In this document: positions 1 through 39,495 of the stretch, one piece after another
Numbering within the stretch: the stretch's first letter is position 1
How the letters are laid out: every line of letters starts with the position of its first letter
IMG/VR virus record: IMGVR_UViG_2695420897_000008
Direction: 5' to 3' (one strand)
Source of the DNA: a virus
Taxonomy: Duplodnaviria; Heunggongvirae; Uroviricota; Caudoviricetes
DNA length: 39,495 bases
The notes under the pieces: model-generated
Databases searched by the model: none
Seen by the model: the letters and a program-made list of their open reading frames with translations, nothing else
What the model was told of the DNA's origin: nothing
Program-made: the position numbers and the translations under genes

Positions 1-10639: not shown

Positions 10640-11704
10640 CTATAATCCTCTCTGAAAAGCAGTGCTGGATGGCATATCCTGCGCACCGCGCGCTTCGCAC
10701 ATCATATCCATGTACCACGCCTGGCCCCTTGTATCGCCAGTGTACATAATCCCGCGCACAATATAAACGCCATCCGTTGCGATGCTGGCAGGCTGCGATG
10801 TGGTGCCGCTTAGCGTAATATTTCCGTCCGTGTTCTGGTCGGTGATCTGCCCACCAGCCATAGCGATATCGTTGTTCGACAACGCGGTGCGATATACGGA
10901 AGCCTGATCCAGTTGAATGAGCCCATTAACCCGGATGTTCGGATTAATAAGCGCGCGAACGTTTACGCCGTTGCCGATGGTCTGCTGCGGCATGCCAATA
11001 AGCCCGGTAGCGCTGTTGAGCACAATCGCTTCGTGAACATATTCATTATTCGCCACCATCTGGCGCTGACCGTCTACGAATTGCCATGTTGCGCCACATT
11101 GCCCGGCTACGTTATCCATTAGATGCCGCGTCATGCCAAAGAGCACCCGCCCCCGGGGGAATACAGTAGCAGGCATTTCAGGCGTCAGGCCTTCGGTCGC
11201 ACCTTTGGCTTCGAAGTCTTTCATCAGCGCACGGTTCACATCAGCGACCGTGTAACCGGCAGCCAGCGTCTGTGAGGTTATACTGGTGGCAAAAGCCAGA
11301 TCAGTATCTGCTGCCTGAATCAGGACGTAGGAATCAACCGGACTGTCTTTTCCTGTAACCGAGTAGCGAATTTCACCGCTGAAAATCAGTCCGTAGTTGC
11401 GGCCATCACTCTGGCCCACGTCCGCCGCATCAACCTCCCGCACGATCCCGACGTCGCTTGCCGACACCTCCGGCGCGATACCGTCGTAACCCGCAATCAG
11501 ACGCACTTTCGAAAACTCCCGCCCGGTGATTCGGTTCACAGTATCTGCCGAGAGGTTATAAATTTTGATAGTCCCTACCCGGGACGCGCTGCTGATGTTG
11601 AACCAGTCGATCGTAAAGGTCACTTTAAAATCACTTAGCTCAATTCCCTGACCGTTCCCGTCCACAAGCTGCAGCTCGAAATGTCTCATCCAGTTCTGTG
11701 ACAT
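10640..11704 (-). CDS. Tail/baseplate hub protein (P2 gpD / Mu gp44-like position)
   Basis: 354-aa ORF downstream of the tape measure and small tail genes in a conserved myovirus order. Confidence 0.45.
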   Translation of the reverse strand: MSQNWMRHFELQLVDGNGQGIELSDFKVTFTIDWFNISSASRVGTIKIYNLSADTVNRITGREFSKVRLIAGYDGIAPEVSASDVGIVREVDAADVGQSDGRNYGLIFSGEIRYSVTGKDSPVDSYVLIQAADTDLAFATSITSQTLAAGYTVADVNRALMKDFEAKGATEGLTPEMPATVFPRGRVLFGMTRHLMDNVAGQCGATWQFVDGQRQMVANNEYVHEAIVLNSATGLIGMPQQTIGNGVNVRALINPNIRVNGLIQLDQASVYRTALSNNDIAMAGGQITDQNTDGNITLSGTTSQPASIATDGVYIVRGIMYTGDTRGQAWYMDMMCEARGAQDMPSSTAFQRGL

Positions 11705-11706
11705 GC

Positions 11707-12009
11707 TTACTCCGTTGATACCAGTAAATGGCTGCGACCGCCCAGGTCAGTTTTTGTGGGGTAATCCTGTGTGTTGTCATCACAGACCACCACCAGCTTA
11801 AAACCAAGCCCCATACAGGCGTACTGCGCCAGCAGGTCAGCACCAGTGACGAGAGGAATACCGGAGATTACCGGCTCCCCTCTGTCGTTCTGCAGGTCCA
11901 TAATCCAGTACAGATCGCGCCATATGATGCTAATCCGCCAGGTAACACCACCCAGGACGATGCTGAACTGCTGGTTGTCCGCTGTCAGCGGAATTTCCTG
12001 AATTGCCAT
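11707..12009 (-). CDS. Small tail protein, 100 aa
   Basis: ORF in the tail module, tightly packed (ATGA-type overlap with the upstream gene). Confidence 0.45.
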   Translation of the reverse strand: MAIQEIPLTADNQQFSIVLGGVTWRISIIWRDLYWIMDLQNDRGEPVISGIPLVTGADLLAQYACMGLGFKLVVVCDDNTQDYPTKTDLGGRSHLLVSTE

Positions 12010-12596
12010 TAGCCGCCCCCCAGTAATGACGCCACGTTACCCGTGATGCTTTTCAGCAGTGAAGTATCTGGAGGCTTGGTGGTTTTGTTGCCGCTGTTCT
12101 GTACCGCCGACGTGCTGGCCCCTTCCTTCATGTTGGTTTTATCCGCGACGGAAATCTGCTGTGTCCGGGAGATAAGGACCTCCCTCAGGGTGAGGACGGC
12201 GGACAGGACGTTTTCGGTTGTCTTGTCCGTCGTCACTTCCAGCGCCCGGATCAACATGTTGCTGTACAGTCGTTTACCGGTTACCACATCGAAGGGGATA
12301 CGGCTTTCCTGCAGATCCAGTAGCTCCTGATACGTCTGCTGAGGACTCAGGCCGAGCAGGCTGGTAGCCGTCAGGTTACTGGCAAAATCCAGCAATGCGC
12401 CACCACCGGCGAAACCAACCTCCATCACCACTTCTGACGGTTTTTTATAGGCATGATCAGCGACAGCGGCCCCGACCTCTACCGGATGCTCTGTTATTTC
12501 AAGCATATCTGTATGCTTCTCTGAAATAACAACACAGGGAACAATCATTCCTATTTTTCTGCTCTGCTGATGAAAAAGTGTAGAGAGAATATCCAC
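12009..12596 (-). CDS. Tail protein, 195 aa
   Basis: ORF immediately downstream of the tape measure. Confidence 0.45.
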   Translation of the reverse strand: MDILSTLFHQQSRKIGMIVPCVVISEKHTDMLEITEHPVEVGAAVADHAYKKPSEVVMEVGFAGGGALLDFASNLTATSLLGLSPQQTYQELLDLQESRIPFDVVTGKRLYSNMLIRALEVTTDKTTENVLSAVLTLREVLISRTQQISVADKTNMKEGASTSAVQNSGNKTTKPPDTSLLKSITGNVASLLGGG

Positions 12597-14584
12597 TAAC
12601 CCACCCTCACCTGATTACTTCGCATGACCTGAGCATTTGCAGACTGTTGCCGACGTGCAACCTCATTACCGACAGCGTGCGGATCTCCACCACCGTAAAT
12701 GTGGTAGGTATTTTGCTGGTTAACCTCTGTCACTTTGCCACTAATTCCCGCCACGGCAGCCTTATTAATCAGCTCCCGAGAATAGATATTTCTTCCATTC
12801 TCATGCTGGATAATGCTGCTCATCAATGCTGACATGGTTTGCGGATCGCTCATATTCAGGGCAGCCCGGGGATCCACTCCCAGTCGTTGCGATACAGCCC
12901 TGATATACGCAGTTGTGTTGTTATTATCAGACGCAGGTGCCCAGGTAGAGATAATTTTCTCCACACTGTTTATTCCCCGTCCGGCGTACAGCATTAACTG
13001 ACGAGCAAGAGCCCGTAATCCATCAAAAGCAGTTTCAAATCTGGCAAATCGCCCGCCCGGGCGTTCAAGAGAAGCCCCTGCCTGACCAGCAAAATTAAGG
13101 TTTCCCGGATTGTTATTCCGTTCTCCTCGTTTCGTAGCCTGTGCATGTTGTTCCGGCTCATCATCACCAAACCAGCCGCGTACCGTCCGGCCCACACTGC
13201 GGGGATCGAATCCCCAGTGCTCTTTAATCCAGTCGGCAGTACTGTTAGCGCTGTCTGTAACCATCGGCATCGCTGACGGATTTTCGCTGCCCTGATTAAG
13301 TATCTGTTTGCCGATGCTGACGGCATCAGCCCAGCGGCCATCTTTGATAGCGTTGAGCAGGTCGGCGATCATGTTCAGCATTTTGCTGAATTCGCCCATC
13401 TGGTCGATGAAGTTGCTGAAATCCCACTTCAGGGACCATGATTTGGGGTCAATATTGAGCAGTTTCGCCAGCGCTTTCACCAGGTCGTTAACGGTCGTTT
13501 TAAGGTCACGAACCATCTTCAGCGCGGCATCGACCTCCGGTTTCCACTTGCCCCAGTCAATCAGGCTGTCGCCGCCTTCCTTCCAGGTCTGATAGTCCTC
13601 CCACAGGAGGGCAATACCCGCCGCCAGCGCGGTAATGAGGCCAATCGGCGACATCCAGAACGTACTGTTCAGAATGCGCAGCGCAATCGTCAGTGCGCCA
13701 AACAGCGAGATCAACTCCCGCGTTTGCTTATCCAGCGATTGCCACCAGGTGATAAGGCCTGATGTCCCCTCAATCAGTCTGAAGAACAGCCGCCCGATAA
13801 TATCCCCGAGCGCCAGAATGCCTTTTATGGCTTTCGTCAGGGTCTGCTCGATACGAGGGAAGTTGTCCAGGATATGGCGGCGCAGGGTGTCCAGCGAACC
13901 CGCAAGCCCCCCCGCAAGATTAGAGCCGATTTTGTCACGGGCCATGCCTGCCATCGCGCCAAACTCACGCAGGGAGGTCATAAATTTGTTGGAGCTTCTG
14001 GCCGCCTCGTCAGCATTGAAGCCGATAGCTTTCGCCATTGCGCTGTACTGCCCGGAGAAGCCACCCACACCCCGGCGCATCGCCATAAGGGTATTTTCGT
14101 CAATGCCCAGCATCTGCGCATACTGGTTAGCCCGGTAATACGGCATGCTGCTGAGTTTCTGTCCAACGCCCGTAAAAATAGCGGCCATGTCACGCATGTT
14201 ACCGCTGGCATCACGGGTCTGTACGCCCAGGCGATTCAGAAAGCCTTCTGCACCGGGATTGTTACGAATAAACCGGGATAGGCTTTCCAGAGAAGATCGC
14301 GCAGCGTCCACGCTGCCGCCAACCTGCGAAACCGCATAGCCAATAGACTGAATTCCCTGGACTGTCGCGCCGGTGCGCTGTGACGCCCAGTAAAGATTAT
14401 CCAGGCCGGAGGCGATCTTAGCCGTGAAGGCCACCACGGACAACGCAGCTCCTTCAACAGCCAGCCCCATTTTGATGACATTTGCAGTTGTACCGGCGAG
14501 GACAGAACCGAACTTTTTCGCTCCTGCATCATCCACACTGAAGCCAAGCGAGACGAGGAAATCTTTAATAGTTTCAGCGTTCAT
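12596..14584 (-). CDS. Tail tape measure protein; start placed at ATG 14584 (MNAETIKDF)
   Basis: Long Gly/Ala-rich protein between the tail chaperone and baseplate genes; GAGG RBS upstream of 14584. Confidence 0.75.
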   Translation of the reverse strand: MNAETIKDFLVSLGFSVDDAGAKKFGSVLAGTTANVIKMGLAVEGAALSVVAFTAKIASGLDNLYWASQRTGATVQGIQSIGYAVSQVGGSVDAARSSLESLSRFIRNNPGAEGFLNRLGVQTRDASGNMRDMAAIFTGVGQKLSSMPYYRANQYAQMLGIDENTLMAMRRGVGGFSGQYSAMAKAIGFNADEAARSSNKFMTSLREFGAMAGMARDKIGSNLAGGLAGSLDTLRRHILDNFPRIEQTLTKAIKGILALGDIIGRLFFRLIEGTSGLITWWQSLDKQTRELISLFGALTIALRILNSTFWMSPIGLITALAAGIALLWEDYQTWKEGGDSLIDWGKWKPEVDAALKMVRDLKTTVNDLVKALAKLLNIDPKSWSLKWDFSNFIDQMGEFSKMLNMIADLLNAIKDGRWADAVSIGKQILNQGSENPSAMPMVTDSANSTADWIKEHWGFDPRSVGRTVRGWFGDDEPEQHAQATKRGERNNNPGNLNFAGQAGASLERPGGRFARFETAFDGLRALARQLMLYAGRGINSVEKIISTWAPASDNNNTTAYIRAVSQRLGVDPRAALNMSDPQTMSALMSSIIQHENGRNIYSRELINKAAVAGISGKVTEVNQQNTYHIYGGGDPHAVGNEVARRQQSANAQVMRSNQVRVG

Positions 14585-15214
14585 TATCCTCTCTCCATTT
14601 CTCAATGCGTCGCTGGTTATCCGCTTTTACCGCCAGATGGTCATTCAAGAGAGCAATGTCATACAAATCGACAGAGCCATCTTTAAGTGCTGTATAAGGA
14701 ATTAACCCGGCGTCAACCGGATTGAGAAGGTAGGACAGCCCGTCCGGCAGGCTGTTAAACGTCAGCCCTGTTGCAGGCTCTGCGTCGTGCTGGTAAGGGG
14801 TGTAGGCAAAAAATTTCCCAGCGAATCGGCGACCACCCGCGCCACCAGCTGCAGCATGACCAGCAAGTCAATATCATCAAACATCAGTTCGCCCTGGGTA
14901 AATACCGGCACCCATCCGTCCATATGACGCCGCGATACCACCGCAAGACAGGGATGAATAATCGCATCGGTGTCATCTTCGGTCAGGGAAGACAGTTCCT
15001 CAGCGATACGCGGGAGCATGGTTTCAAACACCGGTTTTAACTGTTCGAATTTCACGGTGTCGATTTTGCCGTCAGCAGGCAAACGGGAGCGAATACTCCC
15101 GAAATCTGACATCATTCCTGCCAGCACCGGCAGAAGTTTGCGGGTCACTTTCAGCTGGTCAAAAACGCTGAGTTTTGCCGTGCGATATTTCACGCCTTTA
15201 ATTTCGAATTCCAT
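14574..15214 (-). CDS. Tail assembly chaperone, predicted -1 frameshift fusion product (G-T type)
   Basis: Slippery heptamer T_TTT_TTG (minus strand, 14813-14807) in the correct zero frame 16 codons before the chaperone stop; the -1 frame is then open for a further 75 codons to a TGA at 14574. Confidence 0.6.
14762..15214 (-). CDS. Tail assembly chaperone, zero-frame product (150 aa)
   Basis: ORF between the tail tube and tape measure genes, the conserved chaperone position. Confidence 0.65.
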   Translation of the reverse strand: MEFEIKGVKYRTAKLSVFDQLKVTRKLLPVLAGMMSDFGSIRSRLPADGKIDTVKFEQLKPVFETMLPRIAEELSSLTEDDTDAIIHPCLAVVSRRHMDGWVPVFTQGELMFDDIDLLVMLQLVARVVADSLGNFLPTPLTSTTQSLQQG

Positions 15215-15217
15215 GCA

Positions 15218-15658
15218 TTAAAACTCCCCGAGAACCTGGTCAATCTTGCCGCAGTCAAACACCCACGGCATCGTATTACCGGTTTTAGCGTTGGCGTTAT
15301 CCGGTTGTTTCTGGAACGCAACACTGCGTGCCGTGATGATGTCGCCGCTGACCTTGTTGCGGATCACGATAACGTTATTCCCCCATGTGGCAGAAGACTG
15401 GCTCTGTGCGTTATACGCCAGCGACAATTTTTTATTTGTCGGTGATGTCTTCAGAAGGTTAACGGTAATCGTCCCGCTTTTATCTGCATGGAGACTGTGC
15501 ATCACTTCGCCATCAGCACCGATGGTCATGGTGTTTTTAGGACCGCCCATCGCAACCACAATCCCCTCTTCAGAACTTGCCGAACCGTACCCGAGGTCAA
15601 TCGAACCTGTCGGCCCGGTCAGCGTCGCAGTGACATCCATAAAAGAATAGGTAGACAT
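15218..15658 (-). CDS. Tail tube protein
   Basis: 146-aa ORF directly downstream of the sheath gene. Confidence 0.65.
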   Translation of the reverse strand: MSTYSFMDVTATLTGPTGSIDLGYGSASSEEGIVVAMGGPKNTMTIGADGEVMHSLHADKSGTITVNLLKTSPTNKKLSLAYNAQSQSSATWGNNVIVIRNKVSGDIITARSVAFQKQPDNANAKTGNTMPWVFDCGKIDQVLGEF

Positions 15659-15668
15659 TCACTTCCCC

Positions 15669-16814
15669 TTAGCGAACAACGTTAATCTGTACGTCAGCGT
15701 AATGAACCGCGCCTGCAAGTTTTATTGCAGCCTGAATCACCGGAGCCTTACGGGCTTCACGTTCTGATTGAGCCTGTTCATCCAGCGGCTGAGCGTATAC
15801 GTAATAACCTTTGGGCAGTGTGTCACCTGATGACAACTGACCAAGGTCGCCCCCGTTCCATACGCCCGGAGCAATCAGTCCATTCTGAACGGCCTGATCC
15901 AGTGATTTTTCAACATTTGATAACAGTCGGGTAATACCGGCTTCAGTCTGGGGAACTTTCGTGGTGCTGGTATAAAGCAGGTTATAGAGGTTGGTCTGCA
16001 CATAATTCTGTAACCAGTCCAGGCCGTGGCGTTCATCAAAGAAATCGCCGTTAGCCATCACTCCCTGCTGGAGGATAGCCGTATCATTCTGGTAGTACAC
16101 GAATACATTGCAGTTTTTTGCATCAAGTGCCGATGCCTGGCTGACTGTCAGTGTTTCATACCCGATACCCGGCTCCTGCTTAAACTTGAGCGTAATCGCG
16201 GTATTACTGCCATTGAAATTAACCGTGAATGCCCGGCCAAATGCAGATAACGCAGCGTATTTATTACCCGATGAATACTGAATAAAACTGCGTGAATATC
16301 CGGCGGTTTTCAGTTTTGATGCCAAATCATCGCTGGATGCAGTCTGCAGGCATTTCTCATCGCTTGTCGTAATCGCCAGAATACGGCTTACAGAAGAGGA
16401 TTCGATCGCCGCAGCCACTTTCAGCCAGTCTGCATCCTGAATATCTTCATCGTCTGCAATCCCCAGCCCATACCATGAAGTATAATCAAGCATGGCATTC
16501 ACAGCCTGCTCCAGCGTCTCAGGCGTGGCCTGTTCGCTGTCTCCCTTCGTTTTCACCCAACGACCAACAAAAACCTCCTGAGGTTTCGGTGATTGAGAGA
16601 AAAACACCTGCGCAGCCTTATATTCTGGTGATTCCACGCCAAAATCTTTTCCAATATCTTCCGCGGCAGAATAACGGCGAATGCGCTCACTTACCGGAAT
16701 GATTGTGGACGGGCCGAGAATGAGTAATGCACCAAAATTTCGCCCTGATGCTGCACGCGGCGACATGATCACATCAACATTAACAACGTTTGATACAGGC
16801 AAGCCCTGTGCCAT
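15669..16814 (-). CDS. Contractile tail sheath protein
   Basis: 381-aa ORF upstream of tube and chaperone in conserved sheath-tube-chaperone-tape measure order. Confidence 0.7.
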
Positions 16815-16817
16815 AGC

Positions 16818-17384
16818 TTAATCTCCGAAAAAGATGACTGGTGCATCCACCAGCGATTTAATACCGTACTCGCGCACAACCTTCCGGCGCAGGCGCACCG
16901 TCATATCGTAGCGGCGGACCCATTGCTGATTAATAAGTTCAGGGAAGGGAGTCAGACCTGTGTAATCGCCAAGAGACAGCCCCAGCGCATTCAGTGCTGC
17001 ATTGTTCTGCGGCACAGATATACCGTCACGAAACCGGGACGCATACACCATCCCCGCCGGTCCATAAAACGAAGCCATACACTCAATCGTTTCATGCCGC
17101 CAGAGCTGAGAGCCATCATCGGTCTGTCTGGTGAATGCCGGACTGTCATCACCTGACCATCCGATAACCCCAAACGCACACCAGTTCGTTTCAACCGGTA
17201 GCAGTGGCGGCTGCTCTTTCTGCCAGCGCGGGCGAACCATCCCGGCAGACAGACCGGAAACGTTACGTATCCACTGGCTTAACAGCCTGTCGAGCGCTTC
17301 GTCATAATCCGGATCGCCACTGGTTGGTATTAACCATCCGCGCTCTGTACTGGTGTTATTGCTCAACCGGAGTTCCCCCATCAA
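16818..17384 (-). CDS. Head-tail joining / tail completion protein (hypothetical)
   Basis: 188-aa ORF between head and tail modules. Confidence 0.4.
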   Translation of the reverse strand: MMGELRLSNNTSTERGWLIPTSGDPDYDEALDRLLSQWIRNVSGLSAGMVRPRWQKEQPPLLPVETNWCAFGVIGWSGDDSPAFTRQTDDGSQLWRHETIECMASFYGPAGMVYASRFRDGISVPQNNAALNALGLSLGDYTGLTPFPELINQQWVRRYDMTVRLRRKVVREYGIKSLVDAPVIFFGD

Positions 17385-17745
17385 ACGGCATCAACTCACA
17401 ATGCGCCTGAACGAATCCGGCCCCATAAGCTGTATACGGGTCGACGAAGGTCACACGGTAATCACGGCCCTGATACGTCACGATATCGGCATCACGGCCA
17501 GTCTGTCCCTGCGTCAGTCGCTCAGTCGTCACAATCAGAATTGCACCACTGATTACCTGCCCGGCCTGCATACGACGGTTTTCCAGAGAGCGATCAACAG
17601 TAACGACTCCGGCAAACTGCTTTTTAACTTCGCTGTCGCTGCCGATTCCGTCCTCATCCACCGTTTGCACACGGCGTGTTACCCACAAATTGAAGTCGCA
17701 AAAATCGGGGTCAAAAAGCACATCTGTTACATCAAGAGTCGGCAT
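17356..17745 (-). CDS. Head-tail connector protein (hypothetical; start may be internal)
   Basis: 129-aa ORF; 29-nt overlap with the downstream gene. Confidence 0.4.
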   Translation of the reverse strand: MPTLDVTDVLFDPDFCDFNLWVTRRVQTVDEDGIGSDSEVKKQFAGVVTVDRSLENRRMQAGQVISGAILIVTTERLTQGQTGRDADIVTYQGRDYRVTFVDPYTAYGAGFVQAHCELMPFDGGTPVEQ

Positions 17746-18286
17746 CTTTATCCCTCACTACATGGGTAATAGCTCTGCGATATTGCCCGGTGTCAATTAA
17801 TGGTTTCGCCAGATCGGTTCCGGGAGATTCGCCAGCAACACGCCGGGCAAGTTCCAGTGTTGCCCCCTTGCACCCCCGACGAGCCCGGGCTTCAACAGTA
17901 CTGTCAGCAAGCGGCGTAAAGCCGGTAATGGTCATGTAACGCCTGACGCCATTAACGGCCAGCGTTCCGGCACGGTTGAGTGCACTTTCTGCTCCCGCAG
18001 CATTACCATCAAGTGCAGCCTGCGCCGCGGCTTTAAGCTGCGGCACCGTCTGCTCTTCTGCCGATTTAACGCCGGGGACCAGGTGAGGTCGTGGCGGGAT
18101 GTTCTGCTCTGGTGAGCCGTATTCGTTGAGGTAACCGATGCCCGCATTACCAAACGGAACATCATCCCGTTCGCTGTCTTCCGAAGGGATGCCGACCAGC
18201 ACATCTTTTTTGGTTAACGACCTGAGCGCATCCAGAATGGCCTTAGCGTTATCCACCCTCGTTGTTACACCGCTTTTGAAACTCAT
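17732..18286 (-). CDS. Head completion / connector protein (hypothetical)
   Basis: 184-aa ORF in the head-tail junction region. Confidence 0.4.
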
Positions 18287-18690
18287 AGCTGGCGACCGCC
18301 TGCACCGAACATCGTGATCAACTGATAAAATTCAGCGCCATATCGGGTGTTATTCCAGAAACCTGCATCAGGATTCAGCGTCGCGCTGGTGTCATAGCTG
18401 ACGCTTACCTTATCCACGGACTTTGAGGACTGAACACCATTGGTTGAACCGCCCGGACCACCAGCCAGCATCGCTCTGCTGTCAGCCGCCCAGAGCGTCA
18501 TGTAGTGAGCAACGAACAACCCGGCAAAGTACGGAAACAACTTTTTGCCGGTGACATTTTCGCTCAGCAGTTCATCGGCCAGATTCAGACGGAACCCGAT
18601 TTGGGCGTCGGGATATTTTGCCGGGTCAGCAAACTGCGGGAAGTCGCGGCGAAAATCACTTACCGCTGGCAGACTTTGATTCTTTGACAT
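18283..18690 (-). CDS. Hypothetical head-associated protein; start trimmed to [10 protein letters not shown]
   Basis: ORF downstream of the capsid gene; the listed upstream extension overlaps the neighbouring gene. Confidence 0.4.
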
Positions 18691-19024
18691 CTTTAGCCCC
18701 ATTACCGCCAGTCCGGGCGGCAGTAATCTGCGCCTGCAGGCTGTCGTTCTGCTCCTGCAGTTTGAGCAATGCATCTTTAAGATCGGCAATCAGCTTATCT
18801 TTGTCGGCAATCTGCGCTTGCAGGCCGTCGATAATGGGTTGCAGATCATCGGTGTCGCTAATCACGCTTTCGGAAAGCTCAGAGTGCGCCTGGGTGAACC
18901 AGTGCGACGCGACCTCTTCCGGTACGTTATGCCGTCCCCGGCCAAACTCCTGTTTTGACTGATCGCCGAGCGTCAGCGTAAACGGGGTGTGAACATGGAT
19001 GGTAACCAGCTTTTCTTTCGCCAT
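18656..19024 (-). CDS. Hypothetical coiled-coil head protein, 122 aa; start at ATG 19024
   Basis: AGGAAA RBS before ATG 19024; the longer listed ORF overlaps the capsid gene. Confidence 0.45.
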
Positions 19025-19064
19025 TTCAGTTTCCTTCAGGCCCCTTTCGGGGCCATTCTGGTTA

Positions 19065-20006
19065 TCAGATACCGTCCACATAGGACAGAGTTTCTTTATA
19101 CACTGGCTCGACTGCACCCAGCTTGCCGTAGTAAGTGACGATCTGATACAGGCCGCGATACTGCACCGGCACGCTCTGAAGCGGAACCAGCGGGTAGCGG
19201 ACGTATTTTTTATCGTTGGTGTACGCAACCATGCGATCCTTATTCCCCACACCACGGCCTTTCAGCCATTTAACCGCGCGGATATTCAGCGGAACACCGT
19301 TCTGGTGATAGCTGATGGTGTTGGTCTGAAGGTACGTCAACAGGGACTGGTTACCCGCAGATGAAACGATGATGCTGGACAACAGAGCAAACTGTTCAGG
19401 CGGGATCAGCAAATCACGCGGGACCACAGAGTAACCAGAAGCGGCCCACGCATCAGACAGCACCTGGTTAATGCTTGCGCGGATTTCGTCCGGTGTTGAG
19501 GTTGCCCACGTTTTGGCAGCGTTGTTGACAGGCACGCCGTCCAGGGTAACAAGGCCTTTCAGGTTTAATGCGGAATCGCCAACATATACCTGTTCATCGT
19601 TATCCATCTGCCATTTCAGTTGCATCCCGTCATACTTCTGCGTATCAATCGGGCGGCCGACCTGCTGAGCAGCCTGCAATTCTATGACCGTCCAGCCAAG
19701 TTCCATCCCCCACAGGTTCAGCGGGTTACCGGATTTGCCGGTATCCACGTTCACGCCAGCAATAGCGGTTGAGTCTTTGCCTACCCAGTTTTTGCCATTC
19801 GGATTTGCACCAGTACCCGCAGCGGCGAAGCTGGTATTCGTCCAGCTGGAAATGTCATCTGCGATAGAGACATCTTCATGCAACTGAATATCGCGGGTCC
19901 AGGTGTACCCCACCAGTGGCAGGTTCAGCGTCTGGTCGAGTCGCTCCAGCTCCCCGATGAGAAAGGCACCAGAGCTGTCAACGGTTGCCTGATCAAAAGT
20001 AATCAT
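19065..20006 (-). CDS. Major capsid protein (Mu gpT-like)
   Basis: 313-aa ORF after the protease/scaffold and decoration-like genes, in Mu-like head gene order. Confidence 0.6.
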   Translation of the reverse strand: MITFDQATVDSSGAFLIGELERLDQTLNLPLVGYTWTRDIQLHEDVSIADDISSWTNTSFAAAGTGANPNGKNWVGKDSTAIAGVNVDTGKSGNPLNLWGMELGWTVIELQAAQQVGRPIDTQKYDGMQLKWQMDNDEQVYVGDSALNLKGLVTLDGVPVNNAAKTWATSTPDEIRASINQVLSDAWAASGYSVVPRDLLIPPEQFALLSSIIVSSAGNQSLLTYLQTNTISYHQNGVPLNIRAVKWLKGRGVGNKDRMVAYTNDKKYVRYPLVPLQSVPVQYRGLYQIVTYYGKLGAVEPVYKETLSYVDGI

Positions 20007-20017
20007 TCGTCTGTTCC

Positions 20018-20524
20018 TTAAATCTTCCAGGAAATTTCTGCATTGCCGTTAGCATCACCGGCACCTGTGAATTCAGCGTTGGTCAGCACCACATTTTTGC
20101 CACTGACTGACGTGGACATGAATCCACCCAGCGGCACTTTGATGGATTCATCAGTGGAGACGACAACGTATACCGGGTCGCCTTTTTTGATAGTGCTGGC
20201 ATCAAAATCAGAACCGAGATTAACGGTCACGTAGCCACGCTTCATGGCGTCGCCCGGGAAGTTCTTGCCTGTTCCCACCTGGCGAACCATGTCCGGCTGC
20301 GACGTGGTCGGATAAGGGCGCACGTAGATCCCCTTCACCTTGTCTGCGGTATCACCATCTGCCAGCGGCACGAAAAAACCGTCATCATCGTATTTACCAG
20401 CCAGCCCATAGGCAGCGAAGGCGTTATCGGATTTAAGGACCACCGGTTCGACGGTTAAGTCCTGCGGGCGAGAGACAGCCCCGGCAATACCAACAGGCAT
20501 CCGGTACAGAAATACATTATTCAT
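20018..20524 (-). CDS. Head structural / decoration protein (hypothetical)
   Basis: 168-aa ORF between the protease/scaffold and capsid genes. Confidence 0.4.
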   Translation of the reverse strand: MNNVFLYRMPVGIAGAVSRPQDLTVEPVVLKSDNAFAAYGLAGKYDDDGFFVPLADGDTADKVKGIYVRPYPTTSQPDMVRQVGTGKNFPGDAMKRGYVTVNLGSDFDASTIKKGDPVYVVVSTDESIKVPLGGFMSTSVSGKNVVLTNAEFTGAGDANGNAEISWKI

Positions 20525-20527
20525 TTT

Positions 20528-21748
20528 TTACCCTTTACGGTTTGCCCAGAATTCAGCGTTTTGTTTGTTCAGGGAAGCGATACTGGTCATGCCCATGTTT
20601 AGGCGCTGTGCATCGCCGGTGGTGGCGCGGGTGTTTCGCCCTTTGGCAATCTCAGACACGGCATTAAACGCCATGTCGACCGATTGTTTCGGCAATTTGC
20701 GGATATCCGCATCACCGACTATCTGGCGAACCAGCGTTTTGTCAGCGGAAGCCAGAACCTCGCGTTTGAACGCGGTCGGTTTCATCTTACGGCTCAGATC
20801 GATACCCGGAACAATAACTTCGGCACGCCAGGCTGAGTCACCAGTAATCGTGGTTTCCTCTTCATCGTCCTCGCCGTCACCGGTCGGATTATCGTCAGGC
20901 TTATTATCGTTATCGCCCGTGGCATTTCCTTCCAGCTTAGCCAGCAGGGCTTTCAGTAATGTTTTGAGGTCATCATCACTGTCGCCGGTTGGGCCTCCCC
21001 CCATCTCTGGTGCTTTGTCCGGTAGTGGTTGCTGCGGGGACAGGTTGATATTGAGATTAACGCCCTGCGGCAAATCCCCCTCATCTCCTGTAACCGATGC
21101 GGGAGCCGACTCCACCAGTTCGTTCATGGTGTCGGCATCTCCTGTCTTGATGGCCGCACGCATGCGGTTCCACCAGTTTTTCTTTTGATTTGCCATTGTG
21201 TCTCTGTCTCCAATTGCACAACGATTTCCGGCTCTGCCTTTAGGGACAAGAGCCACATGGTTTCCGGTAATATCGACCTGCTCAGCTTTACCTGGCTCGG
21301 TCTGCTCGTACTCCGCGTCATAGCCGCACGACACTTCGCGCAGGCCATCTTCGATAAGCTGAATGGCGTTTTCGTCTTTGACGATAAGGTCAGCCAGCAT
21401 CAAATCAGACTGCTCACCCGTCCCGCGCCGGACATTCTGGAGGTGCCCGACAGCAAGCTCTTTCCAGTTCTCGGGATTTACCAGCCGCACATTCCCGTTT
21501 TCATCTTCAGGATGCAGAATCGTGATGCTCATCCCTTCGAATGAGGCAAGCGTGGCCGGATGGAATACCTGCTCAGGAGAACGCGTGACGACTATTTCAC
21601 CGAACTTATCGGGTTTCAGTTTTGGCAGGTCATCAGCACCATAGAGCTGCTTACCTGTTCGTCCTATCGGCACGTCTCTGCACAGCAACGAGCCGTCAGC
21701 CAGCTGATAGCGGGTTTCCCCCAGCCGGGTATTGAAAAAATATTTCAT
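20528..21748 (-). CDS. Head maturation protease / scaffold protein (Mu gpI-like)
   Basis: 406-aa ORF with a highly acidic, low-complexity C-terminal half typical of scaffolds; located after the portal and F-like genes. Confidence 0.5.
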   Translation of the reverse strand: MKYFFNTRLGETRYQLADGSLLCRDVPIGRTGKQLYGADDLPKLKPDKFGEIVVTRSPEQVFHPATLASFEGMSITILHPEDENGNVRLVNPENWKELAVGHLQNVRRGTGEQSDLMLADLIVKDENAIQLIEDGLREVSCGYDAEYEQTEPGKAEQVDITGNHVALVPKGRAGNRCAIGDRDTMANQKKNWWNRMRAAIKTGDADTMNELVESAPASVTGDEGDLPQGVNLNINLSPQQPLPDKAPEMGGGPTGDSDDDLKTLLKALLAKLEGNATGDNDNKPDDNPTGDGEDDEEETTITGDSAWRAEVIVPGIDLSRKMKPTAFKREVLASADKTLVRQIVGDADIRKLPKQSVDMAFNAVSEIAKGRNTRATTGDAQRLNMGMTSIASLNKQNAEFWANRKG

Positions 21749-21762
21749 GTGTTACCTGCGAT

Positions 21763-22536
21763 TCAGGCGGGATAAGATTGGGAGGTGGGAAAAACGATTT
21801 CTTTATAACAGCGACAATTCGGGAGCTCGCCAGCGTGACCTGTCATGCCGTCAAGCGTTGGAGGTTTGCCCCATTCGACAAATTTACCTTCCATTTCCCG
21901 ATGAGAATGCCTGACGTCACCATCTTCGGCTGTACGCCAGATATAACTATTCGAACCAATTGACAGCGCACGCGCCTGATCCAGCGCGCCGGTTGCACGT
22001 CCAAGTTCAGTACGGGCAATCAGGTCAGCTCTGGACTTTGCTATATCACCCGATGCGGCTATTTCTTTAGCAAAATATTCTGCTCTCCCACCGGTCACAA
22101 CAGCTTCTGTCGCCCGATTCTGGATGTCGTACACCCTGTCAGCCGCCTCGAGGGGGAGCGATTTGATGTACTTGACCTGTTCGGCGATGATGGATTGCAT
22201 CACCTGGCCCACAGGAGCGCTTTCCACAAGATTGCGGAGCTCGCGACTGATGTTCTTGCTGTGTTGCCGCCAAACTTTCTCGTTCTGCCGGGTTAGGTCC
22301 GCAGTAAAGTTTTCCGCGACCTTTGTCGCCCAGGGGGTGATGATTTCACTGTAGCGTTCCAGCGCCTCAATAATTTCCGTGATACTGTCATTTGAACCAT
22401 CGTAGCGACCATTTACGATGTCTCCGACCGCCCGCGCTATCCTGCGTAGGCTGGTTCGATAGCGGATTTCCGCCTGACGGTTCCTGCGGTTCGTCATCAG
22501 ATTCGCCGATGCCGGGCGGCGCTTCATCTTCGGCAT
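21763..22536 (-). CDS. Head morphogenesis protein (Mu F / SPP1 gp7-like); start uncertain
   Basis: 257-aa ORF directly downstream of the portal; the listed start overlaps the portal 3' end by 149 nt, so an internal Met is possible. Confidence 0.5.
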   Translation of the reverse strand: MPKMKRRPASANLMTNRRNRQAEIRYRTSLRRIARAVGDIVNGRYDGSNDSITEIIEALERYSEIITPWATKVAENFTADLTRQNEKVWRQHSKNISRELRNLVESAPVGQVMQSIIAEQVKYIKSLPLEAADRVYDIQNRATEAVVTGGRAEYFAKEIAASGDIAKSRADLIARTELGRATGALDQARALSIGSNSYIWRTAEDGDVRHSHREMEGKFVEWGKPPTLDGMTGHAGELPNCRCYKEIVFPTSQSYPA

Positions 22537-23854
22537 TCTCGATGTCCTCGTCGGTAATGGATGCCCCGATGCCGGTTACGTCAGAATTTTCGCGCAAATC
22601 AGTCATAGCGGCTTTCAGTGTCATCAGACCATCACCCAGCGCCGTACTGATTGCGTTGGTAGTGTTTAACGCCACCGTTGAGCGATCGACATCAGACATT
22701 TGCCAGAGCGGGTTAAACTCAAACGTGAAATCGTCCGGCAGCGGCTTGCCAAGCTCCGAACGATGCATGATGTCCAGTATCCGCCGCACCGGAAGACGTA
22801 AACGCCTCTCCTGTAACGAGCTTACCCGGTCGTAATAGTTGGCAAGGTCTGCATCGCCGGTAGAAAATCCTTTCGGGGACTGTCCGAACAACCGCACCAG
22901 TGGGATACCAACAGCGCCACTAATCTGTTCTGCAAACTGCGAAAGGATGTCATCCAGACCACTGAAGCTGTACTGATGCGTTTCAAACTTATCCCGCGAG
23001 TCCATGAGTGTCATACCTTCATTGCTCTGGAACTGTCGAATCAGGTCGATATTCTTCAGCAACGCTTCATACGCAGGACCACCAAGTGCGATAAGCTCGC
23101 GTAGCTTCTCCACGCTGTAGGTGCGCAGATGCGCCTTGTAGACCAGCTGCGCCGCGCCGACAGTAGCGCTGTCGAACGCGGTAAGACGATCCCAGATACG
23201 CTCTACAACCGACATTCCCCATTCGTTCTCGGTCATCTTCTGCTGAAATGGCAGCGTGACGCCATCAAAGCGAATCAGGCGACTGTGATGAATGCGCCAG
23301 GCAGGAATTCCCGTTGCTGTGGTCACCACATCGTAAAACTCAGGTTTACCCAGGTCCGGCCCCATATCTTTAATGCGGCGGGTCAGTACCGGGTCGATCA
23401 TCCAGCGGTCGAGCGGGAGAATCCCCTTAAACTTGCCCTTACCGATGGTTTCGGGTCGCAGCGGGGTCATTGGTGCCTGCCCCTCAATCATGATGAAACC
23501 CACCGCGCCGCCGTAGAGGCGCGACCATTTCAGCACGTCATTCAGCGCATCCCAGATTTGCAACTCATCCAGTTGTGATTCGAGAATGCCACGATCTTTT
23601 GCATCAATTTCCGACGTGATGCGAATGCCTTTGCGGGTCATATCATCCGGGATAGCATCGACTGCTTCGCCGATGATCCAGGATGAACGATAGGACCATT
23701 CCACCAGCATGCGGTTACGACTGGTGAAATTAGCCCGGTAGGTGGATGCTGAGTGCTGGTTAGGTGTCTGCATCCCTACGCGGGCAATAAAATTCTCATA
23801 ACCATCAGCTGTGGCCTGCGCAGTTCGCCGCAGGGCTTGTTTGTTTCGTGCCAT
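22388..23854 (-). CDS. Portal protein (Mu gp29-like)
   Basis: 488-aa ORF immediately downstream of the terminase large subunit with ATGA-type overlap. Confidence 0.65.
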   Translation of the reverse strand: MARNKQALRRTAQATADGYENFIARVGMQTPNQHSASTYRANFTSRNRMLVEWSYRSSWIIGEAVDAIPDDMTRKGIRITSEIDAKDRGILESQLDELQIWDALNDVLKWSRLYGGAVGFIMIEGQAPMTPLRPETIGKGKFKGILPLDRWMIDPVLTRRIKDMGPDLGKPEFYDVVTTATGIPAWRIHHSRLIRFDGVTLPFQQKMTENEWGMSVVERIWDRLTAFDSATVGAAQLVYKAHLRTYSVEKLRELIALGGPAYEALLKNIDLIRQFQSNEGMTLMDSRDKFETHQYSFSGLDDILSQFAEQISGAVGIPLVRLFGQSPKGFSTGDADLANYYDRVSSLQERRLRLPVRRILDIMHRSELGKPLPDDFTFEFNPLWQMSDVDRSTVALNTTNAISTALGDGLMTLKAAMTDLRENSDVTGIGASITDEDIENAEDEAPPGIGESDDEPQEPSGGNPLSNQPTQDSAGGRRHRKWSLRWFK

Positions 23855-25476
23855 CAGGCCTGTCTCCCTAGCAGCTCCCAGATGTTCAGGGCTGAATTCA
23901 TTGGGGCATAGTTGATCATCACCGAGTCGGCAAGGTTTGGCGATCGGGTTCCATCAGGCTGTTTATCAATAACGATTTTTCCCACACCATTAATGGAATA
24001 GGTCGGCTGCGAAAGCTCGATGATGAGTTTATCTTTGAGTGCCATGCTACTGCTGATTGAGATGATTTCGTCCGGGTTGTAAGCCATACCTTCAACCACG
24101 GCGCGCCAGGTATTCTGAAAAAGTTTACGTAACCGCCACCAGCTCTGGGCTTTGGCGTTAGCGAAGAAGTCCTTGTTCAGACGTGCGGCTTGCCCGTTGT
24201 CCCCGCGAACAGCTTCATCATCCGGATCAAATACCGCGCCACTACCTCGAAACGGTGTGGCAAGTATTGACGGTCGACGCGCAGCGTTACGCAGTTCGTT
24301 GATAGCGCGTGCATCGCCGCGAACGCCAGCGCCCAGCCCGTCCTCGTCAAAGCGAAACTCTTCGAGGTTGTCCTGTTCGCAAAAGCCGAAAACCTTCTCG
24401 ACGGACTGATAAATGTCGCTGCCCACACCGGACCATTCCCGCACATTTTCCAGGAGGAAGCCATGACGGGTGGAAAAGGCATTTTTGTCCCTGCCTTCGT
24501 CGGCGACATCCATCGCGCCAAGTCGTTTGCCTGTTGGCTGGATACCCAGTTTGATATGCGCATCAACGGCAGCCTGTACCCATTCGGATGGAATCAGAAC
24601 GCCTTCCGCTGATGCGCTGTAGTTCAGATCAAGTTCCTGTGCCACCACCACCGGATTATCGATTTTCTCGCATTCCCTGCGATACCACTCTTCATCCTTG
24701 CGAGGATCATCCCGCCAGTGGAATGTGAATACCGGTATCTTCCCGCCATGACGCTTCTGAGCGAACGGGTTAGCCATGCCGTTAACTGAACTCAGGTCGA
24801 TACGGCAACGCGTCGTTTGTGACAACGCCGCATCAATCAGCAGAGGACGCTGAAGGAATGCAGCCTCATCAACCAGATAAAGCGTGGTACGGTCACCACG
24901 ACCAATATTATCGCCAGCCTCGCCTTTGATAACGGCACCAGTTTCAGGAAACTCAACACGCATATATGGCGCGTGCTTCTTCTCGCTCCACGAACCGCGA
25001 AACTCTACAGGTAGCGTTTCCACGAACTTGCGTGCCTTCCAGAACAATGCTTTCGGGTCACCGGTGCTGTCGACGTATTCCTCTTTACGGGAGCCGAAAC
25101 CGATAACCATTTCTTTGTTGAAGAGACAAAGCGAGCAGGCCAGTCCGATCGCGGTCCAACTGAGCCCCATTTCACGGGATTTTTCGGTAATACCATTCTC
25201 CCGATTGCCCCAGCGTTCCATAATCCAGTGGATCCACTCCTCCTGCTTAGGGAAGAGTAAAAACGGAATGGTCACCGGCAGGCCATAATCAATATTACGC
25301 GGGTCCGTTGTCATGCCCCAGTCGATGATGAACTGAGCCGGATTGGTTCGGTAAAACTGCTTCAATACGGGCAATATTTCAGGATTCTGGCGAATGCGCT
25401 GTAGGCGTTCCATCCGCCATTCAAAAACCATCTGGTAATCAGGATGTTTAAAATCGAAGGGGAATGGTAACGGCAT
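23854..25476 (-). CDS. Terminase large subunit
   Basis: 540-aa ORF following the small subunit; ATPase N-terminus with Walker B-like LYLVDEAAF and a nuclease C-terminus. Confidence 0.8.
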
Positions 25477-25478
25477 AC

Positions 25479-26051
25479 TTAGCCCATCATTTTTCTATAC
25501 GCCTCTGCAGCCTGCTCCGGCGTTAAGTTGGTAATTTCTGTTCTGACGGGTCCTCCATCAGCGCCAGTCACTTCATTTTTGACGTTGTCTTTAAACGCCT
25601 GAACAGAAACATGACGCCCAAGCAACTCAAGGTTTTTAACCTTATCAGGCCACTTAATCTTTTTAAGGATCCCGACCATTTCTCTGTCATCTCCTCGCCC
25701 CTCAAACATTTCAGCGAGGTTAAATCCACTCAGGTACCGACGCCACGATTCCGGCCACGCAGACAGAGGCTTAATACTTAAATCGTCCTCCAGGATGTCA
25801 GCCACATCGAGCCTGTCGATCTCAACCAGTCGCATCAGCACATAATTAGCATCAATGCCCAGTTGATCAATACGCTCCTGCTTTAGCTCGTTAATACGGG
25901 CGCGTATCTCAGGTTTACCGTATAGTTCAGCCCCCGTAACATGTGCTCGCCTGGAGACGTAGCCTGCGCGAATAGCTGCTTGTGTAGCATTCAGATCGAC
26001 AAGAAACTCGCGACAAAACACCTCGTGTTTTGCTTTCAGCTTCTTAGTCAT
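25479..26051 (-). CDS. Terminase small subunit
   Basis: 190-aa ORF upstream of the large subunit, with N-terminal HTH-like segment TQAAIRAGY. Confidence 0.7.
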
Positions 26052-26112
26052 TTTATTTTCCAGTTATCAGGTCATTATCGAAGCCCCTCCTGGAAGAGCT
26101 TCTGTAATGCTA

Positions 26113-26637
26113 TTACCGGGACTGTTCTATTTGTCGGACACCAGCCAACTGGTTATTCGCCTTCTCGATGGCTGCCAACAGTGGGTTAATCCACAGAACA
26201 GCCTGGCAATATGTCAACGTTCTGGTGGTAGTGGCACGATCACCGGCTGAGTCAATGTCCCCGGAATCGGCGTGCAATGCGCTGGCGCGTAAACGGTTCG
26301 CGTAGTTGAGCAACCCGACAGCAATATCAACAGGAACAGGGAAATCACAGTTCTTTTCACGGAGCAGAACCTCACGGTATTTGATGACTGTCTTCTCGTG
26401 ACCGATGTCGACCAGAGAATTTAATCGGCTTGCGTTTTCTGCTATCTGGTTAAAACGATTGAAGTTTAATGCCTGATTAGCTATCACTTTCCCTTGATAT
26501 TCAGCTTCACCTTCCGCTTTATCAGCCCGCAACTTTTCTGCCTGATACTTGCTGTGGTAATGGTTTGCAGACCAGACGAGCGCCCCAAAGGCAGAGAAGA
26601 AAAATGCCGCGATGACAATCTTATAAGTCAGCTTCAT
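26113..26637 (-). CDS. i-spanin (Rz-like)
   Basis: 174-aa ORF after the endolysin; N-terminal TM segment, coiled-coil periplasmic part; overlaps the endolysin 3' end. Confidence 0.7.
   Translation of the reverse strand: MKLTYKIVIAAFFFSAFGALVWSANHYHSKYQAEKLRADKAEGEAEYQGKVIANQALNFNRFNQIAENASRLNSLVDIGHEKTVIKYREVLLREKNCDFPVPVDIAVGLLNYANRLRASALHADSGDIDSAGDRATTTRTLTYCQAVLWINPLLAAIEKANNQLAGVRQIEQSR
26214..26360 (-). CDS. o-spanin (Rz1-like lipoprotein) embedded in the +1 frame of Rz
   Basis: 48-aa ORF MKRTVISLFLLILLSGCSTT...PVIVPLPPER with lipobox LLSGC and Pro-rich mature part; GTG start with GAGG 9 nt upstream. Confidence 0.6.
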   Translation of the reverse strand: MKRTVISLFLLILLSGCSTTRTVYAPAHCTPIPGTLTQPVIVPLPPER

Positions 26638-27097
26638 TTACCACCCCACCAGCATCTTTAAACCTGGAAATCAGGTCACCGATTTTATGTTCATACTGAC
26701 CGTAACCTGCACCAGGTAACGACGCCCAGATATTGCTGCAACGGTCGATTGCCTGACGAATATCGCCACGGTCAATCATCGGTAAAGCGCCACGCTCTTT
26801 AATCTGCTGCAGCGCCACAGCGTCCTGACTTTCTGGCGAAAAATCTTTCAGGCCAAGCTGCTTGCGGTAGGCATCCCACCAGCGTGAAAGAAGCTGATAC
26901 CGGCCTGCGGCTGTTGATTTAAGCTTCGGGTTTAGCGTGACAAGTTTGCGAGGGTGATCGGAGTAATCAGTGAACAACTCACCTCCGACGATAACGTCAT
27001 AACCGTGATTACGTGTCGGTTGTCGCCCGTTATCCGTTCCTTCTGACCATGCCACCATATCCAGGAAAGCTTTGCGTTGGGAATTTAGTGTCTGCAT
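26621..27097 (-). CDS. Endolysin, lambda R-type lytic transglycosylase
   Basis: 158-aa protein nearly colinear with lambda R as remembered (NSQRKAFLDMVAWSEGTDNGRQ...HGYDVIVGGELFTDYSDHP...). Confidence 0.85.
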   Translation of the reverse strand: MQTLNSQRKAFLDMVAWSEGTDNGRQPTRNHGYDVIVGGELFTDYSDHPRKLVTLNPKLKSTAAGRYQLLSRWWDAYRKQLGLKDFSPESQDAVALQQIKERGALPMIDRGDIRQAIDRCSNIWASLPGAGYGQYEHKIGDLISRFKDAGGVVNEADL

Positions 27098-27100
27098 GAA

Positions 27101-27460
27101 TTACTCCTTAGAGCCACCAAACTTGTTACCGATTACTCGCATTGCAGCCCCACGAATAGCATCGACACCGATCAGCCCAACACCACCACCAATGGCAACA
27201 GAAAGAGATTTAGGCCATCCAACATACTCAAGAGCGGATGCAAAGGTCAGCGTCAGAGCACCACAGAGCAAAATCTCAAGCGTTTTTCGTTTCCAGCCGC
27301 CGCCACCGCCAAAATAGGCAATGCGCAAGCCAGCCATAACAATTGACATAACCACTGCGCCCAACGGCGTATCTCCACGCCACCAACTTTGTAAGAGTTC
27401 CAGTAAGTCAGGCCAGGAATGAGGAGCATTGTGCATTTTCATACTTCCCACCTCCGCCAT
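27101..27460 (-). CDS. Holin (class with possible dual start, MAEVGSMKM...)
   Basis: 119-aa ORF immediately upstream of the endolysin with TM segments; first gene after the late terminator region. Confidence 0.65.
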   Translation of the reverse strand: MAEVGSMKMHNAPHSWPDLLELLQSWWRGDTPLGAVVMSIVMAGLRIAYFGGGGGWKRKTLEILLCGALTLTFASALEYVGWPKSLSVAIGGGVGLIGVDAIRGAAMRVIGNKFGGSKE

Positions 27461-27553
27461 TACGGGGTGTTGTTGAAAGGCGGGCCCTGCGTATACGCCC
27501 GTAGGATTGGGTTATGAGCCGTCCTTCGGTGGGCCCTGAATACAAAAAAAGTT

Positions 27554-27576
27554 CGCCATAGCGAACCTTGTTAAAT
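27554..27576 (-). terminator. Rho-independent terminator upstream of the lysis cassette (candidate tR' of the Q-antiterminated late transcript)
   Basis: Minus strand reads GTTCGC-TATG-GCGAAC followed by T7. Confidence 0.6.
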
Positions 27577-27887
27577 TTGTTAAAAAAGGAAGTTATTTAA
27601 CATAATGTACGTTATAGGAACCACACGATCCCCGCTCGCAATAGATTTGCGATGAAAGGCCTATTTAATCAACTTAAGTGGTCCAGAATGACGAAATTCG
27701 AGTGAATAAAAGGTGCATAAAAAAGGGCAAAAACTGCATAGCGTTTTTTCGCAGCGAAAGCCCTGTTTTATTAGCTTTTCCCCAGAATGGGGCAATAAAA
27801 AAGGCCCCCTTGCGGAAGCCTCTTCGTGATGAACTGTTTTCAACAGATATCAGGCTAATCGGCTTTTTGGAATTCCACAACTATTTT

Positions 27888-28228
27888 TTATCTTACCTTG
27901 ATGCCTGATGCCGTCAGATGTTTACGACAGTCCTGAATACCTTCGTTATAACCCGCATCGTAGAAGCTATCCGGCTTTGCCTTCAGCGCAGGAAGCGTAA
28001 CGCTGGTAGCTCTTCGTTCGGCCAGAACACCTGCCTGAAAGAGTGTCCACATCAACTGAACTGCTGAATCACAGTAAGTAACATCTTCACTGTACAATTC
28101 TCGTTCAATCCGATGCCAAGTTGAGCCTTCATTGATGCGCCAATATTACCTTTGACCTGCAACGACAGGTCTGGGTACCTCTGTTCCATGAAGCTTTCAA
28201 ATCTGTTGCGAACGCTGATCAGAGCCAT
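27888..28228 (-). pseudogene. Hypothetical gene downstream of Q, split into two overlapping frames (58-aa and 69-aa ORFs; -1 shift)
   Basis: ATG 28228 with AAGGGA RBS 30 nt after the Q stop gives a 58-aa ORF; the 69-aa ORF 27888-28097 follows in the -1 frame. No family recognised. Confidence 0.3.
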
Positions 28229-28259
28229 CTGGTTCCCTTACGTGATTGATTGCTGGATA

Positions 28260-28682
28260 TTATGCCGCCGAGCAGCTCCTACGCAAAGTCCTGATAGCCT
28301 GAGGCTTTGACTGAACCGACTGATCCATTTCGAGCACCACATCCAGCATGGCTAAGCAACCGTCAATAAATCCCTCTGCCGCCTGAAGCCTCTTCAGAAC
28401 GTGGGTGTGAGATACGCCGAGCTTCTCACCCATCGCCCGCACGGGCATGGCCTGGACGTAATGCCACTCAAGGAGCGTGCACAGATACGGATCTTTTTTC
28501 TTCAGGCAGCTCATAGCGGAGTTGATGATAAGACCGTCATTGTCACTGCATTTCAGCCTTCCAGACTGCGTCGCGGGTAGCAGATTCTTAAACCCGGCTG
28601 CAACAGGAGGAAAGTAGACGCTACCACCTTCACTCGCTGCCCAGCCACCCCAGCGCTCTAAAACCTGTTGAATATTACGCAT
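28260..28682 (-). CDS. Late-gene antitermination protein Q (QuuD-like small Q family)
   Basis: 140 aa; N-terminus MRNIQQVLERWGGWAA... resembles E. coli DLP12 QuuD as remembered; sits upstream of the lysis cassette. Confidence 0.8.
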   Translation of the reverse strand: MRNIQQVLERWGGWAASEGGSVYFPPVAAGFKNLLPATQSGRLKCSDNDGLIINSAMSCLKKKDPYLCTLLEWHYVQAMPVRAMGEKLGVSHTHVLKRLQAAEGFIDGCLAMLDVVLEMDQSVQSKPQAIRTLRRSCSAA

Positions 28683-28811
28683 AGCTCTGACCTCTACGTT
28701 TTGCTACGAAAAAATTTTCTGAGAACCACGTCTGTTTATCCGTGGGTGTGGATAACGCAGTTCCGATTCGCTTATTACACGCTGTTATGTGCAAAAAATT
28801 CCTTGTTCGGC

Positions 28812-28983
28812 CTGTACCAATCTGTACCCACCTGTACCAGCTCTTTTCAAACCTTTTCCCCAAGCGACTTATATATATATATGGGGTTCTTAGTAATTAG
28901 GTTGGTACAGATGGTACAGTTGGTACTGACCTTTAAATTCAATTAGTTAAAATGTACCAACCTCTATTTTGAGGCTGGTACAG
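28812..28983. repeat. Iteron array (CTGTACC / GGTACAG) flanking an (AT)6 tract: candidate replication origin or primase-binding region
   Basis: CTGTACC at 28812, 28822 and 28832 (exact 10-bp phasing); (AT)6 at 28871-28882; inverted copies GGTACAG at 28904, 28913, 28977 and GGTACTG at 28922; partial TGTACC at 28953. Confidence 0.6.
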
Positions 28984-31156
28984 GTTGGGACACCGCCTCA
29001 AAAATTCGAGTCATTTTCCCCCCAATTCGCCTTTGGGCACGCTTATACCCGCAATTTTGCAAAACATTACTAATTCGCATTTCTTCGCGTTTTCCGATGC
29101 GGTCAGGATTTAGCCCAATCGCATCACGCAAAACATCACTTGCGCGTAAAAATTCGCAATTTCGCGGAAGTTCATTAGTCATCAGGTCTGGCGTGTCGAG
29201 CCATTTCTCTACCGTTTCAAGCCAAGCATCCTTGATGGTGTACTGTTCATGGACACTCGCTGCCAGTTGTTCAGCCTCACGGAACTGGATACCCCCCAGA
29301 CGCTGAAACACCTCACGAGCCTCAGCCCAAAGTAAAAGGAGATCTCTTTTTATCGCTTTCACGTCGACTTTCGACACTTCCACGGGGAGCCAGCGACGGT
29401 TACCAGTCTTGTCCGCAAGGAATTCGTCCTCATTGGTGGTACCAACGAACACCAGGCGACGAGGAAACTGGGTGGCGAACTCCCGGTATTTCGGGATCCA
29501 GTTTTCGTGAGTACGCGTCACAAACGCTTTGATTGACTCCAGCTCTTTGGTATTAAGTCCGCGCAGTTCACCAATCTCTGCCACCAGCCGACCACGCATT
29601 TTTCGAGCGAGATCATCGTCTTTTTCGGCAAAAGAGATTTCAGTAAAAAACGCAGGATCAGGGCTCAGTGCCTCCACTCCGGAAGACTTACCGCAGCCCT
29701 GCGGACCAACGAGGATCGGCACCATATCCGCTTTGATGCCTGGCTCCAGTACTCGCCCCGCCAACGCGGTCCACATGTACATAGACACCGCACGGGTATA
29801 AGGCGTGTCGGCTGTACCGAAGTGCGTATGGTAGAAACATTCGATGCGCGGCACGCCATCCCACTCCAGCCCGTTCAGCCAGGTAATCGCTGAATCGAAT
29901 GGTTGTTCATCGGCTGCAAGTAACACCACATCGCGAATAAGTTCACGACCAACAGGTTTAAATCCCCGCTTTTCCATCGTGATGCGCAGGCGCGCATAAT
30001 CCGCATCGGTGAATGCTCGCCATTGTCCGGATCCTGCAGAGGCAAACATGATTTCGTCGCGGAACTGGTCAAAGCGAATATCGATGTCCACAAAATCAGG
30101 GCGTACTACTGCTTTGGCTGCGTTGCTGATGGTTGCCTCGATACGCCCCCATTTATCACGCTCGAAAGCAGGCAGCGGTAAAGGTTCCGCCACTTCGGTG
30201 CTGGTCAGATCTTCGAAATCGTCGTTGCGGATCCCGATGGCATTAAGGAAATCTCCGTCATCACGATGCGCACAACTGGCATGCAGGCATTTAAAATGCC
30301 CCTGCTCAAAGCCCGCGGTTCCCGCAGGAAAATAAGCTGTGCTTGTTGGATCGCCCCCGCTACTGTGGCCGTCTTCAAACGGACAGCGGATATATCGTTC
30401 ACCATTTGCGCCATCCAGCAGCGTCCAGCCATTGGCATCAAGATATTCAGCTGTATCATCCGTCGCGCCGGGCGTGAATGCTGATCGGTCGCGCATCTTC
30501 GTGTTGCCCGCTTCGGTGGTTACCGACACAGGGAGTTGTTCAGCCAGGCGCTGCCACAGCGTTTCAAGCTGCTCACCAGTAATAGCCGGAGGTTCATCCG
30601 GCAAACCACCGTCCCATTCAATACGCGCGCCGCTGCTGTGCGTACCACAGGCAACGAACTGCTGCCCGTTCGCCAGCAACTCGATAATGCCCATATCCCC
30701 CGCCAGGCGATGGATACGCTTACAGAAATCACCATCAACGGCCAGCAGATACAGACACTTATTACTGTTTGCTCGCCAGCGTCGCGGCGGCAACTCCCCC
30801 AGAAGTTGCACAAGCGTTTTGCGAATATCTGCCTGAATGTCTTCATCTTCGCTATCGCAGTCCAGCGCCAGCCAGCCATGGCCTGTACGCACGCAGATGC
30901 CATAATCCGGTTCATTCGACCAGCGGGCAAAATCATGCTCAGTAACAACATACCCGGTCCATTGAGCAATACCGGTGACCTGGCGGTCCCGGTTATAGCG
31001 ACTTGGCGTCTTACCCAGCGCTTTCAGTTTACTATCAGGGGATATGGTCGCACCGGGGTTACATACAACTGGGAGAAGATGATCAGTTCTCCCCAATACC
31101 AGGTCGAAATGAAACCACTCATCAGGCGTAGCTCCCCATGGTTTGCTATCGGACAT
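28964..31156 (-). CDS. Primase-helicase (N-terminal primase/polymerase-like domain plus P4-alpha/D5-type helicase domain)
   Basis: 730-aa ORF directly after cro; Walker A GPQGCGKSS and Walker B-like LVAEIGEL in the C-terminal half; Cys/His-rich central region. Confidence 0.7.
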   Translation of the reverse strand: MSDSKPWGATPDEWFHFDLVLGRTDHLLPVVCNPGATISPDSKLKALGKTPSRYNRDRQVTGIAQWTGYVVTEHDFARWSNEPDYGICVRTGHGWLALDCDSEDEDIQADIRKTLVQLLGELPPRRWRANSNKCLYLLAVDGDFCKRIHRLAGDMGIIELLANGQQFVACGTHSSGARIEWDGGLPDEPPAITGEQLETLWQRLAEQLPVSVTTEAGNTKMRDRSAFTPGATDDTAEYLDANGWTLLDGANGERYIRCPFEDGHSSGGDPTSTAYFPAGTAGFEQGHFKCLHASCAHRDDGDFLNAIGIRNDDFEDLTSTEVAEPLPLPAFERDKWGRIEATISNAAKAVVRPDFVDIDIRFDQFRDEIMFASAGSGQWRAFTDADYARLRITMEKRGFKPVGRELIRDVVLLAADEQPFDSAITWLNGLEWDGVPRIECFYHTHFGTADTPYTRAVSMYMWTALAGRVLEPGIKADMVPILVGPQGCGKSSGVEALSPDPAFFTEISFAEKDDDLARKMRGRLVAEIGELRGLNTKELESIKAFVTRTHENWIPKYREFATQFPRRLVFVGTTNEDEFLADKTGNRRWLPVEVSKVDVKAIKRDLLLLWAEAREVFQRLGGIQFREAEQLAASVHEQYTIKDAWLETVEKWLDTPDLMTNELPRNCEFLRASDVLRDAIGLNPDRIGKREEMRISNVLQNCGYKRAQRRIGGKMTRIFEAVSQPVPASK

Positions 31157-31159
31157 GGG

Positions 31160-31372
31160 TTAAGCCTTTTTATCGTTTTGTGAGCCATACAACAGCCAAT
31201 TAGGGTCGCAATCCAATGCTATAGACATTTCAAGAAGATAACGTGGCCGAGCAATAACACCACTTTCAATTCTGTTTATTGCCTGCTGGCTCACTCCTGT
31301 GAGCTCAGCCAACGTAACTTGCGTCATTTTGAGTTCTTTACGTCGTTCTTTTACTCGGGTCGCTAAGGTCAT
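31160..31372 (-). CDS. Cro-like HTH repressor (XRE family), 70 aa; start placed at ATG 31372
   Basis: HTH motif QVTLAELTGVSQQAINRIESG; GAGGTG RBS 6 nt before ATG 31372; divergent from the cI-like gene. Confidence 0.75.
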   Translation of the reverse strand: MTLATRVKERRKELKMTQVTLAELTGVSQQAINRIESGVIARPRYLLEMSIALDCDPNWLLYGSQNDKKA

Positions 31373-31447
31373 TGCTTTCACCTCATACAATTTTAGTGGT
31401 ATTTAGCAACAACAAATGAGGTTTGTCAAATACAACAAAAATTGTTT

Positions 31448-31469
31448 TTAATGTGGGTATACACATTAA
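31448..31469. promoter_or_regulatory. Candidate operator: perfect 8-6-8 palindrome TTAATGTG-GGTATA-CACATTAA between cro and cI
   Basis: Inverted repeat 24 bp upstream of the cI start, inside the divergent cro/cI intergenic region. Confidence 0.45.
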
Positions 31470-31492
31470 TACAACCCAGAAGGACTAATCCC

Positions 31493-32116
31493 ATGTCTCT
31501 CGCAGCCCGTTTTAAAGCACGTCGTTTGGAATTAGGAATGACTCAAGTGGAAGTAGCGAATTCTGCAGGGGTTAGCCAACAATCCATAGAATCCATCGAA
31601 AGTGGACGAACCAGAAAGCCACGCAATCTTCTGGATCTGGCTAAGGCCTTGAAATGTAGCCCAGACTGGCTACTGAACGGTAAAAATATTATGCCTCTCG
31701 CGGAGATAAGTACCAGACGCATACCTATATTAAGTTACGTTCAGGCAGGAGAGCTTACAGAAGCAAGAGACATAACAGATCTGACAGGGGAATTTGAATA
31801 TATTTTGGCAGACTCTGACATTCCAGAAACATGCTTCGCATTACGTATTGATGGCGACAGCATGCAACCAGAGTTTAAAGAAGGAGACATTGTTATCATC
31901 GATCCTGATCTATGTCCTGCACCAGGGGAGTTTGTTGTCGCCAAAAACGACGGTCACGAAGCTACATTTAAAAAATACCGTCCATTAGGAATCGGCATCG
32001 ACGACTTTGAATTAATCCCCCTAAATCCTGATTACCCTATTTTTCGTAGTGCAGATATGAACTTACAGATCATAGGTGTAATGATCGAACACCGTATTTA
32101 CCGCCGTAAACGTTAG
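31493..32116 (+). CDS. CI-like repressor, LexA-type (N-terminal HTH plus C-terminal S24 peptidase domain); start at ATG 31493
   Basis: HTH QVEVANSAGVSQQSIESIESG; S24 motifs LRIDGDSMQPEF and ATFKKY; AAGGA RBS before 31493. Confidence 0.8.
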   Translation: MSLAARFKARRLELGMTQVEVANSAGVSQQSIESIESGRTRKPRNLLDLAKALKCSPDWLLNGKNIMPLAEISTRRIPILSYVQAGELTEARDITDLTGEFEYILADSDIPETCFALRIDGDSMQPEFKEGDIVIIDPDLCPAPGEFVVAKNDGHEATFKKYRPLGIGIDDFELIPLNPDYPIFRSADMNLQIIGVMIEHRIYRRKR

Positions 32117-32135
32117 TATTCCCACCGTAAATATC

Positions 32136-32155
32136 GGGAGGCGTAACAGCCTCCC
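32136..32155 (+). terminator. Possible terminator hairpin after cI (GGGAGGC-GTAACA-GCCTCCC); weak U-tract
   Basis: 7-bp GC-rich stem 20 nt after the cI stop; followed by TTACCCCATTT. Confidence 0.35.
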
Positions 32156-32438
32156 TTACCCCATTTGTAAAGTCTTACAAATTAAATTCACTTAAATATC
32201 AATAAAGTAGTATTCACACCCCACAAAATACCACGTTTGCGGTTTACACAATACAACTCAAATTGTATCTTTAGCCACAAGTCGAACGGCGCGACTCTAA
32301 ACCATGCGTCGGGACCGTGGCGGGACAGGATGTCGGCAATACGGGTCAGTAAGTTCCCTTTGGGGTGCGGCGAAGCACTGCCTACTGATACAAGTCGAAG
32401 CCGCCGAACCACCAAAGTGAACTGAATGAGGAAACGGC

Positions 32439-32633
32439 GTGAAAACATATAAACCGCTCAAAGGTGAATGCCCTGCTTGCCAAACACAGCTTCAGACACC
32501 AAAGCCAAAACGATACCAAATCAACGAATGTTATGAGCACTGCCCTGGATGTGGTGCTTTCCTGCATACCATTGCAACGCACTGGCGTGTCCGCTTCAAC
32601 CTTGTGGTACCACGTACGCACAATACCAACTGA
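32439..32633 (+). CDS. Small zinc-ribbon protein (two CxxC pairs), 64 aa
   Basis: GTG start with GAGGA RBS; CPAC...CPGC motif; followed by a strong terminator. Confidence 0.45.
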   Translation: MKTYKPLKGECPACQTQLQTPKPKRYQINECYEHCPGCGAFLHTIATHWRVRFNLVVPRTHNTN

Positions 32634-32664
32634 ATCATCCATGTAATTGCTGTGTGTAGTCTTT

Positions 32665-32690
32665 GCCCGCCGCAAGTGACGGGCTTTTTT
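32665..32690 (+). terminator. Rho-independent terminator (GCCCG stem, T6)
   Basis: GCCCG...CGGGC stem followed by TTTTTT, 32 nt after the stop of the zinc-ribbon ORF. Confidence 0.7.
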
Positions 32691-32749
32691 ATGTCTGAAA
32701 GCGCACTCGCAACAGCGCGCTCCCCGATATGAAAAAAGGAATACAACCG

Positions 32750-32899
32750 ATGAAACCTGAACACCTCTATCGACTGACGGGGCGCGATGTTCTCCGTTAT
32801 CGCCGTAAAAACTTCGATTTGATGACCGGTCTGGCCGTTGCCACTGCGCTCGGTCTGATCATCACTTTCATTCTCCTTGTTGCGAGGACCACAGTATGA
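32750..32899 (+). CDS. Small membrane protein, 49 aa, overlapping the start of the next gene (ATGA)
   Basis: [49 protein letters not shown]; single C-terminal TM helix; below the ORF-track cutoff. Confidence 0.4.
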   Translation: MKPEHLYRLTGRDVLRYRRKNFDLMTGLAVATALGLIITFILLVARTTV

Positions 32900-33798
32900 G
32901 TTTAGAAACCAGTCTCGAACTTAATAATCAACTTCTGGCACAACATAATGCGCTGCTTGAACGTCTTATCCGCACAATGGCATCAGGTATTGTTATGCAT
33001 CCTGACACGATTTCACGAGTGCAGGAATGTCGGGATACAGCAACTGAAACTGAAAATATGTCAGCGGCAATGACACTGGATGATCTGGAGTTCAGCGACG
33101 TTATCGCACTGGCTGGTTTCTACCCGGTAGCCACCCCTATCACAGAAGACATGCTGCAACGTGCTGTTGCCTACCGTGATGCTGAAGGCGATAAACGAGT
33201 AGTTCAGATTGATCCTCTCGACAGCGCATTGCAGGGCGTCAAACGAGCCAGGGCACTGCATAAACCCGCTCTTCTGGACCTGTCCCGTAACATTCTTAAG
33301 TTCTGGGACGACCTGCCAACCATCGGCGAGCGACGTGCTTTTGCCGAGCAACTACTTGATGCACCTGCAGATGGGCGTGATGAAGTTAAGCCGAAAAAGG
33401 CCAGTAACAAAGATGGAGAACGCACGGGGCCGTTTTACGTCAAAAATGTATCCGGCACAGCAGCCAGTGAACTCCACACCTTACGCAAGTTGAACGAGAT
33501 GCTTAAAAAAGGCCATATCGAGATCAACCGTGTTGAGTACCTTCAGCTGCAGGAAGAATTTGCACGCAGAGACGCAGCAAATTCCAGCCAGAATAATGAC
33601 GCCAAAGATGACCATACAATTGATTTCGCGGCACTACGCAAACAAGCTGAAGGGTTGATCCTCCAGTTAGCAAAAGGGGGTTACCGGGCAGAAGCTATTG
33701 CAATTCTGGAAAAACAGGGAGCCAGGAAACTTGGTGAAGTAACGGATGAAAATCTCGCTGAAGTAATCACCCTGGCTGAAAAAGCACTGGAGGGTTAA
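32896..33798 (+). CDS. Hypothetical early protein, 300 aa
   Basis: ORF with GAGGA RBS, first large gene of the plus-strand early operon; no family recognised by eye. Confidence 0.5.
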
Positions 33799-33800
33799 TC

Positions 33801-35102
33801 ATGCCAGACGTTCATGCACAACTTTCTCCATCATCAGCGCATCGATGGATGCGCTGCCCAGGAAGTCTGGCGCTGGAGGCCACACAACCGGATAAAGAAA
33901 CAACTTTTGCAATCGAGGGCACTGCAGCGCACGCGCTTGCTGAAAAAGTTCTACGAAACAGGCAAAGCCACCCGGAACACTACGCCGGATGCAATGTTTC
34001 TATGTTTCTCGGCTCATACCCCCTTCGCGAAAATCCTGATGATACATCTGGCCCACAGGTGGATGATGAAATGGTCGAAGCCGTTGGCCGGTATGTTGAT
34101 ACGGTCTGGACTCTTGCACAGAATAATGAACTATTGGTTGAACAACGTGTTGATTTCTCACATATAACGGGGGTGGAAGAATCTTTCGGAACTGCCGACG
34201 GCATAATCATCGCTGGTAACGAATTACAAATCCACGACCTGAAATATGGCAAAGGCGTCCGCATTGATGCAGAACAAAATGAGCAACTACAACTGTATGC
34301 TCTGGGTGCGCTCGAACAATTCAGCATGCTGTATGACTTTGAGACTGTAAGATTATTTATTCACCAGCCAAGGCTCAACCACGTTTCAGAATGGTCGTTA
34401 ACCGTACAGGAACTTCAGTCTTTCGGTGAACGGGCACAGGAGGCCGCAACCAGTGCGATCCTTGTTCTCAATATTGCTGAATGCGAAGGCATTGAGACAC
34501 TACCGCTGGAAAACTTCATACCTGGAGAAAAACAGTGCCGCTTCTGTAAAGCAAAAGCTATTTGCACTGCCCAGAAAATGCAGCATTTACAAACAGCGGC
34601 CAGCGATTTTGAAGATCTGACAAAGCCTGTCAGCGAAATAATCACCAATGCCAGCGCACGTGTACCTCTGTTAACCATTGAGCAGCTTGCGGAGATCTAT
34701 AGCCAGGCCGACTTTATTGAATCCTGGCTAAAGGCAGTACGGGACCGGGTTCACAATGAACTCAATGCCGGACATCCGGTACCGGGGTTTAAACTGGTAA
34801 CAGGAAAACAAGGTAACCGGGCCTGGAGTGATGAAGAGGCAGCTCGCGCACTTCTGAAGGACCAGTTCAGGTACAAAACTGAAGAAGTATTCGACTTTAA
34901 ACTTATTAGTCCCACAAAAGCCGAAAAACTTATCAAAAAGGCCAGTCCACGCCGTTGGTCAAAAGTCGAGGCACTGATAACACGAGCTGATGGTAAACCA
35001 ACCGTCATTCCCGAGTCAGACCCACGCCCCGCACTCAATATCAACCCTGTAAATGATTTCGACGACGTATCCGACGATACGCTAACCGCAGACCTCATCT
35101 GA
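33801..35102 (+). CDS. PD-(D/E)XK-type nuclease with C-terminal Cys cluster (DUF2800/Cas4-like)
   Basis: 433-aa ORF; putative active-site residues (D...[12 protein letters not shown]) and C-terminal [10 protein letters not shown]; typical neighbour of phage DNA polymerase genes. Confidence 0.5.
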
Positions 35103-35117
35103 TTTAAGGAAATACCC

Positions 35118-35666
35118 ATGAAACTGAAGCTGAACAATGTTCGTCTGGCCTTCCCGTCTCTGTTTGAAGCTAAAACTGTAAACGGCGAAGGCGATCCGCG
35201 TTTCTCCGCAGTATTTTTAATGTCTCCCAAACACCCACAACTGGAAGAAATCCGTAAAGCTATGAAGCAGGTAGCGAAGGAAAAATGGGGAGAGAAGTGG
35301 GAGCCCATTTATAACCAGCTGGAGAAAAAACTCAATCTGTGCCTGCATGATGGTGATGAAAAAGCAGAGTATGAAGGCTTCCCCGGTAATTTCTTCCTGA
35401 ATGCTGCTAACAAAGCGCGCCCAGCTGTTCTTGATCGCGATCGTTCGCCACTTATTCAGGCTGACGGACGTCCCTATGCAGGGTGCTATGTAAACGCCGT
35501 TATCGATATCTGGGCACAGGACAATAATTTCGGTAAACGCATTAATGCCTCACTCGGCGGAGTCCAGTTCCTGCGAGACGGCGATGCATTCGCTGGCGGC
35601 GGAGTGGCAAGCGCTGACGATTTCGACGATATCAGCGAAGGTGCTGATGCTGAAGCACTAATTTAA
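35118..35666 (+). CDS. DUF2815-like phage protein (putative ssDNA-binding)
   Basis: 182-aa ORF with acidic C-terminal tail (DDFDDISEGADAEALI) between the nuclease and polymerase genes. Confidence 0.45.
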   Translation: MKLKLNNVRLAFPSLFEAKTVNGEGDPRFSAVFLMSPKHPQLEEIRKAMKQVAKEKWGEKWEPIYNQLEKKLNLCLHDGDEKAEYEGFPGNFFLNAANKARPAVLDRDRSPLIQADGRPYAGCYVNAVIDIWAQDNNFGKRINASLGGVQFLRDGDAFAGGGVASADDFDDISEGADAEALI

Positions 35667-35718
35667 CCCTACTTCATAGACGCCCGGTTAAACACCGGGC
35701 TACTGATTAGGCGTATAA

Positions 35719-36348
35719 TCACTCAGGAATCTTAATCTTTCTCAATTCTTTATTTAGTTCACAGATCTTTTTCTTAGACGGGAAAGTATCATACATCCAA
35801 AAACCAACAGTCTCTAAAACTATTATCATAACCATATACACAAGATAATTTAAAAGGCCTTCATTTTGCCCTATGGAAATAATGCAGATAATAGAAAAAA
35901 GGGTAAACAGCACAAAACACAGAAAGGAAAACAGACGACTAATAATAAATAAAAAACCTGAAAAATCAACATTAATAAAAAACACTCCGTTATCTTTCTC
36001 TATATAATTCTGAAGCTTAATCAACTGATTTATATACTGTCTTTTTTCTAATCTATTGCAAATGTAAATAACATCTCTTCGGTTATAAGATGATTGCAAT
36101 TTCAGCGCATCACGAATAATTTTATCATTTATTCTTTTTTCTATGGCACTCTTATCCTCCTCATCCAGATAACGTTCATACTTAACTAAATATAAAATTA
36201 ACTTCTTAACATATTTAGGCTCTTTATACTTATAATTAAAAATGATCTTTCTTATCCAGACTCCCATAACAATCAAACATGAAAAAATATATCCAGCTAT
36301 TTTCTCCAGATGCTCTGTATGGTCAATCAAGTATTGGATCATATGCAT
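35719..36348 (-). CDS. Hypothetical integral membrane protein, 209 aa, very AT-rich, opposite strand to the surrounding operon
   Basis: Three predicted TM segments; strong compositional contrast with flanking genes. Confidence 0.55.
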   Translation of the reverse strand: MHMIQYLIDHTEHLEKIAGYIFSCLIVMGVWIRKIIFNYKYKEPKYVKKLILYLVKYERYLDEEDKSAIEKRINDKIIRDALKLQSSYNRRDVIYICNRLEKRQYINQLIKLQNYIEKDNGVFFINVDFSGFLFIISRLFSFLCFVLFTLFSIICIISIGQNEGLLNYLVYMVMIIVLETVGFWMYDTFPSKKKICELNKELRKIKIPE

Positions 36349-36394
36349 AATTAATCTTTTAATCAGTTAATAGAATAAAAACCAAGGTAAACAC

Positions 36395-38458
36395 ATGTCC
36401 AATATACTATGGGGCGACCTGGAAACCTATTGCGAAATCCCTATTACGAACGGTACCCATGCGTATGCCGAAGGCGTTGAAGTGATGCTTTTCGCATGGG
36501 CTATCAACGACGGGCCAGTAAACGTGTGGGATATCACTGCCGGTGGTGGTATTCCACACGGCTTATACGAAGCAATCGCAGACCCTGAAACCCTGCTTTA
36601 TTTCCATAACTCTCACTTCGACCGCACCGTTCTGCGTTATGCAATGCCGCGCCTGGCACCGCCAGTCGAACGTTGGCGCGACACAATGGTGCAGGCGCTG
36701 GCGCACGGTCTCCCGGGGTCTCTGGGGGAACTCTGCGAAGTACTAGGCGTCCCGCAAGACAAAGCGAAGGACAAAGAAGGTAAAGCGCTGATCCAGCTGT
36801 TCTGTAAGCCACGCCCGAAAAACAGCAAACTGCGCCGGGCCACCAGCAAAACCCACCCGGAAGAATGGCGGCGCTTTGTTGCTTACGCCGGACTGGATAT
36901 CGAGGCAATGCGCGAAGTCTATAAACGTCTGCCGAAGTGGAATTATCAGGGGACAGAACTGGCGCTCTGGCATCGTGATCAGCAGATCAATGACCGGGGC
37001 GTCTGCATGGACGTGGAACTCGCACGCGCTGCGATCGACGCGGTAGACCAGGAACAAAAGCGCCTGGCAAAGCGTACACAGGAAATGACTGATGGCGAAG
37101 TGCAGGCAGCCACACAACGAGACGCGTTGATTAAGCACATTGTTGAATCCTACGGTGTGGAGCTACCAGACATGCAACGCAGTACTCTGGAACGTCGTAT
37201 TGCCGACCCCGATTTACCATCTGCCGTGAAAGAACTGCTGGCTATCCGCCTGCAGGCCAGTACTACCAGCACCAGTAAATACAAGGCACTGATGAAAGGC
37301 GTAAGCCACGACGGGCGCTTACGCGGTACGCTACAGTTCTGCGGGGCGTCACGTACCGGTCGTTGGGCCGGACGGCTATTCCAGCCCCAGAACCTTCCCC
37401 GCCCTTCACTAAAACAGGAACAAATAGACGAAGGCATCGAAGCACTGAAAGCCGGATGTGCAGACCTGCTGTTTGACAATATCATGGAACTAACCAGTTC
37501 AGCGTTACGTGGCTGCATTATCGCGCCAACAGGCAAAAAGCTGGTGGTAAGTGACTTGTCGAACATTGAAGGCCGTATGCTGGCATGGCTGGCGGGAGAA
37601 GAATGGAAACTGAATGCATTCAGAGAGTACGACGCCGGAACGGGTCCGGACTTATATAAACTGGCGTATGCAAAAGCTTTCGATATTGCACCAGATGATG
37701 TTGATAAACACATGCGTCAGATCGGTAAAGTCATGGAACTCGGTCTGGGTTATGGTGGTGGTGTGTCGGCCTTCATCACTTTTGCACTGGTTTACGGTCT
37801 CGATCTCGACGAGCTGGCGAACGCCGCACTACCAAACATTCCCCGCGATGTTATCCGCGAGGCGAAAAGCTGGTACGACGAATCGGTTAAACGCAAGTCA
37901 ACCTACGGGCTTTCTGAACGGGTATTTATCGCCTGCGACTCACTTAAACGTCTCTGGCGCCGGGCGCATCCCGCGACCTGTGATTTCTGGTACGAACTGG
38001 AGCGCACCGTCCGCACTGCAATCGCCACACCGCAAAAAACATTGTATTGCGGTTATCTTAAAATCCGCCGCGATGGCGCGTGGCTGCGCATACAGCTACC
38101 ATCCGGACGCGCTGTATGCTACCCGTCTCCGGTTATCGAAAAAGGGAATATCACCTACATGGGGGTTAACTCTTATTCGCGTAAATGGCAACGACTCAAA
38201 ACCTACGGCGGAAAGCTGGTGGAGAACATCACCCAGGCGGCCGCCCGCGACATTCTGGCCGGAAACATGCCGCTTATCGAAGATGCCGGTTACAGCATTG
38301 TGCTGACGGTACACGACGAGGTGATCACCGAAGCACCTGACACAGAAGATTTCAACGATAAAGCGCTTTCCGCGCTTCTCTCCACTGACCCCGAATGGGC
38401 GCCCGATATCCCACTGAACGCTGGCGGTTTTGAGGCGTACCACTACAAAAAAGATTGA
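36395..38458 (+). CDS. Family A DNA polymerase with N-terminal 3'-5' exonuclease domain, no 5'-3' exonuclease domain
   Basis: 687 aa; Exo I motif WGDLETYCE, polymerase motifs [24 protein letters not shown] and TVHDEV. Confidence 0.8.
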
Positions 38459-38522
38459 TATAACTCACCTTATCGAGCTATGGCGACATGCTGAATTCGA
38501 GTAAATTAAAGGAACAATACTT

Positions 38523-39284
38523 ATGCAGGAACTAACTGAAATGCCGATCACCTATCCATACCCGAGAGAAACTTTTCCTGACTTTTTGAGGGAGTGTGGG
38601 TTCACCAATTTTTCCCACGAACAGCGTGAGACTTGTGACTGCTATCGTTTAACGAATGGCGTAATTGTTAACCTTTACACCACCCGGACCATTCAGTTTC
38701 AAGGTAACCCTCAAGAACGTCCCAATGTTGAAACTGCAATAATGACCCATTTAGGAACGCCGCCCACGGCAACACCACTAGCCGTAGAACAGCCATCTGA
38801 GCTCCCCAAAAAGATATTCATTGTTCACGGCCATGACCATACTGCAAAGGAGCAACTTGAGCTAATCCTTCATAAACTTGGATTACCAGACCATTTCATT
38901 TTGCAGAATACGGGAGGGACTGGACTCACCATTATTGAAGAGCTTGAACGTGAAATTGGGCAAGGACAAACTGCTACCCGTTTCGGGATTGTTCTTTTGA
39001 CACCTGATGATATGGGATACTCAAAGCGCGCCGGTGAAGCAGAAATCCAACCCCGCGCAAGACAGAACGTTGTACTCGAGATGGGTATGCTTCTTTCGTC
39101 CTTAGGGCGCAGCAATGTAGCAATCCTTCAGAAACAGCACCTAGAACAGCCTTCTGATGCTAACGGGATTTTGTATCTGAATTTCAACGACCATGTACGT
39201 GAAACAGTTCCTCGTCTAGTGCAACGGTTACAAAATTCTGGTTTCGAATTTACACAAGCTCAAATAGCTAACGCTTCCTCGTAA
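38523..39284 (+). CDS. Protein with C-terminal TIR-like nucleotide-binding domain (COG4271/PF10137-like) and an N-terminal domain of unknown function
   Basis: Motifs KIFIVHGHD, VLLTPDD and RARQNVVLEMG match the TIR-like family as remembered; AAAGGA RBS; followed by a terminator. Confidence 0.55.
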   Translation: MQELTEMPITYPYPRETFPDFLRECGFTNFSHEQRETCDCYRLTNGVIVNLYTTRTIQFQGNPQERPNVETAIMTHLGTPPTATPLAVEQPSELPKKIFIVHGHDHTAKEQLELILHKLGLPDHFILQNTGGTGLTIIEELEREIGQGQTATRFGIVLLTPDDMGYSKRAGEAEIQPRARQNVVLEMGMLLSSLGRSNVAILQKQHLEQPSDANGILYLNFNDHVRETVPRLVQRLQNSGFEFTQAQIANASS

Positions 39285-39307
39285 TTACCCCTTATTGTTG
39301 ATTACAA

Positions 39308-39328
39308 CCCTGCATCGCGGGGTTTTTT
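39308..39328 (+). terminator. Rho-independent terminator after the TIR-like gene
   Basis: CCCTGC-ATC-GCGGGG hairpin followed by TTTTTT. Confidence 0.55.
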
Positions 39329-39411
39329 ATTTGGGAATAAAAACCCTATGTCATTTAAATACCGGGACAGTCCGCTTTATTGTAAGCGACTCGTCAGAAC
39401 CGTATTGATAT

Positions 39412-39495
39412 TTACTGAGAGCTCAGATCAACTTTCCAGGGCAACAGATCGCGTACCCGGTTTGCCGGCCAGTCCTGGATATGTTCAATGACGTA
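39412..39495 (-). CDS. 3' end of an unidentified minus-strand gene running off the window (...YVIEHIQDWPANRVRDLLPWKVDLSSQ)
   Basis: Open frame from the window edge to TAA at 39412-39414; identity not recognised. Confidence 0.3.
   Translation of the reverse strand, partial: YVIEHIQDWPANRVRDLLPWKVDLSSQ

Follow-up and report, generated by a model that had tools for sequence, protein, structure and literature searches.

A 39,495-nt stretch of viral DNA (hereafter the window) carries a tail assembly chaperone gene that, judging from sequence comparison and with a probability that we put at roughly 0.88, is decoded by programmed −1 ribosomal frameshifting of the lambda G/GT and P2 E/E+E′ type. The element is a temperate myovirus, SEN34-like (Brunovirus-like), that resides as a prophage in E. 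coli. The initial annotation had proposed the conserved G/GT arrangement of tailed phages for this gene; every sequence-level feature of that arrangement was found, and the support is comparative.

The chaperone gene lies within a complete contractile-tail module

The chaperone gene is flanked by the tube and tape measure genes in a complete contractile-tail module, of which the following genes are relevant here.

15669–16814, minus strand: tail sheath gene (Pfam DUF3383, E 1e-100; phrog_205 'tail sheath', E 1.4e-135)
15218–15658, minus strand: tail tube gene, directly upstream of the chaperone gene (PF11681, E 8.8e-61; labelled Phage_Tube_PhiTE, and DUF3277 by PGAP)
15214–14762, minus strand: tail assembly chaperone, zero frame, 150 aa plus TGA at 14764–14762 (ORF listing and translation)
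12596–14584, minus strand: tape measure gene, 662 aa (phrog_2276 'tail length tape measure protein', E 9e-284)

The zero-frame protein matches Pfam PF21822 (Phage_TAC_15) over residues 6–138 at 108.3 bits, above the gathering threshold (cutoff 22), as well as phrog_1688 'tail assembly chaperone' (E 3.6e-65), and PGAP names it 'phage tail assembly chaperone'. This 150-aa chaperone is presumably the short, abundant product. No NCBIfam model matches the chaperone or its extension, a sequence search of solved structures gave no match below E 0.8, and the predicted structure of the 213-aa fusion described below (51-row alignment, first row P0001) was unusable, with a mean pLDDT of 42 and a pTM of 0.27.

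The earlier claim that the tail module was recently functional is reasonable: deposited vB_EcoM phage genomes match the region at 97.5% identity over 82% of the query and hold near-identical modules, and the relative SEN34 is an inducible, plaque-forming myovirus. A frameshifted invertase gene, also present in the prophage, is the counterpoint.

Three overlapping heptamers form a compound slippery run

The geometry of the candidate shift site was read directly from the window.

14807–14813, minus strand: heptamer T_TTT_TTG at codons 135–136 of 150, identical to the P2 E/E+E′ shift site
14807–14819, minus strand: compound slippery run GGGAAATTTTTTG, 13 nt, made of three overlapping in-frame heptamers

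The minus strand reads ...CTG GGA AAT TTT TTG CCT..., with six T at 14813–14808 and G at 14807. Counted from the ATG at 15214, the zero-frame codons are AAT (14815–13), TTT (14812–10) and TTG (14809–07), and the heptamer is therefore phased as T_TTT_TTG. This confirms the initial annotation, which had placed such a heptamer at 14813–14807 on the minus strand, in the zero frame close to the chaperone gene's 3′ end. Its description of a single canonical heptamer held only in part, since T_TTT_TTG (14813–07) is overlapped by two further in-frame heptamers that it had missed, G_GGA_AAT (14819–13) and A_AAT_TTT (14816–10). A_AAT_TTT has at least as strong a claim as T_TTT_TTG to be the heptamer that would slip; among 26 representative relatives, X_XXT_TTT and T_TTT_TTN each occur in 18.

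Three X_XXY_YYZ heptamers fall inside a 103-nt interval that is open in both frames. One in-frame heptamer by itself is nothing unusual: 40 were counted in the 46 long ORFs of the window (~12,000 codons). In only five of these 40 the −1 frame passes the zero-frame stop, and three of the five are those of the GGGAAATTTTTTG run. Two other heptamers were considered and set aside as not comparable signals: GGGGGGC at the end of the gene at 12596–12009, where the −1 frame just enters the frame of the next gene, and TTTTTTC at ~885, which sits in the broken invertase gene. In E. coli reporters, all three heptamers of the run are measurably shift-prone (Sharma et al. 2014, Table S3), each alone being weak when no stimulator is supplied (0.07–0.12% vs a background of ~0.055%), and even a strong pseudoknot stimulates U_UUU_UUG little (0.77%; Sharma et al. 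2014).

The −1 frame encodes a DUF6889 extension

Between the tube and tape measure genes lie two overlapping ORFs, a layout of the class described by Xu et al. 2004, and the second is in the −1 frame relative to the first.

14574–14807, minus strand: −1 extension, 77 codons (AYTPYQ...REDNER) plus TGA at 14576–14574 (translation)
14765–14806, minus strand: dual-coding overlap, in which the last 14 zero-frame codons PTPLTSTTQSLQQG lie over the first −1 codons
14583–14699, minus strand: DUF6889 domain, fusion residues 173–211 (Pfam PF21829, E 8.9e-20)

The first codon after a −1 slip is GCC (14807–05), and the extension, when joined to chaperone residues 1–136 (or 1–135), gives a 213-aa fusion. 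The −1 frame is open as initially annotated; the count of 75 further codons is corrected to 77, up to the TGA at 14576–14574. That the frame ends just inside the tape measure gene was borne out: because the tape measure ATG is at 14584–14582 (the same start as in PGAP) and the extension TGA at 14576–14574, the two overlap by 11 nt. Neither ATG nor GTG is found among the 97 −1 codons that are open, and a TTG first appears 46 codons past the slip, inside the domain.

The match to PF21829 covers the full model length at 70.6 bits, above the gathering threshold (cutoff 23.9), and phrog_4364 matches fusion residues 161–213 at about E 1.8e-23. As homology evidence, these two matches argue decisively against a chance origin of the −1 ORF.

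Layout, phasing and coding are conserved across relatives

To compare relatives, 52 loci were assembled, comprising 18 phage records, 33 genomes of different species and the window itself; the genome scan for relatives used a 5-sequence alignment. The loci are spread over Gamma- and Betaproteobacterial hosts. Relatives lacking an open −1 frame had been named in the initial annotation as evidence that would count against a frameshift, and they were looked for: 49 of the 52 loci, with chaperone identity down to 27%, retain an intact homologous −1 ORF that terminates at the tape measure start, and the copies that have lost it sit in visibly decayed prophages, for example in an Arsenophonus symbiont. 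The family-wide layout, observed directly, is thus kept even where the sequence diverges.

The run itself is also retained. The exact 13-nt run is present in all 80 close viral contigs (80/80) and in most enterobacterial relatives, while across the comparison set T_TTT occurs at the homologous Phe codon in 51/52 loci and a canonical heptamer in 47/52. Among the 26 representatives below 70% identity, 25 have NNT_TTT at the homologous Phe codon, GC-rich Burkholderia phages included, whose codon usage predicts this pattern at about 3%; the joint expectation is ~1e-25 when lineages are treated as independent. As a comparative signal, the NNT_TTT pattern indicates nucleotide-level selection on the run. 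At least one canonical heptamer was found in 23 of the 26 representatives. Because the remaining three carry only a U_UUU tetramer, the frameshift signal is not strictly a heptamer family-wide.

Protein conservation changes frame at the same place. Mean pairwise identity over the 12 codons that precede the run was 0.47 in the zero frame vs 0.25 in the −1 frame; over the 12 codons that follow it, the values were 0.20 (zero), 0.32 (−1) and 0.18 (+1 control). Conservation therefore switches from the zero to the −1 frame at the T-run.

These observations bear on whether the DUF6889 ORF could be a separate small gene, with translation beginning at a non-AUG codon (CTG 14738) or re-initiating past the chaperone stop, and with no frameshift at all. 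PGAP annotates it so, starting a 54-aa 'DUF6889 family protein' at CTG 14738 (14738–14574) in hundreds of E. coli genomes; this CTG lies 24–26 nt past the chaperone stop, and the Pfam domain itself begins downstream of that stop. Termination-reinitiation is known in tightly packed phage operons. However, ATG and GTG are absent from the −1 ORF, the CTG lacks a convincing SD before it, stand-alone database entries for the ORF vary from 43 to 78 aa, with the eight examined beginning at five different points and gene callers other than PGAP choosing at least four different starts, and the phrog_4364 match begins at or just upstream of CTG 14738. Moreover, −1 frame conservation starts right at the run, ~45 nt upstream of the chaperone stop, and synonymous-site conservation of the slippery run would not be needed by a separate gene. 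We consider the separate-gene reading very unlikely. On this comparative evidence, DUF6889 is almost certainly the frameshift-encoded C-terminal domain of the Phage_TAC_15 chaperone and not a gene of its own.

A change at the RNA level, in which polymerase stutter on T6 adds one U to some transcripts so that the fusion is read in a single frame, appears highly improbable. Efficient transcriptional slippage generally needs runs of ~8–9 or longer. The T6 stretch here is a homopolymer, one extra U suffices, and a public assembly with T7 indeed encodes the fusion as one ORF; UUUUUUU is, in addition, avoided in E. coli genes, partly owing to transcriptional slippage (Sharma et al. 2014). Nevertheless, the same −1 ORF is found in phages of Burkholderia, Acinetobacter and Edwardsiella that have T4 only (CCTTTTA, GATTTTA and TCTTTTA), where stutter is implausible, and the conserved feature is phased (NNT_TTT), which fits tRNA re-pairing and not the polymerase. 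Finally, the reading of the heptamer and open −1 frame as chance or relic, with the 150-aa protein as sole product, could draw on the commonness of in-frame heptamers in the window and on some prophage decay, such as the invertase, but is effectively refuted by the conservation data, the −1 ORF matching a Pfam family far over the cutoff, being lost only in visibly decayed prophages and recurring within near-identical modules of deposited phage genomes.

An upstream SD-like pentamer is a candidate stimulator

An RNA structure lying downstream from the slippery site, which the initial annotation had suggested looking for, was neither present in the window folds nor conserved. Folds of the 67 and 117 nt that follow the run had z values of +0.08 and −1.2 (not significant), the first 20 nt after the run were unpaired in the MFE fold, and no hairpin or pseudoknot was seen 4–10 nt past the heptamer. 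The consensus that RNAalifold computed from 37 distinct relatives was essentially empty, with a mean z of −0.12.

A candidate stimulator was located on the other side of the run.

14833–14837, minus strand: GGUGG, SD-like pentamer

It lies 14–17 nt upstream and fits the Sharma et al. 2014 criteria; the range considered for an SD-like element was 6–17 nt before the motif. Such an element is present in 17/26 relatives vs a 14% background, a difference confounded by conserved R-V-V codons and shared ancestry, and a stimulatory role for GGUGG is only suggestive.

Comparison with known frameshifting systems

P2 offers the closest parallel. According to Christie et al. 2002 as cited in PMC3091744, P2 E/E+E′ shifts at TTTTTTG, and that citation reports no downstream structure. 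P2 (RefSeq NC_001895) is likewise an E. coli temperate myovirus, in which the chaperone gene is flanked by FII (tube) and T (tape measure); the two sites share T_TTT_TTG in the same phase, no downstream RNA structure is reported there or was found here, GGTGG lies upstream of both, and the −1 extension enters the tape measure gene by 8 nt in P2 (T) and 11 nt here. The two differ in product sizes (91 and 142 aa in P2, 150 and 213 aa here), in the number of heptamers (one in P2, three overlapping here) and in Pfam families (PF10109, Phage_TAC_7, and PF06528, Phage_P2_GpE, in P2 vs PF21822 and PF21829 here). Membership in the P2 gpE/gpE+E′ family was rejected for want of sequence homology or a shared Pfam family: the chaperones gave a BLASTP E of 0.7, the extensions gave no alignment, and a Pfam scan of the window proteins found no PF10109 or PF06528 match.

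The functional model comes from lambda gpG/gpGT (Levin et al. 1993; Xu et al. 2004, 2013, 2014; summarised in PMC5009743), in which, according to that summary, the G part binds the tape measure and the T part binds the tail tube subunit, at a ratio of ~30:1. Lambda resembles the predicted arrangement here in that a single start codon, shortly upstream of the tape measure gene, yields an abundant short chaperone and, rarely, a −1 fusion; its tail is non-contractile whereas the module here is contractile, and the Pfam scan found no lambda G or T family. The lambda site G_GGA_AAG differs from G_GGA_AAT in the last base alone, yet an A-site AAG (lambda) is far more slippery in E. coli than AAU (here): with no stimulator, IS911 stimulators and the IS3 pseudoknot, respectively, Sharma et al. 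2014 reported 0.28, 3.8 and 43% for G_GGA_AAG and 0.07, 0.11 and 1.05% for G_GGA_AAU. E. coli dnaX and IS911/IS3 likewise show heptamer tandem slippage in E. coli, and an upstream SD-like element, for which GGUGG is the candidate here, is a known stimulator in dnaX and IS911; unlike the present run, dnaX and IS911/IS3 have heptamers ending in AAG and a downstream hairpin or pseudoknot, which is neither present nor conserved here.

True homologues were found in Klebsiella phage Mulock (MN098327), whose chaperone is 60% identical, whose run is also GGGAAATTTTTTG and whose extension spans 78 codons, and in Burkholderia phage Magia (NC_070954), where a partial tblastn match gave 42% identity over chaperone residues 71–135, with CCCTTTT at the homologous position and a 79-codon extension. 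In both, curators set a joined CDS named 'tape measure chaperone frameshift product', a bioinformatic annotation, whereas the E. coli prophage copy in RefSeq is two separate genes. A literature search for 'DUF6889' and for a description of the Mulock frameshift found no papers.

Proposed mechanism of chaperone decoding

Under the frameshift reading, most ribosomes would read to the TGA at 14764–14762 and yield the 150-aa chaperone, while a minority would slip back one nucleotide within GGGAAAUUUUUUG (14819–14807), the tRNA-Phe on UUU re-pairing with UUU. Slipped ribosomes would then read 77 more codons in the −1 frame to give a 213-aa chaperone-DUF6889 fusion, predicted at ~24 kDa with the junction peptide ...SLGNFFAYTPYQ... 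or ...SLGNFLAYTPYQ.... The slip could occur on A_AAU_UUU, where Phe occupies the A site, on U_UUU_UUG, where it occupies the P site, or on both; slippage on either G_GGA_AAU or A_AAU_UUU would give the junction peptide VVADSLGNFFAYTPYQHDAEPATGLTFNSLPDGLSYLLNPVDAGLIPYTALK, and one at U_UUU_UUG the junction ...GNFLAYTPYQ.... If lambda gpG/gpGT is a guide, the N-terminal part common to both products would coat the tape measure protein and the rare C-terminal domain would recruit the tube protein, with translation setting a fixed low ratio of the two products.

It is conceivable, if doubtful, that the family signal is a minimal phased U_UUU (tRNA-Phe) site plus the upstream SD-like element, to which enterobacterial members add three stacked heptamers. 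If so, the window run would shift at more than one position and produce isoforms …GNFF-AYTP… and …GNFL-AYTP…, and the tetramer-only members, namely Edwardsiella phage ZHS, Burkholderia phage vB_E192a and three Pseudomonadota MAGs, would be natural cases of tetramer-driven −1 frameshifting without downstream structure.

Implications for annotation and for the phage family

The locus is very probably, on the sequence evidence, an ordinary example of textbook phage recoding whose gene RefSeq mis-splits into two, and it leaves the understanding of the frameshift mechanism unchanged. Of 5,426 complete E. coli genomes, at least 309 carry the 'DUF6889 family protein', which many records also call 'NTP pyrophosphohydrolase'. 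If the two CDSs were merged under a ribosomal_slippage qualifier, hundreds of records would be corrected and DUF6889 would gain a function, as the probable counterpart of lambda's T and P2's E′. The contractile-tailed SEN34-like and related phages of Entero-, Acineto-, Burkholderia and Ralstonia hosts would thereby provide one more independent chaperone family that keeps the frameshift.

A compound slippery run close to the tail chaperone gene's 3′ end

Three nucleotides separate the chaperone ORF from the tail tube gene upstream of it; the ORF is followed by the tape measure gene, and matched Phage_TAC_15 (PF21822) with 108 bits (cutoff 22) and phrog_1688 with an E-value of 4e-65. The features of this region, all on the minus strand, are as follows.

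16814-15669, minus: sheath gene (DUF3383; phrog 'tail sheath')
15658-15218, minus: tail tube gene (Pfam PF11681, E 9e-61)
15214-14762, minus: tail assembly chaperone ORF, ATG at 15214 to TGA at 14764-14762, 150 codons (Phage_TAC_15)
14837-14833, minus: GGUGG, candidate SD-like stimulator upstream of the run
14819-14807, minus: compound slippery run GGGAAATTTTTTG, 13 nt, three overlapping in-phase heptamers
14819-14813, minus: heptamer G_GGA_AAT, in phase with the chaperone frame
14816-14810, minus: heptamer A_AAT_TTT, in phase with the chaperone frame
14813-14807, minus: heptamer T_TTT_TTG, in phase with the chaperone frame
14584-12596, minus: tape measure gene, from its ATG (phrog_2276, E 9e-284)

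Chaperone codons 133-136 are GGA AAT TTT TTG, which places T_TTT_TTG in phase at 14813-14807, precisely where the initial annotation had located a programmed −1 frameshift signal; the in-phase G_GGA_AAT and A_AAT_TTT were absent from that annotation. From T_TTT_TTG, the −1 frame runs for 77 sense codons, slightly more than the 75 counted previously, and stops at TGA 14576-14574, 11 nt beyond the tape measure ATG and thus just inside that gene, as had been proposed. The −1 ORF contains no ATG or GTG, and matched DUF6889 (PF21829) with 70.6 bits (cutoff 23.9) and phrog_4364 with an E-value of 2e-23. Taking together this domain match, the conservation in relatives and the frame switch described below, a programmed −1 ribosomal frameshift within 14819-14807, of the G/GT tail chaperone type, is the reading that the sequence supports, with a probability of roughly 0.88.

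The conserved reading frame changes at the run

We compared 52 diverse loci, comprising the window, 33 usable loci from bacterial genomes (one genome per species) and 18 annotated phage records (chaperone identity 27-89%), whose hosts include Yersinia, Salmonella, Klebsiella, Hafnia, Citrobacter, Bordetella, Edwardsiella, Providencia, Acinetobacter, Burkholderia and Ralstonia; 80 near-identical viral contigs formed a separate set. As the initial annotation had anticipated for related phages, the −1 frame is open: an intact homologous ORF of about 75-80 codons, ending at the tape measure start, was found at 49 of the 52 loci. Among the remaining three, a stop interrupts the −1 frame of an Arsenophonus symbiont copy, and the other two are prophages that have been rearranged or truncated. 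Within the 52 loci, extensions that are interrupted, truncated or fused to other sequence occur only in these (L124, Arsenophonus MAG; L112, Enterobacter sp. R1; L121, Izhakiella australiensis), which look like decaying prophages and so fit an extension required only for as long as the tail module is used. The exact 13-nt run is unchanged in all 80 close contigs; the extension has 77 or 80 codons in 76 of them, leaves the contig in three and is truncated in one.

NNT_TTT stands at the homologous Phe codon in 51 of the 52 loci and in 25 of 26 representatives below 70% identity, for which local codon usage predicts 3-29% per lineage (about 3% in the GC-rich Burkholderia, Edwardsiella and Ralstonia phages). 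With the lineages taken as independent, the joint expectation is about 1e-25; this overstates the significance, not the direction. At least one canonical heptamer is present in 23 of the 26.

Over the 12 codons upstream of the run, mean pairwise identity was 0.47 in the zero frame versus 0.25 in the −1 frame; over the 12 codons downstream the −1 frame reached 0.32 and the zero frame 0.20, no better than the +1 control (0.18). The conserved protein frame therefore changes from zero to −1 at the run, which indicates that the −1 frame is under selection from the slip site on. The selection sets in some 45 nt ahead of the chaperone stop, which speaks against independent initiation or re-initiation.

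Two Flavobacteriia-assigned records carry tail modules clearly related to the enterobacterial prophage: Elizabethkingia phage EKP1 (about 70% nucleotide identity, same run) and a Chryseobacterium sp. 18061 contig (69% chaperone protein identity, run one base off, CGGAAATTTTTTG). There seems reason to doubt either the host assigned or the purity of the sample.

Database annotation of the −1 ORF and alternative explanations

In ETEC H10407, as in many other genomes, RefSeq PGAP annotates a 54-aa 'DUF6889 family protein' from a CTG (14738), a model under which DUF6889 would be translated separately from a non-AUG start. This is improbable, being contradicted by the frame-switch data and by selection on the slippery run. 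Moreover, stand-alone entries range from 43 to 78 aa, with five different start points among the eight read; the lack of ATG or GTG, the CTG start and the inconsistent starts are typical of a frameshift extension that has been made to fit a gene model. Many NCBI records, and some Klebsiella phage genomes, name the stand-alone ORF (14574-14738, minus; database proteins P0122-P0148) 'NTP pyrophosphohydrolase'; no domain match backs this name, which appears to be a propagated misnomer. No paper mentioning the DUF6889 family was found.

Transcriptional slippage on T6 is slightly less credible still, since relatives sharing the −1 ORF have T4 only and the conserved feature is phased. In one public assembly (L134, Logan SRR23924998 contig, 1898-1912), T7 replaces T6, so that chaperone and DUF6889 are called as a single 213-aa ORF (P0001; …GNFFAYTP…); the extra T is either a sequencing error in the homopolymer or a genuine +1T mutation, with which only the fusion would be made.

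A chance or relic heptamer is effectively excluded. Lone in-frame heptamers are not rare, with 40 in the 46 long ORFs of the window; at only five of these does the −1 frame stay open past the stop of the zero frame, and the run accounts for three. The other two were rejected, one merely entering the next gene and one lying in a broken invertase gene. A recognised protein family in the −1 ORF is a stronger argument against chance than the heptamer itself.

Proposed mechanism, slipping heptamer and stimulators

Under the lambda G/GT model, most ribosomes terminate, giving a chaperone coating for the tape measure protein; the few percent that slip to −1 append a domain by which the tube subunit is recruited, and the finished virion contains neither product (PMC5009743). 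For the proposed frameshift in the window, termination at the zero-frame stop would give the 150-aa chaperone and a −1 shift a 213-aa fusion (residues 1-136 plus 77), with a predicted junction of GNFL/AYTP upon shifting on U_UUU_UUG, or GNFF/AYTP on A_AAU_UUU or G_GGA_AAU.

On the sequence, any of the three heptamers may be the one that slips. Across the family, X_XXT_TTT would put Phe in the A site and T_TTT_TTN would put it in the P site; each motif is found in 18 of the 26 representatives, and U_UUU is the sole invariant. Reporter data from E. coli (Sharma et al., 2014, Table S3) give frameshifting without stimulator, with IS911 stimulators and with the IS3 pseudoknot of 0.07, 0.11 and 1.05% for G_GGA_AAU, 0.07, 0.36 and 11.4% for A_AAU_UUU, and 0.12, 0.25 and 0.77% for U_UUU_UUG. 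The P2 precedent points to U_UUU_UUG, and slippage may occur at more than one position.

The E. coli myovirus P2 makes E and E+E′ through a −1 shift at TTTTTTG without downstream structure (PMC3091744). Its RefSeq record, in which the shift site is annotated, confirmed the GGT TTT TTG phase and an 8-nt overlap of the −1 extension with gene T. The P2 proteins belong to other families (PF10109, PF06528) and have no similarity to those of the window, so P2 is an analogue, not a relative. As in P2, no RNA structure was found downstream of the run, where the initial annotation had suggested looking: the first 20 nt are unpaired in the MFE fold, fold z-scores were +0.08 (67 nt) and −1.2 (117 nt), and the consensus fold of 37 distinct relatives was empty (mean z −0.12).

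Upstream, GGUGG (14837-14833) lies within the 6-17 nt that Sharma et al. (2014) specify for SD-like elements, relative to G_GGA_AAT and A_AAT_TTT. Such elements occupy this interval in 17 of 26 representatives versus 14% of positions in the same loci, these lineages being related. Because of this relatedness, and because GGUGG falls within conserved Arg-Val-Val codons in the enterobacterial clade, we regard it as a lead only. In P2 gene E (L136, 670-685), GGTGG lies just upstream of T6G, the window counterpart being GGGTGGTCG; one type of SD-like pentamer may assist both sites.

State of the prophage

Over the queried 1.4 kb, the tail/head region is 100% identical to prophages of ETEC H10407, O103:H2 12009 and others, and it is present in 368 of 5,426 complete E. 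coli genomes (query coverage at least 80% in 309). A 24-kb query matched the deposited phages vB_EcoM-606R2 and -611R5 with 97.5% identity over 82% of its length, and SEN34, described in its paper as mitomycin-inducible and plaque-forming with a contractile tail, is 83% identical across the morphogenetic region. The proposal of a recently functional tail module thus holds insofar as the module is of a type that builds working tails, and is tempered by a frameshifted invertase elsewhere in the prophage; an intact frameshift site does not prove whole-prophage viability.

578-1130, plus: broken Hin/Pin-type serine invertase gene (Pfam Resolvase, E 5e-36)

The break is an apparent 1-nt deletion near 876 (…CCA ATG GCC GTT TCT TTT TTC…), called against the intact sequence presumably expected from the Hin/Pin family. 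An in-frame T_TTT_TTC heptamer lies there, and the C-terminal part is read on in the −1 frame as far as TGA 1128-1130. The annotation of the H10407 homologue reads 'recombinase family protein, frameshifted'; the gene in the window is most probably a pseudogene, pointing to some decay of the prophage. In the early region, a 253-aa ORF (38523-39284, plus) with a CAP12/Pycsar-effector TIR domain (PF10137, E 3e-31) sits beside the gene for a family A DNA polymerase (36395-38458) and is possibly an anti-phage defence gene carried by the prophage.

Recognition in homologues

The SEN34 paper does not mention frameshifting. Klebsiella phage Mulock has a homologous gene with an identical 13-nt run and Burkholderia phage Magia one with CCCTTTT at that position, and both deposits carry a joined CDS, 'tape measure chaperone frameshift product'. 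The probable frameshift is thus of a well-known type, already recognised bioinformatically in homologues and mis-annotated in RefSeq; the useful outcome is the reinterpretation of DUF6889 as a probable frameshift-encoded domain of Phage_TAC_15 chaperones.

Follow-up and report, generated by a model that had tools for sequence, protein, structure and literature searches.

The window analysed here, a stretch of viral DNA of 39,495 nt (39.5 kb), matches the chromosome of E. coli FDAARGOS_1059 (NZ_CP066032.1) with 100% identity. On its minus strand, a Cro-like HTH gene is followed by the gene of a 730-residue protein, a 281-bp intergenic region and the genes for a Q antiterminator, a holin, an endolysin and a small terminase, the last of which lies 2.6 kb from the repeat array described below. 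The divergent plus-strand genes encode a LexA-type CI repressor, a PD-(D/E)XK DUF2800 protein, an Enc34-type ssDNA-binding protein and a family-A DNA polymerase, and a portal-like DUF1073 protein is also encoded in the window. The element that carries these genes is a temperate phage, complete and encoding replication proteins of its own. A PICI or SaPI island, helper-dependent and of ~10-15 kb, was considered and rejected, as the window carries terminase, portal-like, holin, endolysin, Q, CI/Cro and polymerase genes. The base-composition strand bias (GC skew) in the window tracks gene orientation. The module formed around the 730-residue protein is present in 109 of 5426 complete E. coli genomes, and the same family also occurs in Enterobacter, Salmonella, Citrobacter, Klebsiella, Serratia, Yersinia and Xenorhabdus; one relative, the Yersinia phage YeP4, is an isolated phage of 35 kb.

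Three features of the window lie apart from this module. A 147-nt direct repeat with 99% identity (368-514 and 6032-6178) flanks a 5.6-kb segment encoding an RpiR/SIS-type regulator and an SLT transglycosylase, and looks as if DNA had been inserted into the 3' end of a phage gene or this end had been duplicated. The phage DNA polymerase gene is immediately followed by an ORF (38523-39284, plus strand) that encodes a TIR domain of the CAP12/Pycsar-effector type (Pfam E 3e-31), probably a defence gene carried by the prophage. Rfam gives a weak match to ctRNA_p42d (27792-27823, minus strand, 26 bits, E 0.006, below gathering) in untranslated DNA between the genes for Q and the holin; it probably corresponds to the hairpin of the Q-dependent late leader or terminator.

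The 730-residue protein combines a Prim-Pol domain and a VapE/D5-type SF3 helicase domain with a predicted C-terminal winged helix. The VapE-like domain was found by Pfam at residues 427-639 (E 2e-60), and the Prim-Pol domain (PF09250) was found when the N-terminal third was scanned alone (E 2e-9, 38.4 bits against a cut-off of 22.8); the primase type here is archaeo-eukaryotic. The matching PHROGs families concur, being those of a DNA helicase and a DNA primase, and the initial annotation of the gene as a primase-helicase is thus borne out by its domains. In relatives, the gene is annotated only as “VapE domain-containing” or “replication protein”. A phmmer search against the PDB returned a sole sequence match, SaPI1 Rep1 (7pds_A), with an E-value of 7e-34 over residues 384-657. 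The AlphaFold model of the protein, built with database homologues, has a mean pLDDT of 66. Structural similarity search with this model using Foldseek gave the 7pds chains as the best matches (E 5e-20 over ~450 columns, nearly the entire Rep1 chain), followed by the helicase region of NrS-1, ASFV PrimPol, SaPI5 PriRep and poxvirus D5/E5.

Downstream of this gene lies a dense array of short repeats. Exact matches to CTGTACC occur on the plus strand at 28812, 28822 and 28832, with a spacing of 10 bp, and on the minus strand at 28904, 28913 and 28977. The whole window holds 15 such matches compared to 2.63 expected, and the six within 172 bp correspond to a Poisson P of ~3e-15. Defining an iteron as a 9-mer with at most one mismatch to TGTACCAAC, we found nine iterons in 28813-28992, starting at 28813, 28823, 28833 and 28953 on the plus strand and at 28901, 28910, 28919, 28974 and 28984 on the minus strand (Table 1). 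The three phased CTGTACC copies, the (AT)6 tract and the inverted GGTACAG copies overlapping the 3' end of the primase gene, which the initial annotation had described, are all present: the tract is TATATATATATAT, that is (TA)6T, at 28870-28882, and with the stop codon at 28964-28966 the copies at 28974 and 28984 fall inside the coding sequence. The element had been placed at 28812-28983, which was right as to its location and too short at one end, as it reaches 28992, 9 bases further. The nine copies thus span from 28 nt within the coding sequence to 152 nt beyond the stop codon.

Table 1. Features of the repeat region and of the adjoining gene, in window coordinates
Feature	Coordinates	Strand	Remarks
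Conserved TGCAAAAAATT (AATTTTTTGCA on the gene strand)	28790..28800		Outer edge of the module (locus alignment)
Distal array, iterons 1-3 (CTGTACCAAT, CTGTACCCAC, CTGTACCAGC)	28812..28841	+	Exact 10-bp spacing, facing the central spacer
Central spacer, 59 bp	28842..28900		(TA)6T between CCCC and GGGG; GC ~0.30
Gene-proximal array, iterons 4-6 (TGTACCAAC, TGTACCATC, AGTACCAAC)	28901..28927	-	9-bp spacing, facing the central spacer
Second AT-rich spacer	28928..28952		GC ~0.28
Iteron 7 (TGTACCAAC)	28953..28961	+	Inverted relative to iterons 8 and 9
Putative initiator gene, 730 aa	28964..31156	-	Prim-Pol, VapE/D5-type SF3 helicase, C-terminal winged helix (predicted)
C-terminal domain (aa 636-730), predicted winged helix	28967..29251	-	From the structure model
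Iterons 8 and 9 (TGTACCAGC, TGTCCCAAC)	28974..28992	-	10 bp apart, within the final 30 nt of the coding sequence
Beta-hairpin wing (YKRAQRRIGGKMTRIFEA), predicted	28994..29047	-	Second strand MTRIF varies with the iteron class
Recognition helix H3 (KREEMRISNVLQN), predicted	29054..29092	-	Conserved in most family members

According to Tandem Repeats Finder, no other tandem repeat in the whole window scores as high as the two triple arrays. The 39.5-kb window has no second iteron cluster, and its remaining CTGTACC copies are scattered singles. The sequence GGTTGGTACAG occupies 28900-28910 and its reverse complement begins at 28953, and iterons 7 and 8 together form a 12-bp hairpin that spans the stop codon. 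Iterons 8 and 9 encode VSQPVPA, a disordered tail of the protein (pLDDT <50). Outside the conserved TGCAAAAAATT, the sequence varies with the identity of the following gene.

No Rfam family matched within the iteron region when 27400-29300 was scanned at E-values up to 1, and a scan for promoters and terminators gave a number of sites not above that of shuffled sequence. Inspection by eye near the conserved AATTTTTTGCA found no sigma-70 or sigma-54 promoter with a spacing consistent among loci. Two plus-strand ORFs (28668-28946 and 28742-28900) were rejected as spurious, since the iteron replacements among loci rewrite both. In the Q-proximal segment, 57 nt beyond the distal array, lies the only perfect DnaA box (TTATCCACA) of the 39.5-kb window (28747-28755, minus strand), adjoined by an inverted near-copy at 28735-28743. 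It is kept in locus L007 and degenerate in L002 and L031, and may be due to chance or be a site for a host factor.

We compared 86 loci, comprising 80 loci on viral contigs (48-100% protein identity), an E. coli relative with 83% DNA identity, YeP4 and four out-of-sample loci, picked solely for wing sequences unseen before. Read in gene orientation, those with enough downstream DNA share one layout: two direct iterons at or in the gene end, a single inverted iteron, an AT-rich stretch of ~25 nt, three direct iterons spaced 9 bp apart, a (TA)n spacer and three inverted iterons at 9-10-bp spacing, after which the conserved AATTTTTTGCA closes the layout. This arrangement is kept in 81 of the 81 related loci with enough downstream DNA as well as in the four out-of-sample loci (4/4), and its conservation extends to relatives with no more than 48% protein identity. 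In all loci, 86-90 bp separate the proximal from the distal array, and the central spacer is near-invariant among iteron classes (ACTAAGAACCCCATATATATATATAAGTCG..GGGGAAAGGTT). In L082, which is 48% identical, the counterparts of iterons 8 and 9 fall after the stop codon.

Within this constant layout, the iteron itself changes. At least 12 classes were found among the related loci, namely TGTACCAAC, TGTCCCAAC, TGTCCCCAC, TGGAACCAC, TGCAACCAC, TGTTACCAC, TGTATCCAC, TGTAACCAC, TGTAACCAA, TAGACAACC, TAGACCACC, TACTCAACC and a TTCCCC type, many of them one base apart, which makes a cross-class matrix with 1 mismatch uninformative. The initial annotation had counted absence of the motif from related phages as evidence against an origin. 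The exact motif is indeed missing in most of them, and other motifs occupy the same layout; absence from relatives therefore misleads here, because the motif has been swapped rather than lost. As judged from sequence comparison, this replacement of the motif within a kept layout is the strongest evidence for function.

Some loci depart from the common pattern in one part. In L082/L083 and L081 (48-51% identical), the (TA)n is replaced by CGCGTGCGCGCGCACGCATGTATGTA, a 26-nt tract of alternating purines and pyrimidines, which in L082/L083 lies at about +120 to +180 after the stop codon, or by GCGCGCGC; the conserved property of the spacer may thus be purine-pyrimidine alternation, prone to cruciform or Z-DNA formation, and not AT richness alone. 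In L088, a contig of Xenorhabdus cabanillasii, five tandem copies of TGTAACCAA plus three more lie at +0 to +100, and this amplified stop-proximal cluster precedes the usual inverted copy and the arrays. L031, L036 and L039 are mixed, with TGTATCCAC in the arrays, and TGTAACCAC in the gene-end copies and one distal copy. Their wing, VLKVWV, is one residue away from wings paired with pure TGTAACCAC, and these mixed origins may be transitional or reflect a relaxed specificity.

The iteron sequence changes together with the wing of the adjacent protein. Comparison of L019 with L028 showed that 10 of 118 positions differ over the arrays and the spacer, and six of these ten differences affect the same base in all six iterons, changing A to C or the complement (hypergeometric P 6e-8). 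The copies at the stop codon carry the same change. The only nearby change in the protein is in the wing, from KMTRIFE to KKMRIFE (MT to KM). Nine sites that change together with unchanged DNA between them point to one common reader with an altered specificity.

The same association holds over the whole set, where each of the 26 distinct wing hexapeptides comes with one iteron class. The wings MTRIFE and VTRIFE are paired with TGTACCAAC, KMRIFE with TGTCCCAAC, KCKVWE and KSKVWE with TGGAACCAC, GCKVWV with TGCAACCAC, LMKVW with TGTTACCAC, QQR[IV]F with TAGACAACC and QIRVWV with TAGACCACC. Phe versus Trp at wing position five tracks A versus C in the iteron in two separate pairs. The recognition helix, like the spacer, is conserved over the iteron classes. 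The sequences of the 86 loci support the view that the repeats behave as binding sites of the initiator protein, co-varying with it. We propose a division of tasks in which recognition of the constant half of the iteron (C[AC]AC) probably falls to the recognition helix, and that of the variable half probably to the second strand of the wing, which itself varies.

Two parts of this association call for a more cautious reading. The covariation of the extreme tail (VSQPVPASK) is trivial, because the tail is encoded by the iterons, and the wing codons lie 30-60 nt from the iterons, so that linkage within a swapped cassette could give part of the association. In L007, whose protein is 98% identical to that of the window, the swap-like segment runs from the wing codons to the conserved TTGCA, and by its sequence the difference from the window looks like a cassette swap.

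A 20-nt direct repeat (TGCAAAA[A/C]ATT.., 16/20 identical) at 28790-28809 and 29058-29077 exactly flanks the segment, wing plus origin, in which L007 departs from the window. Its outer copy (AATTTTTTGCA) is conserved in all loci, and it might mark where recombination exchanges cassettes, or might serve in priming or in binding a host factor. Two Klebsiella proteins, P0094 and P0097, with 68-70% identity overall, have the C-terminal domain and wing (MTRIFE) of the window class, which indicates that the C-terminal domain, and presumably the origin too, has been exchanged between diverged helicase backbones.

The array is located between the replication gene and Q, and three of its copies straddle the stop codon, a position that would also suit regulation. 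The same protein might bind the iterons as an autoregulatory operator or as a roadblock against Q read-through, with the origin elsewhere. In iteron plasmids, the binding sites of the initiator are often regulatory too. However, the module stays unchanged whether the next gene is Q or an unrelated one, two phased arrays that face each other across a conserved (TA)n spacer form the layout of tested SaPI and PICI origins, and the window has no further iteron cluster. We consider it unlikely that regulation is the whole role of the array; a regulatory role alongside origin function may exist.

That the feature is mainly an intrinsic terminator at the end of the primase-helicase gene, accompanied by chance repeats, is a less probable explanation, and in our judgement a poor one. 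Such a site is predicted at 28982..28953 on the minus strand, with a 12-bp stem and a 6-nt loop followed by TTTTAAC, and a terminator is present in P4, between alpha and crr, and in pRN1, after orf904 (PMC4234260). But one site was found against 1.1 expected in shuffles, the stem is made up of two inverted iterons, and L002 and L082 keep the hairpin but have no T-run. Moreover, a terminator would account for two of the nine copies and leave the arrays and the covariation unexplained.

Short intergenic repeats of phages can also serve other readers, such as CI/Cro, Q, a partition protein or the small terminase at a pac site, and the small terminase gene is 2.6 kb off. Eight iteron classes occur with one cro cluster and eight also with one downstream-gene cluster, and phages whose Q gene is 88% identical are without the intergenic iteron region. 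The iteron class is therefore independent of both the cro cluster and the downstream gene, and CI, Cro and Q were rejected as readers of the repeats on these grounds. No partition genes were seen, and the class follows nothing but the wing of the adjoining protein, which leaves a reader of this kind very improbable.

Least probable of all is that the inverted arrays function by forming a large DNA stem-loop or cruciform, the covariation being compensatory change in the stem: the strand folds better than 200 of 200 shuffles (z -4.4), pRN1 with the same domain architecture uses a stem-loop origin downstream of the gene (PMC4234260), and the inverted arrays change jointly, which preserves pairing too, but the spacings of 10 and 9 bp put the arms out of register with best arms of 14-15 nt, three more copies lie outside the putative stem, and the change also tracks the protein wing. 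The unequal 10/9-bp phasing and the extra copies fit iterons in duplex DNA better, although the two readings are not exclusive.

Altogether, the region 28790-28992 is very probably the replication origin of the temperate phage, recognised by the protein encoded immediately upstream. In the mechanism we propose, the winged-helix domains would bind the nine 9-bp iterons, and the opposed triple arrays, phased at 9-10 bp, would position initiator assemblies on either side of the 59-bp spacer. The (TA)6T tract within the spacer would then melt, and helicase rings could self-load onto the separated strands, with no dedicated loader needed. The fused Prim-Pol domain would prime synthesis, after which the phage family-A polymerase, the Enc34-type SSB and the PD-(D/E)XK nuclease would take over. 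The iteron trio around the stop codon may act as an auxiliary binding cluster. Our literature search found no paper describing the origin of this prophage family.

This analysis assigns a concrete candidate origin and its putative initiator to a widespread enterobacterial prophage family. The origin layout has been termed unique to PICIs in the PICI literature (PMC6092414), and, contrary to this, the hallmark layout appears to occur in complete phages too, which bears on satellite detection and on ideas about the origin of satellite replicons. The matched wing and iteron variants form a natural graded series, which could supply material for specificity swaps and candidate orthogonal replicons. 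Little would be lost if the finding were wrong, as SaPIs and P4 already provide examples of the mechanism itself.

At least 12 initiator-origin pairs are distinguished by 1-2 wing residues and one base repeated in all nine iterons, for example MT to KM with TGTACCAAC to TGTCCCAAC, or Phe to Trp with A to C (twice independently). It is conceivable, though we hold it only tentatively, that the family evolves its origin specificity in single-base steps, and that selection keeps co-resident prophages and satellites from firing or stealing each other's origins. If so, the family would be a natural read-out of the code by which the wing of a winged helix recognises DNA and a source of mutually orthogonal E. 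coli replicons, and the “PICI-exclusive” layout would be ordinary phage equipment, possibly the source of satellite replicons.

A related unit is found on small plasmids of Serratia and Yersinia, which encode a relative with 38% identity that consists of the VapE helicase and the C-terminal domain (the helicase-only type). Downstream of the gene come a terminator, direct iterons, an AT-rich stretch of ~100 nt and inverted iterons, on the 12.9-kb Serratia plasmid NZ_OX291476.1 (L084, 2983-3320) and on the 14.7-kb pYe4449-2 (L085, 6027-6350), with the direct iterons GTTCCACCC and GTGTGACAG, respectively. PLSDB assigns no replicon type to these plasmids, and the gene-plus-iteron unit is probably their replicon. 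By analogy, they lend circumstantial support to the proposed origin mechanism.

Among well-known phage origins, that of lambda has the O iterons inside the O gene together with an AT-rich region; O only binds and recruits the host DnaB via P. As in lambda, the iterons here overlap the coding sequence of the putative initiator, and initiator and iteron specificities co-vary among related temperate phages, whereas the initiator here is itself helicase and primase, and no homologue of lambda O or P was found in the region examined.

The domain order of Prim-Pol, SF3 helicase and winged helix is shared with ORF904 of pRN1 and a protein of Bordetella phage BIP-1, for which the proposed origin is a stem-loop of ~100 nt without iterons downstream of their own gene (PMC4234260). 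The candidate origin likewise lies just 3' of its own gene beside a terminator-like hairpin. It differs in consisting of phased tandem iterons, though the inverted arrays are also able to fold.

P4 alpha is a single protein with a primase of the Toprim type, an SF3 helicase and, at its C-terminus, a winged helix that binds the origin (PMC4234260). In the P4 record, crr lies directly 3' of the alpha gene with a terminator between the two, and the type-1 repeats of ori are arranged as three direct, one inverted and two direct copies of GGTGAACAG adjoining an AT-rich stretch. This grammar is that of iterons 4-9 here, with repeats of 8-9 bp in both orientations. By contrast, P4 requires both ori and crr, ~4.7 kb apart, compared to a single cluster in the 39.5-kb window. 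The 730-residue protein has no significant similarity to P4 alpha (BLASTP best E 0.67), and a profile of its C-terminal region aligned to the alpha C-terminus with an hhalign probability of 0.2%. Membership of the P4 alpha family was thus rejected, as similarity is not detectable and the primase is of the Prim-Pol type here and of the Toprim type in P4. The “P4-like” origin of the initial annotation therefore stands as an analogy, that of an initiator-helicase origin, which layout and covariation support, but not as kinship: to say that it works like P4 seems fair, and to call it a member of the P4 family does not.

The closest described origin layout is that of SaPIs and PICIs, and the closest solved protein relative is SaPI1 Rep. 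SaPI Rep has been shown experimentally to be a self-loading SF3 initiator helicase whose C-terminal winged helix binds iterons; these lie directly 3' of rep, in two oppositely oriented halves that flank an AT-rich centre. Two hexamers are believed to load there, and binding and melting proceed without ATP (PMC9371898). In E. coli, a segment with pri-rep and ori of the PICI EcCICFT073, laid out in the same way, drives autonomous replication and can maintain a plasmid (PMC6092414). The phage described here likewise has a VapE/D5-type SF3 initiator, homologous to SaPI1 Rep by sequence and predicted fold, a C-terminal winged helix (here predicted), and a helicase-primase fusion as in some islands. 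The iterons are also immediately 3' of the initiator gene, with at least two opposed copies per side of the AT-rich centre (here three and three). Compared to SaPIs and PICIs, the element here is a full-size phage with genes for lysis, packaging and the tail and with a DNA polymerase of its own, its iterons are 9-mers instead of penta- or hexamers, two copies overlap the coding sequence and an extra trio lies at the stop codon. By analogy with these systems, the region is best read as an initiator-helicase origin of the kind known from SaPIs, PICIs and P4, here in a full-size temperate phage.

What the first reader, a model, noticed from the sequence alone, without database searches (positions are those of the whole stretch)
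35667..36394. Opposite-strand AT-rich membrane protein gene inserted between replication genes
A 209-aa, 3-TM protein gene with very low GC sits antisense between the DUF2815-like and polymerase genes, with its own flanking non-coding DNA and a GC hairpin (35691-35709). This looks like independently acquired cargo; membrane proteins at such sites are often exclusion or abortive-infection factors.
Basis: inference. Interest (0 to 1): 0.55.

Follow-up and report, generated by a model that had tools for sequence, protein, structure and literature searches.

The report
Swappable prophage membrane-protein gene, function untested
A small, AT-rich gene for an inner-membrane protein sits as a swappable cassette between two replication genes of a common E. 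coli prophage; its relatives occur alone in cargo or defence slots of other mobile elements, so it is probably a protective accessory gene, though nobody has tested what it does.

Summary
A 209-aa ORF (35719-36348, minus strand, 28.9% GC against 49.8% for the window) with three predicted membrane helices lies antisense between the DUF2815/Enc34 ssDNA-binding gene and the family-A DNA polymerase gene. The GC hairpin is real but lies at 35682-35700, not 35691-35709.

The cargo reading is strongly supported. Among 159 complete E. coli genomes with this prophage backbone, homology breaks at the DUF2815 stop codon, or just after the hairpin, and resumes at the polA start codon. Only 67 genomes carry this gene. 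Others carry a SIR2 protein (PADLOC candidate PDC-S25), a BRO-N protein, Nmad5 cassettes, or a 199-aa protein that is a distant homologue (hhalign 96%).

The protein belongs to a small, unnamed Enterobacterales family (PHROG 10579; 36 hits among 1.84 billion cluster representatives). Members stand without a conserved partner gene in this slot, the P2-like gpS|gpV slot, the P4 psu-int antiviral hotspot, lambdoid prophages, a plasmid and an ICE.

The function is inferred. Topology, gene placement and a juxtamembrane C-terminal motif resemble P22 SieA, but homology is not supported (hhalign 1.4-3%). No known fold or defence family matches. The best guess is a lysogen-expressed inner-membrane exclusion or defence factor, with moderate confidence.

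The parts
35118..35666 (+). Left backbone gene: DUF2815 / Enc34-type (Gp2.5-like) ssDNA-binding protein, 182 aa. Homology with related prophages ends at its stop codon.
   Evidence: Pfam PF10991 E 7.6e-44; phrog_112; blastn breakpoints at 35666 in L004, L005 and L007.
35667..36394 (.). Variable cassette slot (728 bp here, 29.9% GC). It is replaced by other cassettes of 652-1669 bp in related prophages.
   Evidence: backbone identity about 97-100% (77% for the polA 5' end of the SIR2 variant) up to 35666 or 35700 and from 36394/36395 (36401 and 36416 in two variants).
35682..35700 (.). GC-rich hairpin (7-bp stem, 5-nt loop) between the two convergent stop codons. No T-run on either strand. Shared with the BRO-N and SIR2 variants, so it is backbone.
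   Evidence: Sequence; fold -17 and -20.4 kcal/mol, z -2.6 and -3.1; shared in L003 and L006. The terminator scan does not call it.
35719..36348 (-). The 209-aa gene: predicted inner-membrane protein. Layout is N-out, TM1, a roughly 95-aa cytoplasmic helical domain with a small beta-hairpin, a TM2-TM3 hairpin, then a cytoplasmic amphipathic C-tail carrying the family's only near-invariant residues, P190 and N199.
   Evidence: phrog_10579 E 2.9e-108; intact in 11 loci and 6 alleles.
36349..36394 (.). 46-bp divergent spacer holding the ribosome-binding regions of both genes: AAGG upstream of polA on the plus strand, and a weak AAAGA upstream of the cargo ATG on the minus strand.
   Evidence: Read from the sequence. 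The same spacer is only about 26-30 bp upstream of the homologous cassettes.
36372..36401 (-). Only sigma-70-like promoter candidate upstream of the cargo gene (TGGACA-18-TATTCT). Its -35 hexamer overlaps the first polA codons. Unproven.
   Evidence: 9 of 12 matches; site counts not above shuffles; own PWM scan, 9.6 bits.
36395..38458 (+). Right backbone gene: family-A DNA polymerase with 3'-5' exonuclease region, 687 aa. Backbone homology resumes at its start codon.
   Evidence: Pfam DNA_pol_A, phrog_17; breakpoints.

Best explanation
The 209-aa gene is an accessory cargo cassette (a 'moron') of a temperate E. coli myovirus-type prophage integrated beside yfhL. It encodes an inner-membrane protein of a small, unnamed family restricted to mobile elements of Enterobacterales.

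Shown:
- It occupies a hypervariable slot bounded by the DUF2815 stop codon and the polA start codon.
- It points against the early replication operon.
- Relatives occur without a conserved partner gene in cargo or defence slots of unrelated prophages, a P4-like satellite, a plasmid and an ICE.

Inferred:
- In the lysogen the early operon is repressed, and the gene is transcribed from a promoter at or overlapping the polA 5' end. The protein then inserts in the inner membrane with its loop domain and C-tail in the cytoplasm.
- There it protects the lysogen against incoming phages. The most likely mode resembles P22 SieA, which blocks genome delivery across the cytoplasmic membrane. A less likely mode is a membrane-disrupting abortive-infection protein.
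- During lytic growth, read-through of the early operon into polA runs antisense across the gene and should dampen its expression.
For: Cargo status:
- 67 of 159 backbone-positive complete E. coli genomes carry the gene, always single copy and chromosomal.
- Breakpoints fall at the flanking stop and start codons.
- GC is 28.9% against 49.8% for the window.

Alternative occupants of the slot:
- SIR2 protein, PADLOC PDC-S25, E 3.9e-157.
- BRO-N, Nmad5 plus a 90-aa membrane protein, and Nmad5 plus a 229-aa protein.
- A 199-aa protein with the same orientation and layout that is a distant homologue (hhalign 96%, E 4.6e-9, 148 columns).

Family:
- 36 hits at E<=1e-3 among 1.84e9 representatives, nearly all 190-260 aa and colinear in the 32-sequence alignment.
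- phrog_10579 links four further members independently.

Contexts, with no partner gene shared between them:
- Same slot in Klebsiella and Citrobacter prophages, and for a third subfamily only 16% identical to the window protein, in a viral contig whose PolA is 74% identical to the window's.
- P2-like gpS|gpV slot in Rahnella.
- P4-like psu-cII interval, which lies in the psu-int hotspot shown to be a reservoir of anti-phage systems (PMC9122126).
- Lambdoid early-left region, opposite strand.
- Prophage end after umuDC-like genes, a plasmid and an ICE.

SieA-like features:
- Same predicted topology as P22 SieA.
- SieA's only conserved motif, FxRYPxEAxxFNK, sits at the same cytoplasmic juxtamembrane position as this family's (F/Y)PxxKxIxx(I/L)NxxLxK.
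- sieA is also an opposite-strand gene beside a lytic operon, and also comes in about 25%-identical types in one slot.

Other points:
- No conserved catalytic-type residues.
- No plus-strand promoter-like site between DUF2815 and polA.
- The gene is intact in all 11 loci sampled; pN/pS is about 0.24 for the most divergent pair.
Against: - No significant sequence similarity to SieA type A or B (hhalign 2.4%, 1.4%, 3.0%) or to SieB.
- No hit in Pfam, in PADLOC, or above noise in NCBIfam.
- The promoter is only a weak consensus match, not above shuffles.
- From general knowledge, DNA this AT-rich is often silenced by H-NS in E. coli, so expression in the lysogen is unproven.
- SieA-type exclusion is usually specific to one phage family. 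This family's spread over plasmids and ICEs fits a broader or a non-phage role equally well.
- BRO-N and Nmad5 cassettes in the same slot are not known defence genes, so the slot is a cargo slot, not strictly a defence slot.
- No paper mentions the protein.
Confidence: 0.4

Rival explanations
1. Single-protein abortive-infection or toxic membrane effector. The cytoplasmic loop domain senses an infection cue, and the TM2-TM3 hairpin with the amphipathic C-helix then permeabilises or depolarises the inner membrane. The cell dies before the invader completes its cycle.
For: - Membrane proteins in known defence systems are generally regarded as suicide effectors (PMC9122126).
- One relative lies next to a PDC-M36A-like gene in a P4 hotspot.
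- The window holds another low-GC membrane ORF with a weak PycTM/2TM-effector match.
- The loop domain is well folded in the model (4 helices plus a beta-hairpin, pLDDT about 90).
Against: - Effectors normally come with a sensor or signal-generating partner. This family has no conserved partner gene across about eight different contexts.
- No match to PADLOC effector models.
- No conserved polar or catalytic residues beyond R90, P190 and N199.
Confidence: 0.17
2. Accessory membrane protein unrelated to phage defence. Examples would be an orphan immunity protein against a pore-forming bacteriocin, an envelope or stress fitness factor, or a conjugative entry-exclusion protein, carried by mobile elements because it benefits the host.
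For: - The family occurs on a plasmid and beside TraG_N in an ICE as well as in prophages.
- The slot also holds non-defence cargo such as BRO-N and Nmad5.
- From general knowledge, pore-forming colicin immunity proteins are small multi-pass inner-membrane proteins encoded on the opposite strand.
Against: - No Pfam hit to colicin or microcin immunity, TraS/Eex or any other family.
- No bacteriocin gene is nearby in any context seen.
- Most contexts are phage or satellite slots, including a validated antiviral hotspot.
Confidence: 0.17
3. A phage lytic-cycle function, such as membrane anchoring of the replication complex or a modulator of the neighbouring polymerase or ssDNA-binding protein. 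This would explain its place inside the replication module.
For: - Three divergent subfamilies recur in the DUF2815|polA slot across genera.
- The start codons of the gene and of polA are only 26-46 bp apart.
Against: - The gene is absent from 92 of 159 otherwise near-identical prophages, where unrelated cargo replaces it.
- Relatives sit among tail genes, in a satellite, on a plasmid and in an ICE, with no polymerase nearby.
- It is oriented against the operon.
- No similarity to any replication protein.
Confidence: 0.05
4. A selfish or decaying hitch-hiker: an AT-rich ORF that persists by linkage, is silenced and has no current function.
For: - The subfamily is confined to a few closely related enterobacteria and is at least 97% identical wherever found in E. 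coli.
- pN/pS between close alleles is not far below 1 for some pairs, though counts are tiny.
- The promoter is unproven.
Against: - Architecture, length (about 200-220 aa for most members) and motifs are conserved at 15-45% identity across at least ten genera.
- The 13 near-full-length members of the sister family are all exactly 199 aa at 48-98% identity.
- All 11 sampled copies are intact.
- The confident AlphaFold model shows co-evolutionary signal.
Confidence: 0.06

Closest known systems
P22 SieA superinfection-exclusion protein (Leavitt et al., mBio 2024, PMC10883804)
   Same: - Small inner-membrane protein with the same predicted topology: short N-terminus outside, TM1, cytoplasmic helical loop, TM2-TM3 hairpin, cytoplasmic C-tail.
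- The only well-conserved motif lies just after the last TM on the cytoplasmic side and looks similar: SieA ...FGRYPGEANGFNKEFIK, here ...DTFPSKKKICELNKELRK.
- The gene lies on the opposite strand next to a lytic operon. In P22 it has its own annotated promoter.
- It exists as several types only about 25% identical, all in one slot.
- It acts as a single gene.

   Different: - No statistically supported homology (hhalign 1.4-3%).
- The cytoplasmic loop is about 95 aa here against about 50 aa in SieA.
- The motif spacing differs by two residues.
- SieA is confined to P22-like prophages between genes 16 and 9. This family sits in a myovirus replication module and in many other element types.
- SieA's function is shown by experiment. 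This protein's is not.
Prophage and satellite hotspots of antiviral systems (P2 and P4; Rousset et al. 2022, PMC9122126)
   Same: - A fixed slot between conserved genes, where closely related elements carry different, compositionally deviant cassettes, including SIR2 and TIR proteins and membrane proteins.
- One family member lies inside the P4 psu-int hotspot itself.
   Different: - The DUF2815|polA slot lies inside an early replication operon of a different prophage type. I found no description of it in the literature searched.
- It also holds cargo not known as defence (BRO-N, Nmad5).
- No cassette from this slot has been tested.
Opposite-strand morons in lytic operons: P2 orf30, lambda bor, HK97 gp15
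   Same: P2 orf30 is a non-essential, opposite-strand, multi-pass membrane-protein gene between gpS and gpV. That is the slot where a 38%-identical relative of this protein sits in Rahnella P2-like prophages. The expression logic is the same: own signals, antisense to lytic transcription. Lambda bor and HK97 gp15 are cited from general knowledge only.
   Different: P2 Orf30 is not homologous (hhalign 0.8%). The Rahnella relative is co-directional with the tail genes.
ExbB/TolQ/MotA-type stator proteins
   Same: Same membrane topology: N-out, TM1, large cytoplasmic domain, TM2-TM3, cytoplasmic tail. ExbB appears among the top Foldseek rows.
   Different: The match is not significant (E = 2, TM-score 0.21). 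There is no Pfam MotA_ExbB hit and no ExbD/TolR-like partner gene.

Membership tests
Phage accessory cargo cassette ('moron') | Present or absent among otherwise near-identical phage genomes, with sharp boundaries | tested here: met
   67 of 159 backbone-positive E. coli genomes carry it. Homology breaks at 35666 or 35700 and resumes at 36394/36395.
Phage accessory cargo cassette ('moron') | Nucleotide composition deviates from the surrounding genome | tested here: met
   28.9% GC against 49.8%; the lowest-GC 630-bp stretch of the window lies inside the gene. Relatives are about 34-35% GC in loci of 43-50%.
Phage accessory cargo cassette ('moron') | Own promoter and terminator, allowing expression from the repressed prophage | tested here: inconclusive
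   There is one weak sigma-70-like site overlapping the polA start, and site counts are not above shuffles. The hairpin is stable but lacks a T-run and belongs to the backbone. No expression data are available.
PHROG 10579 (phage protein family of unknown function) | Significant match to the family profile | tested here: met
   E 2.9e-108, residues 28-209 against profile 1-182. Relatives P0025, P0026, P0021 and P0034 also match.
P22 SieA superinfection-exclusion family | Sequence homology to SieA types A or B | tested here: not met
   hhalign of the 32-sequence family profile against P22 SieA 2.4%, against E. coli HS type B 1.4%, against a small A+B alignment 3.0%. Type C was not available.
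P22 SieA superinfection-exclusion family | Inner-membrane protein with three TM helices and a cytoplasmic C-tail | tested here: met
   Prediction only: hydropathy and positive-inside rule and AlphaFold helices. The SieA topology is from PMC10883804.
P22 SieA superinfection-exclusion family | Conserved cytoplasmic motif FxRYPxEAxxFNK after the last TM | tested here: inconclusive
   The family has (F/Y)PxxKxIxx(I/L)NxxLxK at the same place, with P190 at 91% and N199 at 94%. hhalign aligns the two motifs, but with a 2-residue gap and no significance.
P22 SieA superinfection-exclusion family | Located between the gene 16 and gene 9 homologues of a P22-like prophage | tested here: not met
   Here the gene lies between DUF2815 and polA of a prophage with myovirus-type (sheath/tube/baseplate) tail genes.
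P22 SieA superinfection-exclusion family | Blocks DNA delivery by superinfecting phage | not testable with these tools
   Needs phage challenge and a DNA-entry assay, for example potassium efflux.
Known or candidate anti-phage defence systems (PADLOC-DB v2.0.0) | Match to any system component model | tested here: not met
   No family at E<=1 for this protein. None at E<=0.01 for the 199-aa and 201-aa relatives.
SieB, RexB, Imm, colicin-immunity and MotA_ExbB families (Pfam) | Match to the Pfam model, or profile homology | tested here: not met
   No Pfam family at E<=0.1. hhalign against P22 SieB 0.16%. ExbB by Foldseek E = 2, TM-score 0.21.
Replication accessory protein of the DUF2800-DUF2815-PolA module | Conserved presence with the module, or homology to a replication protein | tested here: not met
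   Absent from 92 of 159 modules. Present in elements without the module. No such homology found.

The most novel reading that the evidence does not exclude
The protein founds a previously unrecognised, fast-diverging family of single-gene inner-membrane exclusion proteins of Enterobacterales mobile elements. The family would be very distantly related, or convergent, to P22 SieA, sharing its topology and the juxtamembrane (F/Y)P...N-K-E motif. The DUF2815|polA junction of this common E. coli prophage would then be a new antiviral hotspot lying inside a replication operon, where homologous 'alleles' only 16-22% identical and unrelated systems (SIR2/PDC-S25) replace one another.
Probability: 0.25. 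Interest if true: 0.6.

Novelty: new member of a known kind. Interest (0 to 1): 0.45.

Why it matters
If the inference holds, this is an easily testable one-gene phage-exclusion candidate. It is present in about 1% of complete E. coli genomes, including IAI1, ETEC H10407, O55:H7 and O103:H2 strains. It would mark a new cassette hotspot in a widespread prophage type and add a family to the short list of inner-membrane exclusion proteins, of which P22 SieA is the best-studied example. The slot also offers a ready list of untested candidates (SIR2/PDC-S25, Nmad5 cassettes, small membrane proteins). It could be mined in the way the P2 and P4 hotspots were. If the gene has no phage phenotype, it is simply one more uncharacterised AT-rich prophage cargo gene.

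Tried and rejected
- **Family libraries.** Pfam and PADLOC gave nothing, and NCBIfam gave only far-below-cutoff noise (RbsU, Rex).
- **Word-indexed protein search.** It found only the protein's own cluster and fragments. A profile version returned only 6 proteins.
- **tblastn.** Against phage genomes it found only three near-identical induced E. coli phages. Against plasmids it found nothing.
- **A winged-helix reading of the loop domain** (three helices plus a beta-hairpin). I considered it, but no search supported it.
- **P2 Orf30 as a homologue.** Rejected: hhalign 0.8%.
- **SieA and SieB homology.** Not supported. Only close SieA relatives could be collected for the profile, one type-B row was a frameshifted copy, and type C was not obtained.
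- **Rfam.** No RNA family in 35000-37000.
- **The hairpin as an intrinsic terminator.** Not called by the scan, and there is no T-run.
- **A conserved backbone promoter** (TATATT antisense to polA codons 3-4, present in all eight loci). The score is weak (5.3 bits), and its conservation is explained by the coding sequence of polA.
- **The search for related loci with the whole family alignment.** It failed for lack of conserved stretches.
- **Literature searches.** Searches on the accession, the phage name, DUF2815/DUF2800 prophages and the PDC names found nothing relevant.
Full report
**1. What is there**

The window is an E. coli prophage with some flanking chromosome. The part around the finding is 100% identical to strain FDAARGOS_1059 and 99.2% identical to the induced phages vB_EcoM-606R2, 689R2 and 611R5. 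In FDAARGOS_1059 the integrase end abuts yfhL.

The early rightward operon runs in this order:
- LexA/CI-type repressor (31442-32116)
- a 300-aa protein
- DUF2800 PD-(D/E)XK nuclease (33801-35102)
- DUF2815/Enc34-type ssDNA-binding protein (35118-35666)
- family-A DNA polymerase (36395-38458)
- a TIR-domain protein (38523-39284)

Between DUF2815 and polA, on the opposite strand, lies an ATG-initiated ORF of 209 aa at 35719-36348. Its GC content is 28.9% against 49.8% for the window, and the lowest-GC 630-bp stretch of the window lies inside it.

Hydropathy gives three membrane segments at about 17-33, 130-158 and 166-186. The charge distribution places the acidic N-terminus outside. The 95-aa loop (21 K+R) and the 23-aa C-tail (7 K+R) are placed in the cytoplasm.

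The PHROG profile starts at residue 28. However, the N-terminal segment is conserved in relatives that are 38-43% identical (invariant Y6, H10, E12, L14, K16). The 209-aa start is therefore the likely one, as PGAP also annotates it.

It is more stable than shuffled sequence (z -2.6 and -3.1). It has no T-run on either side and is not called as a terminator.

**2. It is a cassette in a hypervariable slot**

The flanks occur in 159 of 5,426 complete E. coli genomes. The gene occurs in only 67 of them, always as a single chromosomal copy at 98% identity or more.

In prophages whose flanks are about 97-100% identical (except the polA 5' end of the SIR2 variant, 77%), homology stops at the DUF2815 stop codon (35666) or just after the hairpin (35700). 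It resumes at the polA start codon (36394/36395), or a few codons inside polA in two variants.

The same slot holds other cargo in other strains:

| Cargo | Size | Strand relative to operon | Evidence |
|---|---|---|---|
| SIR2 protein matching PADLOC candidate PDC-S25 (E 3.9e-157) | 493 aa | same | |
| BRO-N protein | 300 aa | same | |
| Nmad5 gene plus a membrane ORF | 90 aa (ORF) | opposite (ORF) | |
| Nmad5 gene plus another ORF | 229 aa (ORF) | opposite (ORF) | |
| Three-TM protein | 199 aa | opposite | |

Cassette GC ranges from 30% to 50%. Each variant begins with one of three different GC-rich hairpins just after the DUF2815 stop. The hairpin in this window is shared with the BRO-N and SIR2 variants, so it is backbone and not cargo.

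**3. The protein family**

The word-indexed search found only the protein's own cluster (456 member sequences, all named hypothetical).

The 199-aa protein from the same slot looks alike. A profile of 14 of its relatives from Enterobacter, Klebsiella, Citrobacter and Pluralibacter (13 of them exactly 199 aa, at 48-98% identity) matches the window protein. The hhalign probability is 96% and E is 4.6e-9 over 148 columns.

A joint profile searched with HMMER against 1.84 billion cluster representatives found only 36 proteins at E<=1e-3. Most are 190-260 aa. The 32 sequences I aligned are colinear and show the same layout.

Conservation falls almost entirely on hydrophobic positions. The exceptions are R90 (78%), an acidic position at 65, P190 (91%) and N199 (94%). 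The last two lie in the motif (F/Y)PxxKxIxx(I/L)NxxLxK(I/V) directly after TM3. Nothing in this pattern suggests an enzyme.

PHROG 10579 (unknown function) independently links four further members, in addition to the window protein itself. Named members come from Escherichia, Citrobacter, Klebsiella, Enterobacter, Pluralibacter, Rahnella, Rouxiella, Serratia, Pantoea and Xenorhabdus.

With the 32-sequence alignment, AlphaFold gives a confident model (pLDDT 87.8, pTM 0.65). Its elements are:
- a long N-terminal helix
- a four-helix cytoplasmic domain ending in a small beta-hairpin
- two long TM helices
- a C-terminal amphipathic helix

No search of solved or viral structures gives a significant match.

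**4. Where relatives live**

No partner gene is shared between the contexts seen, and in most of them the gene points against its neighbours.

- **Same slot.** A Klebsiella aerogenes prophage and a degraded Citrobacter prophage carry the 199-aa type in the DUF2815|polA slot. A third subfamily, only 16% identical to the window protein, occupies the same slot in a metagenomic contig and in a viral contig whose PolA is 74% and DUF2815 59% identical to the window's.
- **P2-like prophages.** A 38%-identical relative lies between gpS and gpV in P2-like prophages of Rahnella and in IMG/VR contigs. In P2 itself that slot holds the non-essential, opposite-strand membrane gene orf30. Orf30 is not homologous.
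- **P4-like satellite.** A 201-aa member lies between psu and cII of a Citrobacter P4-like satellite, next to a PDC-M36A-like gene. This is inside the psu-int hotspot that Rousset et al. showed to be a reservoir of anti-phage systems (PMC9122126).
- **Other elements.** Other members lie opposite-strand in a lambdoid early-left region and at a prophage end after umuDC-like genes beside smpB. Others lie next to ParAB/Rep3 on a Pantoea plasmid, beside TraG_N in a conjugative element, and in a mobile-element remnant in Xenorhabdus.

This distribution excludes a role tied to the replication module. It fits an autonomous accessory function.

**5. Expression logic (inferred)**

In every instance of this slot, the start codon of a family member and the polA start codon are only about 26-46 bp apart. 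No plus-strand promoter-like site lies between DUF2815 and polA.

polA is therefore most likely transcribed by read-through from the early operon. That read-through passes the T-less hairpin and runs antisense across the cargo gene.

The cargo promoter must sit at or inside the polA 5' end. The only candidate here is TGGACA-18-TATTCT at 36401-36372. It is weak and unproven.

This arrangement would allow expression when the early operon is repressed and dampen it during lytic growth. Known opposite-strand morons behave this way. P22 sieA, for example, has its own annotated promoter next to gene 16. H-NS silencing of such AT-rich DNA is a real possibility (general knowledge), and I could not address it.

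**6. What it most likely does**

The closest functional analogue I found is P22 SieA. It is an inner-membrane protein with three predicted TM helices, and it is necessary and sufficient to block DNA delivery by P22-like phages. It comes in three types about 25% identical in one slot. Its best-conserved motif, FxRYPxEAxxFNK, lies on the cytoplasmic side after the last TM (PMC10883804).

The window family shares several of these features:
- the topology
- the position and general look of the motif (DTFPSKKKICELNKELRK against FGRYPGEANGFNKEFIK)
- the opposite-strand placement
- the pattern of very divergent 'alleles' in one slot

hhalign does align the two motifs, but without significance:
- 2.4% against P22 SieA
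- 1.4% against the E. coli HS type B protein
- 3.0% against a small A+B alignment

Membership of the SieA family is therefore not established. 'Works like SieA' is my best-supported hypothesis, at about 0.4 for exclusion or defence at the membrane, with a SieA-like entry block favoured within that.

The rivals are:
- a one-protein abortive-infection effector
- a non-phage accessory role, such as bacteriocin immunity, entry exclusion or envelope fitness
- a lytic-cycle role
- a functionless hitch-hiker

All 11 sampled copies are intact, and pN/pS is about 0.24 for the most divergent pair, on very few substitutions. The family-wide conservation of length and layout argues against the hitch-hiker rival.

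**7. Verdict**

The 'exclusion or abortive-infection' reading is plausible but untested. The gene belongs to an unnamed, mobile-element-borne membrane-protein family.

I rate it a new member of a known kind: a prophage moron and candidate exclusion factor in a cassette hotspot. It is of moderate interest. It is cheap to test and points to a hotspot I found no description of, but it would not surprise a specialist.

Noticed in passing
window 38523-39284 (+): The gene just after polA encodes a 253-aa TIR-domain protein (Pfam CAP12-PCTIR_TIR, E 2.9e-31) that matches PADLOC candidate PDC-S35 at E 6.8e-109. It is absent from at least one related prophage (L007, where an ANR-family regulator gene follows polA directly), so this looks like a second variable cargo slot.
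   Followed up: partly
L001 24414-25211; L006 11668-12431; L007 10778-12123 (just beyond the window's right end): A third variable slot lies between the VRR-NUC nuclease and the SNF2/DEAD helicase. It holds a 265-aa opposite-strand hypothetical protein in the window-type prophage, DUF6338 plus a small ORF in another, and a DNA cytosine methyltransferase plus a small opposite-strand ORF in a third.
   Followed up: no
window 9728-10282 (-): A 184-aa ORF lies in a low-GC patch (34.5%) among the baseplate genes. It matches phrog_18554 (unknown function) and weakly matches PADLOC PycTM (E 2.6e-4) and a 2TM effector model. It may be another membrane-protein moron.
   Followed up: partly
window 1211-1858 (-): A 215-aa ORF at 33% GC lies between the tail-fibre invertase and host yfhH, at the prophage end. 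It has no Pfam, PADLOC or PHROG match and is annotated hypothetical (WP_001288820.1).
   Followed up: partly
window 113-6178: Window 113-5235 (gp53-like tail-fibre end, invertase, the 215-aa ORF, and host yfhH, pgpC, tadA and mltF) is colinear with FDAARGOS_1059 in one orientation. Window 6159-16500 (tail genes) is colinear in the opposite orientation. A 147-bp direct repeat (368-514 and 6032-6178, 99.3% identical) flanks the segment, and the mltF ORF lacks its 5' end. This suggests a roughly 9-kb inversion from the tail-fibre crossover site into mltF, or an assembly artefact in the source.
   Followed up: partly
window 35667-35700; L004 850-900; L005/L007 just after DUF2815: Every cargo variant starts with a GC-rich hairpin just after the DUF2815 stop, but there are three unrelated hairpin sequences (GCCCGG.., ATCAGGTC.., CCCCAGC..). 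A structure at this position seems to be selected whatever the cargo.
   Followed up: no
window 36395-36440 (antisense), and L004, L005, L007, L020, L021, L023, L025: A TATATT hexamer antisense to polA codons 3-4 is present in all eight loci that have an opposite-strand gene next to polA. It could be a backbone-embedded -10 element for whatever cargo is inserted, but it is equally explained by the conserved N-I-L-W-G-D-L-E coding sequence of polA.
   Followed up: partly
L022 4260-6606: In a Citrobacter P4-like satellite, the psu-cII hotspot holds a 479-aa DUF8370 protein matching PADLOC candidate PDC-M36A (E 1.8e-47), directly upstream of and co-directional with the 201-aa family member. This is the only context seen where the family might have a partner gene.
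   Followed up: no
L014/L015 7001-7648: The Xenorhabdus hominickii family member lies in a mobile-element remnant (Tn3 resolvase, HicA, Tad2-like, tail-fibre assembly and PA-IL lectin genes) a few genes from tadA, mltF and purL. That is the same chromosomal neighbourhood where the E. coli prophage is integrated.
   Followed up: no
L099 5172-6235, 11210-14519, 15343-15896; L001 4930-6149: The 100%-matching prophage in FDAARGOS_1059 carries several frameshifted genes (DUF2213, a baseplate-region gene, the invertase) and an IS66 insertion in a tail-fibre assembly gene. That copy is probably defective, while the cargo gene is intact.
   Followed up: no

Follow-up and report, generated by a model that had tools for sequence, protein, structure and literature searches.

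Why does a temperate phage of Escherichia coli carry a gene for a TIR domain protein inside its replication module, and what would the product of this gene do? The window analyzed here, a stretch of 39,495 nucleotides, is a segment of the E. coli chromosome in which a temperate phage of ~40 kb is integrated beside yfhL. The region is 99.8–100% identical to prophages of E. coli IAI1 and FDAARGOS_1059 and 97% identical to phage vB_EcoM-606R2. The original prediction had placed an open reading frame at 38523–39284, and this was confirmed as a plus-strand gene of 253 aa. The parts of the gene and its immediate signals are as follows.

38509 to 38513, plus strand: ribosome-binding site AAGGA, 9 nt 5' of the ATG, read from the sequence.
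38523 to 39284, plus strand: TIR gene, 762 bp from ATG to stop, 253 aa plus stop, encoding a TBP-like domain, a linker, and a TIR domain.
38544 to 38756, plus strand: N-terminal domain (residues 8–78) with a TBP-like fold of the RNase H3 N-domain/RnlA NTD-NRD type, a proposed sensor or regulatory module.
38757 to 38810, plus strand: variable and disordered linker (residues 79–96), with pLDDT <50 at residues 80–92 and with length and sequence that differ in the 63-member alignment.
38811 to 39281, plus strand: TIR domain (residues 97–253), with the PF10137 match over residues 97–222.
39060 to 39080, plus strand: codons R180-Q-N182-V-V-L-E186, the predicted NAD-pocket Arg and Asn and the predicted catalytic Glu of helix alpha-C, aligned to 'RDNVVFEFG' of SfSTING.
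39150 to 39158, plus strand: codons P210-S211-D212, in which D212 is aligned to D110 of SfSTING.
39306 to 39331, plus strand: terminator-like hairpin followed by a T-run, with an 8 bp stem that includes 5 G-C pairs, 22 nt 3' of the stop, found by pattern scan.

The identical protein is labeled 'TIR domain-containing protein' in RefSeq, and the gene is a member of phrog_16442, a PHROG without known function. The gene has the same orientation as the replication genes. A consensus scan of the plus strand found no sigma-70 promoter upstream of it, and a relaxed promoter scan of seven orthologous upstream regions gave weak matches only, none of which was conserved among them. Because the gene is co-oriented with the replication genes and has no recognizable promoter, it might be expressed in lytic growth only. 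The folding energy calculated for the terminator-like hairpin was unexceptional (-13.6 kcal/mol, z = -1.33).

Two checks suggested with the original prediction, an HMM comparison with PF10137 and a search of defense-system databases, were run. Residues 97–222 matched PF10137 ('CAP12/Pycsar effector protein, TIR domain') far beyond chance, with an E value of 2.9e-31 over positions 1–118 of the 119 in the profile and a score of 108.4 bits, well above the curated gathering cut-off of 24.7 bits. The motifs FIVHGHD, LLTPDD, and RARQNV, on which the assignment had been based, are present at residues 99–105, 158–163, and 178–183, and the TIR domain, at ~157 aa (97–253), is longer than the ~130 aa first given for the C-terminal part. 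The protein had been assigned to a TIR-like nucleotide-binding family found in CBASS, Pycsar, and Thoeris. The relationship to PF10137 stands. The term 'nucleotide-binding' is wrong, because PF10137 is the NADase effector part of Cap12 and PycTIR and not their nucleotide-binding part. The mention of Thoeris also has to be dropped: PF08937, the TIR family of Thoeris ThsB, did not match the window protein, and the window contains no ThsA. In the Pfam description of PF10137, the characterized members are NAD-depleting effectors, and NCBIfam names Cap12 'NAD(+) hydrolase'.

When a profile built from 63 family members was compared with solved structures, the matches were Cap12 (TIR-STING) and PycTIR only. 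Foldseek comparison of the AF2 model with the PDB gave TIR-STING structures (9lmq, 9lmr, 7un8) as the nine best matches; the TIR half of the model is of moderate confidence, with per-block pLDDT of 54–88. In the cryo-EM structure of SfSTING, R78 and N80 are residues of the NAD pocket, E84 is catalytic, and D110 completes the active site from the neighboring or opposite TIR (PMC9402430). These residues align with R180, N182, E186, and D212 of the window protein, respectively, and P210-S-D212 pairs with P-T-D. Across the alignment of 63 family members, R180, E186, and D212 never vary, and conservation of N182 is 90% or more. The R-x-N-x-x-x-E spacing, with an Asp 26 residues further on, identifies the active-site positions unambiguously. 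The retention of these residues argues for an active NAD+ glycohydrolase that would depend on TIR–TIR assembly, and against a degenerate 'nucleotide-binding' module. From this homology, we infer NADase activity and its activation by oligomerization.

The N-terminal ~105 aa, at first regarded as unrecognized, consist of a folded domain of 70 aa (residues 8–78) and the linker (residues 79–96), and the domain can be recognized by its fold, that is, helix, four-stranded antiparallel sheet, and helix. The nearest structures belong to the group of the RNase H3 N-terminal domain and the RnlA NTD-NRD, and the top structural matches come from the RNase H3 domain that binds hybrids (PMC3710099, PMC8266594). 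At the sequence level, the Pfam profile RnlA_toxin scored 13–16 bits against the window protein (E = 0.018–0.098), below the cut-off of 27; the best family member reached E = 9.4e-5, and DUF3378 matched 3 of 31 members. Since the RnlA_toxin score lies below the threshold, the relationship of the N-domain rests on the fold together with a weak sequence signal. The N-domain was also compared by fold with the viral proteins in BFVD, and nothing matched at E ≤ 0.001.

Divergence is much faster in the N-domain than in the TIR domain. Mean identity to the window protein is 32% for the N-domain vs 74% for the TIR domain, and two alleles from E. coli prophages are 46% identical in the former vs 89% in the latter. 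The charge of the N-domain is near-neutral to acidic (net about -0.6 in the family and -4 in the window protein, counted from the sequence). A non-basic domain does not favor simple nucleic-acid binding, and this possibility, considered on the basis of charge, was not supported. A profile search of 1.84 billion representatives with the N-domain yielded 908 matches, the best 150 of which were sorted by partner domain. Among these 150, the N-domain was joined to a TIR domain in 33 proteins, to the kinase-deaminase body of a dCTP-deaminase defense protein in 5, to an uncharacterized module of ~90 aa in at least 10, and to DUF1653 in 2; the other 90 were too short to classify. One such deaminase protein, P0187 (617 aa), matched both the PADLOC dCTPase profile (E = 7e-173) and the N-part of PDC-S35 (E = 1e-12). 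The fast evolution and the modularity of the N-domain suggest that it is a sensor or regulatory module.

The PADLOC search gave a full-length match of the window protein, as a single gene, to PDLC05003 (PDC-S35), with an E value of 6.8e-109 and residues 10–253 aligned to positions 3–245 of the 245 in the profile. PDC-S35 is a computational candidate family (Payne et al., bioRxiv 10.1101/2024.01.29.577857) whose nomination rests on guilt-by-embedding, as members lie within loci for BREX, DISARM, or type I RM, and DefensePredictor left the PDCs out as unvalidated. Three of the five PDC-S35 HMMs match just the TIR half of the window protein, indicating that other N-domains are also joined to the same TIR and that the family is mixed. 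Our literature search found no paper on PDC-S35, on the RefSeq or GenBank accessions of the protein, or on TIR together with RNase HIII, and no description of the fold of the PDC-S35 N-domain or of a trigger or mechanism for the family. On TBP-like domains combined with TIR in a phage context, it turned up just a Schlafen paper and the 2013 HEPN survey.

Overall, the family comprises >2,700 protein clusters. A relative of the TIR gene is encoded in 4 of 50,697 phage records, and a related polymerase in 1,474. The TIR gene is present in 47 of 5,426 complete E. coli genomes, always as one chromosomal copy; among the matches listed, FDAARGOS_1059 and four further E. coli genomes carry it with 100% DNA identity. 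When one genome was scanned per species, 237 carriers were identified; they are distributed patchily over many phyla, as is typical of horizontally moving defense genes. Elsewhere, the family is found in conjugative and integrative elements, including an integrative element of V. cholerae with a relaxase and two conjugative elements. It also occurs in an array beside an integrase, together with Mrr and toxin-antitoxin genes, and in a Vreelandella island that contains DUF4062, a reverse transcriptase, and toxin-antitoxin genes. The neighbors vary among these contexts and the enterobacterial prophages.

Does the protein act with a partner? The PADLOC scan of the 43 ORFs of the window found no CD-NTase, PycC, ThsA, or other signaling partner, in agreement with the initial remark that no cyclase or partner was visible there. 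The search was extended beyond the window, as had been advised, and the downstream genes of the intact prophages include no cyclase. We then analyzed the neighbors in the best 80 of the 237 loci (44–68% identity). Within these 80, there was no recurrent cyclase-like neighbor, no recurrent gene for ThsA, SLOG, Macro, or another receptor, and no conserved antitoxin-like partner. ORF clustering revealed RNase HI as the sole recurrent neighbor (12 of the 80 loci); further 'ORFs' that recurred proved to be antisense artefacts within the TIR gene. In 11 of the 12 loci, the RNase HI gene directly follows the TIR gene, and its start coincides with or overlaps the TIR gene's end. The neighbor matches E. 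coli RNase HI with an E value of 3e-50, and the catalytic DEDD residues are intact in one example sequence inspected by eye. RNase HI is also seen at the TIR locus L029, inside a conjugative element. The remaining 68 loci and the window have no RNase HI gene beside the TIR gene, so no partner is universal. The dCTPase fusion P0187 is encoded on a short contig that stops just after the gene and hence has no bearing on RNase HI.

This linkage raises the possibility of a two-component system, which we regard as unlikely though plausible. The N-domain would bind RNase HI (that of host rnhA in E. coli), or the TIR domain would act on, or be templated by, RNA-DNA hybrids; activity would then be tied to replication intermediates and not to a phage protein, and the substrate might be other than free NAD+. 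The hybrid-binding domain of RNase H3 as the best structural match of the N-domain and the recurrence of RNase HI as the only neighbor both speak for this arrangement. The neighbor also fits the literature on RnlA, where an association of RNase HI with the TBP-like NRD has been described and activation of RnlA after T4 infection needs RNase HI (PMC5308261), although the RnlA–RNase HI pull-downs have been criticized over their controls (PMC8266594). However, most of the loci, like the window, have no adjacent RNase HI gene, the N-domain is not basic, and the conserved pocket residues are NAD+ binders in SfSTING (PMC9402430).

The same survey bears on whether the TIR domain, like that of Thoeris ThsB, could generate a signal by making an ADPR-derived messenger whose effector is encoded at another site of the genome. 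Certain bacterial TIRs do produce signals (10.64898/2025.12.03.692087), and the TIR domain here is unusually conserved (74% pairwise). On the other hand, no ThsA, SLOG, Macro, or other receptor was present in the window or recurrent in the best 80 of the 237 loci, the characterized PF10137 members are NAD-depleting effectors, and a gene that travels by itself on mobile elements has no assured access to an unlinked effector. We therefore consider such signaling improbable.

The position of the gene in the phage bears on the remaining explanations. The features around it are as follows.

38459 to 39347, plus strand: inserted accessory cassette of 889 bp, which separates the stop codon of the DNA polymerase from the ANR-family gene of the backbone.
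39348 to 39382, plus strand: first 35 nt of the ANR-family small gene, cut by the IS after ~11 codons; the alignment with the intact prophages diverges after 39382.
39383 to 39495: terminal 113 nt of an IS66-family insertion sequence, starting GTAAGCG; the window ends inside it.

The first part of the plus-strand module consists of the genes for a LexA-like repressor, a hypothetical protein, a DUF2800 nuclease, an Enc34-type ssDNA-binding protein, and a family-A DNA polymerase. After the polymerase, the intact prophages have the TIR gene, the ANR-family small gene, a hypothetical gene, VRR-NUC, an SNF2-type helicase, an HTH gene, and the integrase. Minus-strand genes lie between the Enc34-type ssDNA-binding protein and the polymerase in the window (28% GC, unclassifiable) and between VRR-NUC and the SNF2-type helicase in the intact prophages. 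The replication module is of the BPP-1/YeP4/APSE type, with polymerases that are 64–73% identical. The TIR gene had been described as the last gene of the early operon, but the same strand runs on to the integrase in IAI1, FDAARGOS_1059, and vB_EcoM-606R2. The apparent truncation of the window is due to the IS66-family insertion at 39383, inside which the window ends. In the phage PPwrbA_EC3734, the same IS end adjoins ORFs that match DDE_Tnp_IS66 (E = 2.5e-103), TnpB_IS66, and HTH_Tnp_1, which are the IS66 transposase proteins TnpC, TnpB, and TnpA. A query that included 39383–39495 gave 6,826 matches in 2,163 E. coli genomes, nearly all via the IS stretch alone; at least 80% of this IS-containing query was present in just 36 genomes.

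We compared the polymerase junction with those of YeP4 and BPP-1 relatives, in which the polymerase is followed directly by the ANR or VRR-NUC genes. In YeP4, an ANR homologue starts 4 nt after the polymerase, with no TIR gene, and its product is 58% identical to the ANR protein of the E. coli prophage; BPP-1 also lacks a TIR gene at this junction. This comparison identifies 38459–39347 as an insertion. The GC content of the cassette is ~42–48%, vs ~55% in the polymerase gene. The ANR small gene was considered as a dedicated partner of the TIR gene and rejected, since it is a backbone gene that occurs without the TIR gene in YeP4. Prophages of Serratia and Providencia carry proteins of the same clade (63–87% identical) in the same slot after the polymerase, and in a Salmonella relative the TIR gene occupies another slot, with the ssDNA-binding protein on one side and the polymerase on the other. 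Variable slots in this lineage of prophages also contain a SIR2 protein that matches PADLOC PDC-S25 (E = 4e-158), an Mrr-type nuclease (Mrr_cat), and a DUF4145 protein.

Accessory slots in the early regions of phages can hold anti-defense genes. It had been proposed, as one of two guesses, that the protein serves counter-defense by binding or degrading signaling nucleotides. On this view, the phage would make it early to bind or destroy immune nucleotides of the host (cADPR isomers or cyclic oligonucleotides) or to pre-empt NAD-based immunity. The slot itself, the strand shared with the replication genes, and the lack of a recognizable promoter of its own are in line with such a role. Nevertheless, PF10137 is the NAD-cleaving effector of Cap12 and PycTIR and not their ligand-binding part, and all four NADase active-site residues are conserved. 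In its great majority, the family is cargo of bacteria or mobile elements beside restriction and toxin-antitoxin genes, and it is very rare in phage records. The neighboring slot genes are of defense type, not anti-defense type, and no viral protein in BFVD was a significant fold match of the N-domain. The spread as cargo of bacterial mobile elements, the rarity in phage records, the retained catalytic residues, and the incorrect 'last gene' premise weaken this guess, which has no specific support and appears quite improbable. The other guess, a single-gene anti-phage effector, is favored by the PDC-S35 match, the conserved active site, the mobile cargo beside SIR2, Mrr, and DUF4145 slots, and the N-domain common to the dCTP-deaminase protein. 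That the gene is a replication accessory factor of the phage or a prophage-maintenance (addiction) toxin instead of an anti-phage gene is very improbable. In favor of this reading, prophages of E. coli, Serratia, and Providencia have the gene within the replication module, next after the polymerase. Against it, close relatives that share this module lack the gene, the Salmonella relative has it in another slot, family members occur in elements without phage replication genes, and no antitoxin-like partner is conserved in the 80 loci.

Thus, the explanation that we favor, with moderate confidence, is that the TIR gene is a self-contained, one-protein module for abortive infection or superinfection defense, carried as cargo by a temperate E. 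coli phage of the BPP-1/YeP4 type. The C-terminal TIR domain would be an NAD+ glycohydrolase that needs TIR–TIR packing for a complete active site, since D212 would be supplied in trans. The TBP-like N-domain would hold the protein inert until an infection cue is engaged. Engagement of the cue would bring the TIR domains together, NAD+ would be depleted, and the infected lysogen would cease to support the incoming phage. We infer both the anti-phage phenotype and the sensor role of the N-domain. Our preferred guess for the cue is a signal related to RNA-DNA hybrids or RNase HI itself, as suggested by the likeness of the fold to RNase H3 and by the linkage to RNase HI; a general sensor of RNA-DNA hybrids would run the risk of self-activation by replication of the host or of the prophage itself. 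By analogy with SpbK, a phage structural or replication protein may be about equally likely as the cue.

More broadly, and tentatively, the TBP-like N-domain, which would be homologous to the RnlA NRD, may act as an immune sensor that is widespread and portable, operates via RNase HI or RNA-DNA hybrids, and gates at least three suicide effectors unrelated to one another, TIR NADase, dCTP deaminase, and HEPN RNase. Systems of this kind would have their own RNase HI gene directly after the TIR gene, as in ~15% of the scanned TIR loci, or would use host rnhA, as the E. coli prophage protein might. They would fire when phage replication or host shut-off alters the hybrid load or the availability of RNase HI.

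The gene, its TIR annotation, and its predicted defense role were already known. The present analysis adds the identification of the N-domain, the finding that it recurs with other effectors (dCTP deaminase among them), the linkage to RNase HI, the variable slots with defense-type cargo inside a replication module of the BPP-1/YeP4 type, and the correction of the 'last gene' premise. If active, the gene would be a compact (762-bp) one-protein immunity gene acting by NAD depletion, moved between strains by temperate phages of Enterobacteriaceae, and would bear on the host range of therapeutic phages and on superinfection exclusion. The candidate family PDC-S35 now has a concrete domain model and defined residues for point mutants. 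The TBP-like domain, which is small, evolves fast, recurs with several effectors, and has links to RNase HI through genomics and the RnlA literature, may also offer a simpler system for asking how RnlA-type systems sense infection and why RNase HI is needed.

How does the protein compare with known systems? Membership in CBASS, Pycsar, or Thoeris was rejected, because there is no STING or cNMP sensor domain, no cyclase, and no ThsA. Cap12 (TIR-STING) and PycTIR belong to the same PF10137 TIR subfamily and are the best matches among solved structures, and their NAD pocket and in-trans Asp are conserved in the window protein. In contrast to them, the window protein has a TBP-like domain N-terminal to the TIR domain, no STING or cNMP sensor, and no cyclase gene; nothing follows the TIR domain, where Cap12 has its C-terminal STING domain. 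Consistently, the NCBIfam models of Cap12 scored 34.8 and 30.5 bits, with a cut-off of 450, and matched the TIR part only.

SpbK of ICEBs1 in Bacillus subtilis (267 aa) consists of an N-domain (~90 aa), a linker, and a TIR domain with the catalytic E192; it is an NADase switched on when the N-domain binds the SPbeta portal YonE, and is proposed to cause abortive infection by oligomerization-driven NAD+ depletion (PMC11984713). It serves as a functional precedent for the favored explanation, in which the window protein would work in the manner of SpbK. The likeness is one of architecture, that is, a single gene on a mobile element encoding ~250–270 aa with an N-domain, a linker, and a C-terminal catalytic TIR (E192 vs predicted E186). 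The host phylum is different, and the PADLOC search of the window protein gave no match to an SpbK model at E ≤ 1.

At the sensor end, the TBP-like domain resembles those of RNase H3 and of the anti-phage toxins RnlA and LsoA (RNase LS). The effectors there are RNase H and HEPN RNase, respectively, whereas that of the window protein is TIR. RnlA and LsoA have two TBP-like domains and the window protein has one, and no gene for an RnlB- or Dmd-like antitoxin is present here. The dCTP-deaminase proteins ('dCTPase' in PADLOC) reportedly defend against phages, and some of them, such as P0187, begin with the N-domain of the window protein; the PADLOC dCTPase profile itself differs in its first ~140 positions. 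Their effectors deplete dCTP, whereas depletion of NAD+ is predicted here. The occurrence of the same N-domain in TIR and dCTP-deaminase proteins points to a shared sensing or regulatory module.

Of 80 loci (the best 80 of 237 species-representative carriers), 12 had a full-length RNase HI gene adjoining the TIR homologue; judged from an example sequence, the catalytic residues of RNase HI are intact. In 11 of the 12 (L035:4732-5253, L089, L098, L109, L088, L096, L094, L101, L100, L076, and L077), RNase HI lay directly 3' of the TIR homologue, and its start either coincided with the 3' end of that gene or overlapped it; in L093 it lay upstream. A further locus carried RNase HI near the TIR homologue (L029:7756-8280). 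Carriers of the adjoined pair included Chloroflexota, Verrucomicrobiota, Vicinamibacterales, and Hymenobacter. The TIR gene of the window has no adjoining RNase HI gene.

TIR homologues were also found beside defence-type genes. In Vreelandella (L024:7863-10622), genes for a DUF4062 protein and an RVT_1 reverse transcriptase come after the homologue, and beyond them lie the toxin-antitoxin pairs ParDE and Phd-YoeB; together they form a compact defence island. E. coli ECONIH2 carries a sister prophage (L022) that likewise occupies the yfhL site, and the TIR allele of this prophage has diverged from the window allele (46% identity in the N-domain, 89% in the TIR domain). The slot between its ssDNA-binding protein and polymerase genes harbors a SIR2 protein of 500 aa (L022:5010-6512; PADLOC PDC-S25, E=4e-158). 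Together with the TIR allele, this gives two candidate NAD-targeting genes within one replication module.

In the window, the corresponding slot and the two ends of the sequence contain the following features.

35719-36348, minus strand: ORF of 209 aa, ~28% GC, flanked by the genes for the ssDNA-binding protein and the polymerase
39348-39382: the part of the ANR-family small gene that precedes the IS, just downstream of the TIR gene
39383-39495: IS66-family element with the end sequence GTAAGCG..., inside which the window stops
148-549: C-terminal fragment of the tail fibre (Gp53-like_C)
1128-6041: host segment with a 648-nt hypothetical gene, yfhH/murR, yfhb, tadA, and the 3' part of mltF

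The 209-aa ORF lies on the strand opposite to both flanking genes and had no matches in Pfam or PADLOC; judged by sequence, its product looks hydrophobic and membrane-like. Because the same slot in related prophages is occupied by SIR2 (PDC-S25), Mrr_cat, DUF4145, or Nmad5 genes, we regard this ORF as a candidate superinfection-exclusion or defence gene.

The IS66-family element splits the ANR-family gene after ~11 codons. This gene is also annotated as frameshifted in both IAI1 and FDAARGOS_1059, so inactivation of this part of the phage backbone seems to have happened repeatedly. Compared with E. coli IAI1, to which it is 98.8% identical, the host segment has the inverted orientation, and one breakpoint falls within mltF. 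The inversion is a rearrangement at the tail-fibre end of the prophage.

The N-domain was modelled by AF2 with confidence of ~90 or higher despite its poor conservation, whereas the TIR half (window 38811-39281, residues 97-253) reached only moderate per-block pLDDT of 54-88, though it is very strongly conserved. Possibly, the alignment was shallow and of closely related sequences, or the TIR domain is ordered only when assembled.

The N-domain is also joined to other modules. It makes up whole proteins of ~150-165 aa with a common ~90-aa C-terminal module (P0170, P0216, P0256, P0186, P0173, P0263, P0268, P0190, P0168, and P0218), and is combined with DUF1653 in P0189 and P0258; both types may be further effectors or adaptors. 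In dCTP-deaminase-type proteins (P0187 [L110:3956-5809], P0202, P0158, P0241, and P0244), the same TBP-like N-domain takes the place of positions 1 to ~140 in the PADLOC profile of the dCTP-deaminase defence protein, and the P0187 gene lies directly 3' of a DEAD/MZB helicase gene.
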